A stretch of DNA of 64,000 bases from a virus, in IMG/VR virus record IMGVR_UViG_3300020473_000016, one strand, 5' to 3'. Position 1 is the first letter of the stretch, and the number at the start of each line of letters is the position of its first letter. The notes beneath the pieces are model-generated. The model had not been told where the DNA came from and did no database searches. It worked only from the letters and a program-made list of their open reading frames with translations. The position numbers and the translations under genes were made by a program. This document shows, piece by piece, positions 1 to 64,000 of the stretch.

Positions 1-2649
1 ATCATCTGCAATCTTTATCTTATCTCCATCAGTGTATCCATGATTAGGAATAGTTAGTGTTAATAAACCATTACCAGGAGTGTATGATGCATTAGTTGCT
101 GTAGTTGTAGCAGATCCAGTAAATCCATGACTAGCAATAGTTAATACTAAATCTCCAGTCTCAGCATTGTAAGTAGCACCTGTTGGTGTATAAGAAACAG
201 ATGGGTTTGCTGGATCAACAGTAATAGTATTGTCAGATACTGTTAATAGATTAGCAATTGCTTGCTTACAATAATCTTTTGCTCTATTGAAAGCATATAC
301 AGATTCTTCTTCCTCACCTAACAATCCATTTGATAGAGGAGTTCCATCTGGGTTGAAATATGTCTTGGTTGTAGCAATAATATTAGCGTTACCACCATCT
401 CTTAAATCTTCTGAGATAGAATCAATAACATATCCAATGTCTCTCTTACACTTAGCTTCAGAAGAGGCATGTGAAGGAGCATACTCAAGAGTCTTAGACC
501 ATGCACCATCTATAATTTCTTGTCTGTTTGCCTGTATTAAATTACGTGCATCTGCATATCTATTTGCAGCAGGATCTAGTCCTGGATTGACATAAGATAC
601 GTTTCTAAGAGCAGGATATTTCTCTAGGATATAACCAAATACTTCCTCCTGCATCATGCGACGGTTGCTTTCAATTAAGTTAGCAGCGTCAGCAAATGCG
701 TTATTAACTGATAATCCAGAAGGATTAAGTATAGAACCCTTAGCGATGTACTTAACAAATCCTGTTGGTTCTAATCTTGCATTGAATAGACCACCATGAC
801 CTTGATAAGATGGTTCCATCTTAACAAATAGTTTCTCATCAGACTTAGCACCAAGTCTATATCCTGTAATTGTTGCAGCAGGACGATTATTTGGATCACC
901 TAAGTCATCACTACCTAAGAATAACTTAGTATAGTTGTTTGTATCCTGTATAGTACCAGCAATATCAACGGTATAATACTGAACCTTCTCTGTGTTAGCA
1001 GCATTATCTGTAATCTTTTGTGGTGGGATAATATCTGTAATGTATCCACCCTTATCTTGGTTAAAGGAGAATCCTTTAAATCCTTTAGCATGTAATGATG
1101 TATTACCGAAGTTACTGTTAGAGTTGGTGATACTCATGTCACCACCAGACTCCATCAAGAAGTGATCGGCATAACCAACAGCGAAGATACTAACACACTG
1201 GATGAATGAATCTTCAGATGCTCTAACGTGGAAGTTTCTCCACTCATCTTTCCAATAAGAATCACCCTTAGTATGATAAGGTACTGTTGCAAATGCATCT
1301 GTTAATGATGCTTGGTTCCAAGTATTTGAGTACTCATCATATCTAATGAATGCTCTATCGTCTTGTTGTAGTGATACACCTGTATACTGAGCAATAACAA
1401 CTGACTTAAATCCAGTTGCTTTTAGACCATTAGCCCAGATACCACAAATACCCCATGTTGAACGGATGGAGCAGTTAAAGACGTATGGAGATGCAGATTC
1501 AACAGAGTCAACCTCTGCTAATGTCTGTGCATTCTGACCTAATGCAGGAGTTGAGTTTATATCAACAGTTTTGCCAGAGTTAATATTAGTACCAATGGCA
1601 GCAGTTACAGAAGGTACTTCGTAAATGAATTTACGAGGATCATTCTGATCAATTTCTTTGATTGGGAATATACCTTCAAGTATATCATCAATCTCTGTAC
1701 TTGATATAGCAACAAATTGACCTTGGAAGTACCCATGATCAACTTTAGTAGTTACTTCAACCTCTGTAGTAGATGCAGGGATAGAGGGATCAGTAGTATT
1801 ATCAGTGAACTTTAAAGACTCAATTATACGAGAGTCAGATAAAGGACCAACGATTCTGTTTTCTTGAACTCTAGGAGCAAACTCACCAGGATCATCAATA
1901 GTAGGTTGATATGAAGAAAATGCCTTAGCAACCTTTCTATAATATAAACCTAATTCTTCTGAATCAGCATATTCAAATACTGTTAGTTTATGGTGAGAAT
2001 AATTAGGAGCAGCTTTCTTAGTGAAATCATTAGGGTCATAATAAACTTCACCAGTACCAGCAGAGGCATTGTAAAGAGGAGATTCAGAACTTGTTTGACC
2101 ATCCTTAATAGTAAATTGCCAGAAATAGCAACCACCAGTAACATTGAAAATAGCAGAACGAGGGATATCTCTTTCAGTTACAGCAGGATCGGGAACATAT
2201 AGAGGACGTAGAGTAGTTCTACGAAGATCATAACCAACAAGTGAGGAACCACGAGGGATTATAGCACCACCCTCAGTGTTGTTAAACTTATAGAATATAT
2301 TATCAGGGTTGGATACATCTAGAATTGAATTATCTGTCCAAGCAGCATTTGCTTGATCAAATCCAAATACATCAATACCACTAGTGTCTACTAGACCTGG
2401 TCTATTGTCAATATAATGGATACCAGGCATCAACATGATAGTGAACTGATCGAACCTATCATTATCGAATCCTGGAAGGTATGAATACCTTGCAATCTCT
2501 ATAAAAGCACGCTGAATGCTCTTAAATGGTGTTACAGGTGAATTACCTCTATTAGATAAAGCATCTGTTGCGTTGAAATCATCGGGTGAAACATACAAAT
2601 ACTTACCAGTCTTACTACTGATAAGATTATCCAGTCTTGTTAATGGCAT
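1..2649 (-). CDS. Large virion structural protein, N-terminal part (continues off the left edge)
   Basis: Not in the ORF track because its stop is outside the window. ATG at 2649 gives MPLTRLDNLISSKTGKYLYVSPDDFNATDALSNRGNSPVTPFKSIQRA..., which I recognise as the N-terminus of conserved giant cyanomyovirus structural proteins. Late promoter TATAAATA lies just upstream. Confidence 0.8.
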   Translation of the reverse strand, partial: MPLTRLDNLISSKTGKYLYVSPDDFNATDALSNRGNSPVTPFKSIQRAFIEIARYSYLPGFDNDRFDQFTIMLMPGIHYIDNRPGLVDTSGIDVFGFDQANAAWTDNSILDVSNPDNIFYKFNNTEGGAIIPRGSSLVGYDLRRTTLRPLYVPDPAVTERDIPRSAIFNVTGGCYFWQFTIKDGQTSSESPLYNASAGTGEVYYDPNDFTKKAAPNYSHHKLTVFEYADSEELGLYYRKVAKAFSSYQPTIDDPGEFAPRVQENRIVGPLSDSRIIESLKFTDNTTDPSIPASTTEVEVTTKVDHGYFQGQFVAISSTEIDDILEGIFPIKEIDQNDPRKFIYEVPSVTAAIGTNINSGKTVDINSTPALGQNAQTLAEVDSVESASPYVFNCSIRSTWGICGIWANGLKATGFKSVVIAQYTGVSLQQDDRAFIRYDEYSNTWNQASLTDAFATVPYHTKGDSYWKDEWRNFHVRASEDSFIQCVSIFAVGYADHFLMESGGDMSITNSNSNFGNTSLHAKGFKGFSFNQDKGGYITDIIPPQKITDNAANTEKVQYYTVDIAGTIQDTNNYTKLFLGSDDLGDPNNRPAATITGYRLGAKSDEKLFVKMEPSYQGHGGLFNARLEPTGFVKYIAKGSILNPSGLSVNNAFADAANLIESNRRMMQEEVFGYILEKYPALRNVSYVNPGLDPAANRYADARNLIQANRQEIIDGAWSKTLEYAPSHASSEAKCKRDIGYVIDSISEDLRDGGNANIIATTKTYFNPDGTPLSNGLLGEEEESVYAFNRAKDYCKQAIANLLTVSDNTITVDPANPSVSYTPTGATYNAETGDLVLTIASHGFTGSATTTATNASYTPGNGLLTLTIPNHGYTDGDKIKIADD

Positions 2650-2687
2650 GATTTTACTCTGACCCTGCTATAAAAATATCCTCGTAT

Positions 2688-2695
2688 TATTTATA
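2688..2695 (-). promoter_or_regulatory. T4-type late promoter TATAAATA
   Basis: Exact T4 late consensus about 40 nt upstream of the structural gene start at 2649. Confidence 0.7.
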
Positions 2696-3761
2696 CCTCT
2701 TGCGTCTGAGTCCAGTTATCAAAACTTCCAGGATACCATAGAGCATATATCTCTTGCCGTCTAATATTTTCGGCATAACTTGACCTTTTTACTTGGTCTA
2801 ATATTGCAGCAAATTCCGCGTAAGGTTTGAAAGGTAAAGATTTAGCATATCTCCAAAAAGGAGTATCATACTTGGAACCACCTAGATAATGCCACAAAAT
2901 AAAAGTTTCAATCTTCCGCATTTGAGCATGAACCATATTATTGATTGATTGTCTCGTACCAAACTTATTAATTAAGTGGAGTGCAGTGCTTTCCGCAACA
3001 AATTTATAAAAATGTCCAGATGTAGCCTCTAATGGTTCTAAAAATGACAGCATATTACCATTGAGAATGGTACGTTCTCCTCTCCATATATTCTTTGCAA
3101 TATAATTATCAAACTTCAAATACCCATCAGGTTTTGCATTAAAAAATTTGCCGAAATTTTTTTCAGCAATTGATCGTGGCGTTATTTCACTACGGTGTAA
3201 GTAACCATAAGAAGTACTATCATGATTAGGAATAACAAACGTCCATCCATCAGGAGTAGCAATTGCTTCAGTATGTTCTAACTTAGGATCATAAGGTCCA
3301 GTTGCCAAAGAAACAGCATTAACTGGATTAGTTAATTTATGATATTCATCAAGATTACTTGGTCTACCTCTACAATCAAAGATATAATCAGCATCTATCT
3401 CTTGTTCTGGATCACTGATATTTTTCTCTATAGACTTGTATTGTTTCAAACATTGTTCCTTTAATAAGTTAGGAACATAATGAGCAGAGACTGAATGGAA
3501 ATAAAAATCGTGATATACATCTTTCTTACCCCAATTTTTATAATTTATTCCCCATTTCTTTGTTGCTTTAATATCATTATGACTCCAATTCTGATTAAGA
3601 GCACCACACATCAATGACACAACATCACATGTAGTGCCTTGACCTACCCTTTCAATAGGAACGTTAGGATCATGGTATATTTCTACCTCTTGTCCTAACA
3701 AATCATATTGCATTGCAGTAATACATCCACCTAATCCAGCACCAATTACTGCTATTTTCAT
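2691..3761 (-). CDS. Flavin-dependent (tryptophan halogenase-like) enzyme
   Basis: N-terminal GAGLGG FAD motif, GWTFVIP (WxWxIP variant) and FLEPLEATSG motif. Confidence 0.8.
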   Translation of the reverse strand: MKIAVIGAGLGGCITAMQYDLLGQEVEIYHDPNVPIERVGQGTTCDVVSLMCGALNQNWSHNDIKATKKWGINYKNWGKKDVYHDFYFHSVSAHYVPNLLKEQCLKQYKSIEKNISDPEQEIDADYIFDCRGRPSNLDEYHKLTNPVNAVSLATGPYDPKLEHTEAIATPDGWTFVIPNHDSTSYGYLHRSEITPRSIAEKNFGKFFNAKPDGYLKFDNYIAKNIWRGERTILNGNMLSFLEPLEATSGHFYKFVAESTALHLINKFGTRQSINNMVHAQMRKIETFILWHYLGGSKYDTPFWRYAKSLPFKPYAEFAAILDQVKRSSYAENIRRQEIYALWYPGSFDNWTQTQEV

Positions 3762-4258
3762 TTCAATCCCCAGATTTGTATTGTTACTCTAATAGCAAAT
3801 CCATCTGGTGCAACAGAAGTTACTAAATGCTTCTCTTTACTTGTATTCAGTACCATAGTATTCTTCGTTGGTAATATTGTATTCCATTCACGAGTATCTT
3901 TGTCTTCCCAAATAAACCATCCACCAGAATTAGGATGCCATGTTTCATTCAAATATATGGTAGCACCAAAACGACGACCACTATCATCATGCATAGCAAT
4001 TCCAGAATGAGGTTGCCAAACATAATACTGTGTAACTATCTCACATTCAGGTACATGAGGTGATATTTCTTTCACAATGTCATTATGAATATCTTCAGAT
4101 GTCATTGCTGCTATAGTGCTACCAGATATACCTTGTCTCAAACCAGGTTCCCAGATGATTACACTAGATGCCCATTCATTTTCTGATAATTTTTTATTAA
4201 CTTCTTTTTTACAACGTGAAAAAAGATCTTCACTTAAAGCATTCTTTATTATTTTCAT
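3758..4258 (-). CDS. 2OG-Fe(II) oxygenase (prolyl-hydroxylase-like)
   Basis: HDD facial motif, ATIYLNETW..GG, distal His (HLVTSV) and Arg (RVTIQ). ATGA overlap with the halogenase. Confidence 0.8.
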   Translation of the reverse strand: MKIIKNALSEDLFSRCKKEVNKKLSENEWASSVIIWEPGLRQGISGSTIAAMTSEDIHNDIVKEISPHVPECEIVTQYYVWQPHSGIAMHDDSGRRFGATIYLNETWHPNSGGWFIWEDKDTREWNTILPTKNTMVLNTSKEKHLVTSVAPDGFAIRVTIQIWGLK

Positions 4259-4273
4259 ATGTGCTATAGAGGC

Positions 4274-4801
4274 TCATGGTCTCTTAAAACTAAGATGACC
4301 GTAGTTAGATCCCCATATCTTCTGATGAGTTATAGGATCTAAACCCTCATCCATAACATCTAAACCTTCATGGTTTAATATGATACTATTTCTGAGGTAT
4401 GTATTTTTCCCATTCCAATCAATAAAACATTGACAGTCTGGATCAGTACCACCTTCATATCGTTGGTCTCCTGTCTTTTTAAATATTAAATCACATCCTT
4501 CCCTGTATGTCAATAGATCGTCTGTCAGTAATTCAAGATTAACTCCTTGAAGGAATCTCTGTTCATCCTGCTTACGAATTTCATAGTTCTTGGTACGTAT
4601 CTCATCACCATTCTCATTAATGTCAATGACATACTGTAAGTATGGTCTATTTCTTAGATAATTATATGCTTGTTCTCCATAGAAACGATTACCACCCATA
4701 CTTTTATAGGTAATCCAAATATGAGCATACCTTGTAGGATGACTCTGTGCTTGTTTTTTATTGGAGAATTGTCCCTCTAATAATGTAAGAAATTCACTCA
4801 T
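4274..4801 (-). CDS. cpeT: CpeT/CpcT-type phycobiliprotein lyase
   Basis: GQFSNKKQAQSHP..YAHI, YGEQAY..RPY, REGCD and IWGS motifs of T-type lyases. Confidence 0.85.
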   Translation of the reverse strand: MSEFLTLLEGQFSNKKQAQSHPTRYAHIWITYKSMGGNRFYGEQAYNYLRNRPYLQYVIDINENGDEIRTKNYEIRKQDEQRFLQGVNLELLTDDLLTYREGCDLIFKKTGDQRYEGGTDPDCQCFIDWNGKNTYLRNSIILNHEGLDVMDEGLDPITHQKIWGSNYGHLSFKRP

Positions 4802-5064
4802 GTCGGTAATACTTCAGGATTGTATAAATCTAATTCAAAAAATACTGGATGACATTCTTCTAATTGTAGATAGTCACCTGCTGCAAGGATGTCTTGTAAC
4901 GTGTACTCTGGATTAACTGCACATTCTGTTAGAACCCATTTCTCTTGCTTTTCTTCTCTCTCAAGTGTATCAAATGCAAAGGGCATGTTCTCAATATAAT
5001 ACAGTAATACTGGTTCTTTGTCAAGAAAAACATACTGTCGTGTAATTCTATATGGTCTTGCCAT
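4798..5064 (-). CDS. Hypothetical cyanophage protein
   Basis: 88-aa ORF coupled by ATGA overlap to cpeT. Confidence 0.7.
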   Translation of the reverse strand: MARPYRITRQYVFLDKEPVLLYYIENMPFAFDTLEREEKQEKWVLTECAVNPEYTLQDILAAGDYLQLEECHPVFFELDLYNPEVLPT

Positions 5065-5091
5065 GACCTTCTCTCAACTAATACTATTTAA

Positions 5092-5670
5092 CTACCTACC
5101 TATGTTGAATGATATAGAAATTCTATTTTCTACAGATTCATTTAAGTCTACCTTATGATAGATTGAAGATGGAAAGATTACAATCATACCTTCTTTTGGT
5201 GTCATATAATATGCTGGATGCACTGGTAAAATCTTTTGAAATTCATCTGAATAAGAATTCATTTCATCCCACATAGTAAATGCGTTAGGATTATCAAATA
5301 CTAATAGTCCAGAATCTTTTGGTGCATTAATCCAAAACACCCCAGAAAATACAGATCCAGGATGATTATGTTTATGATTAAATGCTCCTGGTCTGTTTAT
5401 ATTAATCCAAAGATCTTCTATATGAAAATCTTCATGTTTTAAAGTTCTAAAAAAGAAGTCATGACGTAGAGTTCTTTCAACCACATCCAATAAAGGATTA
5501 TCTTCTGCTGTATAATCAACTGAAGATTGCCAACCTCCTCTATTAGATATGGTTCTACCTTCTGGGTCAAAATCATATTCTGCGTATATGTAATCTAATA
5601 AACCTTCTTTATCAAAATCTTTTACTGTATAGGCATGTAAAGTAGAAGGAAATAGTGGTATAATTTTCAT
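5092..5670 (-). CDS. 2OG-Fe(II) oxygenase (TIGR02466-like)
   Basis: LFP start, WININ..GAFNHKHNHP, SGVFW, FPS.IYHKV, RISISFN. Confidence 0.85.
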   Translation of the reverse strand: MKIIPLFPSTLHAYTVKDFDKEGLLDYIYAEYDFDPEGRTISNRGGWQSSVDYTAEDNPLLDVVERTLRHDFFFRTLKHEDFHIEDLWININRPGAFNHKHNHPGSVFSGVFWINAPKDSGLLVFDNPNAFTMWDEMNSYSDEFQKILPVHPAYYMTPKEGMIVIFPSSIYHKVDLNESVENRISISFNIGR

Positions 5671-5786
5671 CTCATCAGTTTCATCTTCAACATCTTGACA
5701 CGTTTCTTCGCAGCACGTAACGCCTGTGGTTTCAGGGTACGCTTTGCTTCTTTTTTACTGTGATGTTGCCAATTTGGATACTTCAT
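5667..5786 (-). CDS. Small basic protein, 39 aa (MKYPNWQHHSKKEAKRTLKPQALRAAKKRVKMLKMKLMR)
   Basis: Translated by hand. Its TGA overlaps the ATG of the next gene (ATGA). Resembles a recurrent cyanophage small ORF (WQHHSKK..LKPQALR). Confidence 0.7.
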   Translation of the reverse strand: MKYPNWQHHSKKEAKRTLKPQALRAAKKRVKMLKMKLMR

Positions 5787-5955
5787 TGTCCTTTGGAGGA
5801 TTTGGTGCTTTCAGTTCAGGTTGTTTTGACTGTGCAGCAATGAATGCTCTTAGTTCAGGACCCTCGTCCCACTCCCAAACCTGATTGTGTTGAGGATTCT
5901 TCTTCACAATAGTATGGGATTTTCTTTCTATTCTGTTTGGGTTCAATTTCACCAT
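5755..5955 (-). CDS. Hypothetical protein
   Basis: 66-aa ORF downstream of a terminator, codirectional with its neighbours. Confidence 0.55.
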   Translation of the reverse strand: MVKLNPNRIERKSHTIVKKNPQHNQVWEWDEGPELRAFIAAQSKQPELKAPNPPKDNEVSKLATSQ

Positions 5956-5988
5956 TATATCTCATCACTACAGTATGTATGTTAGCAT

Positions 5989-6015
5989 AAAAAAAGACCC
6001 CTGTAAAGGGGTCTT
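5989..6015 (-). terminator. Rho-independent terminator
   Basis: AAGACCCC-TTTACA-GGGGTCTT hairpin followed by a T-run on the minus strand, just after the 6039..6425 gene. Confidence 0.8.
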
Positions 6016-6038
6016 GATCCATCTCGAACTAGAGATAT

Positions 6039-6425
6039 TTAGAAGGTGAACTTAACACCTGCTTTAGCACCCCAGTTAACGATATCTTCGTTAGAAGAAT
6101 CTTCACCAGTGATACCAGATAGTTCACCGTATACACCGAATGCTTCTGTAGCAGCGATGTTGATTCCTGCCTTACCAGAGAACTCACCCTCAGAACCGTC
6201 AGTTCCGTCTACAGCAACGAAAGAAGGACCGCCTTGTACGTATCCAGAAACTTTCTCACTAAGAGGACCCTCGAAACCGATGTGAAGATCTGTAGTTGCA
6301 CCAGAATAGTCTCCATCAGGATATGAGAGGTTGCTCTCAACGTTCACGTATGGACCAGCAAAAGCTGCACCAGCGAGAAGGAATGGAGATGCTGCTACCG
6401 CAGCGATTGTTGATTTGATTGACAT
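6039..6425 (-). CDS. Secreted small beta-barrel/porin-like outer-membrane protein
   Basis: Sec signal peptide (AAFA|GPY), alternating amphipathic strands, and C-terminal GVKFTF ending in Phe (outer-membrane-protein signature). Confidence 0.65.
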   Translation of the reverse strand: MSIKSTIAAVAASPFLLAGAAFAGPYVNVESNLSYPDGDYSGATTDLHIGFEGPLSEKVSGYVQGGPSFVAVDGTDGSEGEFSGKAGINIAATEAFGVYGELSGITGEDSSNEDIVNWGAKAGVKFTF

Positions 6426-6438
6426 GATTGTTTTTTAA

Positions 6439-6535
6439 GTGTCTCGCAAGAATAAAAAAATCCTGCGGATGATACTACTCCCGACATGGAATAGTTTACA
6501 TTTACGCAGGGTTACGATAGTTTCGAGTCCTTTGT
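6439..6535 (-). ncRNA. Candidate cis-regulatory structured 5' leader
   Basis: Nested stems TCGTAA/TTGCGA, CCTGCG/CGCAGG and ACTATTCC/GGAGTAGT. Loop TGTC can pair with downstream GACA. Lies between the promoters and the start codon. Confidence 0.55.
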
Positions 6536-6540
6536 TTAAG

Positions 6541-6595
6541 TATTTATACATAATACTATCTTATGCCTGTGGAGTCAACCCCCCTTGTGACAGTT
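6541..6595 (-). promoter_or_regulatory. Tandem sigma70-like early promoter and T4 late promoter
   Basis: TTGACT(6578-6573)-N17-TATTAT, followed by TATAAATA (6548-6541). AACTGTCAC motif 8 nt upstream of the -35 box. Confidence 0.65.
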
Positions 6596-6609
6596 ATGCA
6601 ACTGGCACA

Positions 6610-7677
6610 CTAGTTCAAGTAGATCTGAGCAGAATCTATTGCAACCTCTGTAGTACCTTTGATTTTAACCCTAGCTGGTGTCTCAATATTAATATCATTC
6701 GTAGAATCTATATTAAGACCACCCTTAGCATCTATATCAGATGTACCTGCACCTTTCAATTTAAACGAACCACCAGTAGTTTCCAATCTCATTGTAGCAA
6801 GTGCCTCAATTTCTGCATTCAACTTAGCATTAACAAAGAAACTACCACTAGGATCTATTCGTACATTACCAACACCAGTTGTAACCTTAAATGTATCTGT
6901 TCTATCAAAAACTAAAGGTATCATCTTCAATCCACCAGCAGCCTTATAAGACATAACACCAGCAGACCATAGCTCATAATCACCCAAGACCTTACGGTTT
7001 ATATGACCCATTGATATTATGTTACTAGTACCTCTAGGATCATACTGTACGTCTGTTATTTCACCAAAGTTTCTTAATTTGGCTTGTCCTGTAACAAAAT
7101 CATTCTTCGTATCTGTTACTGTTTGAACAATTCCACCAAACATATTAATTGCACCAGCACCATTATTAGCATTAATATTAACTTGCATACCCTTAAGGGT
7201 TAACATATTACCTGCAATAATAGTAATATCATGACCTCTAACAACTACACCATCACCTGATGCATCAACTACCATATTACCATTAACATGCATGTTTAAT
7301 GCCTGTTTGTCTTTATTATCACCTCCCATGTTCAATTCCATGTTCAGTCTTTCTTGAAACTTCCAGATACCTCCACCACCAGCATTAATATTAAGTGCTC
7401 CACTACCAGCACCCAAAGCAGGGTTTCTTGGACCAGTTCGTATGTTTATCCTACTACGACTGTCCATGATAATAAAGTTATCACCTGGCCCATCCACTGT
7501 AAGTTTCTGTACTCCTGAATCTCCAGGATACTTGGTTTCTAATATAGTGGATCTGGTCATATGACCTTTATAAATCACACTAAATCTAGGAGTATCAGTC
7601 AGACTCTGAGTTTCGTCCTCAGTCGTCTGCTGAAAAATTTCAGTTGGATTTTCTTCTGCTGCTGTAACTTGTGACAT
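6610..7677 (-). CDS. gp5 C-terminal-like beta-helix needle protein (second half of a split gp5)
   Basis: Likely start MSQVTAAEE at 7677 (TAATG overlap). Short beta-repeat C-terminus ending AIDSAQIYLN. Directly follows the gp5 OB-fold gene. Confidence 0.6.
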   Translation of the reverse strand: MSQVTAAEENPTEIFQQTTEDETQSLTDTPRFSVIYKGHMTRSTILETKYPGDSGVQKLTVDGPGDNFIIMDSRSRINIRTGPRNPALGAGSGALNINAGGGGIWKFQERLNMELNMGGDNKDKQALNMHVNGNMVVDASGDGVVVRGHDITIIAGNMLTLKGMQVNINANNGAGAINMFGGIVQTVTDTKNDFVTGQAKLRNFGEITDVQYDPRGTSNIISMGHINRKVLGDYELWSAGVMSYKAAGGLKMIPLVFDRTDTFKVTTGVGNVRIDPSGSFFVNAKLNAEIEALATMRLETTGGSFKLKGAGTSDIDAKGGLNIDSTNDINIETPARVKIKGTTEVAIDSAQIYLN

Positions 7678-10544
7678 TATGGGCAATCCACGTAACGACC
7701 AGTACCAATCTTAGTAGCACCAACTTCAGCAAGGGCATCAGTACCAAGACATACAAGTGATGGTAACATCTTAGCACCACTACCAGTACTACCTATGACT
7801 CTAATCTCTGGCATCTCTTCAAATGTTAATGCTCTATCCAAAACTCTCGCACCAATTACAAAACCATCATCATTAATAATTGCTTCAGCAACACCCTTCT
7901 GTCCATTAACATAAACATCTGGTTGTGTTGTATATCCTTGTCCTGGTCTTGTTACTGTAAATGAATCTATAATACAACGCTTATTATTACCAGAAGCAAG
8001 ATTTTTCTTATATCCATATCCACCAGTTAGGACACGAATTTCTGTCAAGAATCCTTGATTATCTAACAGACCCATTGCAGTTGCTCCAATACCATTACCA
8101 CCAATAAACACAAATGGTGGTTCTTTATATGCAGTTCCAGTACTCTTAACTGGTATATGAATAATGGAACCATTACCATCTGTAATAATATCACCACTAT
8201 CAACAACAGGTGGTATAATTCCTTTTCCAGGATCTGTACCTGGTGTATCACCTTCTCCTTGATCAAAATCTGGTAAATCTTGATCTGTTGGAGCAGTAAT
8301 CAATACATCACATGTTGCACCTTTACCATGTATAGTAAATGTTAATGTCTCTTCGTCTTCTATTTCATTATCTTCTTCAATACCAACTGTTATTGCTGCT
8401 GAATTATTATTAATTACAAATTCTCCTTGTAATTGACCACCAACAATATCAGATTCTGTTATACCATTTCCAGTTAAACTATAGTATGCAACAGTTCCAT
8501 TAGCAACATTCCTTGTAGTAATTGAATAAATTACAAAATCTCCTTCTTTAACAGTAAGTTTATCTGAAATTACATTCCATGTTTCTTGTGTCCCAATTTG
8601 ATCGTTTGGATCATTATCAATTCCCTCTCCTGGAACTGTATCTGTAGTATCTGGTGGGAAAACCTTATCAATTTCAATAAATGGATCTGTAATGGGTGGA
8701 ATATAAGGATCTGTTGGTTCTTGTACAGGTTCTTCTTTAATCTTACATCGACCAATATTTTTAACGAACTTATGTCCTATACCACTTTCCTTTGAAGGAG
8801 AGTTCATTTCCAATTTAACATAGAAATACTCATCTGTTTCTCTCTCAGGTGTGAATAAGGTTTGGAATGTTATTGTCTTTTCAGTTTCATTTGGAAGGAA
8901 TCCAAGAATACCGTCTTCTGGAAGATAATCTTCATTTACAGTAGCAGTACCTTTGTTTAAATTCTTATATGATACAGAAGATGATACATCAGTTCTTCCT
9001 TTTCTAGTAACTGTGAATATTGCTTCATTTCCTTCTTCAACTTCTATATTATTAATATCATATATGATATTATTATCTAACAAAGTATCTGTAACACCAC
9101 CTGTAAATCCTACAGTAGTTAATATTAATGGTTTACCTTTATATGCATCTTCACAAACATATTGTGTATAATCTGCTTGAGTATCACCAAATGCATTTTC
9201 AATTTGTTCTAACAATTTATCTAATCCTTTTGGTTCTTCATCATTTTCTTCAGTTGTAGTACCATCATCCTTTTCTCCACTTGTACATGTCGCTGACCAT
9301 TCACTACATTGTAAATCAGGACCAGAGCATTGAATACCAAGTAGTTTTAGTACATAATTAATAGCATTACCAATAATATTAAATGGAGTAGCAATGGCAG
9401 CAAGTATAGTTTGTAGAGGACCAAGAATGTCTGCTAATAATTCTTCTAGCAAAGACGAAATCTTAGATAATATACCACCAATTAACTCATCAACCTGACA
9501 AGCAGCAGCACGATAAATTGACTGAACATAATTCATTAATACGTTAGTCAACCATTGTGCTAATCTATCACCAAGATCTGCCATCTTACATCCAAGATTG
9601 GCAAGCATTTTATTAATCCATTCTGTAATAGGACTTAATGCATTACCTTTCTTAGAAGGATATAACAATGCTTTTATAAGTTTCTTAACTGCTTTTGTTA
9701 TTAAAGCATTCACATAACCTTTTACGTTCGCAAGTAAAGCACGAATAAGAGACATGAATTTATTAACATACTTTCTAGCAGCATATATTCCATCATACAA
9801 CCCACCAGTTGTCTGGTTCACATAATAAGTTCCAATATTACCATTATTCTTCTGAACTTCATTTAAAAACTCCGCTAGATAAACTTTAGTTTTTTTACTA
9901 AAGTTCCTTTCACTTTCATCACAAACTTGACCATTAGTTGCACACCACTCTTCTCTAGATATATCATCCCATGTTGCTGGTTTAGGAACAGTTTCAAGAA
10001 CAGGGTTCCAATTCTTTGTCCCACCATCATTTAAAGGACCTGTTAAATTGTTTGTTTTAAAATCTCCTCGAGGACCACCTGACCACTCTTCAAACTTAAA
10101 TTCTGCATCAACTTCTTTTAAGCTTAATTGATCTGTATTAATATAAGACTCAAAAGTCATTGCGTCACCAGGACGACCAACCTTAGTAACAGTAGTAGCA
10201 CCTGGAGTCTGTCCAACAGACCCCATAATTATTGGTTTCTGTTTCTCATGATCGAGATAGAAACCAATAACCCAACAACCTATTTGTAACTGTGGATGAG
10301 CACCACCAAGATTTCCAGGCAGAAATGGAACGTTGACAGGCATCATTACATTTGCCCATGGCAAATCTGCGGTAGAAAGAATCTCAGGATCTTTTGGATG
10401 ATCCCCGATTATTCTTACCTTAAAACGATAACCGCCCTTGTTGTTTACTTCATCACGAGCGTTACCTTCAATTTGTCCAATCCACCAACTGAAACCATCT
10501 TGACCGATTCTTCCAGTTGGATTTATCTGCGAAAATAGGTCCAT
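7677..10544 (-). CDS. gp5: Baseplate hub/spike gp5 N-terminal (OB-fold) protein with Calx-beta/Ig-like domains
   Basis: GFSWWIGQIE..RFKVRIIGDHP..DLPWA..P..G.WVIGFYLD..QKPIIMG is the gp5 OB-fold. VEEGNEAIFTVTR..ATVNEDY..GILGF..ETEKTI is a Calx-beta motif. No lysozyme motif seen. Confidence 0.8.
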   Translation of the reverse strand: MDLFSQINPTGRIGQDGFSWWIGQIEGNARDEVNNKGGYRFKVRIIGDHPKDPEILSTADLPWANVMMPVNVPFLPGNLGGAHPQLQIGCWVIGFYLDHEKQKPIIMGSVGQTPGATTVTKVGRPGDAMTFESYINTDQLSLKEVDAEFKFEEWSGGPRGDFKTNNLTGPLNDGGTKNWNPVLETVPKPATWDDISREEWCATNGQVCDESERNFSKKTKVYLAEFLNEVQKNNGNIGTYYVNQTTGGLYDGIYAARKYVNKFMSLIRALLANVKGYVNALITKAVKKLIKALLYPSKKGNALSPITEWINKMLANLGCKMADLGDRLAQWLTNVLMNYVQSIYRAAACQVDELIGGILSKISSLLEELLADILGPLQTILAAIATPFNIIGNAINYVLKLLGIQCSGPDLQCSEWSATCTSGEKDDGTTTEENDEEPKGLDKLLEQIENAFGDTQADYTQYVCEDAYKGKPLILTTVGFTGGVTDTLLDNNIIYDINNIEVEEGNEAIFTVTRKGRTDVSSSVSYKNLNKGTATVNEDYLPEDGILGFLPNETEKTITFQTLFTPERETDEYFYVKLEMNSPSKESGIGHKFVKNIGRCKIKEEPVQEPTDPYIPPITDPFIEIDKVFPPDTTDTVPGEGIDNDPNDQIGTQETWNVISDKLTVKEGDFVIYSITTRNVANGTVAYYSLTGNGITESDIVGGQLQGEFVINNNSAAITVGIEEDNEIEDEETLTFTIHGKGATCDVLITAPTDQDLPDFDQGEGDTPGTDPGKGIIPPVVDSGDIITDGNGSIIHIPVKSTGTAYKEPPFVFIGGNGIGATAMGLLDNQGFLTEIRVLTGGYGYKKNLASGNNKRCIIDSFTVTRPGQGYTTQPDVYVNGQKGVAEAIINDDGFVIGARVLDRALTFEEMPEIRVIGSTGSGAKMLPSLVCLGTDALAEVGATKIGTGRYVDCP

Positions 10545-10772
10545 TTAATCATCGTATATTAAACATTCTGGTTCATCTGGATGTTGATCACAAAAGAGTT
10601 CAATAGTATTAGGATCATGGTGGTCACCTGCTTCTATCTCATCTTTATGATGCTCTACATATTCTTCTAGATCATGCAACTCATCCTTAATATGCCGTCT
10701 AGCAGCAGGATTCGTTGTAGGATCATCAAGAATTTCTTTATCTTTTTCTATGTGCTTTTCGATACTTTCCAT
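10545..10772 (-). CDS. cp12: CP12 Calvin-cycle inhibitor
   Basis: C-terminal ELFCDQHPDEPECLIYDD. Likely start MESIEKH at 10772 with Shine-Dalgarno (SD) AGGAGG, and CTAAATA late motif upstream. Confidence 0.9.
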   Translation of the reverse strand: MESIEKHIEKDKEILDDPTTNPAARRHIKDELHDLEEYVEHHKDEIEAGDHHDPNTIELFCDQHPDEPECLIYDD

Positions 10773-10800
10773 GTGATAGAATACCTCCTTATCAATGTAT

Positions 10801-12219
10801 TTAGTACTCAGCTGCATCATTAACACCCGAAGAATCTCTACAAAGAACTAAAGTCGATGTAAAGTGACCATTTCCAGAGGAAGGTGGTTTCAGGCTGTAA
10901 TTATGAGCGACTTCGTATACTAAGTATACACCACTACTCTCTGGATCGTATGGTTCTGTCCTGGATTCTTCATTTGGCAACTTACTCTTTAATTTTATCG
11001 TAACCTTATCTCCTGCACATATTTCGGAATTTCCAGGAATTACGATAGTACATTGCTGTTGTTTTAACAACTCATATCTAGCATTACTCTGAGCAGCATA
11101 GTATTTTACCCAATCAGCAAATTCTGAAGGATCCGTAGCACCATCCTGATCTTCTGGTGAAGCTGGACCACCTTCATTATACCATGTTTCATGATCTATA
11201 AAAGAAACTATGATTCTTGAATATTGTTTCGTTAAATCTTTTTCCCCAGTGCTTAATTGTGGTTGAGAAGTTGTTCCTCCTAGATGTGCTATATTATCAT
11301 AAGCACTACTAATATTATATTCTACTTCATCATATTCTCCTGTAGATAAATTAAAAGTAGCAACCTTAGTAGCATACTTACCTTTCCTAAGACTTTCTAA
11401 AAGATTAAGATCAGATCCAAAGTGAGAAAATTGAATAGAAAATTGAGTATCGGCAATATCATCATTTGCTAATTGCTCAACATATGGTCCCCATGATGGA
11501 GACTGTAATTGCGGAGCAGCAAACTGTTTTCCATCAACATCACATAAAGCATCTAAAGAAAAGAAATTATATCCTCTTCTATTTTCCCAAAAATAAAATC
11601 CAGCACTACCTTTTACTGATTCGGTAGTTTCCCATGGAAACTCCTCTGTATCTGTCTGAGGTGTATTAAATGAAGATTTTGTAGAAATACTCTTTGTTGC
11701 TATTGTTGAAATAATATCAAATGGTCTCCTTCTTATAGGTAATAATTTAGTTTTAAATAACGTAGGTTCGCTAAAAAAGTCTTTTTGACTATTAAGTTGT
11801 TCTGTAAGTAATTTAGCAGCTATTTGATCACCAGTTCCTTCTATTGGAGCACTCAATCTAACAACTTCATTACCTAGTGCTTCCTCAGTTACCAGACCAA
11901 TGGTATATGTTTGTATATTATTTTGAGCATATCTTCCTTGAACAGTGAAAATACGCATACTATACGTAATTAATTCTGGATTAATAGTAGTTTTAACAAC
12001 AATTTCTATTTTTTCAGTTCCTTGTATAGGAACCGCATTTAATAAACCACCAGCATCAACAATCTCCATCCTTCCTGCTACGAAAGGAGATGTAATATTT
12101 TCTGAATATACAAAAAATTGTATTAGAGATAGAGAAACAACTATAGGATCTCTACCATCATTAGGAAATATTTTACAAGACCTTAGCTCGAATTCTGATG
12201 CTGATGATGGTGATGACAT
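10801..12219 (-). CDS. Baseplate hub protein (gp27/VgrG-like)
   Basis: YSENITSPFVAGRMEIVD..LLNAVPIQGTE near the N-terminus and IPGNSEICAGDKV..SGVYLVYEVAH at the C-terminus. Sits between the tape-measure-like gene and gp5. Confidence 0.6.
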   Translation of the reverse strand: MSSPSSASEFELRSCKIFPNDGRDPIVVSLSLIQFFVYSENITSPFVAGRMEIVDAGGLLNAVPIQGTEKIEIVVKTTINPELITYSMRIFTVQGRYAQNNIQTYTIGLVTEEALGNEVVRLSAPIEGTGDQIAAKLLTEQLNSQKDFFSEPTLFKTKLLPIRRRPFDIISTIATKSISTKSSFNTPQTDTEEFPWETTESVKGSAGFYFWENRRGYNFFSLDALCDVDGKQFAAPQLQSPSWGPYVEQLANDDIADTQFSIQFSHFGSDLNLLESLRKGKYATKVATFNLSTGEYDEVEYNISSAYDNIAHLGGTTSQPQLSTGEKDLTKQYSRIIVSFIDHETWYNEGGPASPEDQDGATDPSEFADWVKYYAAQSNARYELLKQQQCTIVIPGNSEICAGDKVTIKLKSKLPNEESRTEPYDPESSGVYLVYEVAHNYSLKPPSSGNGHFTSTLVLCRDSSGVNDAAEY

Positions 12220-12221
12220 AG

Positions 12222-14237
12222 TTATAGAGTAGCGAGATTAAGAGCAGAAAATGTAGTTAGGAACTCTCCATGTCCAGGAGTAGGCATTGTAAAGTTAGGT
12301 GTAAAGGTTTCTCCTTTTTCACCATCACCTGTACTATAGAAATTATTAATAACCATACCACCTTCATTATTCGATAATTCAGCCATAGCAAGTGAATCAG
12401 CAAAACTACTACCAGTATTTGATTGATCACCAGTAATTGCTTGTTCTGCTTGATGCTTGTTTAATAAATCATGCCACTGTTGTGTAACAGGAACACCTTC
12501 AAACTCACTTCCAACTGGTGTATCCAACATAGCTTGAATCTGTTCAGGAGTCATCTGATCTATGACCTGCTGCATTGAAGATGCATCAAGAGTTTGTTGT
12601 TCTTCATTGTTTGCCCATGGATTCTTAATACCCATCCACTGTGGTCCAATAAAACCGTCTCCTTTTTGAGAACCCATTACATTTCTCATTGCCTCAAGAA
12701 AACCACTATTATTAATAGATTCAGCAGTATTGGAAAAGGATTCACCTACAATTGTCCTACCTTCTTCTGAAAATAAATTGGGAATTTCTATCTCATGACC
12801 AAAAAAGTCCTTAGTAAGAGTGAATACACCATCATCATCTTCACCACCAGTTACCTTTTGTACTTGGTCTATAACAGCACCGACAGTATTCGTAACAGTG
12901 TCAACAATATTTGAAGTAATGTCTGAAATACCACCTAATATCCCACCTAAAGCATCCATTCCTCCTTCAGCATTCCAAAATTGACTTAATCCAGCAGCAG
13001 CTAATTTTTTATGATCATTTCCTGCTTGTTTCCAACCTTCAACTTGCCATTTAGCTTGTTCTATTGCAAGTTTCTTACCACGACCACCACCTAAAGGTGT
13101 AACAGTATGTCTTTCTGGTCCATGTGCATTAAAGACTGCTCCAGATTCAGGTGCATCAATATCAAACATTCCACCAGTACGGAATCCTTTCTCACCACCT
13201 ATCAAATCCTTTGCTAATAAAGCAGAATCTAATCCAACTGATATTGCAGTTCCAACTCCAGGAAATGAAGATGCAACACCAGAACCTAGTTCTAATAAAG
13301 CACCACCCCAATCACCTCTCGCTAATCTTTGAGCAGCAAATATAGCACCAAGACCAGCACCAAGAAACGGAATTTTCTTAGCAAGCATCTTACCACCAAT
13401 GCTTGTTGCAGCTTTCCTAGAAAATCTCATTCCTAGTCTACTTGCTATTCTCGCACCTGTTCTTCCACCCAAAGCGGTCATGGTTCTTGTACCGATTGCT
13501 CGTAAACCACGTTTTCCAACCTGATTTGCAAGATTTTTAGTACCTATTCCCATACCTAGACGACCTGCTCTAGTTCCAGCCATCATCATTGGTAATAAAC
13601 CAGCACCTCCACCACCTCCACCACCAGAACCACCAGAAGAAGAAGCTGCACTTAATCTTTTTATTGGATCTGTAGAACTTAAATTTTTAACCTTCTCTAA
13701 ATTATTTTCTTCAGTAGTAGCTTTTGCACGATTTAAAGCTAATTGTGATAATCTTGCAGTTTCTTGATGAGCAGTAATAGCAGCCTGAGTTTGCTCTTCA
13801 ATAGCATTAACTATTTGCATAGTTACAGCAGTATTTTTATTAACTGCAACTACAACTGCTTCTAAAGTATCGCCAGTTTGGAAAAACGAATCATCTCCGA
13901 AATTACCAGTACCACCAGCAGCAGGAAATATGCCACGATTAGATGGCATTATATCAGGATTTACAGGGTTTATATCCCTTAAAGCACGACCACCAAAGAA
14001 ATTTGATCCACCACCAGCATCTACTTTTACAAATATATTGTTTACTGGTTGAGTTATAGTATTATTATCACCAACTGATACAATAGCACCACCTTTCTCT
14101 TGACCTTCCTCTTTTTCCTCACCTTTTGCAGTTACTTTATCCCACAACTTTTTACCAATCCAGTCCGTGAGCTCTCCAAAAGCTTTGCCCAAAGCATCTC
14201 CTCTGGTATCTTGGTATCCTACAGTTCCACTAGCCAT
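12222..14237 (-). CDS. Tape-measure-like protein (gp29 position)
   Basis: Helical Ala/Gly-rich protein with a glycine-zipper block (KIPFLGAGLGA..GDWGGA) and the GFRTGG..HGPE..VTPL motif common in tape-measure proteins. Confidence 0.6.
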   Translation of the reverse strand: MASGTVGYQDTRGDALGKAFGELTDWIGKKLWDKVTAKGEEKEEGQEKGGAIVSVGDNNTITQPVNNIFVKVDAGGGSNFFGGRALRDINPVNPDIMPSNRGIFPAAGGTGNFGDDSFFQTGDTLEAVVVAVNKNTAVTMQIVNAIEEQTQAAITAHQETARLSQLALNRAKATTEENNLEKVKNLSSTDPIKRLSAASSSGGSGGGGGGGAGLLPMMMAGTRAGRLGMGIGTKNLANQVGKRGLRAIGTRTMTALGGRTGARIASRLGMRFSRKAATSIGGKMLAKKIPFLGAGLGAIFAAQRLARGDWGGALLELGSGVASSFPGVGTAISVGLDSALLAKDLIGGEKGFRTGGMFDIDAPESGAVFNAHGPERHTVTPLGGGRGKKLAIEQAKWQVEGWKQAGNDHKKLAAAGLSQFWNAEGGMDALGGILGGISDITSNIVDTVTNTVGAVIDQVQKVTGGEDDDGVFTLTKDFFGHEIEIPNLFSEEGRTIVGESFSNTAESINNSGFLEAMRNVMGSQKGDGFIGPQWMGIKNPWANNEEQQTLDASSMQQVIDQMTPEQIQAMLDTPVGSEFEGVPVTQQWHDLLNKHQAEQAITGDQSNTGSSFADSLAMAELSNNEGGMVINNFYSTGDGEKGETFTPNFTMPTPGHGEFLTTFSALNLATL

Positions 14238-14430
14238 TTTTTTGTTTCTGTTGTTGTGCTTTTCTTGCTGCTTTCACTTGTTCCATATATTGCATTACAA
14301 GAGTTATATAAACTTGCCTTTCCCAAGGCATCATATTCTCAAGTTCACTCAAGCTATATTTATGATGATGCATCAAAGCAAAGTTGGTTTTATAATATCC
14401 CTCCAACGATGTATGAAAGAGGGCTATCCG
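14230..14430 (-). CDS. gp51: gp51-like module, probably translated as a -1 frameshift extension of gp26
   Basis: Frame reads RIALFHTSLEGYYKTNFALMHHHKYSLSELENMMPWERQVYITLVMQ...KNG*. First ATG is only at 14373, with no SD at normal spacing. Frame is entered at T TTT TTC (14436-14430). Confidence 0.75.
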   Translation of the reverse strand, partial: RIALFHTSLEGYYKTNFALMHHHKYSLSELENMMPWERQVYITLVMQYMEQVKAARKAQQQKQKNG

Positions 14431-15137
14431 AAAAAATTCTGTAGCCCGTTGATTGTAAACTCAGATTCTACACCAGTATTAGGATTTTTAACCTTAAAAC
14501 TATGCTCTACTCTAGGACATGTCTCAAAGAATTTCTGTAATGCACCAAATTGCTTTGTAGTCATTCCATCCACAAATTCCTTAAATTCCTGATGACTAGT
14601 AGTAGAAGAATCAAAAACTTCTTCTCCATCATAGATTTGATCTATACAAGATGCTATAACTTCAGTTATAGTGTCTTGTTCTGGTGCTTGTCCAATTATA
14701 GACCCTGAAATAAACTGGTTATATCCAGGATATTTCATAATAAGACCCATAGTATCAGTAAGTTCAACTTTCTTACTATGACCTTCTGGTCTTATAACTC
14801 CAACATTATTCAAATCTAATTTATAAGATACCTTAGTCTCATTATCATCTTTACATGTTAATACTAAGTCTACTACCTCTCCAACAGAAACAGCACGAAT
14901 ATTTAGAAAAATTAGCTCTAAGTCAAATAGAGTTAATTCATCTATCTTTATTCTCGTCTGTATACAAGATTTTAATAAATTTCTAACAGCAGATTCTATC
15001 TGCTTATCATCTCCAGAATCCAAAGCCAGTAAAAGCAATTTCTCCTCTTTTACTACAAATGGACGATATTTAATCTTTTTGCCTGTAGATGGTACTACCA
15101 ACTCATATGTCGGTAAAACCGTTTTTGGTAATGCCAT
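14424..15137 (-). CDS. gp26: Baseplate hub assembly protein gp26
   Basis: LPTYELVVPSTGKKIKYRPFVVKEEKLLL, FDLELIFLNIRAVSVGE, KFFETCP, and C-terminal GLQNFFG. Confidence 0.9.
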   Translation of the reverse strand: MALPKTVLPTYELVVPSTGKKIKYRPFVVKEEKLLLLALDSGDDKQIESAVRNLLKSCIQTRIKIDELTLFDLELIFLNIRAVSVGEVVDLVLTCKDDNETKVSYKLDLNNVGVIRPEGHSKKVELTDTMGLIMKYPGYNQFISGSIIGQAPEQDTITEVIASCIDQIYDGEEVFDSSTTSHQEFKEFVDGMTTKQFGALQKFFETCPRVEHSFKVKNPNTGVESEFTINGLQNFFG

Positions 15138-15168
15138 AAAATGTAATTCAAATCGTATATTTATTTAG

Positions 15169-15233
15169 CTCGACTTTTTGAGGCAATTTTTTGCCGAGTA
15201 AATTTTCCCCGATTCATGGAATTGAAAAGTCGA
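15169..15233. repeat. Palindromic intergenic element, copy A
   Basis: CTCGACTTTTTG, GGCAA-TTTT-TTGCC hairpin, and outer stem TCGACTTTT/AAAAGTCGA. Related to the elements at 18947 and 25741. Confidence 0.55.
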
Positions 15234-15242
15234 ATTTGCTGG

Positions 15243-15887
15243 CTATGACGCAAATCCAGCAAGTTGTGTGATGTCGTTGTTGACCGTGTAATGACGCATG
15301 TATGCAAATTGTGCAGTGACAGAAGCAATTTGAGTTGATCCAAACTGCATTGGTACAGCATCAATTGCATATGGGTAAGCTTTCTCTAAAATATATGTTA
15401 TTGCAGATCTTGGTCTTTGACTTCTTGCTAATTCTGCCTTACTAATCGCAATATCACACATATAATAATCTGGGTAATTTAGTCTAACTGTTCTATTCTT
15501 GCGTTTATATGAACCATAAGCAGCCTCCATAGGTTGATTTTTAGTGTTAAATGACATACCATCATATGATCCGTTAAAGATATAATCATTCCAAGCATTT
15601 AAAAACTTCAACATACCTAAATTAGCATCAAGTTGAAATCCTAACTGAATTTCCGTAAACACACGAGTATGTGCATATGGAACTGATCCAGAACCAACAT
15701 ACATTCCATTAATATTACCTTGAGCAGTGTTAATGTTTGGCAACTGTGCTTCACTACACATATGCTCTGTCATTACATCCAAATCTGGAATCTTAACAGG
15801 AGGATTTAAAAACTTAACTTTAAAGTTGTTTGTAGTTGCCATACCGCCATTCTTGGCGATAAGTTCAATAAAATTCTTTACGGACAC
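15243..15887 (-). CDS. Tail tube initiator-like protein (gp54/gp19 fold)
   Basis: GGMATTNNFKVKF, MCSEAQLP, YILEKAYP..I...Q......VTAQFAY tube-fold pattern. T4-like synteny opposite gp4. Confidence 0.6.
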   Translation of the reverse strand: MSVKNFIELIAKNGGMATTNNFKVKFLNPPVKIPDLDVMTEHMCSEAQLPNINTAQGNINGMYVGSGSVPYAHTRVFTEIQLGFQLDANLGMLKFLNAWNDYIFNGSYDGMSFNTKNQPMEAAYGSYKRKNRTVRLNYPDYYMCDIAISKAELARSQRPRSAITYILEKAYPYAIDAVPMQFGSTQIASVTAQFAYMRHYTVNNDITQLAGFAS

Positions 15888-15918
15888 CCTAAATACCTAT
15901 ATTGGTACAATTATATTT

Positions 15919-16350
15919 ATGGCATACTCTGGATTGTATAAACCCATACATCCCAGAAAGTATCGTGGCAATCCAACTAGGATAGTTTATAGATCATTAT
16001 GGGAACGTAAATTCATGGTGTATTGTGATAATACACCAGGTATTTTAGAGTGGGGAAGTGAAGAAGTTATAATACCATATCGTGCTCCCGATGGGAGAGT
16101 GAGAAGATATTATCCAGACTTTTACATAAAAGTTCGTGAGAAGTCAGGACAAATATCAAAATATATTATTGAAATTAAACCTAAGAAACAAACAAAACCC
16201 CCTTATGGTAAAGATAAGAGAACTGCTGCATATAAGAAAGCTGTTCTGACGTTTGCAAAAAACCGTGCTAAATGGGATGCTGCTCAGAACTTCTGTGAAG
16301 ACAGGCAGATGAAATTTTTAATACTCACAGAGGATCATTTAGCGGTATGA
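15919..16350 (+). CDS. gp4: Head completion nuclease gp4
   Basis: True start MAYSG at 15919. KYRGNPTRIVYRSLWE, WGSEE..IPY, RRYYPDF and IEIKP motifs. Confidence 0.9.
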   Translation: MAYSGLYKPIHPRKYRGNPTRIVYRSLWERKFMVYCDNTPGILEWGSEEVIIPYRAPDGRVRRYYPDFYIKVREKSGQISKYIIEIKPKKQTKPPYGKDKRTAAYKKAVLTFAKNRAKWDAAQNFCEDRQMKFLILTEDHLAV

Positions 16351-16354
16351 GAAA

Positions 16355-17041
16355 ATGGCAAAAGGATTTGGAGAAGTACAAACAGTTAACCCTACAAACA
16401 AGTCAGGGCAAAACACACTGTTTGAAAAAATAAACGTTGCTGCTGGAGGAGAGAAGAAACCTCTTTCATGGTACAGAACAACAGTAAAAAGAATAGCAAC
16501 TGGATATAATAAGAATTTTGAAAAGTATATTAGAGACGAGAAGAAAGATAGAGGTGAAGCATCCGAAGATCAAGACCAAAATGAACTAAGACGGTATGTT
16601 ATACAAGGTCACATGTATATGTTTGAGTACGAAGCGAAGAGCAAGTATCTTCCTTACTACGACAAATTTCCACTTGTATATGTTATTAAGTCTAGTAAGA
16701 GTGAATTCTGGGGTCTCAACTTACATTACATACCATTAAAGAAAAGAATAGCAGCAACAAATAAACTAATGAGTGATAGAATTGACATGCCTAAGAGGTG
16801 TCTACATAAATATCTACATAGTCATGTGCAAGGACTTTATCTTGACCTTGCGAAATCGGAATGGGATACTGCTATCCTATTACCTACTGATCACTTTGTT
16901 AAGTCAGCCCAAAAAGCAGAATTTGATATTGCTAGGGAAGATGTGTGGAAAGATACCAATGATGCTTTCTATGATAAATTTAAAGCAGCAAGAGTCGTAA
17001 AAGGATACGGCACTGTACAAAGTAGAGAAATGGCACAATGA
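16355..17041 (+). CDS. gp2: DNA end protector protein gp2
   Basis: GHMYMFEYEAK..LPYYDKFPLV, GLNLHY and CLHKYL motifs. Confidence 0.85.
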   Translation: MAKGFGEVQTVNPTNKSGQNTLFEKINVAAGGEKKPLSWYRTTVKRIATGYNKNFEKYIRDEKKDRGEASEDQDQNELRRYVIQGHMYMFEYEAKSKYLPYYDKFPLVYVIKSSKSEFWGLNLHYIPLKKRIAATNKLMSDRIDMPKRCLHKYLHSHVQGLYLDLAKSEWDTAILLPTDHFVKSAQKAEFDIAREDVWKDTNDAFYDKFKAARVVKGYGTVQSREMAQ

Positions 17042-18309
17042 CAGACCCATATGAAGGATTAAACATTCCAACAATTACACCTGATAATCGTAACTGGTTT
17101 CAAAGAAGACAAGATGCTACTAGAACCTGGATGTATGATTGGAAAGAAAATCTAGGCGATAGATATGAAGAGGGTAAGAGGATCCGAGCAGAAAACAGAG
17201 AAGAAGCAAAACTGGAAGCATTACAGAAAGCACAAGCAGCAGCACTGAAACCAGTTGGTCCTAGTTCTCAAGGATCAATAAGATATCCTGCTGATACTAT
17301 TGAATCAGAATCTGATTATGTACTCTTTAACTTTTATAGATACACTCCTCCATTTAAAACTGGTGGATCAAATACTACCAAATTAGGTGGAAACTTTCAG
17401 TTCAATTGGGGAGGTGGAGGTCAGGAAGAAAAAATAGCAGAACTTGCTGCTGCCGAAAACTCTAATACAACCCCACAACAATTACTGAATCAATATAATA
17501 AATCTGCTATGTATTCTAGGGAAGAAGTATTAAGTCCCATAATGTTATACATGCCAGAAGATGTATCAACTTCTTTCAAAGCAAACTGGACTGGTAAAGC
17601 ATTTAGTAACCTAGCAAGAGATGCTATGCAAGCAGCATCTGCTCAAGGTTGGGGTAAACTAACAGCTGCTGGTGATACGTTAAACAATGCTGTTAGAAAT
17701 GCTGTACCATTAACAGGAGCAGCTGCAATAAGAACAGCAACACAAAAAATTACTGGAGATAGTTTATCAAACGATGATGTTTTTGGAGCAATCAGTGGAG
17801 TTATCTTAAATCCAAATGCAGAAATGTTATTTGGTGGTATGGAATTTAGAAACTTCTCTTTAAATTATAAAATGGTTCCACGTAATCCAACAGAAGCAAG
17901 AAACATAAAAAATATTATAAAGACATTCAAGACAGCAATGTTACCATCCCATAGTACTGCTGGTAATGCTAAGATATTTGGTACTGATACATCTATGGTA
18001 TTTGATGAGAAAGCAGGATGGGACTTTACAGGATTCCTTAGTGCAATGAGGAATAATATGAACAGCATAGATAATGCATTCATTGCTGTTCCTAATCTAT
18101 GTCTTGTAAGTTTTATGAGTGGTAGTGGTTTGAATCAAAATGTACCACAGTATAAGATGTGTGCTATAACTAATGTAGATGCTAACTACACACCAGATGG
18201 TACATGGGCTACTTATGATGATGGAACACCAGTTGCTACAACATTAAATATATCATTCCAAGAAACAAAACTTATATTTGCAGAGGAAGTTGCAGGAGGA
18301 ACATTCTAA
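17038..18309 (+). CDS. gp48: Baseplate tail tube cap gp48
   Basis: IRYP, LYMP, ILNPNAEMLF.G..FRNFSLNYKMVPRN..EA, CAITNVDANYTPDG and FQET motifs. Confidence 0.85.
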   Translation: MTDPYEGLNIPTITPDNRNWFQRRQDATRTWMYDWKENLGDRYEEGKRIRAENREEAKLEALQKAQAAALKPVGPSSQGSIRYPADTIESESDYVLFNFYRYTPPFKTGGSNTTKLGGNFQFNWGGGGQEEKIAELAAAENSNTTPQQLLNQYNKSAMYSREEVLSPIMLYMPEDVSTSFKANWTGKAFSNLARDAMQAASAQGWGKLTAAGDTLNNAVRNAVPLTGAAAIRTATQKITGDSLSNDDVFGAISGVILNPNAEMLFGGMEFRNFSLNYKMVPRNPTEARNIKNIIKTFKTAMLPSHSTAGNAKIFGTDTSMVFDEKAGWDFTGFLSAMRNNMNSIDNAFIAVPNLCLVSFMSGSGLNQNVPQYKMCAITNVDANYTPDGTWATYDDGTPVATTLNISFQETKLIFAEEVAGGTF

Positions 18310-18311
18310 TC

Positions 18312-18950
18312 ATGTACTTCACAAATCTACCAAACATAAGATACAACGACAAACCTATCAGTTATCCTTACTCAGATGCTGATAAAGTTATCGTAAAAAA
18401 TCTTTTCAGAAGATATAAAATAGATGATAACTTGTTCTCTTATGGTGTTTTCTTTAAGAAATATACTATAAAAGATGGAGATAGACCTGATACATTAGCT
18501 AACCAAGCATACGGTGATCCATTTTTTGATTGGGTAATATTACTAACAAATAATATGGTCAACGTACAATATGATTGGCCAATGACTAACTATGAAATCT
18601 ATAAAACATTAGAGAGTGAGTATGATGATCCATATAATGAGATACATCACTACGAAATCTTAGAAGATTATGATAGGTATAAGAAAGGTACTTGGGTAGA
18701 CAAAAACTTTTATGATTCTACACATAAGTTCTACAATAAAGATACTGGTACTTATATAAACAAAGCAGGTAATACTATAGCAACATCAATTCCTGTTGCA
18801 GAACACTTTACGAAAGAGAATTTAAAGAAGAGAGAAATATACTTATTAAAACCTAGATACTTCAACAAATTTGTAGAAGACTTTAAAAAGCAGAACAAGT
18901 ATAAGAAATCATCTAATTATATTTCAACTACACTAAAGAGTACTAGCTAG
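18312..18950 (+). CDS. gp53: Baseplate wedge protein gp53
   Basis: MYF..LP, YTIKDGDRPDTLA..YGD...DWVILLTN, YDWP and IHHYE motifs. Confidence 0.9.
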   Translation: MYFTNLPNIRYNDKPISYPYSDADKVIVKNLFRRYKIDDNLFSYGVFFKKYTIKDGDRPDTLANQAYGDPFFDWVILLTNNMVNVQYDWPMTNYEIYKTLESEYDDPYNEIHHYEILEDYDRYKKGTWVDKNFYDSTHKFYNKDTGTYINKAGNTIATSIPVAEHFTKENLKKREIYLLKPRYFNKFVEDFKKQNKYKKSSNYISTTLKSTS

Positions 18951-18993
18951 ACTTTTTGGGCAAAAAAATACCCCGAAAATTTTTCGGGGTTTT
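18947..18993. terminator. Bidirectional terminator-like palindrome (element copy B)
   Basis: ACCCCGAAAA-T-TTTTCGGGGT flanked by an A-run and a T-run at the convergent gp53/19004 junction, preceded by CTAGACTTTTTG. Confidence 0.75.
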
Positions 18994-19003
18994 AAGGAAC
19001 TGA

Positions 19004-19543
19004 TTAACAGTTTTTGCTGAGGTCTTCTGCCATGCTCCCACCAATTTCTGCACCTTGATCCATTCCGATCATCGTAGCTGCACCAGCAAGAACCCAACCG
19101 ACATAAGGAATAGAGGCGACACCAGTAGTAGCAACAGCACCACCGAGGCTACCCCCAACGATTCTTCCTGTTCCTTCTCCTGATCCGATTGCTTTGATAC
19201 ATGCTTCTGATTTACCAGATTCGATTGGGTTGTGAAACTTTGCCTGATCACGGAGTTTTGAATCAACAGGTACTTCTTTAACGACACTTTTAGTTTCGTT
19301 AGCGAATCCCAGAAAGCCACCTTTCTCCTTCACCTCCTCAGTTATCACAACAGTCTTAGGATCATTTGCTCTGTATTCTATTTCATATCCATCCATTGAA
19401 ACCTTTGCCTTGTAAGAAGTGTACTCACTTACAGGTAGATTTAATGATGGCATTTTACTGGGACGATTGGATAACATACCAATCATACCAATATGGGACA
19501 CCCCTAAGAGTGTCCCTAAACTTATACTAATCCATTTATTCAT
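19004..19543 (-). CDS. Membrane protein with C-terminal glycine zipper
   Basis: Likely start MNKWISISLG at 19543. N-terminal hydrophobic segment and GRIVGGSLGGAVA..IPYVGWVLAGAA zipper. Confidence 0.7.
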   Translation of the reverse strand: MNKWISISLGTLLGVSHIGMIGMLSNRPSKMPSLNLPVSEYTSYKAKVSMDGYEIEYRANDPKTVVITEEVKEKGGFLGFANETKSVVKEVPVDSKLRDQAKFHNPIESGKSEACIKAIGSGEGTGRIVGGSLGGAVATTGVASIPYVGWVLAGAATMIGMDQGAEIGGSMAEDLSKNC

Positions 19544-19766
19544 ATTGATTTCTCTCATCTGGGGGAATTTCATCCTTTTTCTCATCCTTTTCAGGGTATA
19601 TTCTTTTATCATCTGATTCATATGGTGGTTGCACAGATGTAATAAAAGTACTAAGGTCTGGTGGTGCAGTACCACTAACAACAGCAGAACCAGTAGCAAC
19701 AATACCCAACGTGAGTGTTGTTGCAATCATCGTGGCTTCTGCCAACTGTAAAAGTTCAACTAACAC
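19536..19766 (-). CDS. Small hypothetical membrane protein
   Basis: 76 aa with one hydrophobic segment, downstream of a sigma70-like promoter. Confidence 0.6.
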   Translation of the reverse strand: MLVELLQLAEATMIATTLTLGIVATGSAVVSGTAPPDLSTFITSVQPPYESDDKRIYPEKDEKKDEIPPDERNQYE

Positions 19767-19788
19767 TGGTCTTTTAATTACTATACAA

Positions 19789-19833
19789 AGTATAGCATGA
19801 GAAAGGGGGGTGTGTCTACCCCCTGTGCCACTT
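19789..19833 (-). promoter_or_regulatory. Sigma70-like promoter with upstream AAGTGGCAC motif
   Basis: TAGACA-N18-TATACT, overlapped by a GGGGGT/ACCCCC hairpin. Confidence 0.5.
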
Positions 19834-20018
19834 TAATAATCGTCATCCTTACTCTCAATGTATTCTTTGTTCCGTTTGCAAACACCATGCACATCTATTT
19901 CTTGATGAAGATGTGCCATAGTATGCAGTGCTTCTATACCACCGAAGCATATTATTAACATCATTGGTAGCATCCATAATGGATGACTTGCTACTTCTCC
20001 TGTGGTTCTTTTAGACAT
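19833..20018 (-). CDS. Small hypothetical membrane protein
   Basis: 61 aa with hydrophobic core LWMLPMMLIICFGGI. Confidence 0.6.
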   Translation of the reverse strand: MSKRTTGEVASHPLWMLPMMLIICFGGIEALHTMAHLHQEIDVHGVCKRNKEYIESKDDDY

Positions 20019-20692
20019 GGTAGATCAAAAAGTACTGTGTTTATGTATTCATCAGCCCATTCTTTATCAAATAACTTCTCTAGTATACCACGAGTCTTGT
20101 CGTTCTTCTTCTGTTGGTTACAATAATATACCTGATCATCATACCTCTTCATAGTATCAACCCACACATCATCCTTCAATGTATGATGTATATCATTAGA
20201 GAATACATTAAGATAGTTCATAACAATACAATAGAAATTTGCTATCTCTATGCTCTTACTAATACGCATGAACTTACAGTAAGGTGAGAAGATTTCGTCT
20301 GCCCACAATGGTAGCGGCCTTCTCTCACTAAATGTAAAGTTGTTACTGATCTCTCTTATCTGACTGTAGAATCTATCATCTACACCATGAACAGGAGACA
20401 CATCAACGATAGCAGCAGTGATTGACTTGTCAGTAGCAACTATATCACATCCAAAGATAGGTAGATTGTAATGTGGATCAGGATAGAATATAGAATGTAG
20501 TATCTTCAATCCATTTAGATCTGCTATCTCAACATGCATCTTCCTGAGTGAAGGACACTGATACATCTTGTTTGTAATGATCAAGTCATCCTTCTTCACT
20601 TCAGGAAATGGACTCTCTAATGATTTGACATCAGGAAAACTCTCCATCACCTGAGTGATTGTAAATGATAGATCGTCTACAATGTCACGCAT
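19991..20692 (-). CDS. pcyA: Phycocyanobilin:ferredoxin oxidoreductase
   Basis: LRKMHVEIA..LKILHSIFYP.P.YNLPIFGCDIVA....TAAIVDVSP, R.LP.W..IFS, and QQKKNDKTRGILEK.F..WAD.YI..VLFD. Confidence 0.9.
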   Translation of the reverse strand: MRDIVDDLSFTITQVMESFPDVKSLESPFPEVKKDDLIITNKMYQCPSLRKMHVEIADLNGLKILHSIFYPDPHYNLPIFGCDIVATDKSITAAIVDVSPVHGVDDRFYSQIREISNNFTFSERRPLPLWADEIFSPYCKFMRISKSIEIANFYCIVMNYLNVFSNDIHHTLKDDVWVDTMKRYDDQVYYCNQQKKNDKTRGILEKLFDKEWADEYINTVLFDLPCLKEPQEK

Positions 20693-21356
20693 AACTGAAA
20701 AAGAACTCCCTGATTAATTTTTCTGACTCTTCCTTACCAAATGCATTGGATAAGTATCCTGAGATAGGATCAAGTCTTATCATATACTTATCAAAATCAT
20801 GATACAAACTTGTATCCATACCAGTAGGTTTTGCTTTCTCTATCATCTCTTTATAAAGTGACAAATAATATTTGAATGTTGGTATATATGTATCAACCTG
20901 TGACATTTCACAGTACCTTACAAATATATTATTAGAGAAGTGATTACCTGGTTCAAAGAAACGATATGTTTCTTCTGTCTTAGGTAATGGTGGTACATCT
21001 AATAGATAATTTTCTACTGGATGTTGGAAATCAAATACTATGATAACTTTCTTCTCAAAGAAACCCATAAGATCCATCCCAAAACAAGGAAGGTTAGCCC
21101 CTGTCTTAGGATAGATCACATTGTTATGGATATTTAATTTGTCATCCCAGATGTCAACATGTCTGGACTTAATAAAATACTGACCTGAATACAGGTCAGC
21201 AGTAAGATGGACATCTCTTTTATTAGTCCAATGAACATGTTGTTTCTCAAACTTCAGGTCAGGAAAAGTCTCAAAGACTACTGACCTGTAGTTTTTCCAG
21301 AGATCATTACTCCTCTGCGAGTTGTCTGAAGTAGGAGAGTGCATCATCATCTTCAA
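20685..21356 (-). CDS. pebS: Phycoerythrobilin synthase (start codon uncertain)
   Basis: YPKTGANLPCFGMDLM..FEKKVIIVFDFQHP, YRFFE.GNHFS.NIFVRYC and LDP..GY match cyanophage PebS as I know it. Confidence 0.9.
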   Translation of the reverse strand: MKMMMHSPTSDNSQRSNDLWKNYRSVVFETFPDLKFEKQHVHWTNKRDVHLTADLYSGQYFIKSRHVDIWDDKLNIHNNVIYPKTGANLPCFGMDLMGFFEKKVIIVFDFQHPVENYLLDVPPLPKTEETYRFFEPGNHFSNNIFVRYCEMSQVDTYIPTFKYYLSLYKEMIEKAKPTGMDTSLYHDFDKYMIRLDPISGYLSNAFGKEESEKLIREFFFSYA

Positions 21357-22206
21357 CTATTGTTTCTTCTTTCACTGGAACATTCGCACTTACTTTAGCA
21401 CGAAATGATGAAGGTTCAGGTGCAGCAACTGGTTCAAACTCCTCACTATCTACAGTAGGAACTGGTGCAGGTCTCTTTGCTAAACCGAGAACAAGATTCA
21501 ATCTCTTCTCTAGGTCTTCGTAAGACTTGAACTGATCCTTAGCAACAAATGCTTCTAAGGAATGTTCTTTCTTCCAGATCGTTTCCAATTCAGTATCATC
21601 TGAACTAAGAGCAGACACACTATCAAACTCACTGCTGTCATAGTTCCAGAAACCTGCTACTTTTTTAATCTTCAACTTAAAGTTTGCACCTTCCCAAAGA
21701 TCAAACACATTGATAGGTGTCTCATCTTGGAACTCAGGTTGCATTGCTGCAAGAATCTTGTCATGGATCTTCTTACCATACTTATATAAGAATGTTTTGC
21801 CCTCGTTCTCAGGGTTCTTAGGATCCTTAACAACTAAGATGTTACTGTAGTAAGATAGCTTACGCTTCTGTCTACGTGCAACCTCTTTACCTTCCTCTGT
21901 TCCAGCGTTCCAATGCTGTCTGTTTACCTCACCAACTGGATCCTTCTCACCTACTGTAGTGAGAGAGTTCTCGATGTACCAACCGCCAGGCCCTTGAAAG
22001 GCATGTGAATAAACCTTTGCCCATGGAACTGTCTCACCATCTGGTGCAGGAAGGAAACGAATAACAGCGTAACCATTACCTGATGCATCGACTTCAGGTT
22101 TCCAGAACCTTTCATCTACCTGCTTACCACTAACTGTTTTCTCTAATTCTTTTTGTAAAAATTCTAAATTATTTCTTGACTTCTTTTTTAATTGTGCAAA
22201 TGACAT
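21307..22206 (-). CDS. gp32: Single-stranded DNA-binding protein gp32
   Basis: DERFWKP..D.SGNGYAVIRFLPAP, ENSLTT, RKLSYYSNI, GANFKLKI, NYD.SEF and an acidic tail. Confidence 0.95.
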   Translation of the reverse strand: MSFAQLKKKSRNNLEFLQKELEKTVSGKQVDERFWKPEVDASGNGYAVIRFLPAPDGETVPWAKVYSHAFQGPGGWYIENSLTTVGEKDPVGEVNRQHWNAGTEEGKEVARRQKRKLSYYSNILVVKDPKNPENEGKTFLYKYGKKIHDKILAAMQPEFQDETPINVFDLWEGANFKLKIKKVAGFWNYDSSEFDSVSALSSDDTELETIWKKEHSLEAFVAKDQFKSYEDLEKRLNLVLGLAKRPAPVPTVDSEEFEPVAAPEPSSFRAKVSANVPVKEETIVEDDDALSYFRQLAEE

Positions 22207-22239
22207 TAAGATTACCTCGTATTTAATCGGATTTGTTTA

Positions 22240-22436
22240 GGGTGGGAGATAGGAATAATGTATACCTACAAGTACAGGGCATTTCTACATAAGTAAATTT
22301 TTACTGTACTGCATGAGTCCTGTCTGGTTAAACAGTTCTGTGTTGCCACAGCGAGCACCACCTCTGACTCATCACCTTAACTAGACCATTGCCAGCAAGT
22401 TTGTTCAGTCACTCCCATGTGAGGTGATCAACCCCA
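22240..22436 (-). ncRNA. manA-like structured RNA
   Basis: GGGAGTGACTGAACAAAC..GTTAAGGTGATGAGTCAGAGGTGGTGCTCGCTG..GACTCATGC..TGTAG.AATGCC..CTCCC. Closing stem TGGGAG/CTCCCA and inner stems GAGTC/GACTC and GTACAG/CTGTAC. Family assigned from memory of the motif. Confidence 0.7.
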
Positions 22437-22444
22437 CAAGAGAT

Positions 22445-22473
22445 ACTATAACCCAATACTATTTATTTGTCAA
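22445..22473 (-). promoter_or_regulatory. Sigma70-like promoter with embedded late motif
   Basis: TTGACA-N17-TATAGT with ATAAATA in the spacer. Drives the manA-like RNA and gp32. Confidence 0.75.
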
Positions 22474-22805
22474 CCCTCTTCCAACTTCTCTCTCATTATG
22501 TTAATCTTCTCTAACAATTCATCAAACATCTTTTCTATCGGTGTGTCTGGGGTAGCACCTAGCATTACTATACCTGCCTTCATAGATTCTACAACAGACT
22601 TTGCTTCAGGGTCATCACTCAACTGAAGACGAGCATGAAATATCTTTTGCTTCTCAATTAATTTTTCTAATGCCTCAAAGTATTCTATTTTTCTTTGTGG
22701 ATCTAGTAATATAAAATTCATAGCAGATCTAAAACAGAACTGCTGTAGTTCTATCATCTCTTGGATGTCTCCACGAACTAACTCTGACTGAAAGAATTTA
22801 CTCAT
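22470..22805 (-). CDS. Conserved hypothetical protein (DUF1825-like)
   Basis: FFQSELVRGDIQEM..LQ..LIEKQKIFHARLQLSDDPEA. Usual position next to gp33. Confidence 0.7.
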   Translation of the reverse strand: MSKFFQSELVRGDIQEMIELQQFCFRSAMNFILLDPQRKIEYFEALEKLIEKQKIFHARLQLSDDPEAKSVVESMKAGIVMLGATPDTPIEKMFDELLEKINIMREKLEEG

Positions 22806-23056
22806 ACTAACATCAACTTGGCACGACTTGTTTTTTTAATGAAGTTTAGTTCTTGTGCTTCATAGCGAAGCTTTTCTTTTAAAGGTTTGCTGATTAACTT
22901 ACCTACGTTATCTAGTTCAATCTCATTTTCTTCACAGTAGTGGATAACCGAATCAATATAGTTCATGTCTGGATTGTGTAGGGCAATCTTCTCCACTTCC
23001 TGCGAGAATTTCGCAGCGGTCATAAATTTATCCTCAAGTAATTGTTTTTTATCCAT
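22802..23056 (-). CDS. gp33: Late transcription coactivator gp33
   Basis: FSQEVEKI..NYIDSVIHYCEENEIE...KLISKPLKEKL..EA..LNF. Confidence 0.9.
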   Translation of the reverse strand: MDKKQLLEDKFMTAAKFSQEVEKIALHNPDMNYIDSVIHYCEENEIELDNVGKLISKPLKEKLRYEAQELNFIKKTSRAKLMLV

Positions 23057-23741
23057 ATCGTTGTTGGTACTCGTCGATGTAGTCTATGAGTTTAAGAAGA
23101 TACTCCTTCTTAGGTGGCTTAATTACGACTTGAGTTTCGCCATTCTCACAAGCAACAATAGTTACGAGTTGTTTGACAGTTAGACTGTATAATTCTTGCA
23201 AGCAACATGCATACGCTGTCTCTTGAAGGAAGTAATCATACATGTATGTTTCCTTCTTAGGTTCAGCAGAAGTTTTAAAATCTATTATGGATAACTCTCC
23301 ATCAAATTCAGCAATACAATCTACACGACCAGCAATCTCAAGATGATTTGAGTACAGTGCTCCTTCCTGTAGATAGATATTATTTATTCTATCTAGTACA
23401 TGCTTACTATTATGAAACATAATGGTAGGCAGAGGATACTTTTTATATTCATCTATGTCTAGTTTATTATTAAAATAATCTTCAACTATAGAATGATACT
23501 TTGTACCACGAGCAGCAGAACGTGAGGAGATTGCTGCTGCCTTCTCCTTACCTACTCGTGCTCTCCACTTAGCAAGACCTGCTTGCTTCTTAGCATTGCT
23601 ACCGATGACAGTGGTGACTGATGGATAGTGTTTACCATCTGGTGTGAGGTAAACTCTCTTACCATCTACCATCTCTGCTTTCATCTCAAGTGGAAAGCAT
23701 TTCACCTGATGATTGAATGGTGTGTGAGTACGTGTTGTCAT
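23049..23741 (-). CDS. PD-(D/E)xK exonuclease
   Basis: YPSVTTV, W..RVG, RGT..H, AGRVDCIAE..GELSIIDFKTS, YFLQ..AYA. Confidence 0.85.
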   Translation of the reverse strand: MTTRTHTPFNHQVKCFPLEMKAEMVDGKRVYLTPDGKHYPSVTTVIGSNAKKQAGLAKWRARVGKEKAAAISSRSAARGTKYHSIVEDYFNNKLDIDEYKKYPLPTIMFHNSKHVLDRINNIYLQEGALYSNHLEIAGRVDCIAEFDGELSIIDFKTSAEPKKETYMYDYFLQETAYACCLQELYSLTVKQLVTIVACENGETQVVIKPPKKEYLLKLIDYIDEYQQRYG

Positions 23742-24490
23742 AAACCCATATTAATTTTACTAATCAAGTACGACTTAACAAGACCAGAACGAACGATGTC
23801 CTCTATATTAAATTCAATTAAAGAGAACTCAGGCATTGTCTGTAAGATCTTTTGGAAATCTAAGATGCCTGTGCGTTCATTAGTCTTAACTAAATCTGTC
23901 TGAGCAGCATCACCACAGAATACTATCTTACTGTCTTGTCCAACTCTTGTTATTATACTATCAAGTTCATGAAAATTCAAGTTCTGACACTCATCAACTA
24001 TAACAATAGCATTATCAAATGTAGTACCACGTATGAATGAGGTAGACCAGAAAGAAATAGTTTCTTGTGCCTTTAGATTATGATACAGCATTTCATATGA
24101 TGCATCATCTGGCATCTCAAACATCGCTTGTACCATCTTCTTGTATGGTACTTGATATAAGAATGACTTATCATCAGCATCACCAGGTAAGAAACCAATC
24201 TCTCTTGATGGTACAAGAGATCGTACAAGGTAAATCTTTTCGTAAGGAGTAGTCTCACTAAGTACATCTTGTAATGCTTTATACATTGCAATGAATGTCT
24301 TGCCTGTACCTGCTACACCATAAGCATAGATCATTTTACCAGCATCCCACTCATCAAAGAAAATCTTTTGATTATCAGTGAGTGGTTCAATAGGAAACAT
24401 TAGTTCCTGATTGATTGGCTTGCGTCTTTTCTTTTGCTTGGCAGTCATACCCTGACCTGGTGCTTTAGTTGTTTTCTTTTTTACTGGCAT
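23738..24490 (-). CDS. phoH: PhoH-like ATPase
   Basis: G.AGTGKT, IGFLPG, SFIRGTTF, IVDECQN, GD..QTDL and DIVRSGLV. Confidence 0.95.
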   Translation of the reverse strand: MPVKKKTTKAPGQGMTAKQKKRRKPINQELMFPIEPLTDNQKIFFDEWDAGKMIYAYGVAGTGKTFIAMYKALQDVLSETTPYEKIYLVRSLVPSREIGFLPGDADDKSFLYQVPYKKMVQAMFEMPDDASYEMLYHNLKAQETISFWSTSFIRGTTFDNAIVIVDECQNLNFHELDSIITRVGQDSKIVFCGDAAQTDLVKTNERTGILDFQKILQTMPEFSLIEFNIEDIVRSGLVKSYLISKINMGL

Positions 24491-24491
24491 G

Positions 24492-24755
24492 TTAATTATA
24501 CTTGTCTGTGATACTGCGGTTGTTATACCTTGCTGCTTTAGGTACTATTTTATTCTTCATTATATCACCCCAACCAGGATGTGTCTTGTTCATTTTATCA
24601 CGCCACTCACCTACCTCACCAGAACCAGCACATCCTTTTGACCAGTCTTTGTCCCAGTCAGGATTCTCTTCTCTCCACTCATCGTAGGCTTTCATAGACA
24701 TCATGAGTTCTTTCTCTTCACCAGTCTTTAAATTTTTTACAGGATATGTTGGCAT
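24492..24755 (-). CDS. Conserved hypothetical protein (MPTYP N-terminus)
   Basis: Likely start MPTYPVKN at 24755 (TAATG overlap with thyX). Confidence 0.7.
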   Translation of the reverse strand: MPTYPVKNLKTGEEKELMMSMKAYDEWREENPDWDKDWSKGCAGSGEVGEWRDKMNKTHPGWGDIMKNKIVPKAARYNNRSITDKYN

Positions 24756-25390
24756 TATTTCCACTCCAATGCTTTAGATGTAATAGGAAACTGTTCTATA
24801 AAAACATCTCTACATGCGTGAGCAATTTCCATGTGTTCTTTTTGTGTACCGTGTCCAGAACGTAGTTCTATGTAGTGAATCCATGAACGAACACTACCAG
24901 TCATGTATATTCTGGTTGGTGATGCTAATGGGAGAACAAATCTCGCACACTCCTTCGCAATGCCCTCACGTATAAGTTCATTGTATAAGTCCATCGCTTC
25001 ATAGAAATGCCTAGAGATCTGGTTCTTGAGCCTCTTCTGTTGTTCTTCTGGTATGTCATCTATACTATTCTGACGATTCTTACTGTCCTGACTGCGTAAT
25101 TCAGGTAAAGGTATACCCATCTTCAACCAGTTCACATCAGCATAACGTTGAGAGAACTCTTGGAATGTAAATGATCTATGCCTTAGTATCTGTGCAGCAA
25201 GACCACGAGTGGTCTCAATTTCCACAGTAAGGTATGCTTGTTCAAAGACGGACCAATGACCGTGCTTTATACAATAACTTAGCAAACCAGCCACGTTTGG
25301 GTTGTCTTGGTTCTTCGGGTTGCTCACCCTTGCTACGTACCCCATGTGCTTCTCGGCATCTGGAGTCACTGTCACTAGCTTCACGTTCAT
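24755..25390 (-). CDS. thyX: FAD-dependent thymidylate synthase
   Basis: ARVSNP, HWSVFE, QILRHRSFTFQEFSQRY (RHRx7S) and TQKEH. Likely start MNVKLV at 25390. Confidence 0.95.
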   Translation of the reverse strand: MNVKLVTVTPDAEKHMGYVARVSNPKNQDNPNVAGLLSYCIKHGHWSVFEQAYLTVEIETTRGLAAQILRHRSFTFQEFSQRYADVNWLKMGIPLPELRSQDSKNRQNSIDDIPEEQQKRLKNQISRHFYEAMDLYNELIREGIAKECARFVLPLASPTRIYMTGSVRSWIHYIELRSGHGTQKEHMEIAHACRDVFIEQFPITSKALEWK

Positions 25391-25526
25391 GTTGTTTTTC
25401 TTCACGTTTTATACGTTTACGTACCATTTTAGCATACTTTACCTCTTCTTTGGTATAAAGTAGGGGGTTCTGTTTTGCTATCTTAATAATTTTCTTTGCT
25501 GCCTTCTTGTCTTTCATATTTGCCAT
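25242..25526 (-). CDS. Small basic protein; 3' end overlaps thyX
   Basis: Lys/Arg-rich N-terminal half lies outside thyX. The rest overlaps the thyX 5' end by about 150 nt. Confidence 0.45.
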   Translation of the reverse strand: MANMKDKKAAKKIIKIAKQNPLLYTKEEVKYAKMVRKRIKREEKQHEREASDSDSRCREAHGVRSKGEQPEEPRQPKRGWFAKLLYKARSLVRL

Positions 25527-25701
25527 AGTAGGCTTTGAAGTAACCTACTACTCCATTCGATGTGACCTGTTTGTTACACCATTCGTCAGCACACATGTAG
25601 ATATACCTGGTTGGGAAAGAGCTGCTATAATTACTGAGTAATAATTTCAGAACATGCTCTCGAAGATGAAGCAGTTCATCGCCTTCTAATTTCTGTGCCA
25701 T
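25483..25701 (-). CDS. Hypothetical protein
   Basis: 72-aa codirectional ORF. Confidence 0.6.
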   Translation of the reverse strand: MAQKLEGDELLHLREHVLKLLLSNYSSSFPTRYIYMCADEWCNKQVTSNGVVGYFKAYYGKYERQEGSKENY

Positions 25702-25740
25702 GATGGGTAATCATACTTATTATATAGGTTAGCATAGTGA

Positions 25741-25787
25741 CTCGACTTTTGCAACAAAAAAATCCTGGAAAAATTTTTCCAGGATTT
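25741..25787 (-). terminator. Terminator-like perfect palindrome (element copy C)
   Basis: 28-bp palindrome AAATCCTGGAAAAA/TTTTTCCAGGATTT with a T-run on the minus strand, preceded on the plus strand by CTCGACTTTTG. Confidence 0.75.
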
Positions 25788-25812
25788 ATGAAACCACTAT
25801 GTGATTTTTGAA

Positions 25813-25953
25813 TCAGCTCTTGGAAGCGAACTTGCGTTTCACTTTAAGACCACGATACATTAGATCATGGTTTCTTTGTTGAGCTTCTGCTCGTACCATT
25901 TGACGGTACGCTTCAGAGTCGTACTCGACTCCACGATAAGTGACTTTTGCCAT
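25813..25953 (-). CDS. DUF4278-family peptide, 46 aa (candidate glutamine synthetase inactivating factor)
   Basis: Translated by hand: MAKVTYRGVEYDSEAYRQMVRAEAQQRNHDLMYRGLKVKRKFASKS. Two YRG motifs and SD GGAG. Confidence 0.85.
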   Translation of the reverse strand: MAKVTYRGVEYDSEAYRQMVRAEAQQRNHDLMYRGLKVKRKFASKS

Positions 25954-25983
25954 TGGCTTTCTCCAAAGGTAGGGTGGATTAAA

Positions 25984-26080
25984 CCCGTTCCTTCAGTCGG
26001 CTTTTGCGTCCTCCGAAGAGGATGAACGATTCCGTTCCGAGTCGGCTTACTTGCGACCTGAATATATCAGGTTGAACGAT
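25984..26080 (-). ncRNA. Tandem glutamine riboswitch (glnA/Downstream-peptide family), two aptamers
   Basis: Aptamer 1 (26080-26031): ATCGTTCA-ACCTGA/TCAGGT-CGCAAGTAAGCCGACTCGGAACGG. Aptamer 2 (26030-25984): ATCGTTCA-TCCTC TTCG GAGGA-CGCAAAAGCCGACTGAAGGAACGG. Both have P1 CGTTC/GAACG. Confidence 0.85.
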
Positions 26081-26087
26081 TGTGTTA

Positions 26088-26138
26088 ATACTAACACATG
26101 TATATTATATAGTCAAGTAGAAGTGTGTAATCTGATAC
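26088..26138 (-). promoter_or_regulatory. Sigma70-like promoter with an NtcA-like box
   Basis: TTGACT-N17-TAGTAT puts the predicted TSS at the first aptamer. GTA-N8-CAC (26138-26125) lies 8 nt upstream of the -35 box. Confidence 0.55.
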
Positions 26139-26152
26139 AATTTAATAATATT

Positions 26153-26359
26153 TTAATCTTGTTTTGCTTCTTGGATTGCCTCTTTAATTACTGTCTTCAA
26201 CTGTCTCAACTTCTTCTTACCAAGACCTGCTCGTGTATCTATCTTGACCTTCAACCAATACACAAAGGCAAGTACCAGTATGAACTGAATACCTTCACCC
26301 CATGATAGATTCCACGCTTCATTCAAGTCAAGCGTTGCTGCTGCTAATAAATTAATCAT
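26153..26359 (-). CDS. Small membrane protein
   Basis: 68 aa with TM segment GIQFILVLAFVYWL and a basic tail. Confidence 0.65.
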   Translation of the reverse strand: MINLLAAATLDLNEAWNLSWGEGIQFILVLAFVYWLKVKIDTRAGLGKKKLRQLKTVIKEAIQEAKQD

Positions 26360-26368
26360 TTAATTCTC

Positions 26369-26671
26369 CTATGATACTTTACTTCCATATGTACCTGCCT
26401 CTGTTGAGTCAGGATTATCTTTTAGGTATTGAACATAACTAAACCCTGATCCCTCTGGATATATGTATTTACCATTCTCATCAAAGTTAGGTAGCTTTGA
26501 CCTTGACTCTGCTGATGAGTATGTGGGTTTGGGTCTCTTCCCTTCTCTTATCTCTCTACCTATTCTTTTTCTTAACTCATTACCAGTCTCGTGACCTTCA
26601 GGCATAGTTGGCCAAGAGGATCCTAAGATCTCCTTGATCATTTCCCTAGTGTAACCGTTAGGATGACTCAT
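26369..26671 (-). CDS. Hypothetical protein
   Basis: 100-aa ORF within the operon. Confidence 0.6.
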   Translation of the reverse strand: MSHPNGYTREMIKEILGSSWPTMPEGHETGNELRKRIGREIREGKRPKPTYSSAESRSKLPNFDENGKYIYPEGSGFSYVQYLKDNPDSTEAGTYGSKVS

Positions 26672-26831
26672 TATTTAGTAACAATCTATGTGCAATACCT
26701 CTAGCATGTGAATTATTCTCACACAATTTGTTCATCCAAATCCTTTCTTCTAATGTCACAGGCACACCATCTGTTGTAATCATTCTACAACAGATGTCCG
26801 TAAGCTCTAATCTATACTTGGTTGATAGCAT
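26658..26831 (-). CDS. Hypothetical protein
   Basis: Likely start MLSTKYRL at 26831. ELTDICCRM..VTLEERIWM. Confidence 0.6.
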   Translation of the reverse strand: MLSTKYRLELTDICCRMITTDGVPVTLEERIWMNKLCENNSHARGIAHRLLLNNESS

Positions 26832-26832
26832 G

Positions 26833-27099
26833 TTAACACCCTGCAAGATAGAAAGAAGTACCTCTTGCTTTATTAACTCTCTTCACAGTAGCATCATAGT
26901 TTCCTTCAGGAAACACTAACCCTCTAGCAAAATCAAAAGCAGTTTTATACTTCACAAACTTGAACACTTCATCGTATGTAGATGCAGATACAAGAACACC
27001 ATCACTGTTCTGTCTCCTCATAACTTTCCAGTTAGTTTGGTCTCCAGTCTTACAATAATAAATGCACCAATGACCTCTTGGATCTGAATCTATATCCAT
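26833..27099 (-). CDS. Hypothetical protein
   Basis: 88 aa, TAATG-coupled. Confidence 0.6.
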   Translation of the reverse strand: MDIDSDPRGHWCIYYCKTGDQTNWKVMRRQNSDGVLVSASTYDEVFKFVKYKTAFDFARGLVFPEGNYDATVKRVNKARGTSFYLAGC

Positions 27100-27386
27100 T
27101 ATTCTCCCTCTGGTTGTTGTTGGATTTTCTTTCTTTTTTTCTTAGGTGGTGTAGCAGCAGTAGGATTCCACATGTTAGGTTTCTGTCTACCTTCACTCTG
27201 CTTCAACCACTTCAATCCCTTCTTATACTTATCATAGTATGTGTCAAATATTTCTACTTGACTGTCACCCATAGCAATGTCATGTTCTACCTTACCCTCA
27301 TGTTCATACTGTATTAAGTATGCAGTGTAAGGTAGTTTCTTATCTTGTGCTAGTTTAGGGTCACACTTTTCATGTATTATTTTCAA
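27099..27386 (-). CDS. Conserved cyanophage hypothetical protein
   Basis: LPYTAYLIQY..HDI..FD.YYDKY; ATGA-coupled. Confidence 0.7.
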   Translation of the reverse strand: MKIIHEKCDPKLAQDKKLPYTAYLIQYEHEGKVEHDIAMGDSQVEIFDTYYDKYKKGLKWLKQSEGRQKPNMWNPTAATPPKKKRKKIQQQPEGE

Positions 27387-27814
27387 CTTCTATTCCCCCA
27401 TGATATTTGTGGAAACGCTTCTTCGACACACTGGCGTGTGATCTTCCAACGCTTACCGATCTTTCTATCTTTCATAAGAGATAGAACCTCTGCCTCTTTT
27501 GCGTGTAGTCCCTCTAGCAATTGAATGAACAAAGTCTCACGTCTTGTTTGACTTATGTTAGCACCACCTTTAAAGAACAGATAGAGTTTACGATACTCTT
27601 GGATGAGTTGCGTATGCTCTGTACCTTCTGGTGCTTCATTCTTTTTGTACGGAACATCTCCATCTGGGAGCATGGAGATCACACTCTCATCAAAGTTAGC
27701 AATAAGAATTGCCCTCAATGCTGGAGAGTTCATCTGCTGTAAGAGTTTAATCTTTTGTGCTTTGGTTTTCGCATTGCTTACCTTTTGTAAGACTTCATTA
27801 AGTAATAATTGCAT
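27383..27814 (-). CDS. Conserved T4-like hypothetical protein
   Basis: EVLQKVSNAKTKA.KI, LP.G.VPY, RRETLFIQLLEGLH..EAE. Confidence 0.75.
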   Translation of the reverse strand: MQLLLNEVLQKVSNAKTKAQKIKLLQQMNSPALRAILIANFDESVISMLPDGDVPYKKNEAPEGTEHTQLIQEYRKLYLFFKGGANISQTRRETLFIQLLEGLHAKEAEVLSLMKDRKIGKRWKITRQCVEEAFPQISWGNRS

Positions 27815-27844
27815 GATCTATAGTTAGTTTCCTGTTATGATTAT

Positions 27845-28081
27845 TTATTCCTCATCTTCTTCCGCACTTTCATTTAAGAAACGGACAGTAAGGAGTTCTT
27901 CATTGATCCAATGACCATTATCATCTAGCATCTCTGGATGAATATAGTCAACCTCTTCTTCCTGTGCTGCATACAAGAACTGATTTGTCTTGTCGTTCCA
28001 TATCCAACCAACAACACCTCCAATTAATAAGAAGACTAATGATATTGCTGCTGAAAAATAAATCAAGATTGATGAATCCAT
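27845..28081 (-). CDS. Small membrane protein
   Basis: N-terminal TM segment and HPEM.D..G motif. Confidence 0.65.
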   Translation of the reverse strand: MDSSILIYFSAAISLVFLLIGGVVGWIWNDKTNQFLYAAQEEEVDYIHPEMLDDNGHWINEELLTVRFLNESAEEDEE

Positions 28082-28093
28082 GTCAACTCCGTG

Positions 28094-28255
28094 CTAAGTT
28101 TTCTTTTCCCACCTAATTTCAAAGTTGAAGTAGACTCTTCTCTTTAGGAAGTTTAATGTTTTATTAATCTCAAACCCTTTAGGTTTGATTTGTTCCTTCG
28201 GTTTAGCCCTCCTAAGCATGAGCTCTATACCTTTATTTATTTTAAGTTCACTCAT
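28094..28255 (-). CDS. Small basic protein, 53 aa
   Basis: Translated by hand: MSELKINKGIELMLRRAKPK...YFNFEIRWEKKT. ATGA overlap with the glutaredoxin. Confidence 0.65.
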   Translation of the reverse strand: MSELKINKGIELMLRRAKPKEQIKPKGFEINKTLNFLKRRVYFNFEIRWEKKT

Positions 28256-28515
28256 TTCTTTTTAGTACTTACCAATCCTTTATCAAGAAAGACTTTAGCA
28301 GCCTCGACAAGACCACCAACAGGTTCGTCATCTAGTATAACATATGGAAACCCTTTAGCATTAGTATATGCTGCGGTGAAATCAAACATTGATATAGTAC
28401 AACCATCTTCTTCTCCAACAAGTATCTTCTCATAAGGAAGACCTGCTCTATCACACAACTGTTCCATTGTAGCACAGTGAGCACACCCACGAATGGTATA
28501 AAATTTTATCTTCAT
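28252..28515 (-). CDS. Glutaredoxin
   Basis: CAHC active site, GFPYV and VGG motifs. Confidence 0.85.
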   Translation of the reverse strand: MKIKFYTIRGCAHCATMEQLCDRAGLPYEKILVGEEDGCTISMFDFTAAYTNAKGFPYVILDDEPVGGLVEAAKVFLDKGLVSTKKK

Positions 28516-29276
28516 GTCTTTAATTGATTTAATATATGTGTGTATGCATTCATTATATTACCTGTCTCTTTTCTAAACAGATCTTTATCAAAACTTTCAT
28601 TAGTTTCATCCTCCCATAGACGCATACTATCTGGTGATAGTTCATCTGCTAGAAGTAAATTTTTATCTGCATCATATCCGAACTCTAATTTAAAGTCAAC
28701 TAATGTCAACCCAATAGATGTAAAGACATCCTTAAGAATATTATTAACCTCCATTGCTACTACCTCCATCTCACCTATGGTATCCATATCATATCCCATC
28801 TCTATCACACGTTGTGTTGTTAAAAGTGGATCATCTTTCTCATCATCCTTCAAATACAACTCAACCAATGGCCATTTAAACTGAGTCCTTTCTTTAATAG
28901 TTGTCTGTCTAACTATAGATCCAGCAGCAATATTTCTAACCACAACTTCAATTGGAATAATATCAACCTTCTTACATAACATAGTATTAAAACCCTGAGT
29001 ACCTAAGTAATGAGTTTTAATTCCATACTCCTCTAACTTCTCAAATAATAATGCTGAGATGAGACAACATACCTTACCTTTATCTTCAGGGAAATCTACC
29101 TTTCTACCATTACCAGCAGTGACCTTATCATGAAAATGTATATACACTTTATCAGGTTCATCTGCCATACGATAAAGAGATTTTACTTTACCTTCACTCA
29201 ACAAACATTCTGCTAATAATATAGGTGCTCCCTTAGTATAGAAAACATTTGGTTGTTCTTTACAATCTCCACTCAT
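28512..29276 (-). CDS. purC: SAICAR synthetase
   Basis: EGKVKSLY, DKVTAGNG, IPIEVVVRNIAAGS, KDD..DDP, LVDFKLEFG, LADELSPDSMRLW and DKDLFR. Confidence 0.95.
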   Translation of the reverse strand: MSGDCKEQPNVFYTKGAPILLAECLLSEGKVKSLYRMADEPDKVYIHFHDKVTAGNGRKVDFPEDKGKVCCLISALLFEKLEEYGIKTHYLGTQGFNTMLCKKVDIIPIEVVVRNIAAGSIVRQTTIKERTQFKWPLVELYLKDDEKDDPLLTTQRVIEMGYDMDTIGEMEVVAMEVNNILKDVFTSIGLTLVDFKLEFGYDADKNLLLADELSPDSMRLWEDETNESFDKDLFRKETGNIMNAYTHILNQLKT

Positions 29277-29455
29277 ACTTCATACCCTTTACGTAATTTC
29301 CAATCGGCATACATCCTACCGAATACCATACCCTCATGAGATTTCATCTCTGCACCATCGAGAAGTTCCTTCTCTCTTTTATTTAAGGTGACTCCATTCA
29401 TAGTGGGATACTCCTTTTCCCACTGCTGAATCTCTTCAATCATTTTATTATCCAT
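29273..29455 (-). CDS. Hypothetical protein
   Basis: Likely start MDNKMIEE just after the psbA terminator; ATGA-coupled to purC. Confidence 0.6.
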   Translation of the reverse strand: MDNKMIEEIQQWEKEYPTMNGVTLNKREKELLDGAEMKSHEGMVFGRMYADWKLRKGYEV

Positions 29456-29483
29456 AAAAAAATGGGAGGTTTGACCCTCCCAT
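29456..29483 (-). terminator. psbA terminator
   Basis: ATGGGAGG-GTCAAA-CCTCCCAT hairpin plus T-run. Confidence 0.8.
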
Positions 29484-29507
29484 CTTATCATATCACGCAG
29501 ATTATTG

Positions 29508-30590
29508 TCAACCTACTGATGGAGCAACAAGTGCAACTTCAGATGTCTCAGCAGATGCTAAGTCAAGTGGGAAGTTGTGAGCATTACGCTCGTGCATTAC
29601 TTCCATACCCAAGTTTGCTCTGTTAAGAACATCACCCCAAGTAGGAACAACTTTACCATTTGTGTCTACAACAGACTGGTTGAAGTTGAAACCGTTAAGG
29701 TTGAATGCCATTGTACAGATACCCATAGAGGTTAACCATACACAGACCACAGGGAATGTAGCAAGGAAGAAGTGAAGTGAACGACTGTTGTTGAATGATG
29801 CATACTGGAAGATTAATCTACCAAAGTATCCATGAGCAGCAACAATGTTATAAGTCTCTTCTTCTTGTCCAAACTTATAACCATAGTTTTGTGATTCAAG
29901 TCCAGTTGTCTCTCTGATTAGAGAAGATGTAACTAGTGAACCATGCATAGCAGAGAACAATGCTCCACCAAACATACCTGCAACACCTGCCATGTGGAAG
30001 GGGTGCATTAGAATGTTGTGTTCTGCTTGGAACACAAACATAAAGTTAAACGTACCTGATATACCTAGAGGCATTCCATCAGAGAAAGATCCCTGACCAA
30101 ATGGATACACTAGGAACACTGCGAATGCAGCAGATACTGGTGCAGAGTAAGCAACACAAATCCAAGGACGCATACCTAAACGGTAGGATAGTTCCCACTG
30201 TCTTCCCATGTATGCTGAGATACCTATAAGGAAGTGGAAGATTACTAACTGATATGGACCTCCATTATACAACCACTCATCTAGAGTAGCAGCTTCCCAT
30301 ATGGGATAGAAGTGAAGTCCGATTGCGTTACTTGAAGGGACAACAGCACCAGAAATGATGTTGTTACCAAACATTAAAGAACCAGCAACAGGTTCTCTGA
30401 TTCCGTCTATATCGACAGGAGGAGCAGCGATAAAAGCTACGATGAAACAAGTTGTTGCTGCCAATAGGCATGGGATCATCAAGACACCGAACCAACCAAC
30501 ATAAATGCGGTTTTCTGTGCTTGTAACCCACTCGCAAAACTCAGACCATCCAGCTAATAACCCTTGCTCTTTTCTTGAAAGAGTTGTCAT
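29508..30590 (-). CDS. psbA: Photosystem II D1 protein
   Basis: Complete 360-aa D1 ([32 protein letters not shown]), with no intron. Confidence 0.99.
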
Positions 30591-30607
30591 GATTGCAACT
30601 GTAAGTA

Positions 30608-30700
30608 GGGCTGATAGGGAGTCAGCGGAACTTAGGTTCCTTCAGTACCCTTAAAATCTGAAGGTAGGATGAGAGATATTGTGACCCCATGATCTCGGTT
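30608..30700 (-). ncRNA. PhotoRC-II-like structured psbA leader
   Basis: Stems GAGAT/ATCTC, CCTTCAG/CTGAAGG and GCTGA/TCAGC, with loop-loop AGGG/CCCT pairing. Confidence 0.65.
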
Positions 30701-30735
30701 AGGGGGATTATATGATGAGCATTTGCTCACCGATC

Positions 30736-30785
30736 TATTTAGTGTAACGCAATGTTAAGCATTTGTCAAGACTAATGTGACAGTT
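30736..30785 (-). promoter_or_regulatory. psbA promoter: sigma70-like, late motif and HLR1-like repeat
   Basis: TTGACA-N17-TACACT, overlapping CTAAATA, TTAACA-N4-GTTACA repeat in the spacer, and AACTGTCAC upstream. Confidence 0.7.
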
Positions 30786-30794
30786 GATACACCG

Positions 30795-31406
30795 TCACCA
30801 AGATGAGTTAATAAATGATGTGTCTTCTATGGTTGGAAAATCATCAACATAAGTATACCACCCTGTAATAATATACTTTGTCTGAGTAGGACTTGGTATA
30901 CCATGATGAGTATGTGTCCAGTAAGCAGGGAATATTACAAACTTACCTGCTTCTGCATCTATCTTTACCTGATACTCTGGAAAAACTGTGCTACCACCAT
31001 CAGTAATAGTATTCAAATATAAACTCCATCCCATAACTCTATTAGTATCAGGTGATGAGTCTTCACAATGAGTAGCATGGTATCCTTGATTAGGAAAATA
31101 CCTTTGAATATTATACTGTGGATCAGCAGACCAACTGGATATAATATCTACACTACGATATTTCTCTCTGTATAATTCTGTACACTGATTTATAACTGGC
31201 ACAAGAATATTACTACAGTCATTATCTACTGTAAGATTCATTAATATATCAGTAGAATCTTTTACACTAGGATTTACTATAGGATTTCCATCAACAGCAT
31301 AACATCCTTTATGATGTCTATCCTCTTGACTTTCAAAGTATTCTATAATCTTTTGACAATCACTAGGTGATACCACCTCATTATATGCTTCAATAAAATG
31401 TTGCAC
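30795..31406 (-). CDS. 2OG-Fe(II) oxygenase
   Basis: NIQRY.P.QGYH..HCE, YLNT..DGG.T.F, FPAYWTH.H.G, KYIITGW. Confidence 0.85.
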   Translation of the reverse strand: MQHFIEAYNEVVSPSDCQKIIEYFESQEDRHHKGCYAVDGNPIVNPSVKDSTDILMNLTVDNDCSNILVPVINQCTELYREKYRSVDIISSWSADPQYNIQRYFPNQGYHATHCEDSSPDTNRVMGWSLYLNTITDGGSTVFPEYQVKIDAEAGKFVIFPAYWTHTHHGIPSPTQTKYIITGWYTYVDDFPTIEDTSFINSSW

Positions 31407-31657
31407 TATTCATAAGATCTTCTATCAACATCAGTCATAGTTTGACTTGACTTAAAATATTTATTTACAACTTCTACTTGATCATCATACCTAGCAATCT
31501 TATCAAGTTCAACTTGAATTGCTTCAGTGATATCTGAATGCTCTCCAATACCTGCTGGATGTTCCAAGTATACTTCTACGTTTGCTCTATGCTTTGCAAT
31601 TTCTCCTTGAGCATGTGCTAGTACAGCACGTAGTAATTGTTCTCTCATGTGTAACAT
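31406..31657 (-). CDS. Conserved cyanophage hypothetical protein
   Basis: AHAQGEI.KH.ANVEVYL.HPAGIGEHSDI motif. Confidence 0.75.
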   Translation of the reverse strand: MLHMREQLLRAVLAHAQGEIAKHRANVEVYLEHPAGIGEHSDITEAIQVELDKIARYDDQVEVVNKYFKSSQTMTDVDRRSYE

Positions 31658-31746
31658 TAGTACAGTTCCTCTTCTTTTCCAAGTTCTATTATAACATCAC
31701 TTGTTGGTTTTGCAACACATAATAGTTACAATTATTTATTGAAATG

Positions 31747-31914
31747 TTACTGAGAACGTCTCTCATTGTGTCCATGTGCTATTCCCAACTCATGCATCCT
31801 TGCATGTTCTCCGATGGGATCTCTTAGATCTTTACCACCAACTCCAAAGGTCTGCCATATTCCCAGTCCTACAAGAAGTAATAGTAAAGCAACTACTATA
31901 AAAACTATTATCAT
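31747..31914 (-). CDS. psbN: PsbN-like protein, 55 aa
   Basis: Start at 31914 (ATGA overlap). One TM followed by IWQTFG.GGKDLRDPIGEH, resembling PsbN (YTAFG.PS..LRDPFEEH), then HELGIAHGH. Confidence 0.6.
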   Translation of the reverse strand: MIIVFIVVALLLLLVGLGIWQTFGVGGKDLRDPIGEHARMHELGIAHGHNERRSQ

Positions 31915-32024
31915 ATTAATCCTAGCGATCCTGCTGTTATACCTACACACACAAAAAATCCAAACTCTAGAAGATCTCTAGAGCCTGGAGGAATTGATGT
32001 TAATAGTAATGCTAATGGTATCAT
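31911..32024 (-). CDS. Small membrane protein, 37 aa
   Basis: Translated by hand: MIPLALLLTSIPPGSRDLLEFGFFVCVGITAGSLGLI. Coupled to neighbours at both ends. Confidence 0.65.
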   Translation of the reverse strand: MIPLALLLTSIPPGSRDLLEFGFFVCVGITAGSLGLI

Positions 32025-32306
32025 TTATCCTTGCCAAATTAAATCTGGCATCTGTTGTTGACCTGGTCTATTAGTAACTAAAAGTATAAAGTATCCAACA
32101 AACCATATAATATTAAACAACCATGCTTGTCTCCAGAGATACTTTCTGATTCCCATAGAAACAAATACATTTCGTACTGCTACAGGATCATCTTCATTAC
32201 CTATTGCTCTAAAGATCTGTTCAATTATTACTGCAATGATTGTACCTATCACCAATGGATAGAATACAAAGTTTGCAAATGACATGATGCTTATTAAAAA
32301 AATCAT
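32025..32306 (-). CDS. Two-TM membrane protein
   Basis: 93 aa, very hydrophobic. Confidence 0.65.
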   Translation of the reverse strand: MIFLISIMSFANFVFYPLVIGTIIAVIIEQIFRAIGNEDDPVAVRNVFVSMGIRKYLWRQAWLFNIIWFVGYFILLVTNRPGQQQMPDLIWQG

Positions 32307-32377
32307 TGGTATACGAAAGAAAGTCCTCCAGTATAGGTGTAGATTGCCAATACTGCTAAAAATAATGCTTGGTACAT
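32303..32377 (-). CDS. Micro-protein, 24 aa (MYQALFLAVLAIYTYTGGLSFVYQ)
   Basis: Single TM. Its TGA overlaps the ATG of the next gene (ATGA). Confidence 0.5.
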   Translation of the reverse strand: MYQALFLAVLAIYTYTGGLSFVYQ

Positions 32378-32424
32378 AGGTAGGTAAAAATACTCTAATA
32401 GTATATAGGTATTTTTACCTCCTG

Positions 32425-32619
32425 TCAAGCCCCAGATGGAACCGTAACTGGTTGCATCTGCTGTACCCTAATACCTTTACCACCATCTTGATCATCATCA
32501 TCATCATTGATTGTTCTTAAGATAAGTTCAACTAATACCAAAACAGCCATAGGGTAGAAGCACCACAAGATGGCTGTTAAAGGTGATATACTGTCTGATG
32601 CGGCCATTAAGTCGCTCAT
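32425..32619 (-). CDS. Small membrane protein with poly-Asp tail
   Basis: TM followed by NDDDDDQDGGKG, a pattern I recall near cyanobacterial hli genes. Confidence 0.7.
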   Translation of the reverse strand: MSDLMAASDSISPLTAILWCFYPMAVLVLVELILRTINDDDDDQDGGKGIRVQQMQPVTVPSGA

Positions 32620-32671
32620 TTGTTTTCGTTTAAAAATAAAGGTACGAGTTACTATTTAGTTTTGTTAAGTT

Positions 32672-32770
32672 TTAACCGAAGTATTTAAACTTGGTGTAAA
32701 GAGCTATCGCTACCCAGAAGGCCACCATAGTGAACCTTCCGTTTGCTCTAAGAAATATGTCTGCGTTCAT
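32672..32770 (-). CDS. Divergent HLIP-like peptide, 32 aa
   Basis: MNADIFLRANGRFTMVAFWVAIALYTKFKYFG. NGR..M is retained but the Glu of ExxNGR is absent. TAATG-coupled to hli. Confidence 0.6.
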   Translation of the reverse strand: MNADIFLRANGRFTMVAFWVAIALYTKFKYFG

Positions 32771-32877
32771 TAGAATATACCTGGAATGATTTGTCCTGTT
32801 GTAGCGTATGCTCCGAAGGCTGCAACGAATCCAATCATTGCCATCCATCCATTAAACTTTTCTGCTTCTGGTGTCAT
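32770..32877 (-). CDS. hli: High-light-inducible protein, 35 aa
   Basis: MTPEAEKFNGWMAMIGFVAAFGAYATTGQIIPGIF, with SD AAGGAG. Confidence 0.95.
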   Translation of the reverse strand: MTPEAEKFNGWMAMIGFVAAFGAYATTGQIIPGIF

Positions 32878-32957
32878 TGTTTTTTCTCCTTTCGTTTGAT
32901 TTGTAATAGGGTTAGAAAGTGACCAGCAATTGCTGGTGGTGTAAGAGACCTTGATAT

Positions 32958-33173
32958 CTAAAAGATACCTGGTATAACTGCTCCAAATAGGATGTAGTTA
33001 TGTACTAGTGCGAAGAAACCAATCATGGCTAAGCGACCATTAAGTTGCTCTGCATGTGGACCGTAGCCCTGATAGTCTTCTACGTACCGCATAGGTGGTT
33101 CAGAAGCAAAGATGTTCTGCTTACCATATTCAGTAGTTGTGTACCTCTTAACAGGGTTTGATGTAGTTGTCAT
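32958..33173 (-). CDS. hli: High-light-inducible protein, long form (71 aa)
   Basis: Start MTTTS at 33173. TTEYGKQNIFA.EP, AEQLNGRLAMIGF and IPGIF. Confidence 0.9.
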   Translation of the reverse strand: MTTTSNPVKRYTTTEYGKQNIFASEPPMRYVEDYQGYGPHAEQLNGRLAMIGFFALVHNYILFGAVIPGIF

Positions 33174-33178
33174 TCTTT

Positions 33179-33227
33179 TGTTAAGAAACGTAACATAATT
33201 ATATAGCAAAGATAAAATTCCTGTCAA
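33179..33227 (-). promoter_or_regulatory. hli promoter with HLR1-like repeat
   Basis: TTGACA-N18-TATAAT, then GTTACG-N4-TTAACA (10-bp period) over the predicted TSS. Confidence 0.65.
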
Positions 33228-33292
33228 GCCCATTAGGTAATGATACCCACACCTCGATAAGAGATACTAAATTATGGCATAAGAAATGCTAA

Positions 33293-33308
33293 TGTATAAG
33301 GCTATACA
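33293..33308. promoter_or_regulatory. NtcA-like palindrome
   Basis: TGTA-TAAGGCTA-TACA in the divergent intergenic region. Confidence 0.35.
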
Positions 33309-33370
33309 ATTGTAAAATTGGTAACGAAATACATCAGCTAAATAAGCTAGGTATATTATCTCTAAAATAA

Positions 33371-33859
33371 ATGAAAAGAATTATTCCTTTCATGATGTTA
33401 TTTTTTGCGGGATCTGCTGTACATGCTAATGGATTACACCATAGATTGTCTAGTAGTGTTCAACTAACAACGAACGCAGCTAGTTCACAGGCAATCAGAG
33501 TAGGAAATAGCTATGCTATCTCTGGAACTGGTGTTGATACTAGTGTAGGTGATGATGCTGGATACATAGGTTCTCTAGGAGCTCACTCTAGTGGAGTTGC
33601 TGCTAACCCAGTAGTCATAGCAGAACAAAAAGTTGACGGAGCAGCATTCAGCTTCTCTCAAAGCTATAATGCTGGCGATGCTGTAGGATCAGCAATTAAT
33701 GTTGGTAGTAATCCAGCCTTCGGTAACCTAACAACAGTTGCTGTTGGTAGTGGTACTGGTACTGGTACTGTTACGTCACAACATGTAGTAACAGCAGTAG
33801 GTGGTGGAACAGGAACTGTGACCACTGGACAATTTGTAAGTGAAATAACACTGAACTAA
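33371..33859 (+). CDS. Secreted Ser/Gly/Ala-rich beta protein
   Basis: Signal peptide (AVHA|NG) and CTAAATA late motif upstream. Confidence 0.75.
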   Translation: MKRIIPFMMLFFAGSAVHANGLHHRLSSSVQLTTNAASSQAIRVGNSYAISGTGVDTSVGDDAGYIGSLGAHSSGVAANPVVIAEQKVDGAAFSFSQSYNAGDAVGSAINVGSNPAFGNLTTVAVGSGTGTGTVTSQHVVTAVGGGTGTVTTGQFVSEITLN

Positions 33860-33860
33860 A

Positions 33861-34289
33861 ATGAAAAGGATTGTAGCAGTATTACTGTTATTACCTTCCC
33901 CTGCGTTGGCCGTCCCCGTGGTCCCAAATTTTACGCAGGGTAGTATGACTAGCCATACGGAAACTACGTCTACCGTAACGGAGACGATAAATTCGATGGA
34001 CTATAACACAGGCTGGCAGTACGTAGTTACTGGCACAGGCATTGAAACAGATTCGAGTAGTCTAGCACCAACAGGGACTACTCAGACATCAATTACTATA
34101 GATGGAGTGACTTCACAATGGAATGGCTTAGACCTAGAAAACAGACCACAGTTCCAACAAGCAGTACCAGGAGCAAGCTTTCAATTTTCCGAAAATTATT
34201 CTGGACCTGGGCTATCAAATCACACGATAATTCAACGTACCACTACGATTCAAAGCGTAACAGATACAACAAGTACATTCACACAATAA
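33861..34289 (+). CDS. Secreted Thr-rich protein
   Basis: Signal peptide (PALA|VPVVPNFTQG). Confidence 0.75.
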   Translation: MKRIVAVLLLLPSPALAVPVVPNFTQGSMTSHTETTSTVTETINSMDYNTGWQYVVTGTGIETDSSSLAPTGTTQTSITIDGVTSQWNGLDLENRPQFQQAVPGASFQFSENYSGPGLSNHTIIQRTTTIQSVTDTTSTFTQ

Positions 34290-35023
34290 GGAAGATATGT
34301 CTAATACTTGCAACAAGTGTCATTGCAACCCCTGCAAATGCAGCAGACGTTGGTGGAGTTAGTGCTACTGCTAATCCAATCGCCAACTCATCTGGCTCGG
34401 TAACTAACCAAGCTATACAGGTTTTACAAGGACCATACATAACTAACACCTATGGTGGTGGTATTCAGTGCCAAGGTGCTACCATGAACATTACACCCTA
34501 TGTTACTGGAACAGGATCATTTAAGCGACCCTTTGAAAGATACTATGACGATCCAGTGTATGATGTTCATGATGCCGATGATGACGGACAGATAGACAAT
34601 CCAGGTAATATACTATACTACGTTCCAACTCGTACCAATCAGACAGAGAACTACAATGTATCTTTAGGACTCTCTGCTACATGGTCACGTCCATTGGATA
34701 AAACATTACAAGACCAGTGTAAGGAAGCAGCAGAAGTCCAAATTAATATGCAGAGACAAATGACTGCTAATAAAAGATTAGACTTTGAGATCGCAAGATT
34801 AAAAAATTGTGGTGAGCTCATGCAAGCTGGAATTATGTTCCATCCTCAATCACCTTATGCATCTATCTGTGCTGACGTTGTACTAATGACTCCTGTAGGA
34901 CAGGTGACACCACATAGTCATAGTCTTAATGTGAATCAACCATCTGAAACTGAAGTCACTGAAGTCAAAGCAAATGGTACAGCAGAAGATCTAGGAGTAC
35001 ATACTATTGGTAATGTAGATTAA
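34286..35023 (+). CDS. Secreted protein, probable AUA start
   Basis: ATA at 34286 overlaps the upstream TAA and gives MRKICLILATSVIATPANA|ADVGG. The only upstream in-frame ATG is at 34118. Confidence 0.7.
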   Translation: MRKICLILATSVIATPANAADVGGVSATANPIANSSGSVTNQAIQVLQGPYITNTYGGGIQCQGATMNITPYVTGTGSFKRPFERYYDDPVYDVHDADDDGQIDNPGNILYYVPTRTNQTENYNVSLGLSATWSRPLDKTLQDQCKEAAEVQINMQRQMTANKRLDFEIARLKNCGELMQAGIMFHPQSPYASICADVVLMTPVGQVTPHSHSLNVNQPSETEVTEVKANGTAEDLGVHTIGNVD

Positions 35024-35878
35024 TTATTTTTTCCTTTTTATTGGAGGTAATCCTTTCTTCTTTCTATACTCGTCAGCAATAATGTCTGCACGAGTAGGTT
35101 TATAAGGAGTCTTACCGAGTGCTTTATTTACTTTAGTTAATACCTGTTTGATTGCAGGTTTAAAAACCCTTAGTAGTAAATCTGCTAGGGGTTTTGCTAA
35201 TAGTGCAGATGCACCAGCGACTGCTGCGATTGAAGCGGTTGTAGTAGCTACTTGTGCAGAGGGTAGATACTGTTCTGCTATATTGATAGGTTCATACAAT
35301 TCTACACATATCCATGTTCCTTGCGTTGTCTTTTGCAATTCATGACCTACTACTTTTTCTTTCTCACTAGGCCCTATTGCACCAATACGTAGAGATGTTG
35401 GGCCAGGACATTCTATTTCTTCTTTTGTTTTAGGTATCTCTGGGGTCTCTGGTGTAGTAATATCTGGCTCTGGTGGAGGTGCAACTGGTGGTGCTTCTGT
35501 TTCTCTTGTAATTGTTAACTGATCTGGTTCATAATTCATTGCAGAATATGCAGGGTAAGTTCCATCAGGGCATAGTGTCATTACCTCACCCTCATCATTC
35601 TTCACAAGATCCTTATCATTTGGTATGTTATTCTTATGAGTCTTGTTATCCTTATGTGCCTTCACACAACCAGGCATATCCACAACAGGATTCCCAATGT
35701 TAACTACTACTGGTGGAACCAAGTAATCAACATTAGGTTGTGTTGTCATCCACTTAGGAGTATAGATGTTTGGTATTTCATTTCTGATATTAACATCTGC
35801 AATGTAATACACATTCCGATTTATGGGATATGTATTCACACTTATGCTATGAATATCATTGATATGATGCCATATCAT
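35024..35878 (-). CDS. Conserved hypothetical protein with Pro-rich linker and C-terminal TM
   Basis: IGNPVVDMPGCV..H, CP.G..P.Y..M.Y.P, and the ATTTASIAAVAGASALLAKP segment. Confidence 0.7.
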   Translation of the reverse strand: MIWHHINDIHSISVNTYPINRNVYYIADVNIRNEIPNIYTPKWMTTQPNVDYLVPPVVVNIGNPVVDMPGCVKAHKDNKTHKNNIPNDKDLVKNDEGEVMTLCPDGTYPAYSAMNYEPDQLTITRETEAPPVAPPPEPDITTPETPEIPKTKEEIECPGPTSLRIGAIGPSEKEKVVGHELQKTTQGTWICVELYEPINIAEQYLPSAQVATTTASIAAVAGASALLAKPLADLLLRVFKPAIKQVLTKVNKALGKTPYKPTRADIIADEYRKKKGLPPIKRKK

Positions 35879-36129
35879 TTAGGAACTTCCTGTCTATAAT
35901 CAGTAGGTTTTTGTTGTCTTACTACATCTCCAGTACTCTTAGGTAGCATCTCTGCTAGAGCACTACGAACTTCTTCTCTTATTATGAGTTGAAGTTCTGA
36001 TTGCTTTGCCCTGATTCTCTTCTCTGGTCCACCAGTTGCTTGGTCGATGGCATAATTGCCACCAACCACTGAACCAGTACCTATTACAGCAATTGCTGTA
36101 CCAGTAGAAGTAATCTTCTGGATGTCCAT
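35875..36129 (-). CDS. Small membrane protein
   Basis: N-terminal TM; ATGA-coupled. Confidence 0.65.
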   Translation of the reverse strand: MDIQKITSTGTAIAVIGTGSVVGGNYAIDQATGGPEKRIRAKQSELQLIIREEVRSALAEMLPKSTGDVVRQQKPTDYRQEVPK

Positions 36130-36401
36130 TAGAATGGTTTAAGAGCCTGAGGAGATTTTGGATCTGCTTGAGGAGCATCAGGAGAGAGATCATTAGTTCC
36201 TATAGGAAGTGAACCACCACCTATTCCTGCTGCACCAGCACCACCTAGACCCCCAAGAGATCCAGTAACTGCTTCCATAGCCTGAGATTTAATTCCATCA
36301 ATGATGGATGCTCTATTGAGATATACGTATAACCCACCACCGACAACGGAAGCAGATACAACAGTAGACGCAATAGCAAGTACATTTACTAGTTTTTGCA
36401 T
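36129..36401 (-). CDS. Small membrane protein
   Basis: MQKLVNVLAIASTVVS..GGGLYVY TM segment. Confidence 0.7.
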   Translation of the reverse strand: MQKLVNVLAIASTVVSASVVGGGLYVYLNRASIIDGIKSQAMEAVTGSLGGLGGAGAAGIGGGSLPIGTNDLSPDAPQADPKSPQALKPF

Positions 36402-36407
36402 GATTTT

Positions 36408-36863
36408 TTATAATGTATATTTTTTATCGTCAGCGACTGTGACAATCTTTAAAGGAGCTTGTTCAACTCTTATTGTTTGAGTAGGTCCAGCGTTTGCTAT
36501 GATCTGCTCAATATCTTTTTTAGTAACAGCACCACCATTAATTGAGTTGCCGTTCTTGTCCATCTTCATAGTACCATCACCTTTCTTAGATGCTGTCTGA
36601 ATTCCGAAGCTAGCTAAAACTCCTGTAAAAACCGAAGCTATAAATGTCGGATCTATTTTCTGTTGAGGGACACCAGGTATGGCAACATAATTTAAAGTTA
36701 ATATGCCTCCAGACCAGGCCAGGACTGTGATTCTGACCATTGTAGAAATGATCGCTGCCTGTTCTTCAGGGTCGGGAAGAATAGCATCTTTTGCCTTAGC
36801 AAATATACCTTTCTTCTTCTCTTCCTCTGGTTTATTTACATCTTTTGTCACTTCATCTGTCAT
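36408..36863 (-). CDS. Two-TM membrane protein
   Basis: Likely start MTDEV at 36863 behind an ATAAATA late motif. VLAWSGGILTLNYV..DPTFIASVFTGVLASFG. Confidence 0.7.
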   Translation of the reverse strand: MTDEVTKDVNKPEEEKKKGIFAKAKDAILPDPEEQAAIISTMVRITVLAWSGGILTLNYVAIPGVPQQKIDPTFIASVFTGVLASFGIQTASKKGDGTMKMDKNGNSINGGAVTKKDIEQIIANAGPTQTIRVEQAPLKIVTVADDKKYTL

Positions 36864-36885
36864 GATACCACACTTTAAGTCATAT

Positions 36886-37509
36886 TTATTTATCAGGAAT
36901 CCACGCCAAATTTCCTGCAACAGAAATTCTGACATCATCTGTACCATAAAAAGGATAGACAAGATGGTTCAATGCAGCAGGAAAAAACACCATCATACCT
37001 TCCATGTTAGGATTCATTGCATAGTTATATGATTTTCTATTACCTAGTATGCTCATATATTCAAACTGAAAACAAGAAACACATGGAAGAGTAGTGTTCT
37101 TAGCAAAGGGTAACTCTAATTGTTGTCTAGCATCTGTTGGAATCTTCCTCCATATAACAAAGGAGAAGACACCAGAGTGTGTATGTGATGGATTAAATTC
37201 TGTTTGATACTGATAGTTTACCCATAGATCATTCAACTTTAAAATAAAAGGAACATCTACTGGAAATGCAGTAGGTCTTGGTCTGTAATCAAACTTCTGT
37301 TGATATATATCTACTACTTGTTGTATAAACTTCTCAAAACTTTCAGTTGATGTCAACTCTTGACTGTTAGAAATATTACCAGCGAGTCTATCTCTAACAC
37401 ACTCGCCAGCATTTTCTATCATGTTATCAATGTCCTCGATAACATCAGTAGGTAATACAACTTCTAACCACCCCTCATTCTTGGGTAGGACTGCTCTAGT
37501 TTTTAACAT
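36886..37509 (-). CDS. 2OG-Fe(II) oxygenase (TIGR02466-like)
   Basis: WVNYQ..EFNP.HTHSGVFSFVIW, FPA.L.H.VYPF and RISVAGN. Confidence 0.85.
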   Translation of the reverse strand: MLKTRAVLPKNEGWLEVVLPTDVIEDIDNMIENAGECVRDRLAGNISNSQELTSTESFEKFIQQVVDIYQQKFDYRPRPTAFPVDVPFILKLNDLWVNYQYQTEFNPSHTHSGVFSFVIWRKIPTDARQQLELPFAKNTTLPCVSCFQFEYMSILGNRKSYNYAMNPNMEGMMVFFPAALNHLVYPFYGTDDVRISVAGNLAWIPDK

Positions 37510-37540
37510 AATAAAATCAAGTCGGTATTATTATAGCATA

Positions 37541-39745
37541 TTATAAGTTTGTCTGTCCGTGATTTGAGAACTTATATGTTTGACTACTGTTATCATATGC
37601 AGTGCAACAGAAATATACATTCTCATAAGAAGGTGTGTTTCCAGCACCTTGTCTAGGTGGAAGATAGAAAGTAGGGGTACTAGCAGGATTGGAAGGATTA
37701 CCACCACCTTTCCAAGTAGTTAATGGATCTCCTTCTTCTCTCAACCATACCTTCCTTACCTTCATATTAATAACAAAATTTATATTAATATTTCCAGTTG
37801 GATCTAAATTACCATACCCACTGTCTACACTCTGTCCAGGACTCCAACCATTAGCAGCAGCATAAGTACCATAAGCACCTATGGATGACTCTCCACCTCT
37901 CAATCCAAGTGTATCATCTTGTCTTTCATCTGGATGAGATCCACTCGTTCCTTGACTACCAGAGAACCACCAACCACCATTAGCATCACCATTAGTAACT
38001 TCTAATTTAAAATCATACACAGCATCGTCTGCTAACTTTCCTGTAAAGCAATCACTATATCCACTACCAGTATACACTGCTGTACGAGCATCATTACTTA
38101 ATGTCCAATTACTTTCAGGAAGAGCCCAACAAATATCCTGTGGTTCAGCAAATCTACCTCTTTCTACATCATAATTGTGTTGTACTTGAGCATGACTTAA
38201 TGCTGCATCATATATTCTTGCGATAGCAATCTGACCATTAAACCATCTCTGATCTCCATTATTATCAGGTTGACAACCTAGAGCCCAATGACAACTACTA
38301 TAGTCAATCTGTTCCGTCTCAGCAAATGTAAAGTCTCCCATGTCTTCTATGTACATGCCATTCTTATAGACTCTCTTCCTAGCACCATCAAATGTAGCTA
38401 CAACATGATTCCAATGAGTAGAAACATCTCCTGTACCTTGATTAGTATTACCTGTACCACCAGTAGTCCATCCAGCATTAACTCGTCCCATCTGGAAATG
38501 GTATCCTTCTGGTCCACCGCCATGTGCGGTACGACTATCTACACTGATTGATACTCCGTTCTGATTAGCACCGTCATTCTGTGATGAAATGATTGAATTT
38601 ATACCATCGCCACCACCAACAGCATCAGCTTTATACCATGCTTCTAATGTAACTTGTCTATTGGTATGCACATCAGTAGGAAGTTCAGTAGTGTCTATAT
38701 TATCATTACTACCATCAAAGTCAAAGTATTTTGCACTACCAGATCCACCAAAGGTTGCTCCATCAACAGTACCAGTAAATTTATTTGCAGCTACTTCAGT
38801 AGCAAGATTAGTTACTGTTGTACCACTACCAGGATAACAGGCAGTGTCAGAGAAATCGTAGAATAATTTACAATGAGTTGTTATTGGTGCAGATGATTCT
38901 GCTCCTTCTCTGTAAAGAGCAAGTGCTTCATAATCAGTAATTTCTCTATTAAAAAATCTAACTTGATCTATGCGTCCATCCCAGTGCTCAGTACCAGCAG
39001 AGTTAGATCCTATGTTCCATCCAGCACTACCACCATGTCCACCTGCCTCATCTTTTATGAAAACAGGATGGCCATTAATCCAAACATGATGATCAGTATC
39101 GGCACTACCAGCAACACTCCAAACTATATGATGCCACTTAGTACTACCACCATAATTCATAAATTCAACATGACCTACGTAATGAGAAGTACCACCATAC
39201 ATCAAAGTTACTCCATCAACCCAACCACTATTTGTAACAAACCCCATTGAAACTCTCTGGTTAGATATATTAGCATTAAAGCATTCATTCATAGCTCCAG
39301 CACCCATAGAATTCCAATCAACATTACTCTGAGCCCATAAAGATACTGTAAATGGATAAGAGTTCTTTGGAGTTCCACTTATTGCTATCGTACCACTATT
39401 AGTACCAAAGTCTCCAGAGTTTGCACCAAACTTAGCAGTAGAACTCCAAACTACATTAGTTGGAGTACCATCATGACTACCACCAATATCATCACCATCG
39501 CCATCCATTTGCCATAAGGCCACGCCACTACTGTCACCAAAGGGATCAACATTACCTACCGTACTAGCACCACCACCTAATTCATTCCATGAAGTACCGT
39601 CATATACTTTTAATTTACTACTAGCAGTATTAAAATACAAGTCACCTGCAACTCCCGAAGCAGGATCACTAGATGCAATAGCAACTCCTATCCTATCTGA
39701 TTTTCCTTCAGTACCTGTAGTACCATCTCCAACTAATACTGGCAT
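37541..39745 (-). CDS. Fibre/adhesin-like protein with two LamG/concanavalin-A domains
   Basis: WHHIVWS..WING..IDQVRFFNR and WNHVVATFDG..VYKNG..IAIARIY..ALS lectin-fold motifs. Confidence 0.75.
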   Translation of the reverse strand: MPVLVGDGTTGTEGKSDRIGVAIASSDPASGVAGDLYFNTASSKLKVYDGTSWNELGGGASTVGNVDPFGDSSGVALWQMDGDGDDIGGSHDGTPTNVVWSSTAKFGANSGDFGTNSGTIAISGTPKNSYPFTVSLWAQSNVDWNSMGAGAMNECFNANISNQRVSMGFVTNSGWVDGVTLMYGGTSHYVGHVEFMNYGGSTKWHHIVWSVAGSADTDHHVWINGHPVFIKDEAGGHGGSAGWNIGSNSAGTEHWDGRIDQVRFFNREITDYEALALYREGAESSAPITTHCKLFYDFSDTACYPGSGTTVTNLATEVAANKFTGTVDGATFGGSGSAKYFDFDGSNDNIDTTELPTDVHTNRQVTLEAWYKADAVGGGDGINSIISSQNDGANQNGVSISVDSRTAHGGGPEGYHFQMGRVNAGWTTGGTGNTNQGTGDVSTHWNHVVATFDGARKRVYKNGMYIEDMGDFTFAETEQIDYSSCHWALGCQPDNNGDQRWFNGQIAIARIYDAALSHAQVQHNYDVERGRFAEPQDICWALPESNWTLSNDARTAVYTGSGYSDCFTGKLADDAVYDFKLEVTNGDANGGWWFSGSQGTSGSHPDERQDDTLGLRGGESSIGAYGTYAAANGWSPGQSVDSGYGNLDPTGNININFVINMKVRKVWLREEGDPLTTWKGGGNPSNPASTPTFYLPPRQGAGNTPSYENVYFCCTAYDNSSQTYKFSNHGQTNL

Positions 39746-39754
39746 AATTACCTC

Positions 39755-40690
39755 TTAAACGTCTGACCAAGAAGAACCATTATATATCCTGACTTTTTTA
39801 CTATCAGTCTTATAGTATATATCTCCAGCAGCAGGGGTAGAAGGATCAGAAGTTCCTGTTGCAAGACCTACTCGATCTTCCTTGAAAGAACCTGTAGTTG
39901 GAGTTCCAACAGCACCAGCATTAGTAGGAAATGATCTACCAGCACCCCAGATTATTCTGACAGCACCTCTACCACCTTTGTTTCCTCTCCATCTTCCACT
40001 AGCACCACCACCATAGTCGCCACCAACATCTGATTGACCACCATTTGTTCCTTCACCTTTTCCATCTTCACCACCTGAACCACCTCCACCGTCACCTGGA
40101 TTAGCACCAGATGGATCTGCAATTTGTCCGTTAGCACCTTCACCTAAAAGTCCTACTCCTCCAGCAGAGAAGAAAGCCCAACCACCACCAGCACCTCCTC
40201 CACCAGCTCCATTAGTCGCCCAAGGAGAAAATGCCTCATTATCACCACCATCTCCAGAATATCCACCAGCTCCACCACCGCCGTAGCCACCATTATTATA
40301 GACACTACCTCCACTACCACCACCATCAAAAACTCCTGCTGGTGATCCTTTATTAGCTGAAGATCCTACAACACCACCTTGTGCAGTTGTTGTTCCATGA
40401 GTGGCAGTAAATGATGAGTCTCCACCAGGAGTTCCATCATTCTGACCTGCTCCACCACCACTAGTTCCTGATGCTGGAGTACCTTGAACACCAACGACTA
40501 CAGAATAACCTGTGCCTGGTACAACAGTAATATTATTTTTATATGCCAACGCTCCTCCACCAGCACCACCAGCACCTACACATACTACACATACAGAAGT
40601 AACTCCAGCAGGACAAGTCCACGTATGGTTTCCTGCTACATTATAAATTTGATCTCCTCCAGCATCTCCTGTTGTTGCAACAACTGCCAT
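39755..40690 (-). CDS. Glycine-rich virion-associated protein
   Basis: TWTCPAGVTSVCVVCVGAGG..GAVRIIWG glycine-rich domain plus a C-terminal DR.G..SDP..AGD.Y module. Confidence 0.7.
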   Translation of the reverse strand: MAVVATTGDAGGDQIYNVAGNHTWTCPAGVTSVCVVCVGAGGAGGGALAYKNNITVVPGTGYSVVVGVQGTPASGTSGGGAGQNDGTPGGDSSFTATHGTTTAQGGVVGSSANKGSPAGVFDGGGSGGSVYNNGGYGGGGAGGYSGDGGDNEAFSPWATNGAGGGGAGGGWAFFSAGGVGLLGEGANGQIADPSGANPGDGGGGSGGEDGKGEGTNGGQSDVGGDYGGGASGRWRGNKGGRGAVRIIWGAGRSFPTNAGAVGTPTTGSFKEDRVGLATGTSDPSTPAAGDIYYKTDSKKVRIYNGSSWSDV

Positions 40691-43600
40691 TATGATACCT
40701 CCGTCATAGCAATCTTATACTTCTTACCAGTCAATCTATTAATTAAATACATTGAATCAGCACCCTCTTGCATAGTCCAGTGTCCTTCAGTTCCATCAAT
40801 TTCATTACCACCCATTCCCATATTATTCATCTGTAAGTCACCAGTGTATAGGTTAGCCCATCTATTAGAACTAGATCCAAGATCTCTTGTATTGTCAGCA
40901 TCAGGAATAATATTACTAGCAACAGATCCTAGACCAAGATCTAGAGCAGTACCTAGTGTCCAAGTAAGACCACCTGATCCACCAGTTCCTCCACTATTAG
41001 GTCCGATAGTTCTTGTGTTCTCGTCAGCAATATAAACCCCATTGATAGAATAGTGTTTGTTATCTGCCAGATCCATATGCTCTGTAGACACCCAAGTGTT
41101 ATAGGTAACACCACCATCTATGTGTTTGAATGTAAGTTTCTTATCTGTAGTACCCTTAACGATAATACCACCATCATCAGCAGAAGTATCTGAAGGACCA
41201 AGAGCAGTTATTTGTGCCGTTCCATTACCAGTAACATTGTTTGAAAGTACCGCAGTATTATTTGTAATAGAAACAATTGTTGTTCCACCAGGTATTGTGA
41301 TACCACCAGTAGAAGTCTGAACCTCCATACCTGGAATCAATCCAAGTGTAGGGGTTATTGATGTAAGGTTAGCAGTACCATCTGTTACAGTAGCAGCAAA
41401 AGTTATACTTACAACAGCAGCAAGTTCGATTGCTTTGTCTGCCACCTCAACCACGTTAGATTTAACAGTAGTTGTTGTACCATTAACTGTAAGGTTACCT
41501 TTAACAAGACAATCATTATTAATAGTTACGTCTTTGTTTAAAGTAAGATCGAAGTTTGCATCACCTCTTAACCATGCCTCAGTACCAGAACCAATAACTA
41601 ACTGCCTGTCACCATTAACATTAGGTGGTTCAAAGGTTGAGTTAGTTTGGTTAGCATCATCAGCAGGACCGATGATAACATTACCAGTACCTTTAACATT
41701 GTATCCAGCATAGTATCCTATGCAGACGTTTGCATTTCCTCCAGTGAGTGTCTCTAATGCGTTGTTACCAATAGCAACGTTCTTCTCACCAGTAAGGGAG
41801 ACAAGCATTGTGTCTCTACCAATAGCAATATTGTCATCTCCAATTCCATTTGCTCGTAATGCACGATGACCCACGGATAAGTTCGCTGCACCAGAATTGG
41901 TTGTCAACTGTGACTCCATACCTATTGCAATGTTCTGAGATCCAGAACTGTTATTGGCAAGAGTATCATGTCCAATAGCTATGTTGGTATTAACACTACT
42001 GTTACCACGACCTATCTTAAATGGATCATTACTTGTTCCAAACAATACAAGGTCTGCGTTGTCTATATTAACAGTACCTTTAAGAAGAATGTTATCTGTA
42101 ATAGAAGCACCAACTGTTAGGTCTTCATTAACTATTAAATTCTGATTAATTGTAAAGTCACCACCTGCTGCACCCATAGTAATAGCAGATGCTGCTCCAA
42201 ATGCAGTGATAGAAGTAGCATTAGTATTGAATAGAGTAAAACCAGTAGATGTTGTTATCATACTGGTTAATATATTAGGACTGGTTTGGAATACAAGACG
42301 ACCAGTACCAGTTGTATCACTAATCAAACCACGAAGCTGTGTGGATGTAGTAGATGCAAAGGTAGCAAGAGTATCAGATGTATATGCTACGTTACCACCT
42401 GATCTAAGGTTTGCACTAACAGCAGCAACAGCATTGTCTGTTGTTAGAGTTACATCTCTTTGAACATCAAGAGTCTTTCCTGAAGTTATTGATAGAACAC
42501 CAGATGCAGTTGATGTAATTTGAAGTCCATTAACAGATGTAGCAGTTGCTGCACCTAGTGATGGGTTCGTACATATAGGAGATGTTAAAGTCTTATTAGT
42601 AAGTGTCTGTGTCTCACCTTCTGTTACAAATCTTCTTGATACAGAACCATCCCATGATCTCCAGTAAGCACCAGACTCATACCATTCTAATCTTTGATAA
42701 GCAGTTGTGTTTCCAGAACCATCAGTAGTTCTATTAAGTTGAATACCACCATCAGCACCACTTATATTATTACCCTTTCTAAGTTCAATTAAATTATCTT
42801 CTACTTCTAAAGTGGTTGTGTTTAAAATTGTTTGTGTACCATTGACAACTAGGTCACCACCAATGGTAACTGTAGATCCGTTGTCAGTAATAAGACTGTC
42901 TGCTAACTGGAAGTTACCAGAGTCCCACTTCATTACAGTGTTACCTGTTAGGTTAGCAGCATTCTTTAACTGGAAATCTAAACCAGATAATAGAACACCA
43001 TTAGATGCTGTCAATGAAGCACCAGTATCACTGTTAACAGATGAAATTGTGATTGTTGTGACTCCACCAACTGTTGCCTGTGTAACAGTAGATGCACCAG
43101 CAGCAGCAATCTTAAAGTCACCAGCAGTAACAGCATTACTTCCAGATGCTAATCTTGTTATAGTATCGTTGTCTTGACTAGCAATGGTAACATCATTACC
43201 TGCCTGTGTTACTGTAACATTAGTACCACCTAAGATATTAACATCACCAGACACAAGAGTTCCAGCAGTTCCACCCTTAACACGAGTAACTGTGTTGGTA
43301 GAATCAAAAGTAATTGTTGGGTCGTTGTTGCCATCTATACCCTGTGCTACAGTTGTTGCTCCAGTAGCAAGGAATGTAAAATCTCCAGAGGCATATGACT
43401 GACCAGCAGTTGCTCTCAGTCTTGTAATAGTATCAACATATACTGAGCTAACATCAATAGTATTTGTTGCTGCGTTCTGTGTAACAGTAGTAGATCCACT
43501 ACCAGAAATTTTCATTGCACCTGTCTGTGCAGCACCACCTTGAGCAGCTTGTAGTGTTGTAATAGTATCTGCATCAGGAGCAGAACCAGCAATAGTAATT

Positions 43601-44124
43601 ACATCTCCAGCTCTAGAGATCTCTAACGCAACAGCATTAGAACCAGCTGGCACAGATTGAGGAGCACCAACAGCAATAGTAACATCATCAGTACCTGTTC
43701 CAGATCCACCAGCAGTTAATCGAACAATTTTTTGAGTAGCATTTAATCCATCAGTAGCACTAATAGCGTAAGTAGTATTATCATTTGGAGTTACAACTGT
43801 TCCACCTAATGATATCTGAGTTCCGTTAACACTTATAGATGAGTTGGAGAGAGCATTGTTTGGAATGTTACTAAGAGTATTCTGAGATCCAGATATGATT
43901 GCTGAAGTAAGAGTCTTATTAGTAAGAGTCTGGGTTTGTGTTAGATAAACATCACCAGGCGTACCCCATGACACCGCAGTACCATCACTGGTCAAGTACT
44001 TACCTGAACCTGTGTCTGAACTGATAATGATATTATTACCTGATAAATCTAGATTGTCACCTGATACAAGTTCCTCTATCTTCTTAGAAACTTCATTAAC
44101 AATCAATGGAAAACGATTAGCCAT
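40690..44124 (-). CDS. Tail fibre-like protein
   Basis: Thr/Gly-rich with DTITRL repeats, YadA-like NIAIG..AL beta-roll repeats, and C-terminal GHWTMQEG.DSMYLINR.TGKKYK. ATAAATA upstream. Confidence 0.75.
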   Translation of the reverse strand: MANRFPLIVNEVSKKIEELVSGDNLDLSGNNIIISSDTGSGKYLTSDGTAVSWGTPGDVYLTQTQTLTNKTLTSAIISGSQNTLSNIPNNALSNSSISVNGTQISLGGTVVTPNDNTTYAISATDGLNATQKIVRLTAGGSGTGTDDVTIAVGAPQSVPAGSNAVALEISRAGDVITIAGSAPDADTITTLQAAQGGAAQTGAMKISGSGSTTVTQNAATNTIDVSSVYVDTITRLRATAGQSYASGDFTFLATGATTVAQGIDGNNDPTITFDSTNTVTRVKGGTAGTLVSGDVNILGGTNVTVTQAGNDVTIASQDNDTITRLASGSNAVTAGDFKIAAAGASTVTQATVGGVTTITISSVNSDTGASLTASNGVLLSGLDFQLKNAANLTGNTVMKWDSGNFQLADSLITDNGSTVTIGGDLVVNGTQTILNTTTLEVEDNLIELRKGNNISGADGGIQLNRTTDGSGNTTAYQRLEWYESGAYWRSWDGSVSRRFVTEGETQTLTNKTLTSPICTNPSLGAATATSVNGLQITSTASGVLSITSGKTLDVQRDVTLTTDNAVAAVSANLRSGGNVAYTSDTLATFASTTSTQLRGLISDTTGTGRLVFQTSPNILTSMITTSTGFTLFNTNATSITAFGAASAITMGAAGGDFTINQNLIVNEDLTVGASITDNILLKGTVNIDNADLVLFGTSNDPFKIGRGNSSVNTNIAIGHDTLANNSSGSQNIAIGMESQLTTNSGAANLSVGHRALRANGIGDDNIAIGRDTMLVSLTGEKNVAIGNNALETLTGGNANVCIGYYAGYNVKGTGNVIIGPADDANQTNSTFEPPNVNGDRQLVIGSGTEAWLRGDANFDLTLNKDVTINNDCLVKGNLTVNGTTTTVKSNVVEVADKAIELAAVVSITFAATVTDGTANLTSITPTLGLIPGMEVQTSTGGITIPGGTTIVSITNNTAVLSNNVTGNGTAQITALGPSDTSADDGGIIVKGTTDKKLTFKHIDGGVTYNTWVSTEHMDLADNKHYSINGVYIADENTRTIGPNSGGTGGSGGLTWTLGTALDLGLGSVASNIIPDADNTRDLGSSSNRWANLYTGDLQMNNMGMGGNEIDGTEGHWTMQEGADSMYLINRLTGKKYKIAMTEVS

Positions 44125-44166
44125 TTACATTCCTGATGGATACTACTGCTCTGGTTTATTTATGTC

Positions 44167-47100
44167 TTATGTGATAACGATCTGTCCTACCAAATTAGAA
44201 TCAACTCTACATTGATAGTATAATGTAGTTCCTGATAGTCCATAAGTATATAATTGAACCTGGCTATTTGTTGCCTCATTACCAATAACACCATTACCAT
44301 CACCAACAAATCCATATGTTTTTAATTGATTTACTGTTCCAATTCCAGCAGCAGTTTTTATCTGGAATGGATTGCTAGGTGCAACAACATTAAAATGTAT
44401 CACATCACCTTCGTTAATATTAATAGTTGGATCTTGTGCTCCAGTATGAGTAGTAGAACGATCAGATCCAGTAAAAACATAATGATCAGTTACAGTAGTA
44501 ACATCAAAAGTAAAAATTGTATCTTGTCTCTCATGATAGGTACGTGGTCTTGGGAATAACTGTCTGGAAGTTCCTGCTTTTGGTACTGGTACTCTCGATC
44601 CTTTTACCTCACCTATAAGTCCACTAGTAGGACGTGGATTAACTGCAAGGATGTATCTATTAGGACTATCTTTTTGACAGGTAGGATCACTAAAGTTTCC
44701 ATTCTGTCCTAGTACTCCTGGTTGTGCTGTAACTACAATCTGTCCATTCATACCAGAATGTAATGCACATTGATAATAGTATGTACCAGCAGCAGTTGCT
44801 TGCCAACTAACAACATCTTCAGCTCTATTAGAACCTTGATTAGTTGCACCAGTTACTTGATTACCTGTACCAGTACCTTGAGCCGTCTTAATATAGAGTG
44901 GATGATTATAATATGTACCAGCAGCATGTACTACAATCGTTCCACCTACACCAAGATTATTTCCAGACTGATAATAATACGTTCCTGGAACTACAGTCGT
45001 CCCTGCATTAGTATCCCATCCAGTACCACTTGTTCCACCCTGACCATACGTAGTACCTGTAGTAACTTGATCTCCAGACCCAGTAGTTGCAGCAGTTTTT
45101 ATATAGATAGGATCATTTGCTATGCTAGTAGCAGGAGAAAAATCAACAGCATCACCTACTTCCATATTGATAGTAGGATTATCACTAGGACCAAGTGATC
45201 CACCAGGATTACTATGCATTACAGTTCTATCAGAATATTGAATGGTATATGCAGTGGATAGATCCCCAGTATTAGTTGAAGGGAATGACCTACCAGCACC
45301 CCATATAATTCTTACAGCACCACTACCACCTTGAGCACCAGAACCAGATCCACCACCACCATACAGGTTAGTGGATCCATCAGATCCAGGTTCACCACTT
45401 CCAAAACATTGAACACCAGTATAGTTTCCACAACCTAAACCACTAGTACCTTCACCTAAGAGTCCTACACCACCTCCAACATATCCACCACCATATCCTC
45501 CTCCACCACCAGCTCCACCAGATCCATCATCACCTCTACCAGCAAGACCAACAACATTAGGATGTGTTGATCCATCTCCACCACCACCATCTCCACCATT
45601 TCCAGAATATCCACCAGCTCCACCACCGCCACCTTCATATCCAGTTCCTGGAACGCTTTGACCACCATCTCCACCAGCACCGCCATTACCACCACCATCA
45701 CCAGTATAAGTTCCACCAGGTTGTCCAACCTGAGTTGTTGATCCTTGTCCACCGCCACCTTTTACAGTAGATGTGTTTATAAAATATGAATCACCACCAT
45801 TATTACCTGGTACAACACCGTCAGCACCAACGACTACAGTATATGATTGTCCTGGTGTTACTGAAATATTATTCTTCCATCCAAGTCCACCACCTCCAGC
45901 AGCACCACCCTCTCCAGCAGTATTACCGTTACTACCAGCACCTCCACCACCAATTGCAACAACACAAACAGATGTCACACCAGCAGGACAAGTCCAACTA
46001 TATGATCCTGGTGTTGTATATACACTATTCTGTGGGGAAGATACTGCTGTTATTTGAGCAAACATACTACCTGTAGGAGGTTGTTGGAACTGTACAGTGT
46101 CACCTACATGCATACTAATAGTTGGATTGTTACCACTAACAGCACCATTAACATCTGTTCCACTTACAATATATGCTCCAGATCCAGTAGCATTAGTACT
46201 GAAAAAGTATGATGATTGTCCACCAGAAGGACCAACATCAAAGGTCATGTCACTTACCTTTGAATTCTTTTGTATGTAAGATAGAACATCATCATTAGTA
46301 AACCTTTCTTTATTTGTTGCTAGACATGCAGCAATACCACAGACCTGTGGTGATGCCATGCTAGTTCCACTAATAGGATAACAATACTGAGGATCTCCAC
46401 CATACTTTGTATCAGCAATACCATAGTTGAGTGTAGAACCACCACTATCCATGATAACTCCTGGTTTACCCCAACAAGAAATAATCTGAGTACCTGGAGC
46501 CCATACATCTATAGCAGGACCAAAGTTAGAGTTTGGATTTCTTTTAAAATTTTTATCATCATATATGTAACCAACACATATAACATTAGGAGAACTATTA
46601 GGACTAGATCCTCTACAAAAATATCTTGTTCCTTGAGTATTAAAAATTGCTCTATTATCCCAATCCTGATGTGTTGTTCCATCTGGGTTCTGTTGTGGAA
46701 CCATATAATAATCATTGTTTCCAGCAGCACCAATAATAACCACACCATCTTCAATAGCATCCTCTACATCTGCTTGTATAGCAGTTATGTGTGAATTTAA
46801 TCTACGTTTACTAGGAGCAAGACCAAAGTCTGCCTCTACTCCATTAATAGTCCATCCACTTGGATTAGGATTAGAAGAATTATAAGTTACACCACGCCAA
46901 ATTATTGAGTTCAAATCACCAATGTCCCATGGATCTAAAGTTGATCCATAACCCCAACTATGATTTGTTATCGTAGGATTCCTTCTACCAGTAGTAGCAT
47001 TGACTGCTTTATGCCTATGAAATGCTCTTAGATAATCAAACATAAGGTAAGTATTCATAGCAGTACCTTGACCACCAAAATTACCTAACACCTGCATACT

Positions 47101-47787
47101 ATAAATGTTTGCTTCCTTAGCCCATCCATAAGTTTTACCAGCAACAGTACCTGCCACGTGAGTACCATGATAAGTTTCATTAACAGTGTTACTAAAATAA
47201 TTGTTGTAAGGAGGACTAGGTATAGTAATACCATCATCATCAATACTAGTTACATAACTATTAAGTTCTGTATACCAATCATACTGTACATATCTACTAC
47301 TACCACTACCACCGTCCCACTCTTTCATATCAATTGATACTTGGTTGTCACATATAACTACGTCAACATGTTTACCATCATTAAAGATAGTAGCAGTTGC
47401 AGTTTTACTTTGTGTTCCATCACCACCAAACGTACCCTTATCTCTATCAGAATCAGTACCAGCACAATGCAACTTACCCCAATCATAATCTGTTGCAGTA
47501 TAGTTAGCAGCAGTTGACTTACGGAATGTACCAGTCTGTTGATGTGAAGTAATCCTTTCTAATGCAAATGGTTCAGGAGTAATACCTAACTCTTCTGGAC
47601 GTAACTCAACATCCCATACTCTAGAATCTGTTTTAATTTCTGCTGCCTGTGCCTCTGTCATCCAATAGTGTGTGTTCCTACTAATAGGACGCTTCTGATA
47701 CAAACGATATCCTTCAGAAGCCATGTCACTATAGAACCCATCTAGGTCTTCACGATTGTGAAGAGTTACGACATAGATTTTTTCCAT
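44167..47787 (-). CDS. Subtilisin-like (S8) protease fused to glycine-rich and cupredoxin-like domains
   Basis: Catalytic triad VDVVICD, HGTHVAGT and SGTSMASP, plus AAGN oxyanion motif and an N-terminal prodomain-like segment. YYYQCALHSGMNG repeat. Confidence 0.85.
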   Translation of the reverse strand: MEKIYVVTLHNREDLDGFYSDMASEGYRLYQKRPISRNTHYWMTEAQAAEIKTDSRVWDVELRPEELGITPEPFALERITSHQQTGTFRKSTAANYTATDYDWGKLHCAGTDSDRDKGTFGGDGTQSKTATATIFNDGKHVDVVICDNQVSIDMKEWDGGSGSSRYVQYDWYTELNSYVTSIDDDGITIPSPPYNNYFSNTVNETYHGTHVAGTVAGKTYGWAKEANIYSMQVLGNFGGQGTAMNTYLMFDYLRAFHRHKAVNATTGRRNPTITNHSWGYGSTLDPWDIGDLNSIIWRGVTYNSSNPNPSGWTINGVEADFGLAPSKRRLNSHITAIQADVEDAIEDGVVIIGAAGNNDYYMVPQQNPDGTTHQDWDNRAIFNTQGTRYFCRGSSPNSSPNVICVGYIYDDKNFKRNPNSNFGPAIDVWAPGTQIISCWGKPGVIMDSGGSTLNYGIADTKYGGDPQYCYPISGTSMASPQVCGIAACLATNKERFTNDDVLSYIQKNSKVSDMTFDVGPSGGQSSYFFSTNATGSGAYIVSGTDVNGAVSGNNPTISMHVGDTVQFQQPPTGSMFAQITAVSSPQNSVYTTPGSYSWTCPAGVTSVCVVAIGGGGAGSNGNTAGEGGAAGGGGLGWKNNISVTPGQSYTVVVGADGVVPGNNGGDSYFINTSTVKGGGGQGSTTQVGQPGGTYTGDGGGNGGAGGDGGQSVPGTGYEGGGGGAGGYSGNGGDGGGGDGSTHPNVVGLAGRGDDGSGGAGGGGGYGGGYVGGGVGLLGEGTSGLGCGNYTGVQCFGSGEPGSDGSTNLYGGGGSGSGAQGGSGAVRIIWGAGRSFPSTNTGDLSTAYTIQYSDRTVMHSNPGGSLGPSDNPTINMEVGDAVDFSPATSIANDPIYIKTAATTGSGDQVTTGTTYGQGGTSGTGWDTNAGTTVVPGTYYYQSGNNLGVGGTIVVHAAGTYYNHPLYIKTAQGTGTGNQVTGATNQGSNRAEDVVSWQATAAGTYYYQCALHSGMNGQIVVTAQPGVLGQNGNFSDPTCQKDSPNRYILAVNPRPTSGLIGEVKGSRVPVPKAGTSRQLFPRPRTYHERQDTIFTFDVTTVTDHYVFTGSDRSTTHTGAQDPTININEGDVIHFNVVAPSNPFQIKTAAGIGTVNQLKTYGFVGDGNGVIGNEATNSQVQLYTYGLSGTTLYYQCRVDSNLVGQIVIT

Positions 47788-47789
47788 CT

Positions 47790-50129
47790 TTAAGCCTCTA
47801 GTTTGATTACTGTCATACCAACTGTTATTGTAGTAGTACCACCACTCTTATTAACTACCCTCAAATACATGTTTGTAGAAGGTGTTCCATCATTATTCCA
47901 TCCTATAGTTCCTGGTGTAATGATCTGTTTCTGGTTAGCTGATGTTGTAATTACCTCAGCAATAACACCTGATCCTGGTAATGGATCTGTGTTCTCACTT
48001 CTACCTGCATCAGCTGCTCTAGCTGTAGCGTCAGTATAAACCGTGACCCATGCAGCAGCAGATAATTCAATAGCAAGTAAAGCATATGATTTATATCCAA
48101 CAACAGTAATATTATCAGTTGTACCATCAGAAAGACTAACAGTTGTAGCAGTATAAGTTTGTCTCGTAGATAGACCACTAGTAGAAGCAACTTGCCAAGA
48201 TCCATCACCTCTCAGGTAGGTGGTAGCATCAGCAGTTCCAGTTCCAAGTCTTGCCGTTGGAACTGTTCCAGAAGCTAGATTACTTGCATTTAAGTTAGTT
48301 AAATTTGTAGCAGAGAATGTAGGAGTACTAGTCCAAGATGGTACTACACCAGATCCCCCTGATACTAAAACCTCATTAGCATTACCAGCTGGTAAGATAT
48401 CAGTGTCATTATTCGCAGCTTGATATAATAATCTTGCTGTAGCATTGATTGATAAATCACCTGCTGTTGTAGCAGTATCAGCATTACCAGTTAAGTCACC
48501 AACAAATCCACCAGTAGCAGTAACTGTTGAATCAGTAGCAAATGTACCAGCACCATCTATAGTCAAACATGATAGATCATTAAAGTTTCCTATCTGAAGT
48601 GCGTTTATACCAGTTCCATTACTATTAGGTCCATCTGCTCTACATACTGCTACTCCAGTATTTTGAAATGTCCAACCAAGAGTTGTAGTACCAGCATAAT
48701 GTCCAAATTCAGTAGGGAAATAACCACTTGTTTCAGTGATAGAAGTTTTAGTTACTCCACCACCAGAACCAGCGATACTAAAACCATTTAGATCTAATGC
48801 ACCACCAAGTTGAGGTGAGGTATCTTCTACAATATTAGATAGATATCCAGCAACACTATGATCACCCCAACCATATGCATTGTCCCAATTAGTAATCTTT
48901 GCATTAGTAACATTACCAGCATCACCTAGTGATGTTAAGTATCCACCCTGCGAATGATCACCCCAACCATATGCTGTGTTCCAATTGGTTGAGTTACCAG
49001 CACTAGCAGTAACAGATCCAGCAACAGTAATACCTGTAGAAGTTGTGGTTATACGAGCAGAATCATTGTGATATATTATAGTGTTTGTAGCATTTGCTTT
49101 TACAAACTTAGTAGCACCAGAGTTTAATCCAATATCAGGACTACTAATGGTTAGACCAGTAGAAGTGTCTGTAATTGTTGATGTATCTGTGCTATTAGTA
49201 TATGCTATTTGTAGATCATCATCAGTTCCCAACTTGATGATCTTATCATCAACCATCTCTAAATGTTGATTGACATTAATGTCAGCATCAAAACTAACAG
49301 AAACATTAAAGGTAGGTGATCCTGAGTTTACAACTGCACCTCTAGTAATTACAGACTGTAATGTATCTACTTCAGCAGTAATGAATGAAGTAAGATCAGC
49401 AGGTGCAAATGTGAATACACCAGTTCCATTATTATATGACAACGATCCACCACCTGATGCAGCACCAGTAGAAGTAGAAAGATCTGTTAATGCTATACCA
49501 CTACCACCTGATGAAGTAAGATCAGTTCCAGGTTCCCATTCACTATTTGCATTGTTCCATTTAAGAACTTGTCCATCACTAGGTGCGTTGGAAGATACAT
49601 TTGATAAACCACTAAGAGCAAGAGCAGGTATTGAAGTTACGTAACCAGCACTAGCATGATTACCCCAACCATATGCTGTATCCCAGTTAGTAATCTTTGC
49701 AGTAGTAACACCAGCAGCAGCACCAAGTGATGTTAAGTATCCACTAAGGTCTGGTGGAGTGTATGTAAATTCTGCGTTAGCATTATTAAGCGATAAATTA
49801 CCACCACCACTAGGAGCCGCAACCGTCACCGTAGAGATACCTGGTATCGCTGGTTTATTTTTTATAACTGCAAGTCCAGTAGTAGCATTCCAATCCGCCT
49901 GGATTTGTGCTGCTGGAATTGTAGGCTTATTAGTTAAGTCTTGATAATTTCCACTGAAAGGATTTGTCCATTGTATAGTTGTGCCAGTAGAACTCAGTAC
50001 TTGTCCTAATGTTCCAAAAGTTCCACCTGCTTGAAGTTCCTTGCCAGCAGGAATATTCAGACCTTCTTTCAGCTCTATGGGTGAGTTATCAGCGTAGTTG
50101 GCAATCTGATTTGCAAGTATTTTTGACAT
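47790..50129 (-). CDS. Fibre-like structural protein
   Basis: Three TNW..AYGWG.H...GY repeats, P..GQVLKW and PQLGG.LDLNG fibre motifs. CATAAATA upstream. Confidence 0.7.
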   Translation of the reverse strand: MSKILANQIANYADNSPIELKEGLNIPAGKELQAGGTFGTLGQVLSSTGTTIQWTNPFSGNYQDLTNKPTIPAAQIQADWNATTGLAVIKNKPAIPGISTVTVAAPSGGGNLSLNNANAEFTYTPPDLSGYLTSLGAAAGVTTAKITNWDTAYGWGNHASAGYVTSIPALALSGLSNVSSNAPSDGQVLKWNNANSEWEPGTDLTSSGGSGIALTDLSTSTGAASGGGSLSYNNGTGVFTFAPADLTSFITAEVDTLQSVITRGAVVNSGSPTFNVSVSFDADINVNQHLEMVDDKIIKLGTDDDLQIAYTNSTDTSTITDTSTGLTISSPDIGLNSGATKFVKANATNTIIYHNDSARITTTSTGITVAGSVTASAGNSTNWNTAYGWGDHSQGGYLTSLGDAGNVTNAKITNWDNAYGWGDHSVAGYLSNIVEDTSPQLGGALDLNGFSIAGSGGGVTKTSITETSGYFPTEFGHYAGTTTLGWTFQNTGVAVCRADGPNSNGTGINALQIGNFNDLSCLTIDGAGTFATDSTVTATGGFVGDLTGNADTATTAGDLSINATARLLYQAANNDTDILPAGNANEVLVSGGSGVVPSWTSTPTFSATNLTNLNASNLASGTVPTARLGTGTADATTYLRGDGSWQVASTSGLSTRQTYTATTVSLSDGTTDNITVVGYKSYALLAIELSAAAWVTVYTDATARAADAGRSENTDPLPGSGVIAEVITTSANQKQIITPGTIGWNNDGTPSTNMYLRVVNKSGGTTTITVGMTVIKLEA

Positions 50130-50171
50130 AAACTTCTAGTCCTGTAGACACTTTCTCTGAGCTAGAAGTAT

Positions 50172-50651
50172 TTATGAATAAACTAGATTACCTGCGACTA
50201 TACTACGACCATTACATTGGTTAGGTGGTACATAATGATCAACCCAACCAGGAAACATTATCATCATACCTTCTATAGGTCTTATCCTCTTACGAATCTC
50301 TCTGAATACTATAGGTGATGAACCTTCTGGTGTATTAACATAGTATACAAATGCCCAATCATTATGAATATGATTATGAAATTTTTGAAAATGTCCTTCT
50401 TGATATACCTGACCCCACAAATCTACTAACTCAGTGGGTCTATCTACTAAACTTTGTGCATACTCTGCAATTTTAACAAACTCTTCTACCTTAAAACAAT
50501 CCCACTTGGTCATCAATGCTCCTTTATCTTTGGTGACACTGTTGTCACATATAATTCTATGCAAGAGACCATTTTCTTCTCGTGCTTTTGGATATTGAAA
50601 GGCACGTATCTCTCCTAAATTTAATCCTTCATAGTCAAATAATCTATTCAT
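50172..50651 (-). CDS. 2OG-Fe(II) oxygenase (TIGR02466-like)
   Basis: WGQVY..GHFQKFHNH, VYYV..P..SSPI.F, FPGW..HYV, RSIVAGN. Likely start MNRLF. Confidence 0.8.
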   Translation of the reverse strand: MNRLFDYEGLNLGEIRAFQYPKAREENGLLHRIICDNSVTKDKGALMTKWDCFKVEEFVKIAEYAQSLVDRPTELVDLWGQVYQEGHFQKFHNHIHNDWAFVYYVNTPEGSSPIVFREIRKRIRPIEGMMIMFPGWVDHYVPPNQCNGRSIVAGNLVYS

Positions 50652-50868
50652 ATTCCCATTCAGTAATATCACCTGGAAGAATAAATTGAGACGCTGCTTT
50701 CACAGCGTCATCAAGATACTCATAAGGACCATACTCCTCACCATTATAATCATAATAAAATTCACCACATCTTTCCTCGACTGTAAAATGATTTACAACC
50801 TTATCTCCATTAACCTCTTCGATTAATCTAAAAGAACATGGATTAGGATACAGTTGGTGGTTTGTCAT
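50644..50868 (-). CDS. Hypothetical protein
   Basis: Codirectional ORF; start uncertain. Confidence 0.55.
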   Translation of the reverse strand: MTNHQLYPNPCSFRLIEEVNGDKVVNHFTVEERCGEFYYDYNGEEYGPYEYLDDAVKAASQFILPGDITEWEYE

Positions 50869-51268
50869 CGGAATCATCACTAAAAGTAATCACATCATTA
50901 GTACCCCATGCAGAAGGATCTGGTGTGAAAGTTACATTATTCTCTAAATCAGATGTGTCTATGTTTACATCACCTGTTATTAGATCATCTAATATTCCTG
51001 TGTCTGGTGTAGGGAAACTTATAACATTATCTAATGCATCCAAGTCTCCACCCAATTTGAAATCGTGCTCTGCTTTATTCCTATAGTAGTCAGATATATT
51101 ATCTACCTTTCTAATTGGAGTACATGCAAGGACATCCTTAACACTATTCAAACATTCGACAAGCATACTAAGATTCTCATCGTTTTTCTGTTCCAAAGAT
51201 TCCACAAACGCTGCACGAAGTTCTTCTTCAGCAGCAAGTAAGTGCTTTCTAATATCGTTACAAGACAT
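50843..51268 (-). CDS. Hypothetical acidic protein
   Basis: Likely start MSCNDIRK at 51268. Confidence 0.65.
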   Translation of the reverse strand: MSCNDIRKHLLAAEEELRAAFVESLEQKNDENLSMLVECLNSVKDVLACTPIRKVDNISDYYRNKAEHDFKLGGDLDALDNVISFPTPDTGILDDLITGDVNIDTSDLENNVTFTPDPSAWGTNDVITFSDDSDDKPPTVS

Positions 51269-51273
51269 ATTTT

Positions 51274-52302
51274 TTATACCATGAATGTTGTTAAAAATGC
51301 ATAACCAATTAACCAAGCACACAATCCACCAAGTACCTTATAGTATTTGCGGATAGGTGTACCAAAGTATTGCTGTCCTATCATAAGACATTTATGTGCT
51401 GGTGACAAGAGGTAACCTGAATATTCTGTAGATAAAAACCACACGAGATATTGAGGTCCAAAGACTGCTACAAGAGCAGAAGTCATACCAGCATACTTAC
51501 CTGATGAACCCATAATCCACGATGCAACTGCTGCAACAATAGAAACAGGAATAATCATAGAAGGATCTGCACCCTTAAGATATTCCATTACAGGTCCATG
51601 AATCTGTTTAACTACACCGCCAAGAGCAAGAACTACTGTTGCAATGATAGCAAACTTTCCATCAAGGTATTTACCCCAGTTCCAATCTTTACAAATGATA
51701 CTATAGTAACATGCCATAGCACCAAACCAAGGAAAGAAGAAGATTGCTCCACCTTTACCTGTTGCAAGTAAGAACCACAATGTAGCAATAAAAGGAGCCC
51801 ATCCTCTCAATGCTCTAATCCAATTGAAGTCCCTGATGTTACTTAAATCAGGTACAACTGATTGAGGATCAACCTTAGAAAATATATACCACCATGTATA
51901 TGCTAGGCATATAATAAGAGGTACTATAGTATAACTTAGGAATCCCCAATAACTTATACCCAACACTGCCATTGGTAGTGCCACTGTCTTCTCCAATGGA
52001 GACCACCAGTAGTAATGGTGTGTTGAAAGGTAATCAATTATGCCAAATGCACTTCTCTTACGCTTATCTGGTGGTGCTATTGCATCAAGAAGAGGTGCTG
52101 AGAGTGCAACTCTTCCAGGAATAGGTAATACACCACCGAAAATGCTAGTAAGAATAATAAGGATACGGTTATCCTTGACATATCTTTTTATTAAAGAGTA
52201 TACATCATCTAGTACATGATATTGACGAATAAATCCACCTAGTATCATAATACCAAAGATGTAACCCATGTAGAGTTCGTTCTTTAGTATTGCTTGTATC
52301 AT
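51274..52302 (-). CDS. Multi-pass membrane transporter (DUF401/ion-transporter superfamily-like)
   Basis: Many hydrophobic segments, GVLPIPG, and C-terminal GYLLSPAHKCL...YF resembling the DUF401 LSP.H.C motif. Confidence 0.65.
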   Translation of the reverse strand: MIQAILKNELYMGYIFGIMILGGFIRQYHVLDDVYSLIKRYVKDNRILIILTSIFGGVLPIPGRVALSAPLLDAIAPPDKRKRSAFGIIDYLSTHHYYWWSPLEKTVALPMAVLGISYWGFLSYTIVPLIICLAYTWWYIFSKVDPQSVVPDLSNIRDFNWIRALRGWAPFIATLWFLLATGKGGAIFFFPWFGAMACYYSIICKDWNWGKYLDGKFAIIATVVLALGGVVKQIHGPVMEYLKGADPSMIIPVSIVAAVASWIMGSSGKYAGMTSALVAVFGPQYLVWFLSTEYSGYLLSPAHKCLMIGQQYFGTPIRKYYKVLGGLCAWLIGYAFLTTFMV

Positions 52303-52451
52303 ATATCACAAGGGTTTTGAAATTTAGTTATATCAGTGGCAATATACTTTTCACCACTTGATTTTTTAATAAGGAAGTCTTCGCCATTCTCTATACGAAG
52401 AGTATATTTGTCTAGATCTCCTTTAAATTCTTCTTCAGTTAGTTCAATCAT
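52299..52451 (-). CDS. Small hypothetical protein
   Basis: Likely start MIELTEEE (ATGA-coupled). Confidence 0.55.
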   Translation of the reverse strand: MIELTEEEFKGDLDKYTLRIENGEDFLIKKSSGEKYIATDITKFQNPCDI

Positions 52452-52708
52452 ATTGTACAACAAATTTTTTCTTTTTGCAAGTAGTTGATTGAGTCTTGAC
52501 AACCACCCAAATGTAACCTGTCTCCGTATCCATCTAACACAACCTGTGGGAAGGTAGCACCTTCACCAAACTCTTGGTAGAATTCTTTCTCAGAAAATTG
52601 ACTACCAAGTTTATATTCAACAAATGTTAATTCTTGATGTTCCATTACTGCTACAAATTTTTCGCAATAAGGACAGTCTGGTTTAGAGTATACAATTAGA
52701 GAGATCAT
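52448..52708 (-). CDS. Glutaredoxin
   Basis: CPYC, TFPQV and LGGC motifs. Confidence 0.9.
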   Translation of the reverse strand: MISLIVYSKPDCPYCEKFVAVMEHQELTFVEYKLGSQFSEKEFYQEFGEGATFPQVVLDGYGDRLHLGGCQDSINYLQKEKICCTI

Positions 52709-53361
52709 GTTTGAGTTTTAGCCGCAAGATAATCGTTATTAAACAGTTCTAACCCTTCACGAGTTAGGACATGATCATACATCTTATCGAAGACTTTAAC
52801 AGGTATAGTACATACATTTGCACCATACTCAAAGGCTCTACCTACATCCCTGACGTTTCTAATGGAAGCAGCAAGGATTTGTGTTTCAACATCATGCCTC
52901 TTATATGTATTAGCGATGTCTTTTACAAGGCATAGACCTCCAAAAGAATTATCATCTACTCTACCTACAAAAGGAGAAACGTAGGATGCACCTGCCTTTG
53001 CAGCAAGTATTGCTTGTGATACTGAGAACACAAGAGTTACATTAGTTAATATACCATCATTGTGTAATTCATAACAAGCTTTTAATCCCTCACGTGTGCA
53101 AGGTACTTTAATTGTAACATTATCACTGAGAGAAATGTATGGTTGTGCTTGTTCTACCATCTCTTCAGCAGTCTCAGCAACTACCTCAGCAGAGATGGAC
53201 TCAAGGTTAGGACATGCTTGATAGATCTCTTCGATCACATCACTCTGTTGCCTTCCTGACCTGAGTATAAGAGTGGGGTTAGTGGTGACACCATCAACCA
53301 GACCAGTCTTGTATCCATCAACAATTTGATCCACCTCAGCGGTATCTAAAAATATTTTCAT
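52705..53361 (-). CDS. talC: Transaldolase (TalC type)
   Basis: IFLDTA, GVTTNPTL, TIKVP, NVTLVFS..QA.LAAKAGA.YVSPFVGR.DD and ILAAS.R. Confidence 0.95.
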   Translation of the reverse strand: MKIFLDTAEVDQIVDGYKTGLVDGVTTNPTLILRSGRQQSDVIEEIYQACPNLESISAEVVAETAEEMVEQAQPYISLSDNVTIKVPCTREGLKACYELHNDGILTNVTLVFSVSQAILAAKAGASYVSPFVGRVDDNSFGGLCLVKDIANTYKRHDVETQILAASIRNVRDVGRAFEYGANVCTIPVKVFDKMYDHVLTREGLELFNNDYLAAKTQT

Positions 53362-53570
53362 GGTTTTGTATTAAGAGGTTCCATTTTCAGGAACTGTTCA
53401 TTCAAATTATAAAACAATTTATAGTTGGTTGTATTAACCCAGTAGCCAATGATGTCCGAACCATCACAGTTGTAACCGTAACCTGTAAGTGGTTCATTGA
53501 CACCATCAATTCTAAATGTCTTACCACCTTTTTCTAGGTAGTTGTGAAATTTTTCATCCAGATTGATCAT
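53358..53570 (-). CDS. Hypothetical protein
   Basis: ATGA-coupled 70-aa ORF. Confidence 0.65.
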   Translation of the reverse strand: MINLDEKFHNYLEKGGKTFRIDGVNEPLTGYGYNCDGSDIIGYWVNTTNYKLFYNLNEQFLKMEPLNTKP

Positions 53571-53806
53571 CTCTCCTCAAATATTATTTTACGGACTTTT
53601 CTTTTACGACGAGCCTCTTGGTATTTTAGGTCATCAACAGTGAAAAGTGTTGATTTCTTAACATTATTAATAGATTCTGTTAACGTAACCAAGTTTAGAT
53701 CATTTGCAATAACATGATCATCCCTTATCGTGGTCATATTAGGACAGCCGCAGCAACCTGATCCAACAAGTTCCTTACCACATACACGGCACTTTACTTT
53801 TAACAT
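53567..53806 (-). CDS. Small Cys-rich (Zn-binding) protein
   Basis: CRVC..CCGCPN motif. Confidence 0.7.
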   Translation of the reverse strand: MLKVKCRVCGKELVGSGCCGCPNMTTIRDDHVIANDLNLVTLTESINNVKKSTLFTVDDLKYQEARRKRKVRKIIFEER

Positions 53807-54249
53807 TGTTCTTTAAAATAGTCTTTCCTGTAGTAACGTCCTAAGATATTACTATTATAATATGCAGGTGTTCCATCGCTCAATGCTTCTGAAAGGACAT
53901 TGTTGATGAATAACTGTTTAGTCTCCTCAAAATTTACTTTACCTTTGGTTGAGTGGAGCGATAAGATTTCTCGCTTAAAGATTTCTCTGCCCAATCTTTT
54001 AACATCGGACTTAAGTTCGTCAGAACTTCCGTAGTATTTTTTCCAGTCACTCTCACTCGTAACTCTCCGTTTACTTTTGCCACTTCGAGGCTTTCTACGA
54101 CTGGTAAAATATTTTCTTCCGATGTATTTTTTGCCTGTCTGGAGATTAGTAATACAGTAGACGAAACCGAACTGATCGCCAATATCGTCAGAAGTGAAAG
54201 GTTTACCCTCATATAGCCAGGGGTTTTCGTAAACTCTTTCGTCAACCAT
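53800..54249 (-). CDS. GIY-YIG-type endonuclease
   Basis: GFVYCITNL.TGKKYIGRK, W..Y.GSS..L, F.REIL and YNSNI.G. Confidence 0.8.
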   Translation of the reverse strand: MVDERVYENPWLYEGKPFTSDDIGDQFGFVYCITNLQTGKKYIGRKYFTSRRKPRSGKSKRRVTSESDWKKYYGSSDELKSDVKRLGREIFKREILSLHSTKGKVNFEETKQLFINNVLSEALSDGTPAYYNSNILGRYYRKDYFKEQC

Positions 54250-54263
54250 CTCATAATTTTCAT
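53934..54263 (-). CDS. Nested +1-frame ORF, candidate membrane-anchored protein
   Basis: SD AGGAG 8 nt before the ATG; 109 codons open; host gene avoids NTA codons in the overlap. Confidence 0.4.
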   Translation of the reverse strand: MKIMRWLTKEFTKTPGYMRVNLSLLTILAISSVSSTVLLISRQAKNTSEENILPVVESLEVAKVNGELRVRVTGKNTTEVLTNLSPMLKDWAEKSLSEKSYRSTQPKVK

Positions 54264-54278
54264 TTCTTTATCTCCTAT

Positions 54279-54674
54279 TTATTGCCAATTAGTAACTGTT
54301 ATTTCAATAGAATTATTATCCATTTCCCACTCCTCAGACACAGAATAACCATGCATCTGATTAATAGTATTATGTATAGTCATCCTAGCATACTGTTGAG
54401 TTACCTTGTCTATGAATCTACTTACTGGAACATCAAGATCCCAAGTAGAATGATCAGAGTATAGATCATAAGTCTCCGTCTTTTCGTTCCAACGAAACCC
54501 AATGTCATTTGACACAGCAACTTCTGCCCGAACCACAGGGTGATCCTCAGCATGATCAGGATTTGTAATAACGAGGTCTTGATCTTCTTTAACATTATAC
54601 TGTAATAATTCTAATGCCTCAACTAATTGAGGTCTCTCTTTTATTTTAGTCTTAATCGTGCTGAAGTGTGACAT
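54279..54674 (-). CDS. Ycf35/DUF1257-family protein
   Basis: MSHFSTIKT.I, DIGFRWN...Y.L..D..W and ..QQYA. Confidence 0.85.
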   Translation of the reverse strand: MSHFSTIKTKIKERPQLVEALELLQYNVKEDQDLVITNPDHAEDHPVVRAEVAVSNDIGFRWNEKTETYDLYSDHSTWDLDVPVSRFIDKVTQQYARMTIHNTINQMHGYSVSEEWEMDNNSIEITVTNWQ

Positions 54675-54846
54675 TTTCCTCTGTAGTAACGGTTTGATAA
54701 TACTCTTGTGTTTCTTTTCTCCACTGGACAGTTCCTAATGTCTCCTCAATCTTTTCTGTAAGATCAAGACATTGTGTTCCTTTAACACCCATAACCTCTT
54801 CAGTTACAGTACCGTCTTGTGCGATAACAAATTTAATTTTTTTCAT
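54652..54846 (-). CDS. DUF2997-family protein
   Basis: IKF.I.QDG.V.EEV.G..G..C..LT..IE..LG. Confidence 0.8.
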   Translation of the reverse strand: MKKIKFVIAQDGTVTEEVMGVKGTQCLDLTEKIEETLGTVQWRKETQEYYQTVTTEENVTLQHD

Positions 54847-55066
54847 ATTGTTTAATACTCTCCTCCCATTCTTTTAGTGATGATTGACAATTTGGTGGTT
54901 CTGGTTCCTTATATCCCTTGATCTTTTTCCATTTGTTATATAGAGCTCCCATCACCCATGACTGGGATAGACTCTTGGGACCATTCTCAAGCAAATCTAA
55001 CTCATACTTACTAGAAGTATATCCTTTGTACTCTTCTCTCCAGTTGGAATCGTCTACCATGCCCAT
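54833..55066 (-). CDS. Conserved cyanophage hypothetical protein
   Basis: WREEYK..LLENGPKSLSQSW; SD AGGAG. Confidence 0.7.
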   Translation of the reverse strand: MGMVDDSNWREEYKGYTSSKYELDLLENGPKSLSQSWVMGALYNKWKKIKGYKEPEPPNCQSSLKEWEESIKQYEKN

Positions 55067-55641
55067 GATACTCCTGAATATCTCTTTCCTTTTGTTGCTT
55101 CAGTCACACCATGTGGAAAAAAGAAATTAGAAGGGAACATAACAATATCACCCTTACCTAACTTGATCACATTATCTTTCCAGAAATATAAATCAGCACC
55201 TTCATAGTCATCATTAAAATTCATAATAAAACTAAGTACTGGCACTCCTTTTTGTGTACCATCAAATAATGAATGAATATGATCAAAATGTTGACGCATG
55301 ATCTGACCAGGTGAGTATCTATTAAAACGAACCTGACAAAAGTTATTCATTACATTTGGAGATCCATCACCAAATGTAAAAAATGCATAATTTTTTTCAT
55401 ATTTTCTACCAGCTTCTATTATAAATTTCCCTAATTGTTTTTGCAATTCTAGAGTAGCACCCTGAATATCAAGCTCCATCTTTTCTTCAGAATGATATGA
55501 ATCTTTGTGAACATTATACCACTTATGAGGTATCCACTCTCTCGATTCTATATCTTTAACAATAACATCACAAATATCAGCAGGAATAATCTTTTCTGCT
55601 ACGTAAATACATTCATGTAATTTAGTATCAGGTTTGTTCAT
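55054..55641 (-). CDS. 2OG-Fe(II) oxygenase (prolyl-hydroxylase-like)
   Basis: RFNRY..GQ.M..HFDHIH, NDDYEG, FPSNF.FPH.V and RYS.VSW. Confidence 0.85.
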   Translation of the reverse strand: MNKPDTKLHECIYVAEKIIPADICDVIVKDIESREWIPHKWYNVHKDSYHSEEKMELDIQGATLELQKQLGKFIIEAGRKYEKNYAFFTFGDGSPNVMNNFCQVRFNRYSPGQIMRQHFDHIHSLFDGTQKGVPVLSFIMNFNDDYEGADLYFWKDNVIKLGKGDIVMFPSNFFFPHGVTEATKGKRYSGVSWAW

Positions 55642-56783
55642 AGTTTAAAACCAGCAAAAGTATCCTTCTTAACATCCTGTTTGATGCTACCAACAACATA
55701 TGATTCAACCTCTGTCTCTTGTGGTGCAACCTGCATACCTTTAGAAGATAACCAGTGTGCTGTCCATGGTAATGGATTGTTAGAGATAGGAGTGTCGAAG
55801 ATTGCATCGAGACCAATTGATTTTAACCTACGATTAGCAGTCCATTCAACATACTTTTGTAGTAATTTATCATTGAGTCCTATAATAGAACCATCTTTAA
55901 ATAAGTACTCAGCCCATGCCTTCTCTTCTTCTACTGCTGTACGGAACATCTGATAGACATTCTCCTCTTCTTCTTTAGCAATGACAACCATCTCTGGATC
56001 ATCACCTTCCTTCCACTTATTTAATATATTTTGAGAGACAACCATGTGTTGTGACTCATCTCTTGCTATCAATGATATGATCTTAGCAGAACCTTCAAGT
56101 AACTTAAGCTCGCCAAAAGCGAAACTACAAGCAAAAGAGACATAAAACCTAATTCCTTCCAGTATATAAACATTGGCAACTGCCTTATAGAGTGATCTTT
56201 TTAAATCTTTACGTGTCCATTCTGAATTGGGATGACTCCTCATATCATCTTTCCAACTGTTACTCTGACCATACTCCTGTGCATAATTAATGAACTCATC
56301 GTATGCTCTGGTCACTGACTCAGCACGTGCAAGGATCTGCTCATCCTCCAAGATAGTATCAAAGACCTCAGATGGATCTGGATATACATTCTTAATTATA
56401 TGTGTGTATGATCTACTATGGATCATCTCCATAGTCTGCCATATGTTCATACAACCTTCCAATTCAGGTAAAGAAACATAAGGAGCAAACGCCATACCAG
56501 GCCCACGTCCTTGAACAGAGTCAAGTAAGATTTGATACTTAAGATTACTTGAAAATATATGTTTCTGTGCAGCATTTAGTGTTTGATAATCAGCACGATC
56601 CTTTTGTAAGGAAACTTCTTCTGGTCTCCAAAAGAAACCTAACTGTGTCTGTGTTAACTTATCGAAGATAGGATACTTAAACTTATCATATCTTTGTACT
56701 CCTAATGGAGGACCAAAGAACATTTGTCCTTTGGTAGTATCTACCTGATTCGTATTGAATACAGTCATACCAGTTATATCCAT
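55638..56783 (-). CDS. nrdB: Ribonucleotide reductase class Ia beta subunit
   Basis: FFWRPEEV, LDSVQGR, E.IHSRSY, LEGIRFYVSF, RDE..H and VAPQE.E..SY. Likely start MDITG with SD AAGGAGG. Confidence 0.95.
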   Translation of the reverse strand: MDITGMTVFNTNQVDTTKGQMFFGPPLGVQRYDKFKYPIFDKLTQTQLGFFWRPEEVSLQKDRADYQTLNAAQKHIFSSNLKYQILLDSVQGRGPGMAFAPYVSLPELEGCMNIWQTMEMIHSRSYTHIIKNVYPDPSEVFDTILEDEQILARAESVTRAYDEFINYAQEYGQSNSWKDDMRSHPNSEWTRKDLKRSLYKAVANVYILEGIRFYVSFACSFAFGELKLLEGSAKIISLIARDESQHMVVSQNILNKWKEGDDPEMVVIAKEEEENVYQMFRTAVEEEKAWAEYLFKDGSIIGLNDKLLQKYVEWTANRRLKSIGLDAIFDTPISNNPLPWTAHWLSSKGMQVAPQETEVESYVVGSIKQDVKKDTFAGFKL

Positions 56784-56793
56784 ATGTTCCTCC

Positions 56794-59103
56794 TTAGATT
56801 TTGCAGCTGTCACAATCGTCCTCCTCCATTTCAAATATACCTTCTAGTAGATCTTTAATGTCTTCTTTAGTTGTTTCTTCAACTACATCTGATTTAGAAT
56901 CATATGTATTCTGATAGTAAGAAGTCTTCCAACCATATTTAAAGGTTGTCAATAAATCCTGTGCCATTACTGATACAGGAACTTCAGAATTGTCATAATG
57001 CTGTGGGTTATAACTCCAGTTTCCAGAAATTGCTTGATCAAAGAACTTCTGCATAACAGCAACAATATTAATATACCCAGTGTTCCCAGACATATCCCAA
57101 AGCAACGTGTAATTGTTCTTAAGGGTTGCGTACTGTGGTACAACTTGTTTGAGAGGTCCCTTCTTAGACTTCTTCGTTGAGATAAGATCTCTGGGTGGTT
57201 CAATGCCATTCGTAGCATTACTGACGACTGAAGAAGACTCGGATGGCATCTGTGCAGATAAGGTGCTATGTCGTAGACCGAATTCAACAATGCTTTGTCG
57301 AAGCTCTTCCCAGTCATGTTTAAGTTCATTCGCAACCAGTTCATCTACATCTTTTTTGTAAGTGTCGATTGGGAGGATACCGTCTGCATACTTGGTGCGA
57401 TCAAAAGCTCCGCACTTCCCTTTCTCTTTTGCGATTGCGTTACTTGACTTGAGCAAGTAGTACTGGAAACTTTCAGACAAGTCGTGTACGAGTTTCCATG
57501 CTTCTGGGTCTTCATATTTTACTCCGTTCTTTGCTAGGTAATGTGCTAATCCAATATAACCAATACCAAGAGAACGTCTTGCAATAGTACTTCTCTCTGC
57601 TGCCTTCACTGGGTAGTGTTGGTAGTCAATTAACTCTTCTAATCCACGTACAGATAGGTCACAGAGTTCTTCCATCTCATCTAGGTTACGTAGTTTACCT
57701 ACGTTAATAGCAGATAGAATACACAATGCAATCTCACCATCACCATCAATGTGTTGGATAGGATCTGTTGGTAGTGTAATCTCCTGACAGAGGTTACTCA
57801 TACTTACCTTATCTTTGAATGATGAGTGATCATTACAGTGGTCTATATTCATGATGTAAATACGACCAGTCTCTGCTCTCTCCTTAAGGAGATCTAGGAT
57901 GAGCTCTTGTGCTCCAATAGTTTTTCTTGGGATTCTTGAATCTGCTTCAGCAGCAACATATTGCTCATCAAAGGATGGAGTACCAAAAGACTCGTAAAGC
58001 CCAGGAACATGATGAGGACTGAAGAGACTAACATCCTCGTTAGCGATGAATCGTTCATAAAATAATTTTGAAATTTGTATACTGTAGTCAAGTTTTCTGA
58101 CCCTATTATCCTCAGTACCTTTATTGTTCTTGAGGACAAGGATGTCTTCTATTTCTTGATGCCAGATTGGGAAGTGGACTGTCGCTGATCCACCTCTGAT
58201 GCCATTTTGAGTGCAACATCTGACAGTGCTCTCAAATTTTTTGAGAAACGGGACGACACCCGTGTGTTGAACTTCACCGCCCCTGATCTTAGAGTTGATC
58301 CCACGTATTCTACCTGCGTTGATGCCAATTCCCGCCCTTTGAGCAACGTATTTACCAATAGCCATGTCACTGCTGAAGATGCTGTCAAGCGTGTCATCAG
58401 CATCAACGAGAACACAGGAGGCAAATTGTCTAATGGGAGTTCGCACCCCTGCCATGACTGGTGTTGGGATGTTGATTTTGTGTTTTGAGATTGATTCGTA
58501 GTATCTTCTGACATAATCGAGTCTATTATCTCCGTAGTTTCTGAACAATGTAGCAGCAATCATCATGTACATATACTGAGGAGTCTCATATACCTCTCCA
58601 GTACTTCTATCCTGTACAAGATACTTGTCAACGATTTGACGTAGACCTGCATAAGTGAATAGAAGATCACGACTATGATCTATCCAAGAGTTGATCTTAT
58701 CCCACTCTTCTTCACTATACTTATCTATAATTTCTCCATCATATATGCCACGCTCCACACACTCCTTAGCATGGTCTAAAATAGGTGGATGACTTTTGAC
58801 CCACGTTGATCCAAAGACCTGCTTTTTAAGACCAAATAGAAGCAATCTAGCAGCAGCAAATTGATAGTTAGGTTGTTCAATACTAATAAGATCACTAGCA
58901 GAACGAACTAAAATTTCTTGTATGTCCTTAGTCTGAATTCCATCAAAGAATTGCAGACCAGAGTTCATTTCTATCTGAGAGGCACTCACACCGCTTCCCA
59001 GACCTTCGCAAGCTTCTTCTGTCATCTTATGAACCTTCTCAAGGTTTAACCCCTCGATAGATCCATTTCTCTTACGTACTTTTATATCTGTACCATTGGT
59101 CAT
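56794..59103 (-). CDS. nrdA: Ribonucleotide reductase class Ia alpha subunit
   Basis: N-terminal ATP cone, PTP.MAG.RT, ASCVL, SNLCQEI, CILSAIN, QMPSESSS..SNATNGIEP and YY. Uninterrupted. Confidence 0.97.
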   Translation of the reverse strand: MTNGTDIKVRKRNGSIEGLNLEKVHKMTEEACEGLGSGVSASQIEMNSGLQFFDGIQTKDIQEILVRSASDLISIEQPNYQFAAARLLLFGLKKQVFGSTWVKSHPPILDHAKECVERGIYDGEIIDKYSEEEWDKINSWIDHSRDLLFTYAGLRQIVDKYLVQDRSTGEVYETPQYMYMMIAATLFRNYGDNRLDYVRRYYESISKHKINIPTPVMAGVRTPIRQFASCVLVDADDTLDSIFSSDMAIGKYVAQRAGIGINAGRIRGINSKIRGGEVQHTGVVPFLKKFESTVRCCTQNGIRGGSATVHFPIWHQEIEDILVLKNNKGTEDNRVRKLDYSIQISKLFYERFIANEDVSLFSPHHVPGLYESFGTPSFDEQYVAAEADSRIPRKTIGAQELILDLLKERAETGRIYIMNIDHCNDHSSFKDKVSMSNLCQEITLPTDPIQHIDGDGEIALCILSAINVGKLRNLDEMEELCDLSVRGLEELIDYQHYPVKAAERSTIARRSLGIGYIGLAHYLAKNGVKYEDPEAWKLVHDLSESFQYYLLKSSNAIAKEKGKCGAFDRTKYADGILPIDTYKKDVDELVANELKHDWEELRQSIVEFGLRHSTLSAQMPSESSSVVSNATNGIEPPRDLISTKKSKKGPLKQVVPQYATLKNNYTLLWDMSGNTGYINIVAVMQKFFDQAISGNWSYNPQHYDNSEVPVSVMAQDLLTTFKYGWKTSYYQNTYDSKSDVVEETTKEDIKDLLEGIFEMEEDDCDSCKI

Positions 59104-60089
59104 ACTTTTTTCCAGTCGTTTATTTTAAGGTTTGCTTCTAATTTCTGATATACATGTGATTCTACCACCTTCTGCACATCATGTCCAGCAAGAGACATAT
59201 CGTTTATGTCCTTTTCCTGTATATTTTTAGGCCAAATGACTACCTTATCTCCTCTGTCGATTGACTTGGAGATTCGGTTGACGATCTCTCTGTTACGTGG
59301 CTCGTTATCATATACCCAAATATAATTGCCCCAGCCAAACGTCCGAATATCAACATCAGACCCAGCCATCGCAACGGAATTCTGAATGAAGGTACTGTCA
59401 AACGGTCCTTCAACAATGTAAATCGGTTCTTCATAATTTATTCTATCCTGTCCAAAGATTTTAGGTTTGTCTTCATCAAGCATGATCGTAATGTATCTCA
59501 TCTTTGCCGTAGGGGCTAGCGATCTGCCTTGATATCCGAAGAGGTTACCGTCTTTATCCCTGAAAGGTATTATAATTCGAGGACCGTCTTGTCTCAGATT
59601 GTCAAAGGTTTTCTTCTGTTTGTTAGTCCATGCTTTAAATTTGGGACAATAATAGAAGTAGTCTAAGTCTTTGATTTTTCTGTCTTCAAGATATTTTCTT
59701 GCTGGATGTTCTTTATTTAGATCTGAGATTTTTTCTAGATCTATGTCAGATTTTTTAAAAACTGGAGGAGTAAATTTAAAGTCTGGATTTTTTGTAGTTG
59801 TACCCTTACCTGTCTGTCCATGAGAAAATTTCTCCATGATATATTGATCATAGAGAATACGATCTTGGTCTTTTAAGAAGTTTGAGAATGTTCTACCAAG
59901 ACCACAGTTGTGACACTTGAATACATATCCACTCTTCATCTCAAACAGATATCCTCGTGCCTTATTCTTATGCTTCTGCGAGTCTCCACAGTAAGGACAC
60001 CTAAAATTAAAAAGGTTCGACTTCTTTTGTTTAAAAAGAGTCAAACGCGAAGATATTCTGTTTATGTAATTCCCATCAATATAGGACAT
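59100..60089 (-). CDS. gp61: DNA primase gp61
   Basis: CPYCGDS..KARGY..CHNC Zn finger, QGR, VEGPFDS TOPRIM and KDIND. Confidence 0.95.
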   Translation of the reverse strand: MSYIDGNYINRISSRLTLFKQKKSNLFNFRCPYCGDSQKHKNKARGYLFEMKSGYVFKCHNCGLGRTFSNFLKDQDRILYDQYIMEKFSHGQTGKGTTTKNPDFKFTPPVFKKSDIDLEKISDLNKEHPARKYLEDRKIKDLDYFYYCPKFKAWTNKQKKTFDNLRQDGPRIIIPFRDKDGNLFGYQGRSLAPTAKMRYITIMLDEDKPKIFGQDRINYEEPIYIVEGPFDSTFIQNSVAMAGSDVDIRTFGWGNYIWVYDNEPRNREIVNRISKSIDRGDKVVIWPKNIQEKDINDMSLAGHDVQKVVESHVYQKLEANLKINDWKKV

Positions 60090-60095
60090 TCACCC

Positions 60096-60506
60096 CTACG
60101 AGACTTGTGATGGGTATATCATAGTAGTTTTTTGTGGATTTGTCAATCCTGCTTGTGACGATTCAAATATCGGTCTAATGATTTTTTGTCCGACTGGACT
60201 AACGAGGAAAGATATAATAGAAAGAGCACCAAAAATAGACCACATTTTCTTTTCCATGACTCTAAGACGGTCATCGACTTTTCTGATGTCACGCTCACAC
60301 CCCTTTTTAATTAACTCTGTTTCTCTATCAAGTGCTCTATGAAGACTATCAATCTTCTCGAACAAAACACCATCAATTTGATCTTGTTTATCTAATTTCT
60401 CATTGTGGACAGCAAGAAGCTGCCCCATCTTTATAGAATTTTCTTGGAGAGTATTAACTACTTTCTCCAGCCGCTCAAGAATAGCGGTGTTAATACCCTC
60501 AGCCAT
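60096..60506 (-). CDS. Coiled-coil protein with C-terminal TM (DUF7201-like)
   Basis: Heptad-rich, then WSIFGALSIISFLV. Confidence 0.65.
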   Translation of the reverse strand: MAEGINTAILERLEKVVNTLQENSIKMGQLLAVHNEKLDKQDQIDGVLFEKIDSLHRALDRETELIKKGCERDIRKVDDRLRVMEKKMWSIFGALSIISFLVSPVGQKIIRPIFESSQAGLTNPQKTTMIYPSQVS

Positions 60507-60518
60507 ACTACCCTCTAC

Positions 60519-61235
60519 TTAAACGTGGCGTATAGCAAAATCCAAAGCACTCTGATAAGTAGCAGCATCTTTGTTCAGCATATACTGAAACTGTTGCTTG
60601 TGAGTGTCATCTAACTGTCCATATACAGCAGCAATTCTCTTGGCAGAGAAGTTATCTAAATTCTGTACTCCACCATCGCTAAATTGAATCTTAGCAAATG
60701 ACTCTGGTGCATTTGATAGTTCACTAGTTGCAACATCTAAAGCAACTTGAACAACATCATTATGATTTTCCATAATATTATTACCTGTAGGTTCTACATG
60801 ATCTCTCTTCAATTTTTTTGTTTGATCTTGTGCTTTCTTTTTAAAATCTGACATGCGAGCCTTCATAAGGATATCCATTTCCTTAGTCTTACTCTGCATT
60901 TTTTCTTTTGCTTCCTTACGTTTCTTTTGAAGCTCCTTAGAACGACCCAACTTTTTCTTCTGGGCAATTTGTTTCTGTGCTCTCTCAGTCTCAGACGAAA
61001 CAGCCTCAGGAATTATTTTTTCTTCAACTTGTTCTTTCATTTTTCTTTTTTGTATACGTGTAAAGAGAGCTTTTGCACCTGATGTACGACCATCTACCTT
61101 ATCACCATTGTTCTTCTTCATGCGACGATGAACTCTGGGTTGGACAATTACAAAAGCAGGAGGCAAAGCAACACCACTGCCGTCACCAGCAGAGTTAATT
61201 TCTTCATCTATATTAGATTCAATTGCTTTAGACAT
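60519..61235 (-). CDS. Conserved hypothetical protein
   Basis: INSAGDGSG.ALPPAFV, a Lys-rich coil, and LDNFSA..I..VY..L. Confidence 0.7.
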   Translation of the reverse strand: MSKAIESNIDEEINSAGDGSGVALPPAFVIVQPRVHRRMKKNNGDKVDGRTSGAKALFTRIQKRKMKEQVEEKIIPEAVSSETERAQKQIAQKKKLGRSKELQKKRKEAKEKMQSKTKEMDILMKARMSDFKKKAQDQTKKLKRDHVEPTGNNIMENHNDVVQVALDVATSELSNAPESFAKIQFSDGGVQNLDNFSAKRIAAVYGQLDDTHKQQFQYMLNKDAATYQSALDFAIRHV

Positions 61236-61564
61236 TCTGTATCAACTTCCTCATTAAGTTCAGGTGGTAATCTATCGAGAAACAACATGAAAGCCTTGAT
61301 TATAGACCAATAAGTTGCTTCTACTTTATAAAACAACAACGGAGTTGCTGCGTCACCAAACACATTATATAGAACTATAACATGATTTAGTATAAGATGA
61401 GTTTTTAACTCATTCGTCATCTTGTAACGTCTCAAGAGTCTTTTGATGTACTTAAATCTCTTTAAGTCCTCTTCAAAGTCTGAGTATGTTACTGATGATG
61501 GGTTGTTATAATTTTGAATAGCAAAGAATAACCAATTTTCATGGTCCAGTTCACGAATGTTCAT
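61208..61564 (-). CDS. Conserved T4-like hypothetical protein
   Basis: Y.NP....DF.EDLKRFKYIKRL..LILNHVIVLYNVF. Confidence 0.75.
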   Translation of the reverse strand: MNIRELDHENWLFFAIQNYNNPSSVTYSDFEEDLKRFKYIKRLLRRYKMTNELKTHLILNHVIVLYNVFGDAATPLLFYKVEATYWSIIKAFMLFLDRLPPELNEEVDTECLKQLNLI

Positions 61565-61569
61565 TTACA

Positions 61570-62397
61570 TTATGATGAGAATGTTAAGGTTCCTGCTCCA
61601 TTAGAGATAACTTCTTCTGTACCATTAGCAGATGTGATCTTAACTCTATAGTTTTGACCATCTAATGTATCATTAGCAAGTCCACTGTATGCAAGAGTTG
61701 CAGTAGCGAAATCAGCGTATGTGATACCTGTGTCAAGGTTAGCAGTGATGTTAACCCAACGCTTAGTACCTGCCTTCTGACGTTGCCAAACATAAGCAAG
61801 TGTTCCAGGTGTACCAGTTGTACTTGTAGTAACTGCGAATGTTCCAGCACCAGAACTAGAAGAAGAATTACCAGGTTGTCCAGTGATAGTTACAGCAGAT
61901 GCAACATCAGCAGCGATAGTATCATCAGCAAGGTCACCAGATACACTAGATGCAACTGTGACTGCTGCTATACATTCAGCTTTATGGCGTGTGTTACCAG
62001 CATGATCCGTAAAGGAACGATACTGCCACCAACCAGGTCCGTTTATACCACGTGATTTGTTCTCAGCAAGAGAACCTTCTGTTGCGTCAGCAAACACAAG
62101 GTCATAACTGTTACTATCACCACCCAGTATAACGAATTCCGCAACTGCTCTTGGAGGTGTACGCTTGATTACTTTAGCAGCAGCAAGAGTATTATTAGTA
62201 GCTCCTGCATATACTTTGTGTAATTCAATACTTGTTGTACTTGTTATAGTCTTAACGATGTAATTAACACCATCAATTTCAAGTACATCACCACCAACTA
62301 CTGTGTCGGCAGCGTTCTTTGTTACTGTTGCGTCGTTTTGAGTGACAGCAACTGTGTTTGAGAATGCAGCAGCATCCGTAGTTCCAAAAACAGCCAT
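61570..62397 (-). CDS. Virion structural protein with C-terminal Ig-like domain
   Basis: PGW..Y..TD..G.TRHK.E and YVWQ....YRV.I Ig pattern. TATAAATA at 62439-62432. Confidence 0.7.
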   Translation of the reverse strand: MAVFGTTDAAAFSNTVAVTQNDATVTKNAADTVVGGDVLEIDGVNYIVKTITSTTSIELHKVYAGATNNTLAAAKVIKRTPPRAVAEFVILGGDSNSYDLVFADATEGSLAENKSRGINGPGWWQYRSFTDHAGNTRHKAECIAAVTVASSVSGDLADDTIAADVASAVTITGQPGNSSSSSGAGTFAVTTSTTGTPGTLAYVWQRQKAGTKRWVNITANLDTGITYADFATATLAYSGLANDTLDGQNYRVKITSANGTEEVISNGAGTLTFSS

Positions 62398-62442
62398 CTT
62401 TTTTTCCTGGTCAAGGTATAGTTCTAAGGTTTATTTATAATC

Positions 62443-62631
62443 TTAAGACTCTAGTAACGCCTTTGCTACAGCAGCAACTAGTTCATCATCTAGTTTATTC
62501 TCTGTTTTAGCAGCTGCTTTCTTAAGCAACTTAATTACAAAATCTTTTATTACTGAGTCTAAGTCATCAGGTATCTTATCAACTGCTTTGTTGATGATAC
62601 TGATCGCGATAGGCATTAAAAAATTAATCAT
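62443..62631 (-). CDS. Small hypothetical protein
   Basis: LLKKAAAKTENKLDDELV motif. Confidence 0.7.
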   Translation of the reverse strand: MINFLMPIAISIINKAVDKIPDDLDSVIKDFVIKLLKKAAAKTENKLDDELVAAVAKALLES

Positions 62632-62652
62632 GATGATATGATGTAAGTAAGT

Positions 62653-62949
62653 TTATTTATGTAAGTTCTCAGACCCTCCAATATTACACTCAACATCCGA
62701 GTGACAATTCTCTGATCCTCCTACTGAAAAGGGATTATATCTTGATGTTGCAATCCGATACATCTTCTCATGCATGGTTATATCATCTGCTATATCTTCT
62801 TCTGGTCTAGGATTTTCGTATTCTTTTCTCATATCATCGTGTAGTCTTTCAACTGGGGTTTTATCTGTTGCCATAGGCCATTCATCGTAAGGGTGTGGTA
62901 CATCGTCAAACCACTCATCAAGTGGTAATCTGTGTAACGGTTCCTTCAT
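62653..62949 (-). CDS. Hypothetical protein
   Basis: 98 aa, TAATG-coupled. Confidence 0.6.
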   Translation of the reverse strand: MKEPLHRLPLDEWFDDVPHPYDEWPMATDKTPVERLHDDMRKEYENPRPEEDIADDITMHEKMYRIATSRYNPFSVGGSENCHSDVECNIGGSENLHK

Positions 62950-63077
62950 TAGCTATTATCTGGTTTAGTAGTCATACCTTTCTCTCCATCTTTAATGGTA
63001 GGCATAACTTCAACCGTAGGTTTACGTTTCTCTTTCTTCTTTTTAGATTCTTCTAGGAATTGAGAGTAGGATTTCAT
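62949..63077 (-). CDS. Small basic protein, 42 aa
   Basis: Translated by hand: MKSYSQFLEESKKKKEKRKPTVEVMPTIKDGEKGMTTKPDNS. Confidence 0.65.
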   Translation of the reverse strand: MKSYSQFLEESKKKKEKRKPTVEVMPTIKDGEKGMTTKPDNS

Positions 63078-63078
63078 T

Positions 63079-63492
63079 CTAATAACCCTTACTCTTACTC
63101 TTTTTATATCCTTTCTGCCAACCTTTTCCTTTAATCTTTTCTATAACATATGTCTCACCATTTAATTCATACTCTTCTCTTTCTTCAACTTCCTCTGCAT
63201 ATCCATCTGAATCATAACTAGGGGCAGTTTCATTCTTACCAAGATAAGTTCCTTTCTCTATTTTTTTCTTTTTCTTTGTAGTATCTTCTATTTCTGCACC
63301 ATTAGACTGAGGATCCATTCCAGAGAAAGGTTCTTCTGCTAATTGATCAGCAGATGGCATTTCAGTTCCTTGAAAAGTGTCTCCATCCATCCAATTTTCA
63401 TACATCTTCATGAGATTCTTTGCATACTCATCCTCAAACTGGACAGTATTAACAGGATCTTGGTACTTCATTGTCATTTTTATACTCATCAA
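63079..63492 (-). CDS. Hypothetical protein
   Basis: 137 aa; TATAAATA at 63504-63497. Confidence 0.65.
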   Translation of the reverse strand: MMSIKMTMKYQDPVNTVQFEDEYAKNLMKMYENWMDGDTFQGTEMPSADQLAEEPFSGMDPQSNGAEIEDTTKKKKKIEKGTYLGKNETAPSYDSDGYAEEVEEREEYELNGETYVIEKIKGKGWQKGYKKSKSKGY

Positions 63493-63701
63493 TTTCTATT
63501 TATAGCTCTAATATCCTTTACCCATGCACGAAACATCTCACCACTCTCAGTGACACAGATAACATAGTTCACACCTGACCTATGAATCTTACCTTTCTGT
63601 CCTGTGTTGGCATTCATTACATAGTCACCCTCAACAAACACTTCCTTCTTACGGTAGTGCTGTCGTAGTGCTTGTTCACGTAGTTTCTTAAAGTCTTTCA
63701 T
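63489..63701 (-). CDS. Conserved hypothetical protein
   Basis: F..GD.V....G..G.I.R.G.NYVIC..E. Confidence 0.7.
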   Translation of the reverse strand: MKDFKKLREQALRQHYRKKEVFVEGDYVMNANTGQKGKIHRSGVNYVICVTESGEMFRAWVKDIRAINRN

Positions 63702-64000
63702 AAACCTTGACCTTTACGAACATCTCTCATAAGTTTTGCTGCATCATCTGCACTTAGTAATCCAGTAAGAGCATTTTGAAATTCTCCCCACTTACCAGCT
63801 TTAGCATATCCTCTCATTTTACTAGCAGACATACCAGAAACATCATTATCATTATCAGGATCTCGTTCTCCTGCTGACTTAACCTCTATACTTTTAAAAG
63901 CATATTCTACTGTCTTATCTGGATCATTAGGATCTCTATTATACTTGTTTAATAAGGTAGTAAAGTCCTGAACTCTATCAGATCCAACAATCATACACAC
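63698..64000 (-). CDS. Cytidyltransferase-like protein, C-terminal part (5' end outside window)
   Basis: MIVGSDR, SAGERDPD and GMSASKMR motifs. Confidence 0.85.
   Translation of the reverse strand: MCMIVGSDRVQDFTTLLNKYNRDPNDPDKTVEYAFKSIEVKSAGERDPDNDNDVSGMSASKMRGYAKAGKWGEFQNALTGLLSADDAAKLMRDVRKGQGL

Follow-up and report, generated by a model that had tools for sequence, protein, structure and literature searches.

A probable programmed −1 frameshift at the gp26-gp51 junction of an uncultured T4-like phage

T4-like cyanophages are among the most abundant viruses of the ocean. How do they obtain both of the chaperone forms needed by long-tailed phages? The question is raised by a locus in which a complete gp26 gene is followed, in another reading frame, by a gp51-like module whose first ATG lies well inside it. 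We analysed one window, a 64,000-nt stretch of DNA from IMG/VR record IMGVR_UViG_3300020473_000016; all features described below are on its minus strand. The gp26 encoded there is at most 66% identical to that of any isolate, and the phage is an uncultured relative. Judging from sequence comparisons, a gp26-gp51 fusion is very probably made by −1 ribosomal frameshifting of the lambda G/GT type, which would explain how T4-like cyanophages get the two forms.

The gp26 gene (14424..15137, 237 aa) is adjoined upstream by a 214-aa gene of the tail-tube family (15243..15887). It ends NFFG-TAG, its 3′ end reading CAG AAT TTT TTC GGA TAG with the TAG at 14426-14424. Within this end lies the heptamer T TTT TTC (14430..14436), a putative slippery site in X XXY YYZ phase in the gp26 (zero) frame. 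A TGA at 14461..14463 closes the −1 frame upstream of the heptamer; from CGG (14430) this frame stays open to a TAG (14232..14230), giving a gp51-like C-terminal module of 66 codons (14233..14430; RIALFHTSLEGYYK...). Past the slip site, 19 codons precede its first ATG (14371..14373), at which the short ‘gp51’ CDS starts in records such as Syn1. The module stop overlaps by 8 nt the start of a 671-aa gene (12222..14237) that occupies the tape-measure position. The predicted products are gp26 itself (237 aa), the candidate short chaperone form (TAC-N, where TAC stands for tail assembly chaperone), and a gp26-gp51 fusion of 302 aa. These details of the gp26 end, the heptamer, the TGA, the −1 ORF, its ATG and the product sizes are those of the preliminary description, and the coordinates all hold.

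Protein families place both parts of the predicted fusion close to T4. The window gp26 matches Pfam PF12322 (T4_baseplate) with E 5e-68 and 229.5 bits (gathering cut-off 24.5), and the match is full-length, residues 9-236 lying on profile positions 2-218 of 219. On phrog_150, gp26 takes positions 5-232 and the −1 ORF carries on at 229-278 of the same profile. The −1 ORF also matches phrog_634, the gp51 ‘baseplate hub assembly catalyst’ family (E 6.8e-28), with residues 6-74 of the stop-to-stop ORF, including residues before the ATG, on positions 52-120 of 121. Both T4 gp26 and gp51 are hub assembly chaperones, and gp51 is missing from the completed particle (PMC3004832). PF12322 covers all of T4 gp26 (208 aa) and residues 1-201 of T4 gp51 (249 aa), and gp51 residues 198-244 align with the window −1 ORF, spanning the FF|R junction. 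T4 gp51 is thus a full gp26-like domain plus the module, colinear with the predicted 302-aa fusion, in agreement with the first description of the locus. BLASTP relates window gp26 to T4 gp26 (E 7e-10); the full-length BLASTP of T4 gp51 against window gp26 is insignificant, and the profiles alone carry the link between these two. The arrangement differs: in T4 two separate, non-overlapping genes are transcribed divergently, whereas the window would have one gene and recoding, and T4 lacks a T-run at the corresponding positions (TTC TTT in gp26, GTG TTT in gp51) where the window has T TTT TTC. The separate T4 genes 26 and 51 would then be a derived solution to the same problem.

The neighbourhood and the predicted fold of gp26 both resemble those of known chaperone pairs. 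The upstream gene belongs to PF23849 (Phage_TTP_2, E 4.2e-70) and to the tail-tube family phrog_45, and ‘tail tube’ is the annotation at the same position in phiM19, EniLVp02, S-H9-2 and S-SCSM2R; a tail-tube gene upstream is what is expected of a TAC pair. In pairwise comparison the protein showed no similarity to T4 gp54. In a structure model of gp26 (pLDDT 86, pTM 0.80), the best three VIA-align matches, all with Z below 8, were 3fgx (Z 7.8), 2ob9 (Z 7.4) and 3klu (Z 7.4); these aligned 84-85 residues to residues 1-95 of the model, and the next match had Z 4.7. These three, 3FGX (Rbstp2171), 2OB9 (HK97 gp13) and 3KLU (YqbN), have been named as tail assembly chaperones (PMC9603447). Foldseek against the PDB returned nothing significant (2ob9 at rank 4, probability 0.28), and the gp26 profile found nothing below E 0.09 among PDB sequences. 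The model supports a TAC-like fold of the gp26 N-terminal domain, one best matching three solved TACs.

The likeness to lambda gpG/gpGT extends to the gene order (tube gene, chaperone, −1 extension, then the gene in tape-measure position), to short and long forms sharing an N-terminus with a heptamer near the end of the short ORF, and to the TAC-like fold predicted for the gp26 N-domain. Synteny and fold together support the G/GT analogy made for this locus. The two systems differ in that lambda has no detectable sequence similarity to window gp26, which is larger (237 aa, with extra domains beyond the TAC-like first ~90 residues), and in that the window gene downstream is known by its position rather than as a demonstrable tape measure. 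The lambda heptamer is G GGA AAG, compared with U UUU UUC here. A −1 frameshift of tail assembly genes was reportedly described as conserved by Xu, Hendrix and Duda in 2004.

We envisage the following course of events. The majority of ribosomes translating gp26 would terminate at the TAG (14426-14424) and yield the 237-aa short chaperone, while at U UUU UUC a minority, holding tRNA-Phe on a P-site UUU and an A-site UUC, would move one base backwards. This slip is probably aided by a hairpin lying 6 nt past the heptamer. The slipped ribosomes would read 66 further codons in the −1 frame and produce the 302-aa long form, gp26 plus the gp51 module, so that the pair would be the counterpart of lambda gpG/gpGT (TAC-N/TAC-NC) and of T4 gp26/gp51. 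We infer the slip, its frequency and the roles of both forms from these features. Were the two forms to act as in lambda, the short one would serve as a coat for the tape-measure-like protein, with the C-terminal module recruiting the tube protein; a complex prediction for the module and the upstream tube-family protein scored 0.00, which speaks neither for nor against binding.

If the frame switch is real, its signature should be shared by relatives. All 248 related loci with a split arrangement place the module in the −1 frame, none in frame 0 or +1. Conservation of the heptamer had been proposed as a check for this locus: of 182 distinct junctions, 180 carry T TTT TTY in frame, and of 23 split-arrangement clusters (50% gp26 identity), 21 retain it. 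Heptamer positions 1-6 are T in every one of 203 distinct sequences, and position 7 is C in 95%. Two split-arrangement lineages, the Ackermannviridae phage SS9 and Vibrio phage K351, have no T-run, and one relative (L142) appears to carry a natural in-frame gp26-module fusion. As expected of a TAC pair, the second ORF, in the −1 frame, overlaps the end of the first and lacks a conserved start, and the overlap holds a conserved X XXY YYZ heptamer phased with the first ORF.

Could the heptamer merely reflect a conserved Phe-Phe end of gp26 written in AT-rich codons, with an unrelated ORF downstream? TTTTTTC is common in the AT-rich window (22 occurrences against 16.3 ± 4.0 expected, no excess over chance), 73% of Phe codons are TTT, and some of the T-run conservation reflects the amino acids, since the Phe-Phe pair is kept even in T4 gp26. 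The heptamer signal exceeds chance only on comparison with relatives. In the same genes, T-TTT-TTY occurs at 183/183 terminal sites but at only 11/228 internal FF dipeptides (100% against 5%), the commonest internal form being TTC TTT. The second heptamer codon is TTC in 95%, against 27% TTC among Phe codons, and the codon before the heptamer encodes N, S, A, D, T or H yet always ends in T. T4-type phages with a separate gp51 retain the FF dipeptide without a T-run. Taken with the frame and phase evidence, these comparisons refute coincidence for practical purposes, and we give it next to no credence.

The coding phase itself changes at the heptamer. Right after it, the third position of −1 codons takes over from that of zero-frame codons as the most variable, so that coding leaves the gp26 frame ahead of any ATG. 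In 157 of 188 junctions the −1 reading begins with an Arg codon, and the zero-frame residue overlapping it varies between G, A, V and E. The module is conserved from its first residue onward, including the 19 codons that precede the ATG in the window; conservation at the amino-acid level in these codons had been named beforehand as a check, and the −1 frame constraint is there. The upstream −1 stop lies 0 to 52 codons from the heptamer in relatives and abuts it in 19/188 junctions, and a start codon is found at or upstream of the heptamer in only 4/188. Heptamer conservation and constraint before the ATG both support interpreting the site as a programmed −1 frameshift.

The module might instead be a free peptide of ~45-66 aa, made by independent initiation or by termination-reinitiation after the gp26 stop with no frameshift, which is the view implicit in present annotation. 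An ATG does lie 4-6 codons past the heptamer in 72 of 188 distinct junctions, and stop-start overlaps (TGATG or TAATG) occur in phiM19, Cr30, EniLVp02, Ps15 and L006/L007-type loci; several ATGs overlap the stop (TGATG), and a free module could therefore also arise there. K351 combines TAATG with the absence of a T-run. However, 104 of the 188 junctions (the window and 103 others) have no ATG for at least 17 codons, and these codons are nevertheless under −1 constraint. Free initiation would also leave unexplained the invariant, phase-locked T TTT TTC, which is present even in loci with an ATG, and the absence of the module from the +1 frame. Candidate starts in the window fare poorly: the TTG at 14406 is CTA or CTG in relatives, and starting there would lose the conserved RIALFH; an ATA start is without precedent and without a Shine-Dalgarno (SD) sequence; and the sole SD-like element, GGAGGG, is 25 nt before the ATG at 14373, too far to be taken as its SD. 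We regard a free peptide as quite improbable in place of the frameshift fusion.

Past the heptamer, the preliminary description had noted a hairpin formed by CCCTC and GAGGG, extended by ATA/TAT, and this is the same as the computed minimum-energy fold. It spans 14399..14423, with CCCTC (14423-14419) paired to GAGGG (14403-14399), 6 nt past the heptamer; an alternative 8-bp register pairs 14421-14414 with 14405-14398. At −11 kcal/mol (z −1.1) the window hairpin is not significant alone, and its region is at the 9th percentile of its own locus. In relatives, the 40 nt past the heptamer fold at −10.0 kcal/mol against a background of −4.5, and this 40-nt stretch is within the best 5% of its own locus in 59% of sequences. 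Thus, local structure past the heptamer is enriched across lineages. Over 50 relatives, 96% of cells pair in the 8-bp helix, compared with 40-73% in slid controls. No two-sided compensatory changes were seen among these relatives, where the hairpin overlaps conserved codons; a shuffle control of the pair counts is uninformative because one side alone of each pair varies. RNAalifold over all lineages found no common structure.

This structure bears on a further alternative, in which RNA polymerase adds one U within the T-run and the resulting mRNA encodes the fusion with no ribosomal slip. The conserved element is indeed a homopolymeric run of T6-T7, and one inserted U would yield the identical protein. 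Efficient slippage of bacterial polymerases needs runs of ~8-9, and the run here is short: exactly 6 T at 95% of sites and 7 elsewhere, never longer, although lengthening it by TTC to TTT would be synonymous and is avoided. The run also keeps strictly to X XXY YYZ phase, though a slipping polymerase has no need of such phasing, and it is followed by stable structure at a spacing typical of ribosomal frameshifting. Transcriptional slippage is accordingly very improbable in our estimate, and we retain ribosomal frameshifting as the preferred reading.

Other phages provide precedents. Phage T7 makes 10B from gene 10A by a −1 frameshift at G GUU UUC; the site resembles that of the window in its U-rich heptamer, in tRNA-Phe re-pairing and in lying in a phage structural gene, and differs in encoding a capsid protein, with other context and stimulators. 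The T7 site has been cited as a poly-T signal in a study of the TAC locus of Vandenendeviridae and Andersonviridae, where an invariant GTTTTT motif lies at the 3′ end of TAC-N, the −1 frame is uninterrupted and the ORF that follows has been mis-annotated as a gene of its own (PMC12846349). The logic and the type of comparative evidence are the same as here, in other families and with another motif.

Closest of all are T4-like phages themselves, whose chaperone genes were identified by Vladimirov, Gautam and Davidson (Virology 2022). As cited in later papers, that work shares both gene family and idea with what is described here: poly-T −1 slippery signals in TAC-N genes of T4-like phages (PMC12846349) and, in some T4-like phages instead, a short gene accompanied by a longer fused one (PMC10274946). 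The novelty implied for the gp26-gp51 frameshift when the locus was first described therefore falls away; going by these citing papers, the idea was published in 2022 and the feature in the window is not new. Should the 2022 paper leave out marine Kyanoviridae, the present survey would give that family its first quantitative evidence. Our literature search found no experimental demonstration of recoding in any cyanophage.

The practical value lies in the annotation of gp51 in GenBank records. Each sampled record (dated 2010-2025) has a truncated free-standing gp51 or none, in agreement with the claim that a short gp51 ORF is what is usually called here, and ribosomal slippage is annotated in none of those sampled.

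The downstream gene had been called tape-measure-like, which stands as regards position and is otherwise backed by weak leads only. The 671-aa protein has no match in Pfam; against T4 gp29 it shows a weak, purely local match (E 0.024), BLASTP against T4 gp29 and the Cr30 tape measure found no convincing similarity, and atlas leads to tape-measure protein (TMP) families score below 0.9. Its positional counterpart in Cr30 is an annotated tape measure that matches phrog_794. The overlap between module stop and downstream start is conserved: among 180 distinct loci, values of −8, −1 or −11 nt account for 111. For frameshifted ribosomes, termination would fall at the start codon of the gene in tape-measure position or at most a few bases away, and for unshifted ones ~190 nt upstream. 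Given the overlapping stop and start as against this gap, translation of the tape-measure-like protein could be coupled specifically to frameshifted ribosomes, which we consider rather unlikely; if so, its output would be tied to that of the long chaperone form.

The gp26 gene (15137..14424, minus strand, 237 aa) is a full-length PF12322 T4_baseplate protein (E 5e-68) and lies downstream of a gene of the tail tube family PF23849. Its 3′-end reads CAG AAT TTT TTC GGA TAG, with the heptamer T TTT TTC (14436..14430, minus strand) in the X XXY YYZ phase of a slippery site. On the same strand, the -1 frame is closed upstream of the heptamer by a TGA (14463..14461) and stays open for 66 codons past the slip, up to a TAG (14232..14230), with its first ATG at 14373, 19 codons past the slip. 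The preliminary description, which proposed a -1 frameshift fusing gp26 to a gp51-like C-terminal module, was accurate on all these features. While gp26 spans positions 5-232 of phrog_150 (PHROGs), the -1 ORF takes up the same profile at 229-278; from residue six onwards, well 5′ of its ATG, it is also a match to the gp51 family phrog_634. The heptamer is not rare in the AT-rich window (22 TTTTTTC against 16.3 ± 4.0 expected); by itself, the window sequence does not rise above chance, and the case for frameshifting depends on comparing relatives.

Relatives were surveyed in IMG/VR and GenBank with gp26 queries from five lineages, yielding 267 loci, of which the 256 that include the end of gp26 plus 200 nt or more beyond it were scanned with an HMM of the module. 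The module was matched in the -1 frame in 248 loci and never in the 0 or +1 frame; the remaining eight comprise seven T4-type loci and one in-frame fusion. An in-frame T TTT TTY is retained in the overlap in 180 of 182 distinct junctions, so the heptamer proved to be conserved, and in 21 of 23 clusters (50% gp26 identity) with gp26 followed by the module in another frame. These clusters include Kyanoviridae, phiM19, Cr30, a Vibrio strabovirus and a Stenotrophomonas phage.

Two loci have a -1 frame module after gp26 and no T-run: Salmonella phage SS9 (Ackermannviridae; L087:3241-3420, GAG ATT TTC ATT TAA), in whose record the module is unannotated altogether, and Vibrio phage K351 (L090:3079-3260, CTT TTC AAG TAAtg). 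These lineages may use an alternative slip site or reinitiation. The in-frame fusion (L142:1201-2094 in IMGVR_UViG_3300049043_000112, 236 kb; likewise L264) is a single 299-aa ORF whose junction, TCT TTT TGG TTA GGA ATG, corresponds to the loss of 2 nt where the slip site normally lies. It is the sole gp26 homolog in a genome complete by CheckV, and represents either a long-form-only variant or a T-run assembly error.

A heptamer-anchored alignment of 203 distinct sequences revealed selection at the nucleotide level. Heptamer positions 1-6 are T in 100% and position 7 is C in 95%, while third positions in the flanks vary freely. The codon before the Phe pair encodes N, S, A, D, T or H, yet always ends in T, and TTC is used for the second Phe in 95%, compared with a 27% share of TTC among Phe codons of these genes. 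Internal Phe-Phe pairs of the 218 gp26 ORFs are encoded as T-TTT-TTY in 11 of 228 cases; 126 of 228 are TTC TTT, splitting T-runs, yet TTT makes up 73% of Phe codons, which suggests that accidental slippery runs are avoided within gp26.

Codon variability peaks at zero-frame position 3 on the upstream side of the heptamer and, starting 7 nt past it, at position 3 of the -1 frame, also in the codons that precede any ATG. Because G comes after TTC, Arg is the first residue read in the -1 frame in 157 of 188 junctions, while the gp26-frame residue that it overlaps varies between G, A, V and E. Conservation in the module alignment begins at the first residue; together with the position-3 variability, this bears out constraint on the codons before the ATG. 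The junction signals are confirmed and their interpretation is supported by the relatives: judging from these comparisons, the gp26-module long form is very probably made by -1 ribosomal frameshifting.

Synthesis of the module as a free peptide from its own start is possible in a minority of relatives, since the first ATG lies 4-6 codons past the heptamer in 72 of 188 distinct junctions, some with TGATG. However, it lies at least 17 codons past the heptamer in 104, a -1 stop adjoins the heptamer in 19, and a -1 frame ATG, GTG or TTG occurs at or before it in only four. A free module can account neither for the clade of the window nor for heptamer retention in loci that have the ATG. An SD-like GGAGGG in the window (14399-14404, minus strand), which forms the 3′ arm of a CCCTC/GAGGG hairpin, was rejected as the ribosome binding site of ATG 14373, being too far at 25 nt; no in-frame start follows it at SD spacing.

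This hairpin, also proposed in the preliminary description, is the minimum-energy fold of its region (-11 kcal/mol) but is not significant alone (z = -1.1). The 40-nt segment that begins 2 nt past the heptamer has a mean folding energy of -10.0 kcal/mol over 171 distinct sequences, compared with -4.5 elsewhere in these loci, and falls within the best 5% of its own locus in 59% of them; the window's own value is -8.9 (9th percentile). Within the window's clade, 96% of the cells of an 8-bp helix are paired, compared with 40-73% in slid controls; the helix shows one-sided changes only and overlaps conserved codons. No one structure common to all lineages fits. We consider a downstream hairpin probable but not proven.

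RNA polymerase slippage adding one U in the T-run would yield an identical protein. However, the run stays at just six T, even though replacing TTC by the synonymous TTT would extend it; the run is also locked in phase, and structure lies downstream at frameshift spacing. Run length, phase lock and structure spacing favour a slip of the ribosome rather than the polymerase.

In T4, genes 26 and 51 are separate and divergent. PF12322 covers residues 1-206 of gp26 and 1-201 of gp51, and phrog_150 covers gp51 residues 3-248. The window -1 ORF aligns to T4 gp51 198-244 (E 3e-4), starting at the FF|R junction (EFFRIAL... versus DVFKLLV... in T4). T4 gp51 is thus a gp26-like domain plus a short C-terminal module, as the preliminary description stated, and matches the predicted 302-aa fusion colinearly. 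About 1375 T4-type phage records carry gp51 in this uninterrupted form. T4 gp26 retains Phe-Phe, but as TTC TTT, unlike the heptamer of the split loci.

Both T4 proteins are listed as hub assembly chaperones, and gp51 does not form part of the finished particle (PMC3004832). The window gp26 model is confident (pLDDT 86, pTM 0.80), and its best three matches in a structural search against representatives, 3fgx (Z 7.8), 2ob9 (HK97 tail assembly chaperone, Z 7.4) and 3klu (YqbN, Z 7.4), each align to residues 1-95; the fourth has Z 4.7. These three are exactly the solved tail assembly chaperones (PMC9603447). A Foldseek search with the model gave nothing significant. The chaperone reading of gp51 is already in some database records: the homolog in Acinetobacter phage Berthold (MN709128.1) is annotated ‘tape measure protein assembly chaperone’.

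Novelty of the frameshift idea is low. According to the citing statements, Vladimirov, Gautam and Davidson (Virology 2022) had published both the slip signal, as poly-T -1 slippery signals in TAC-N (short chaperone form) genes of T4-like phages (PMC12846349), and the short gene plus longer fusion gene of T4-like phages in place of frameshifting (PMC10274946). The two inferences of the preliminary description are both covered by these statements. Slippage annotation was found in none of the GenBank records sampled; the remaining value lies in correcting annotations of the gp26-gp51 junction.

Downstream, a 671-aa gene (12222-14237, minus strand) occupies the tape measure position. Its product gave no Pfam match and no more than weak leads to tape measure families, and is a putative, unproven tape measure by position. 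Its middle is hydrophobic and Gly-rich; it matches phrog_34252 and phrog_23178, families labelled endolysin or peptidase, and its counterparts are annotated as endolysin in P-SSM4 (RefSeq) and cell wall hydrolase SleB in S-SCSM2R. The start of this gene overlaps or adjoins the -1 module stop (14230-14237 in the window); the offset is -8, -1 or -11 nt in 111 of the 180 distinct loci, and some 190 nt separate the junction from the gp26 zero-frame stop upstream. Its translation could possibly be coupled to frameshifted ribosomes.
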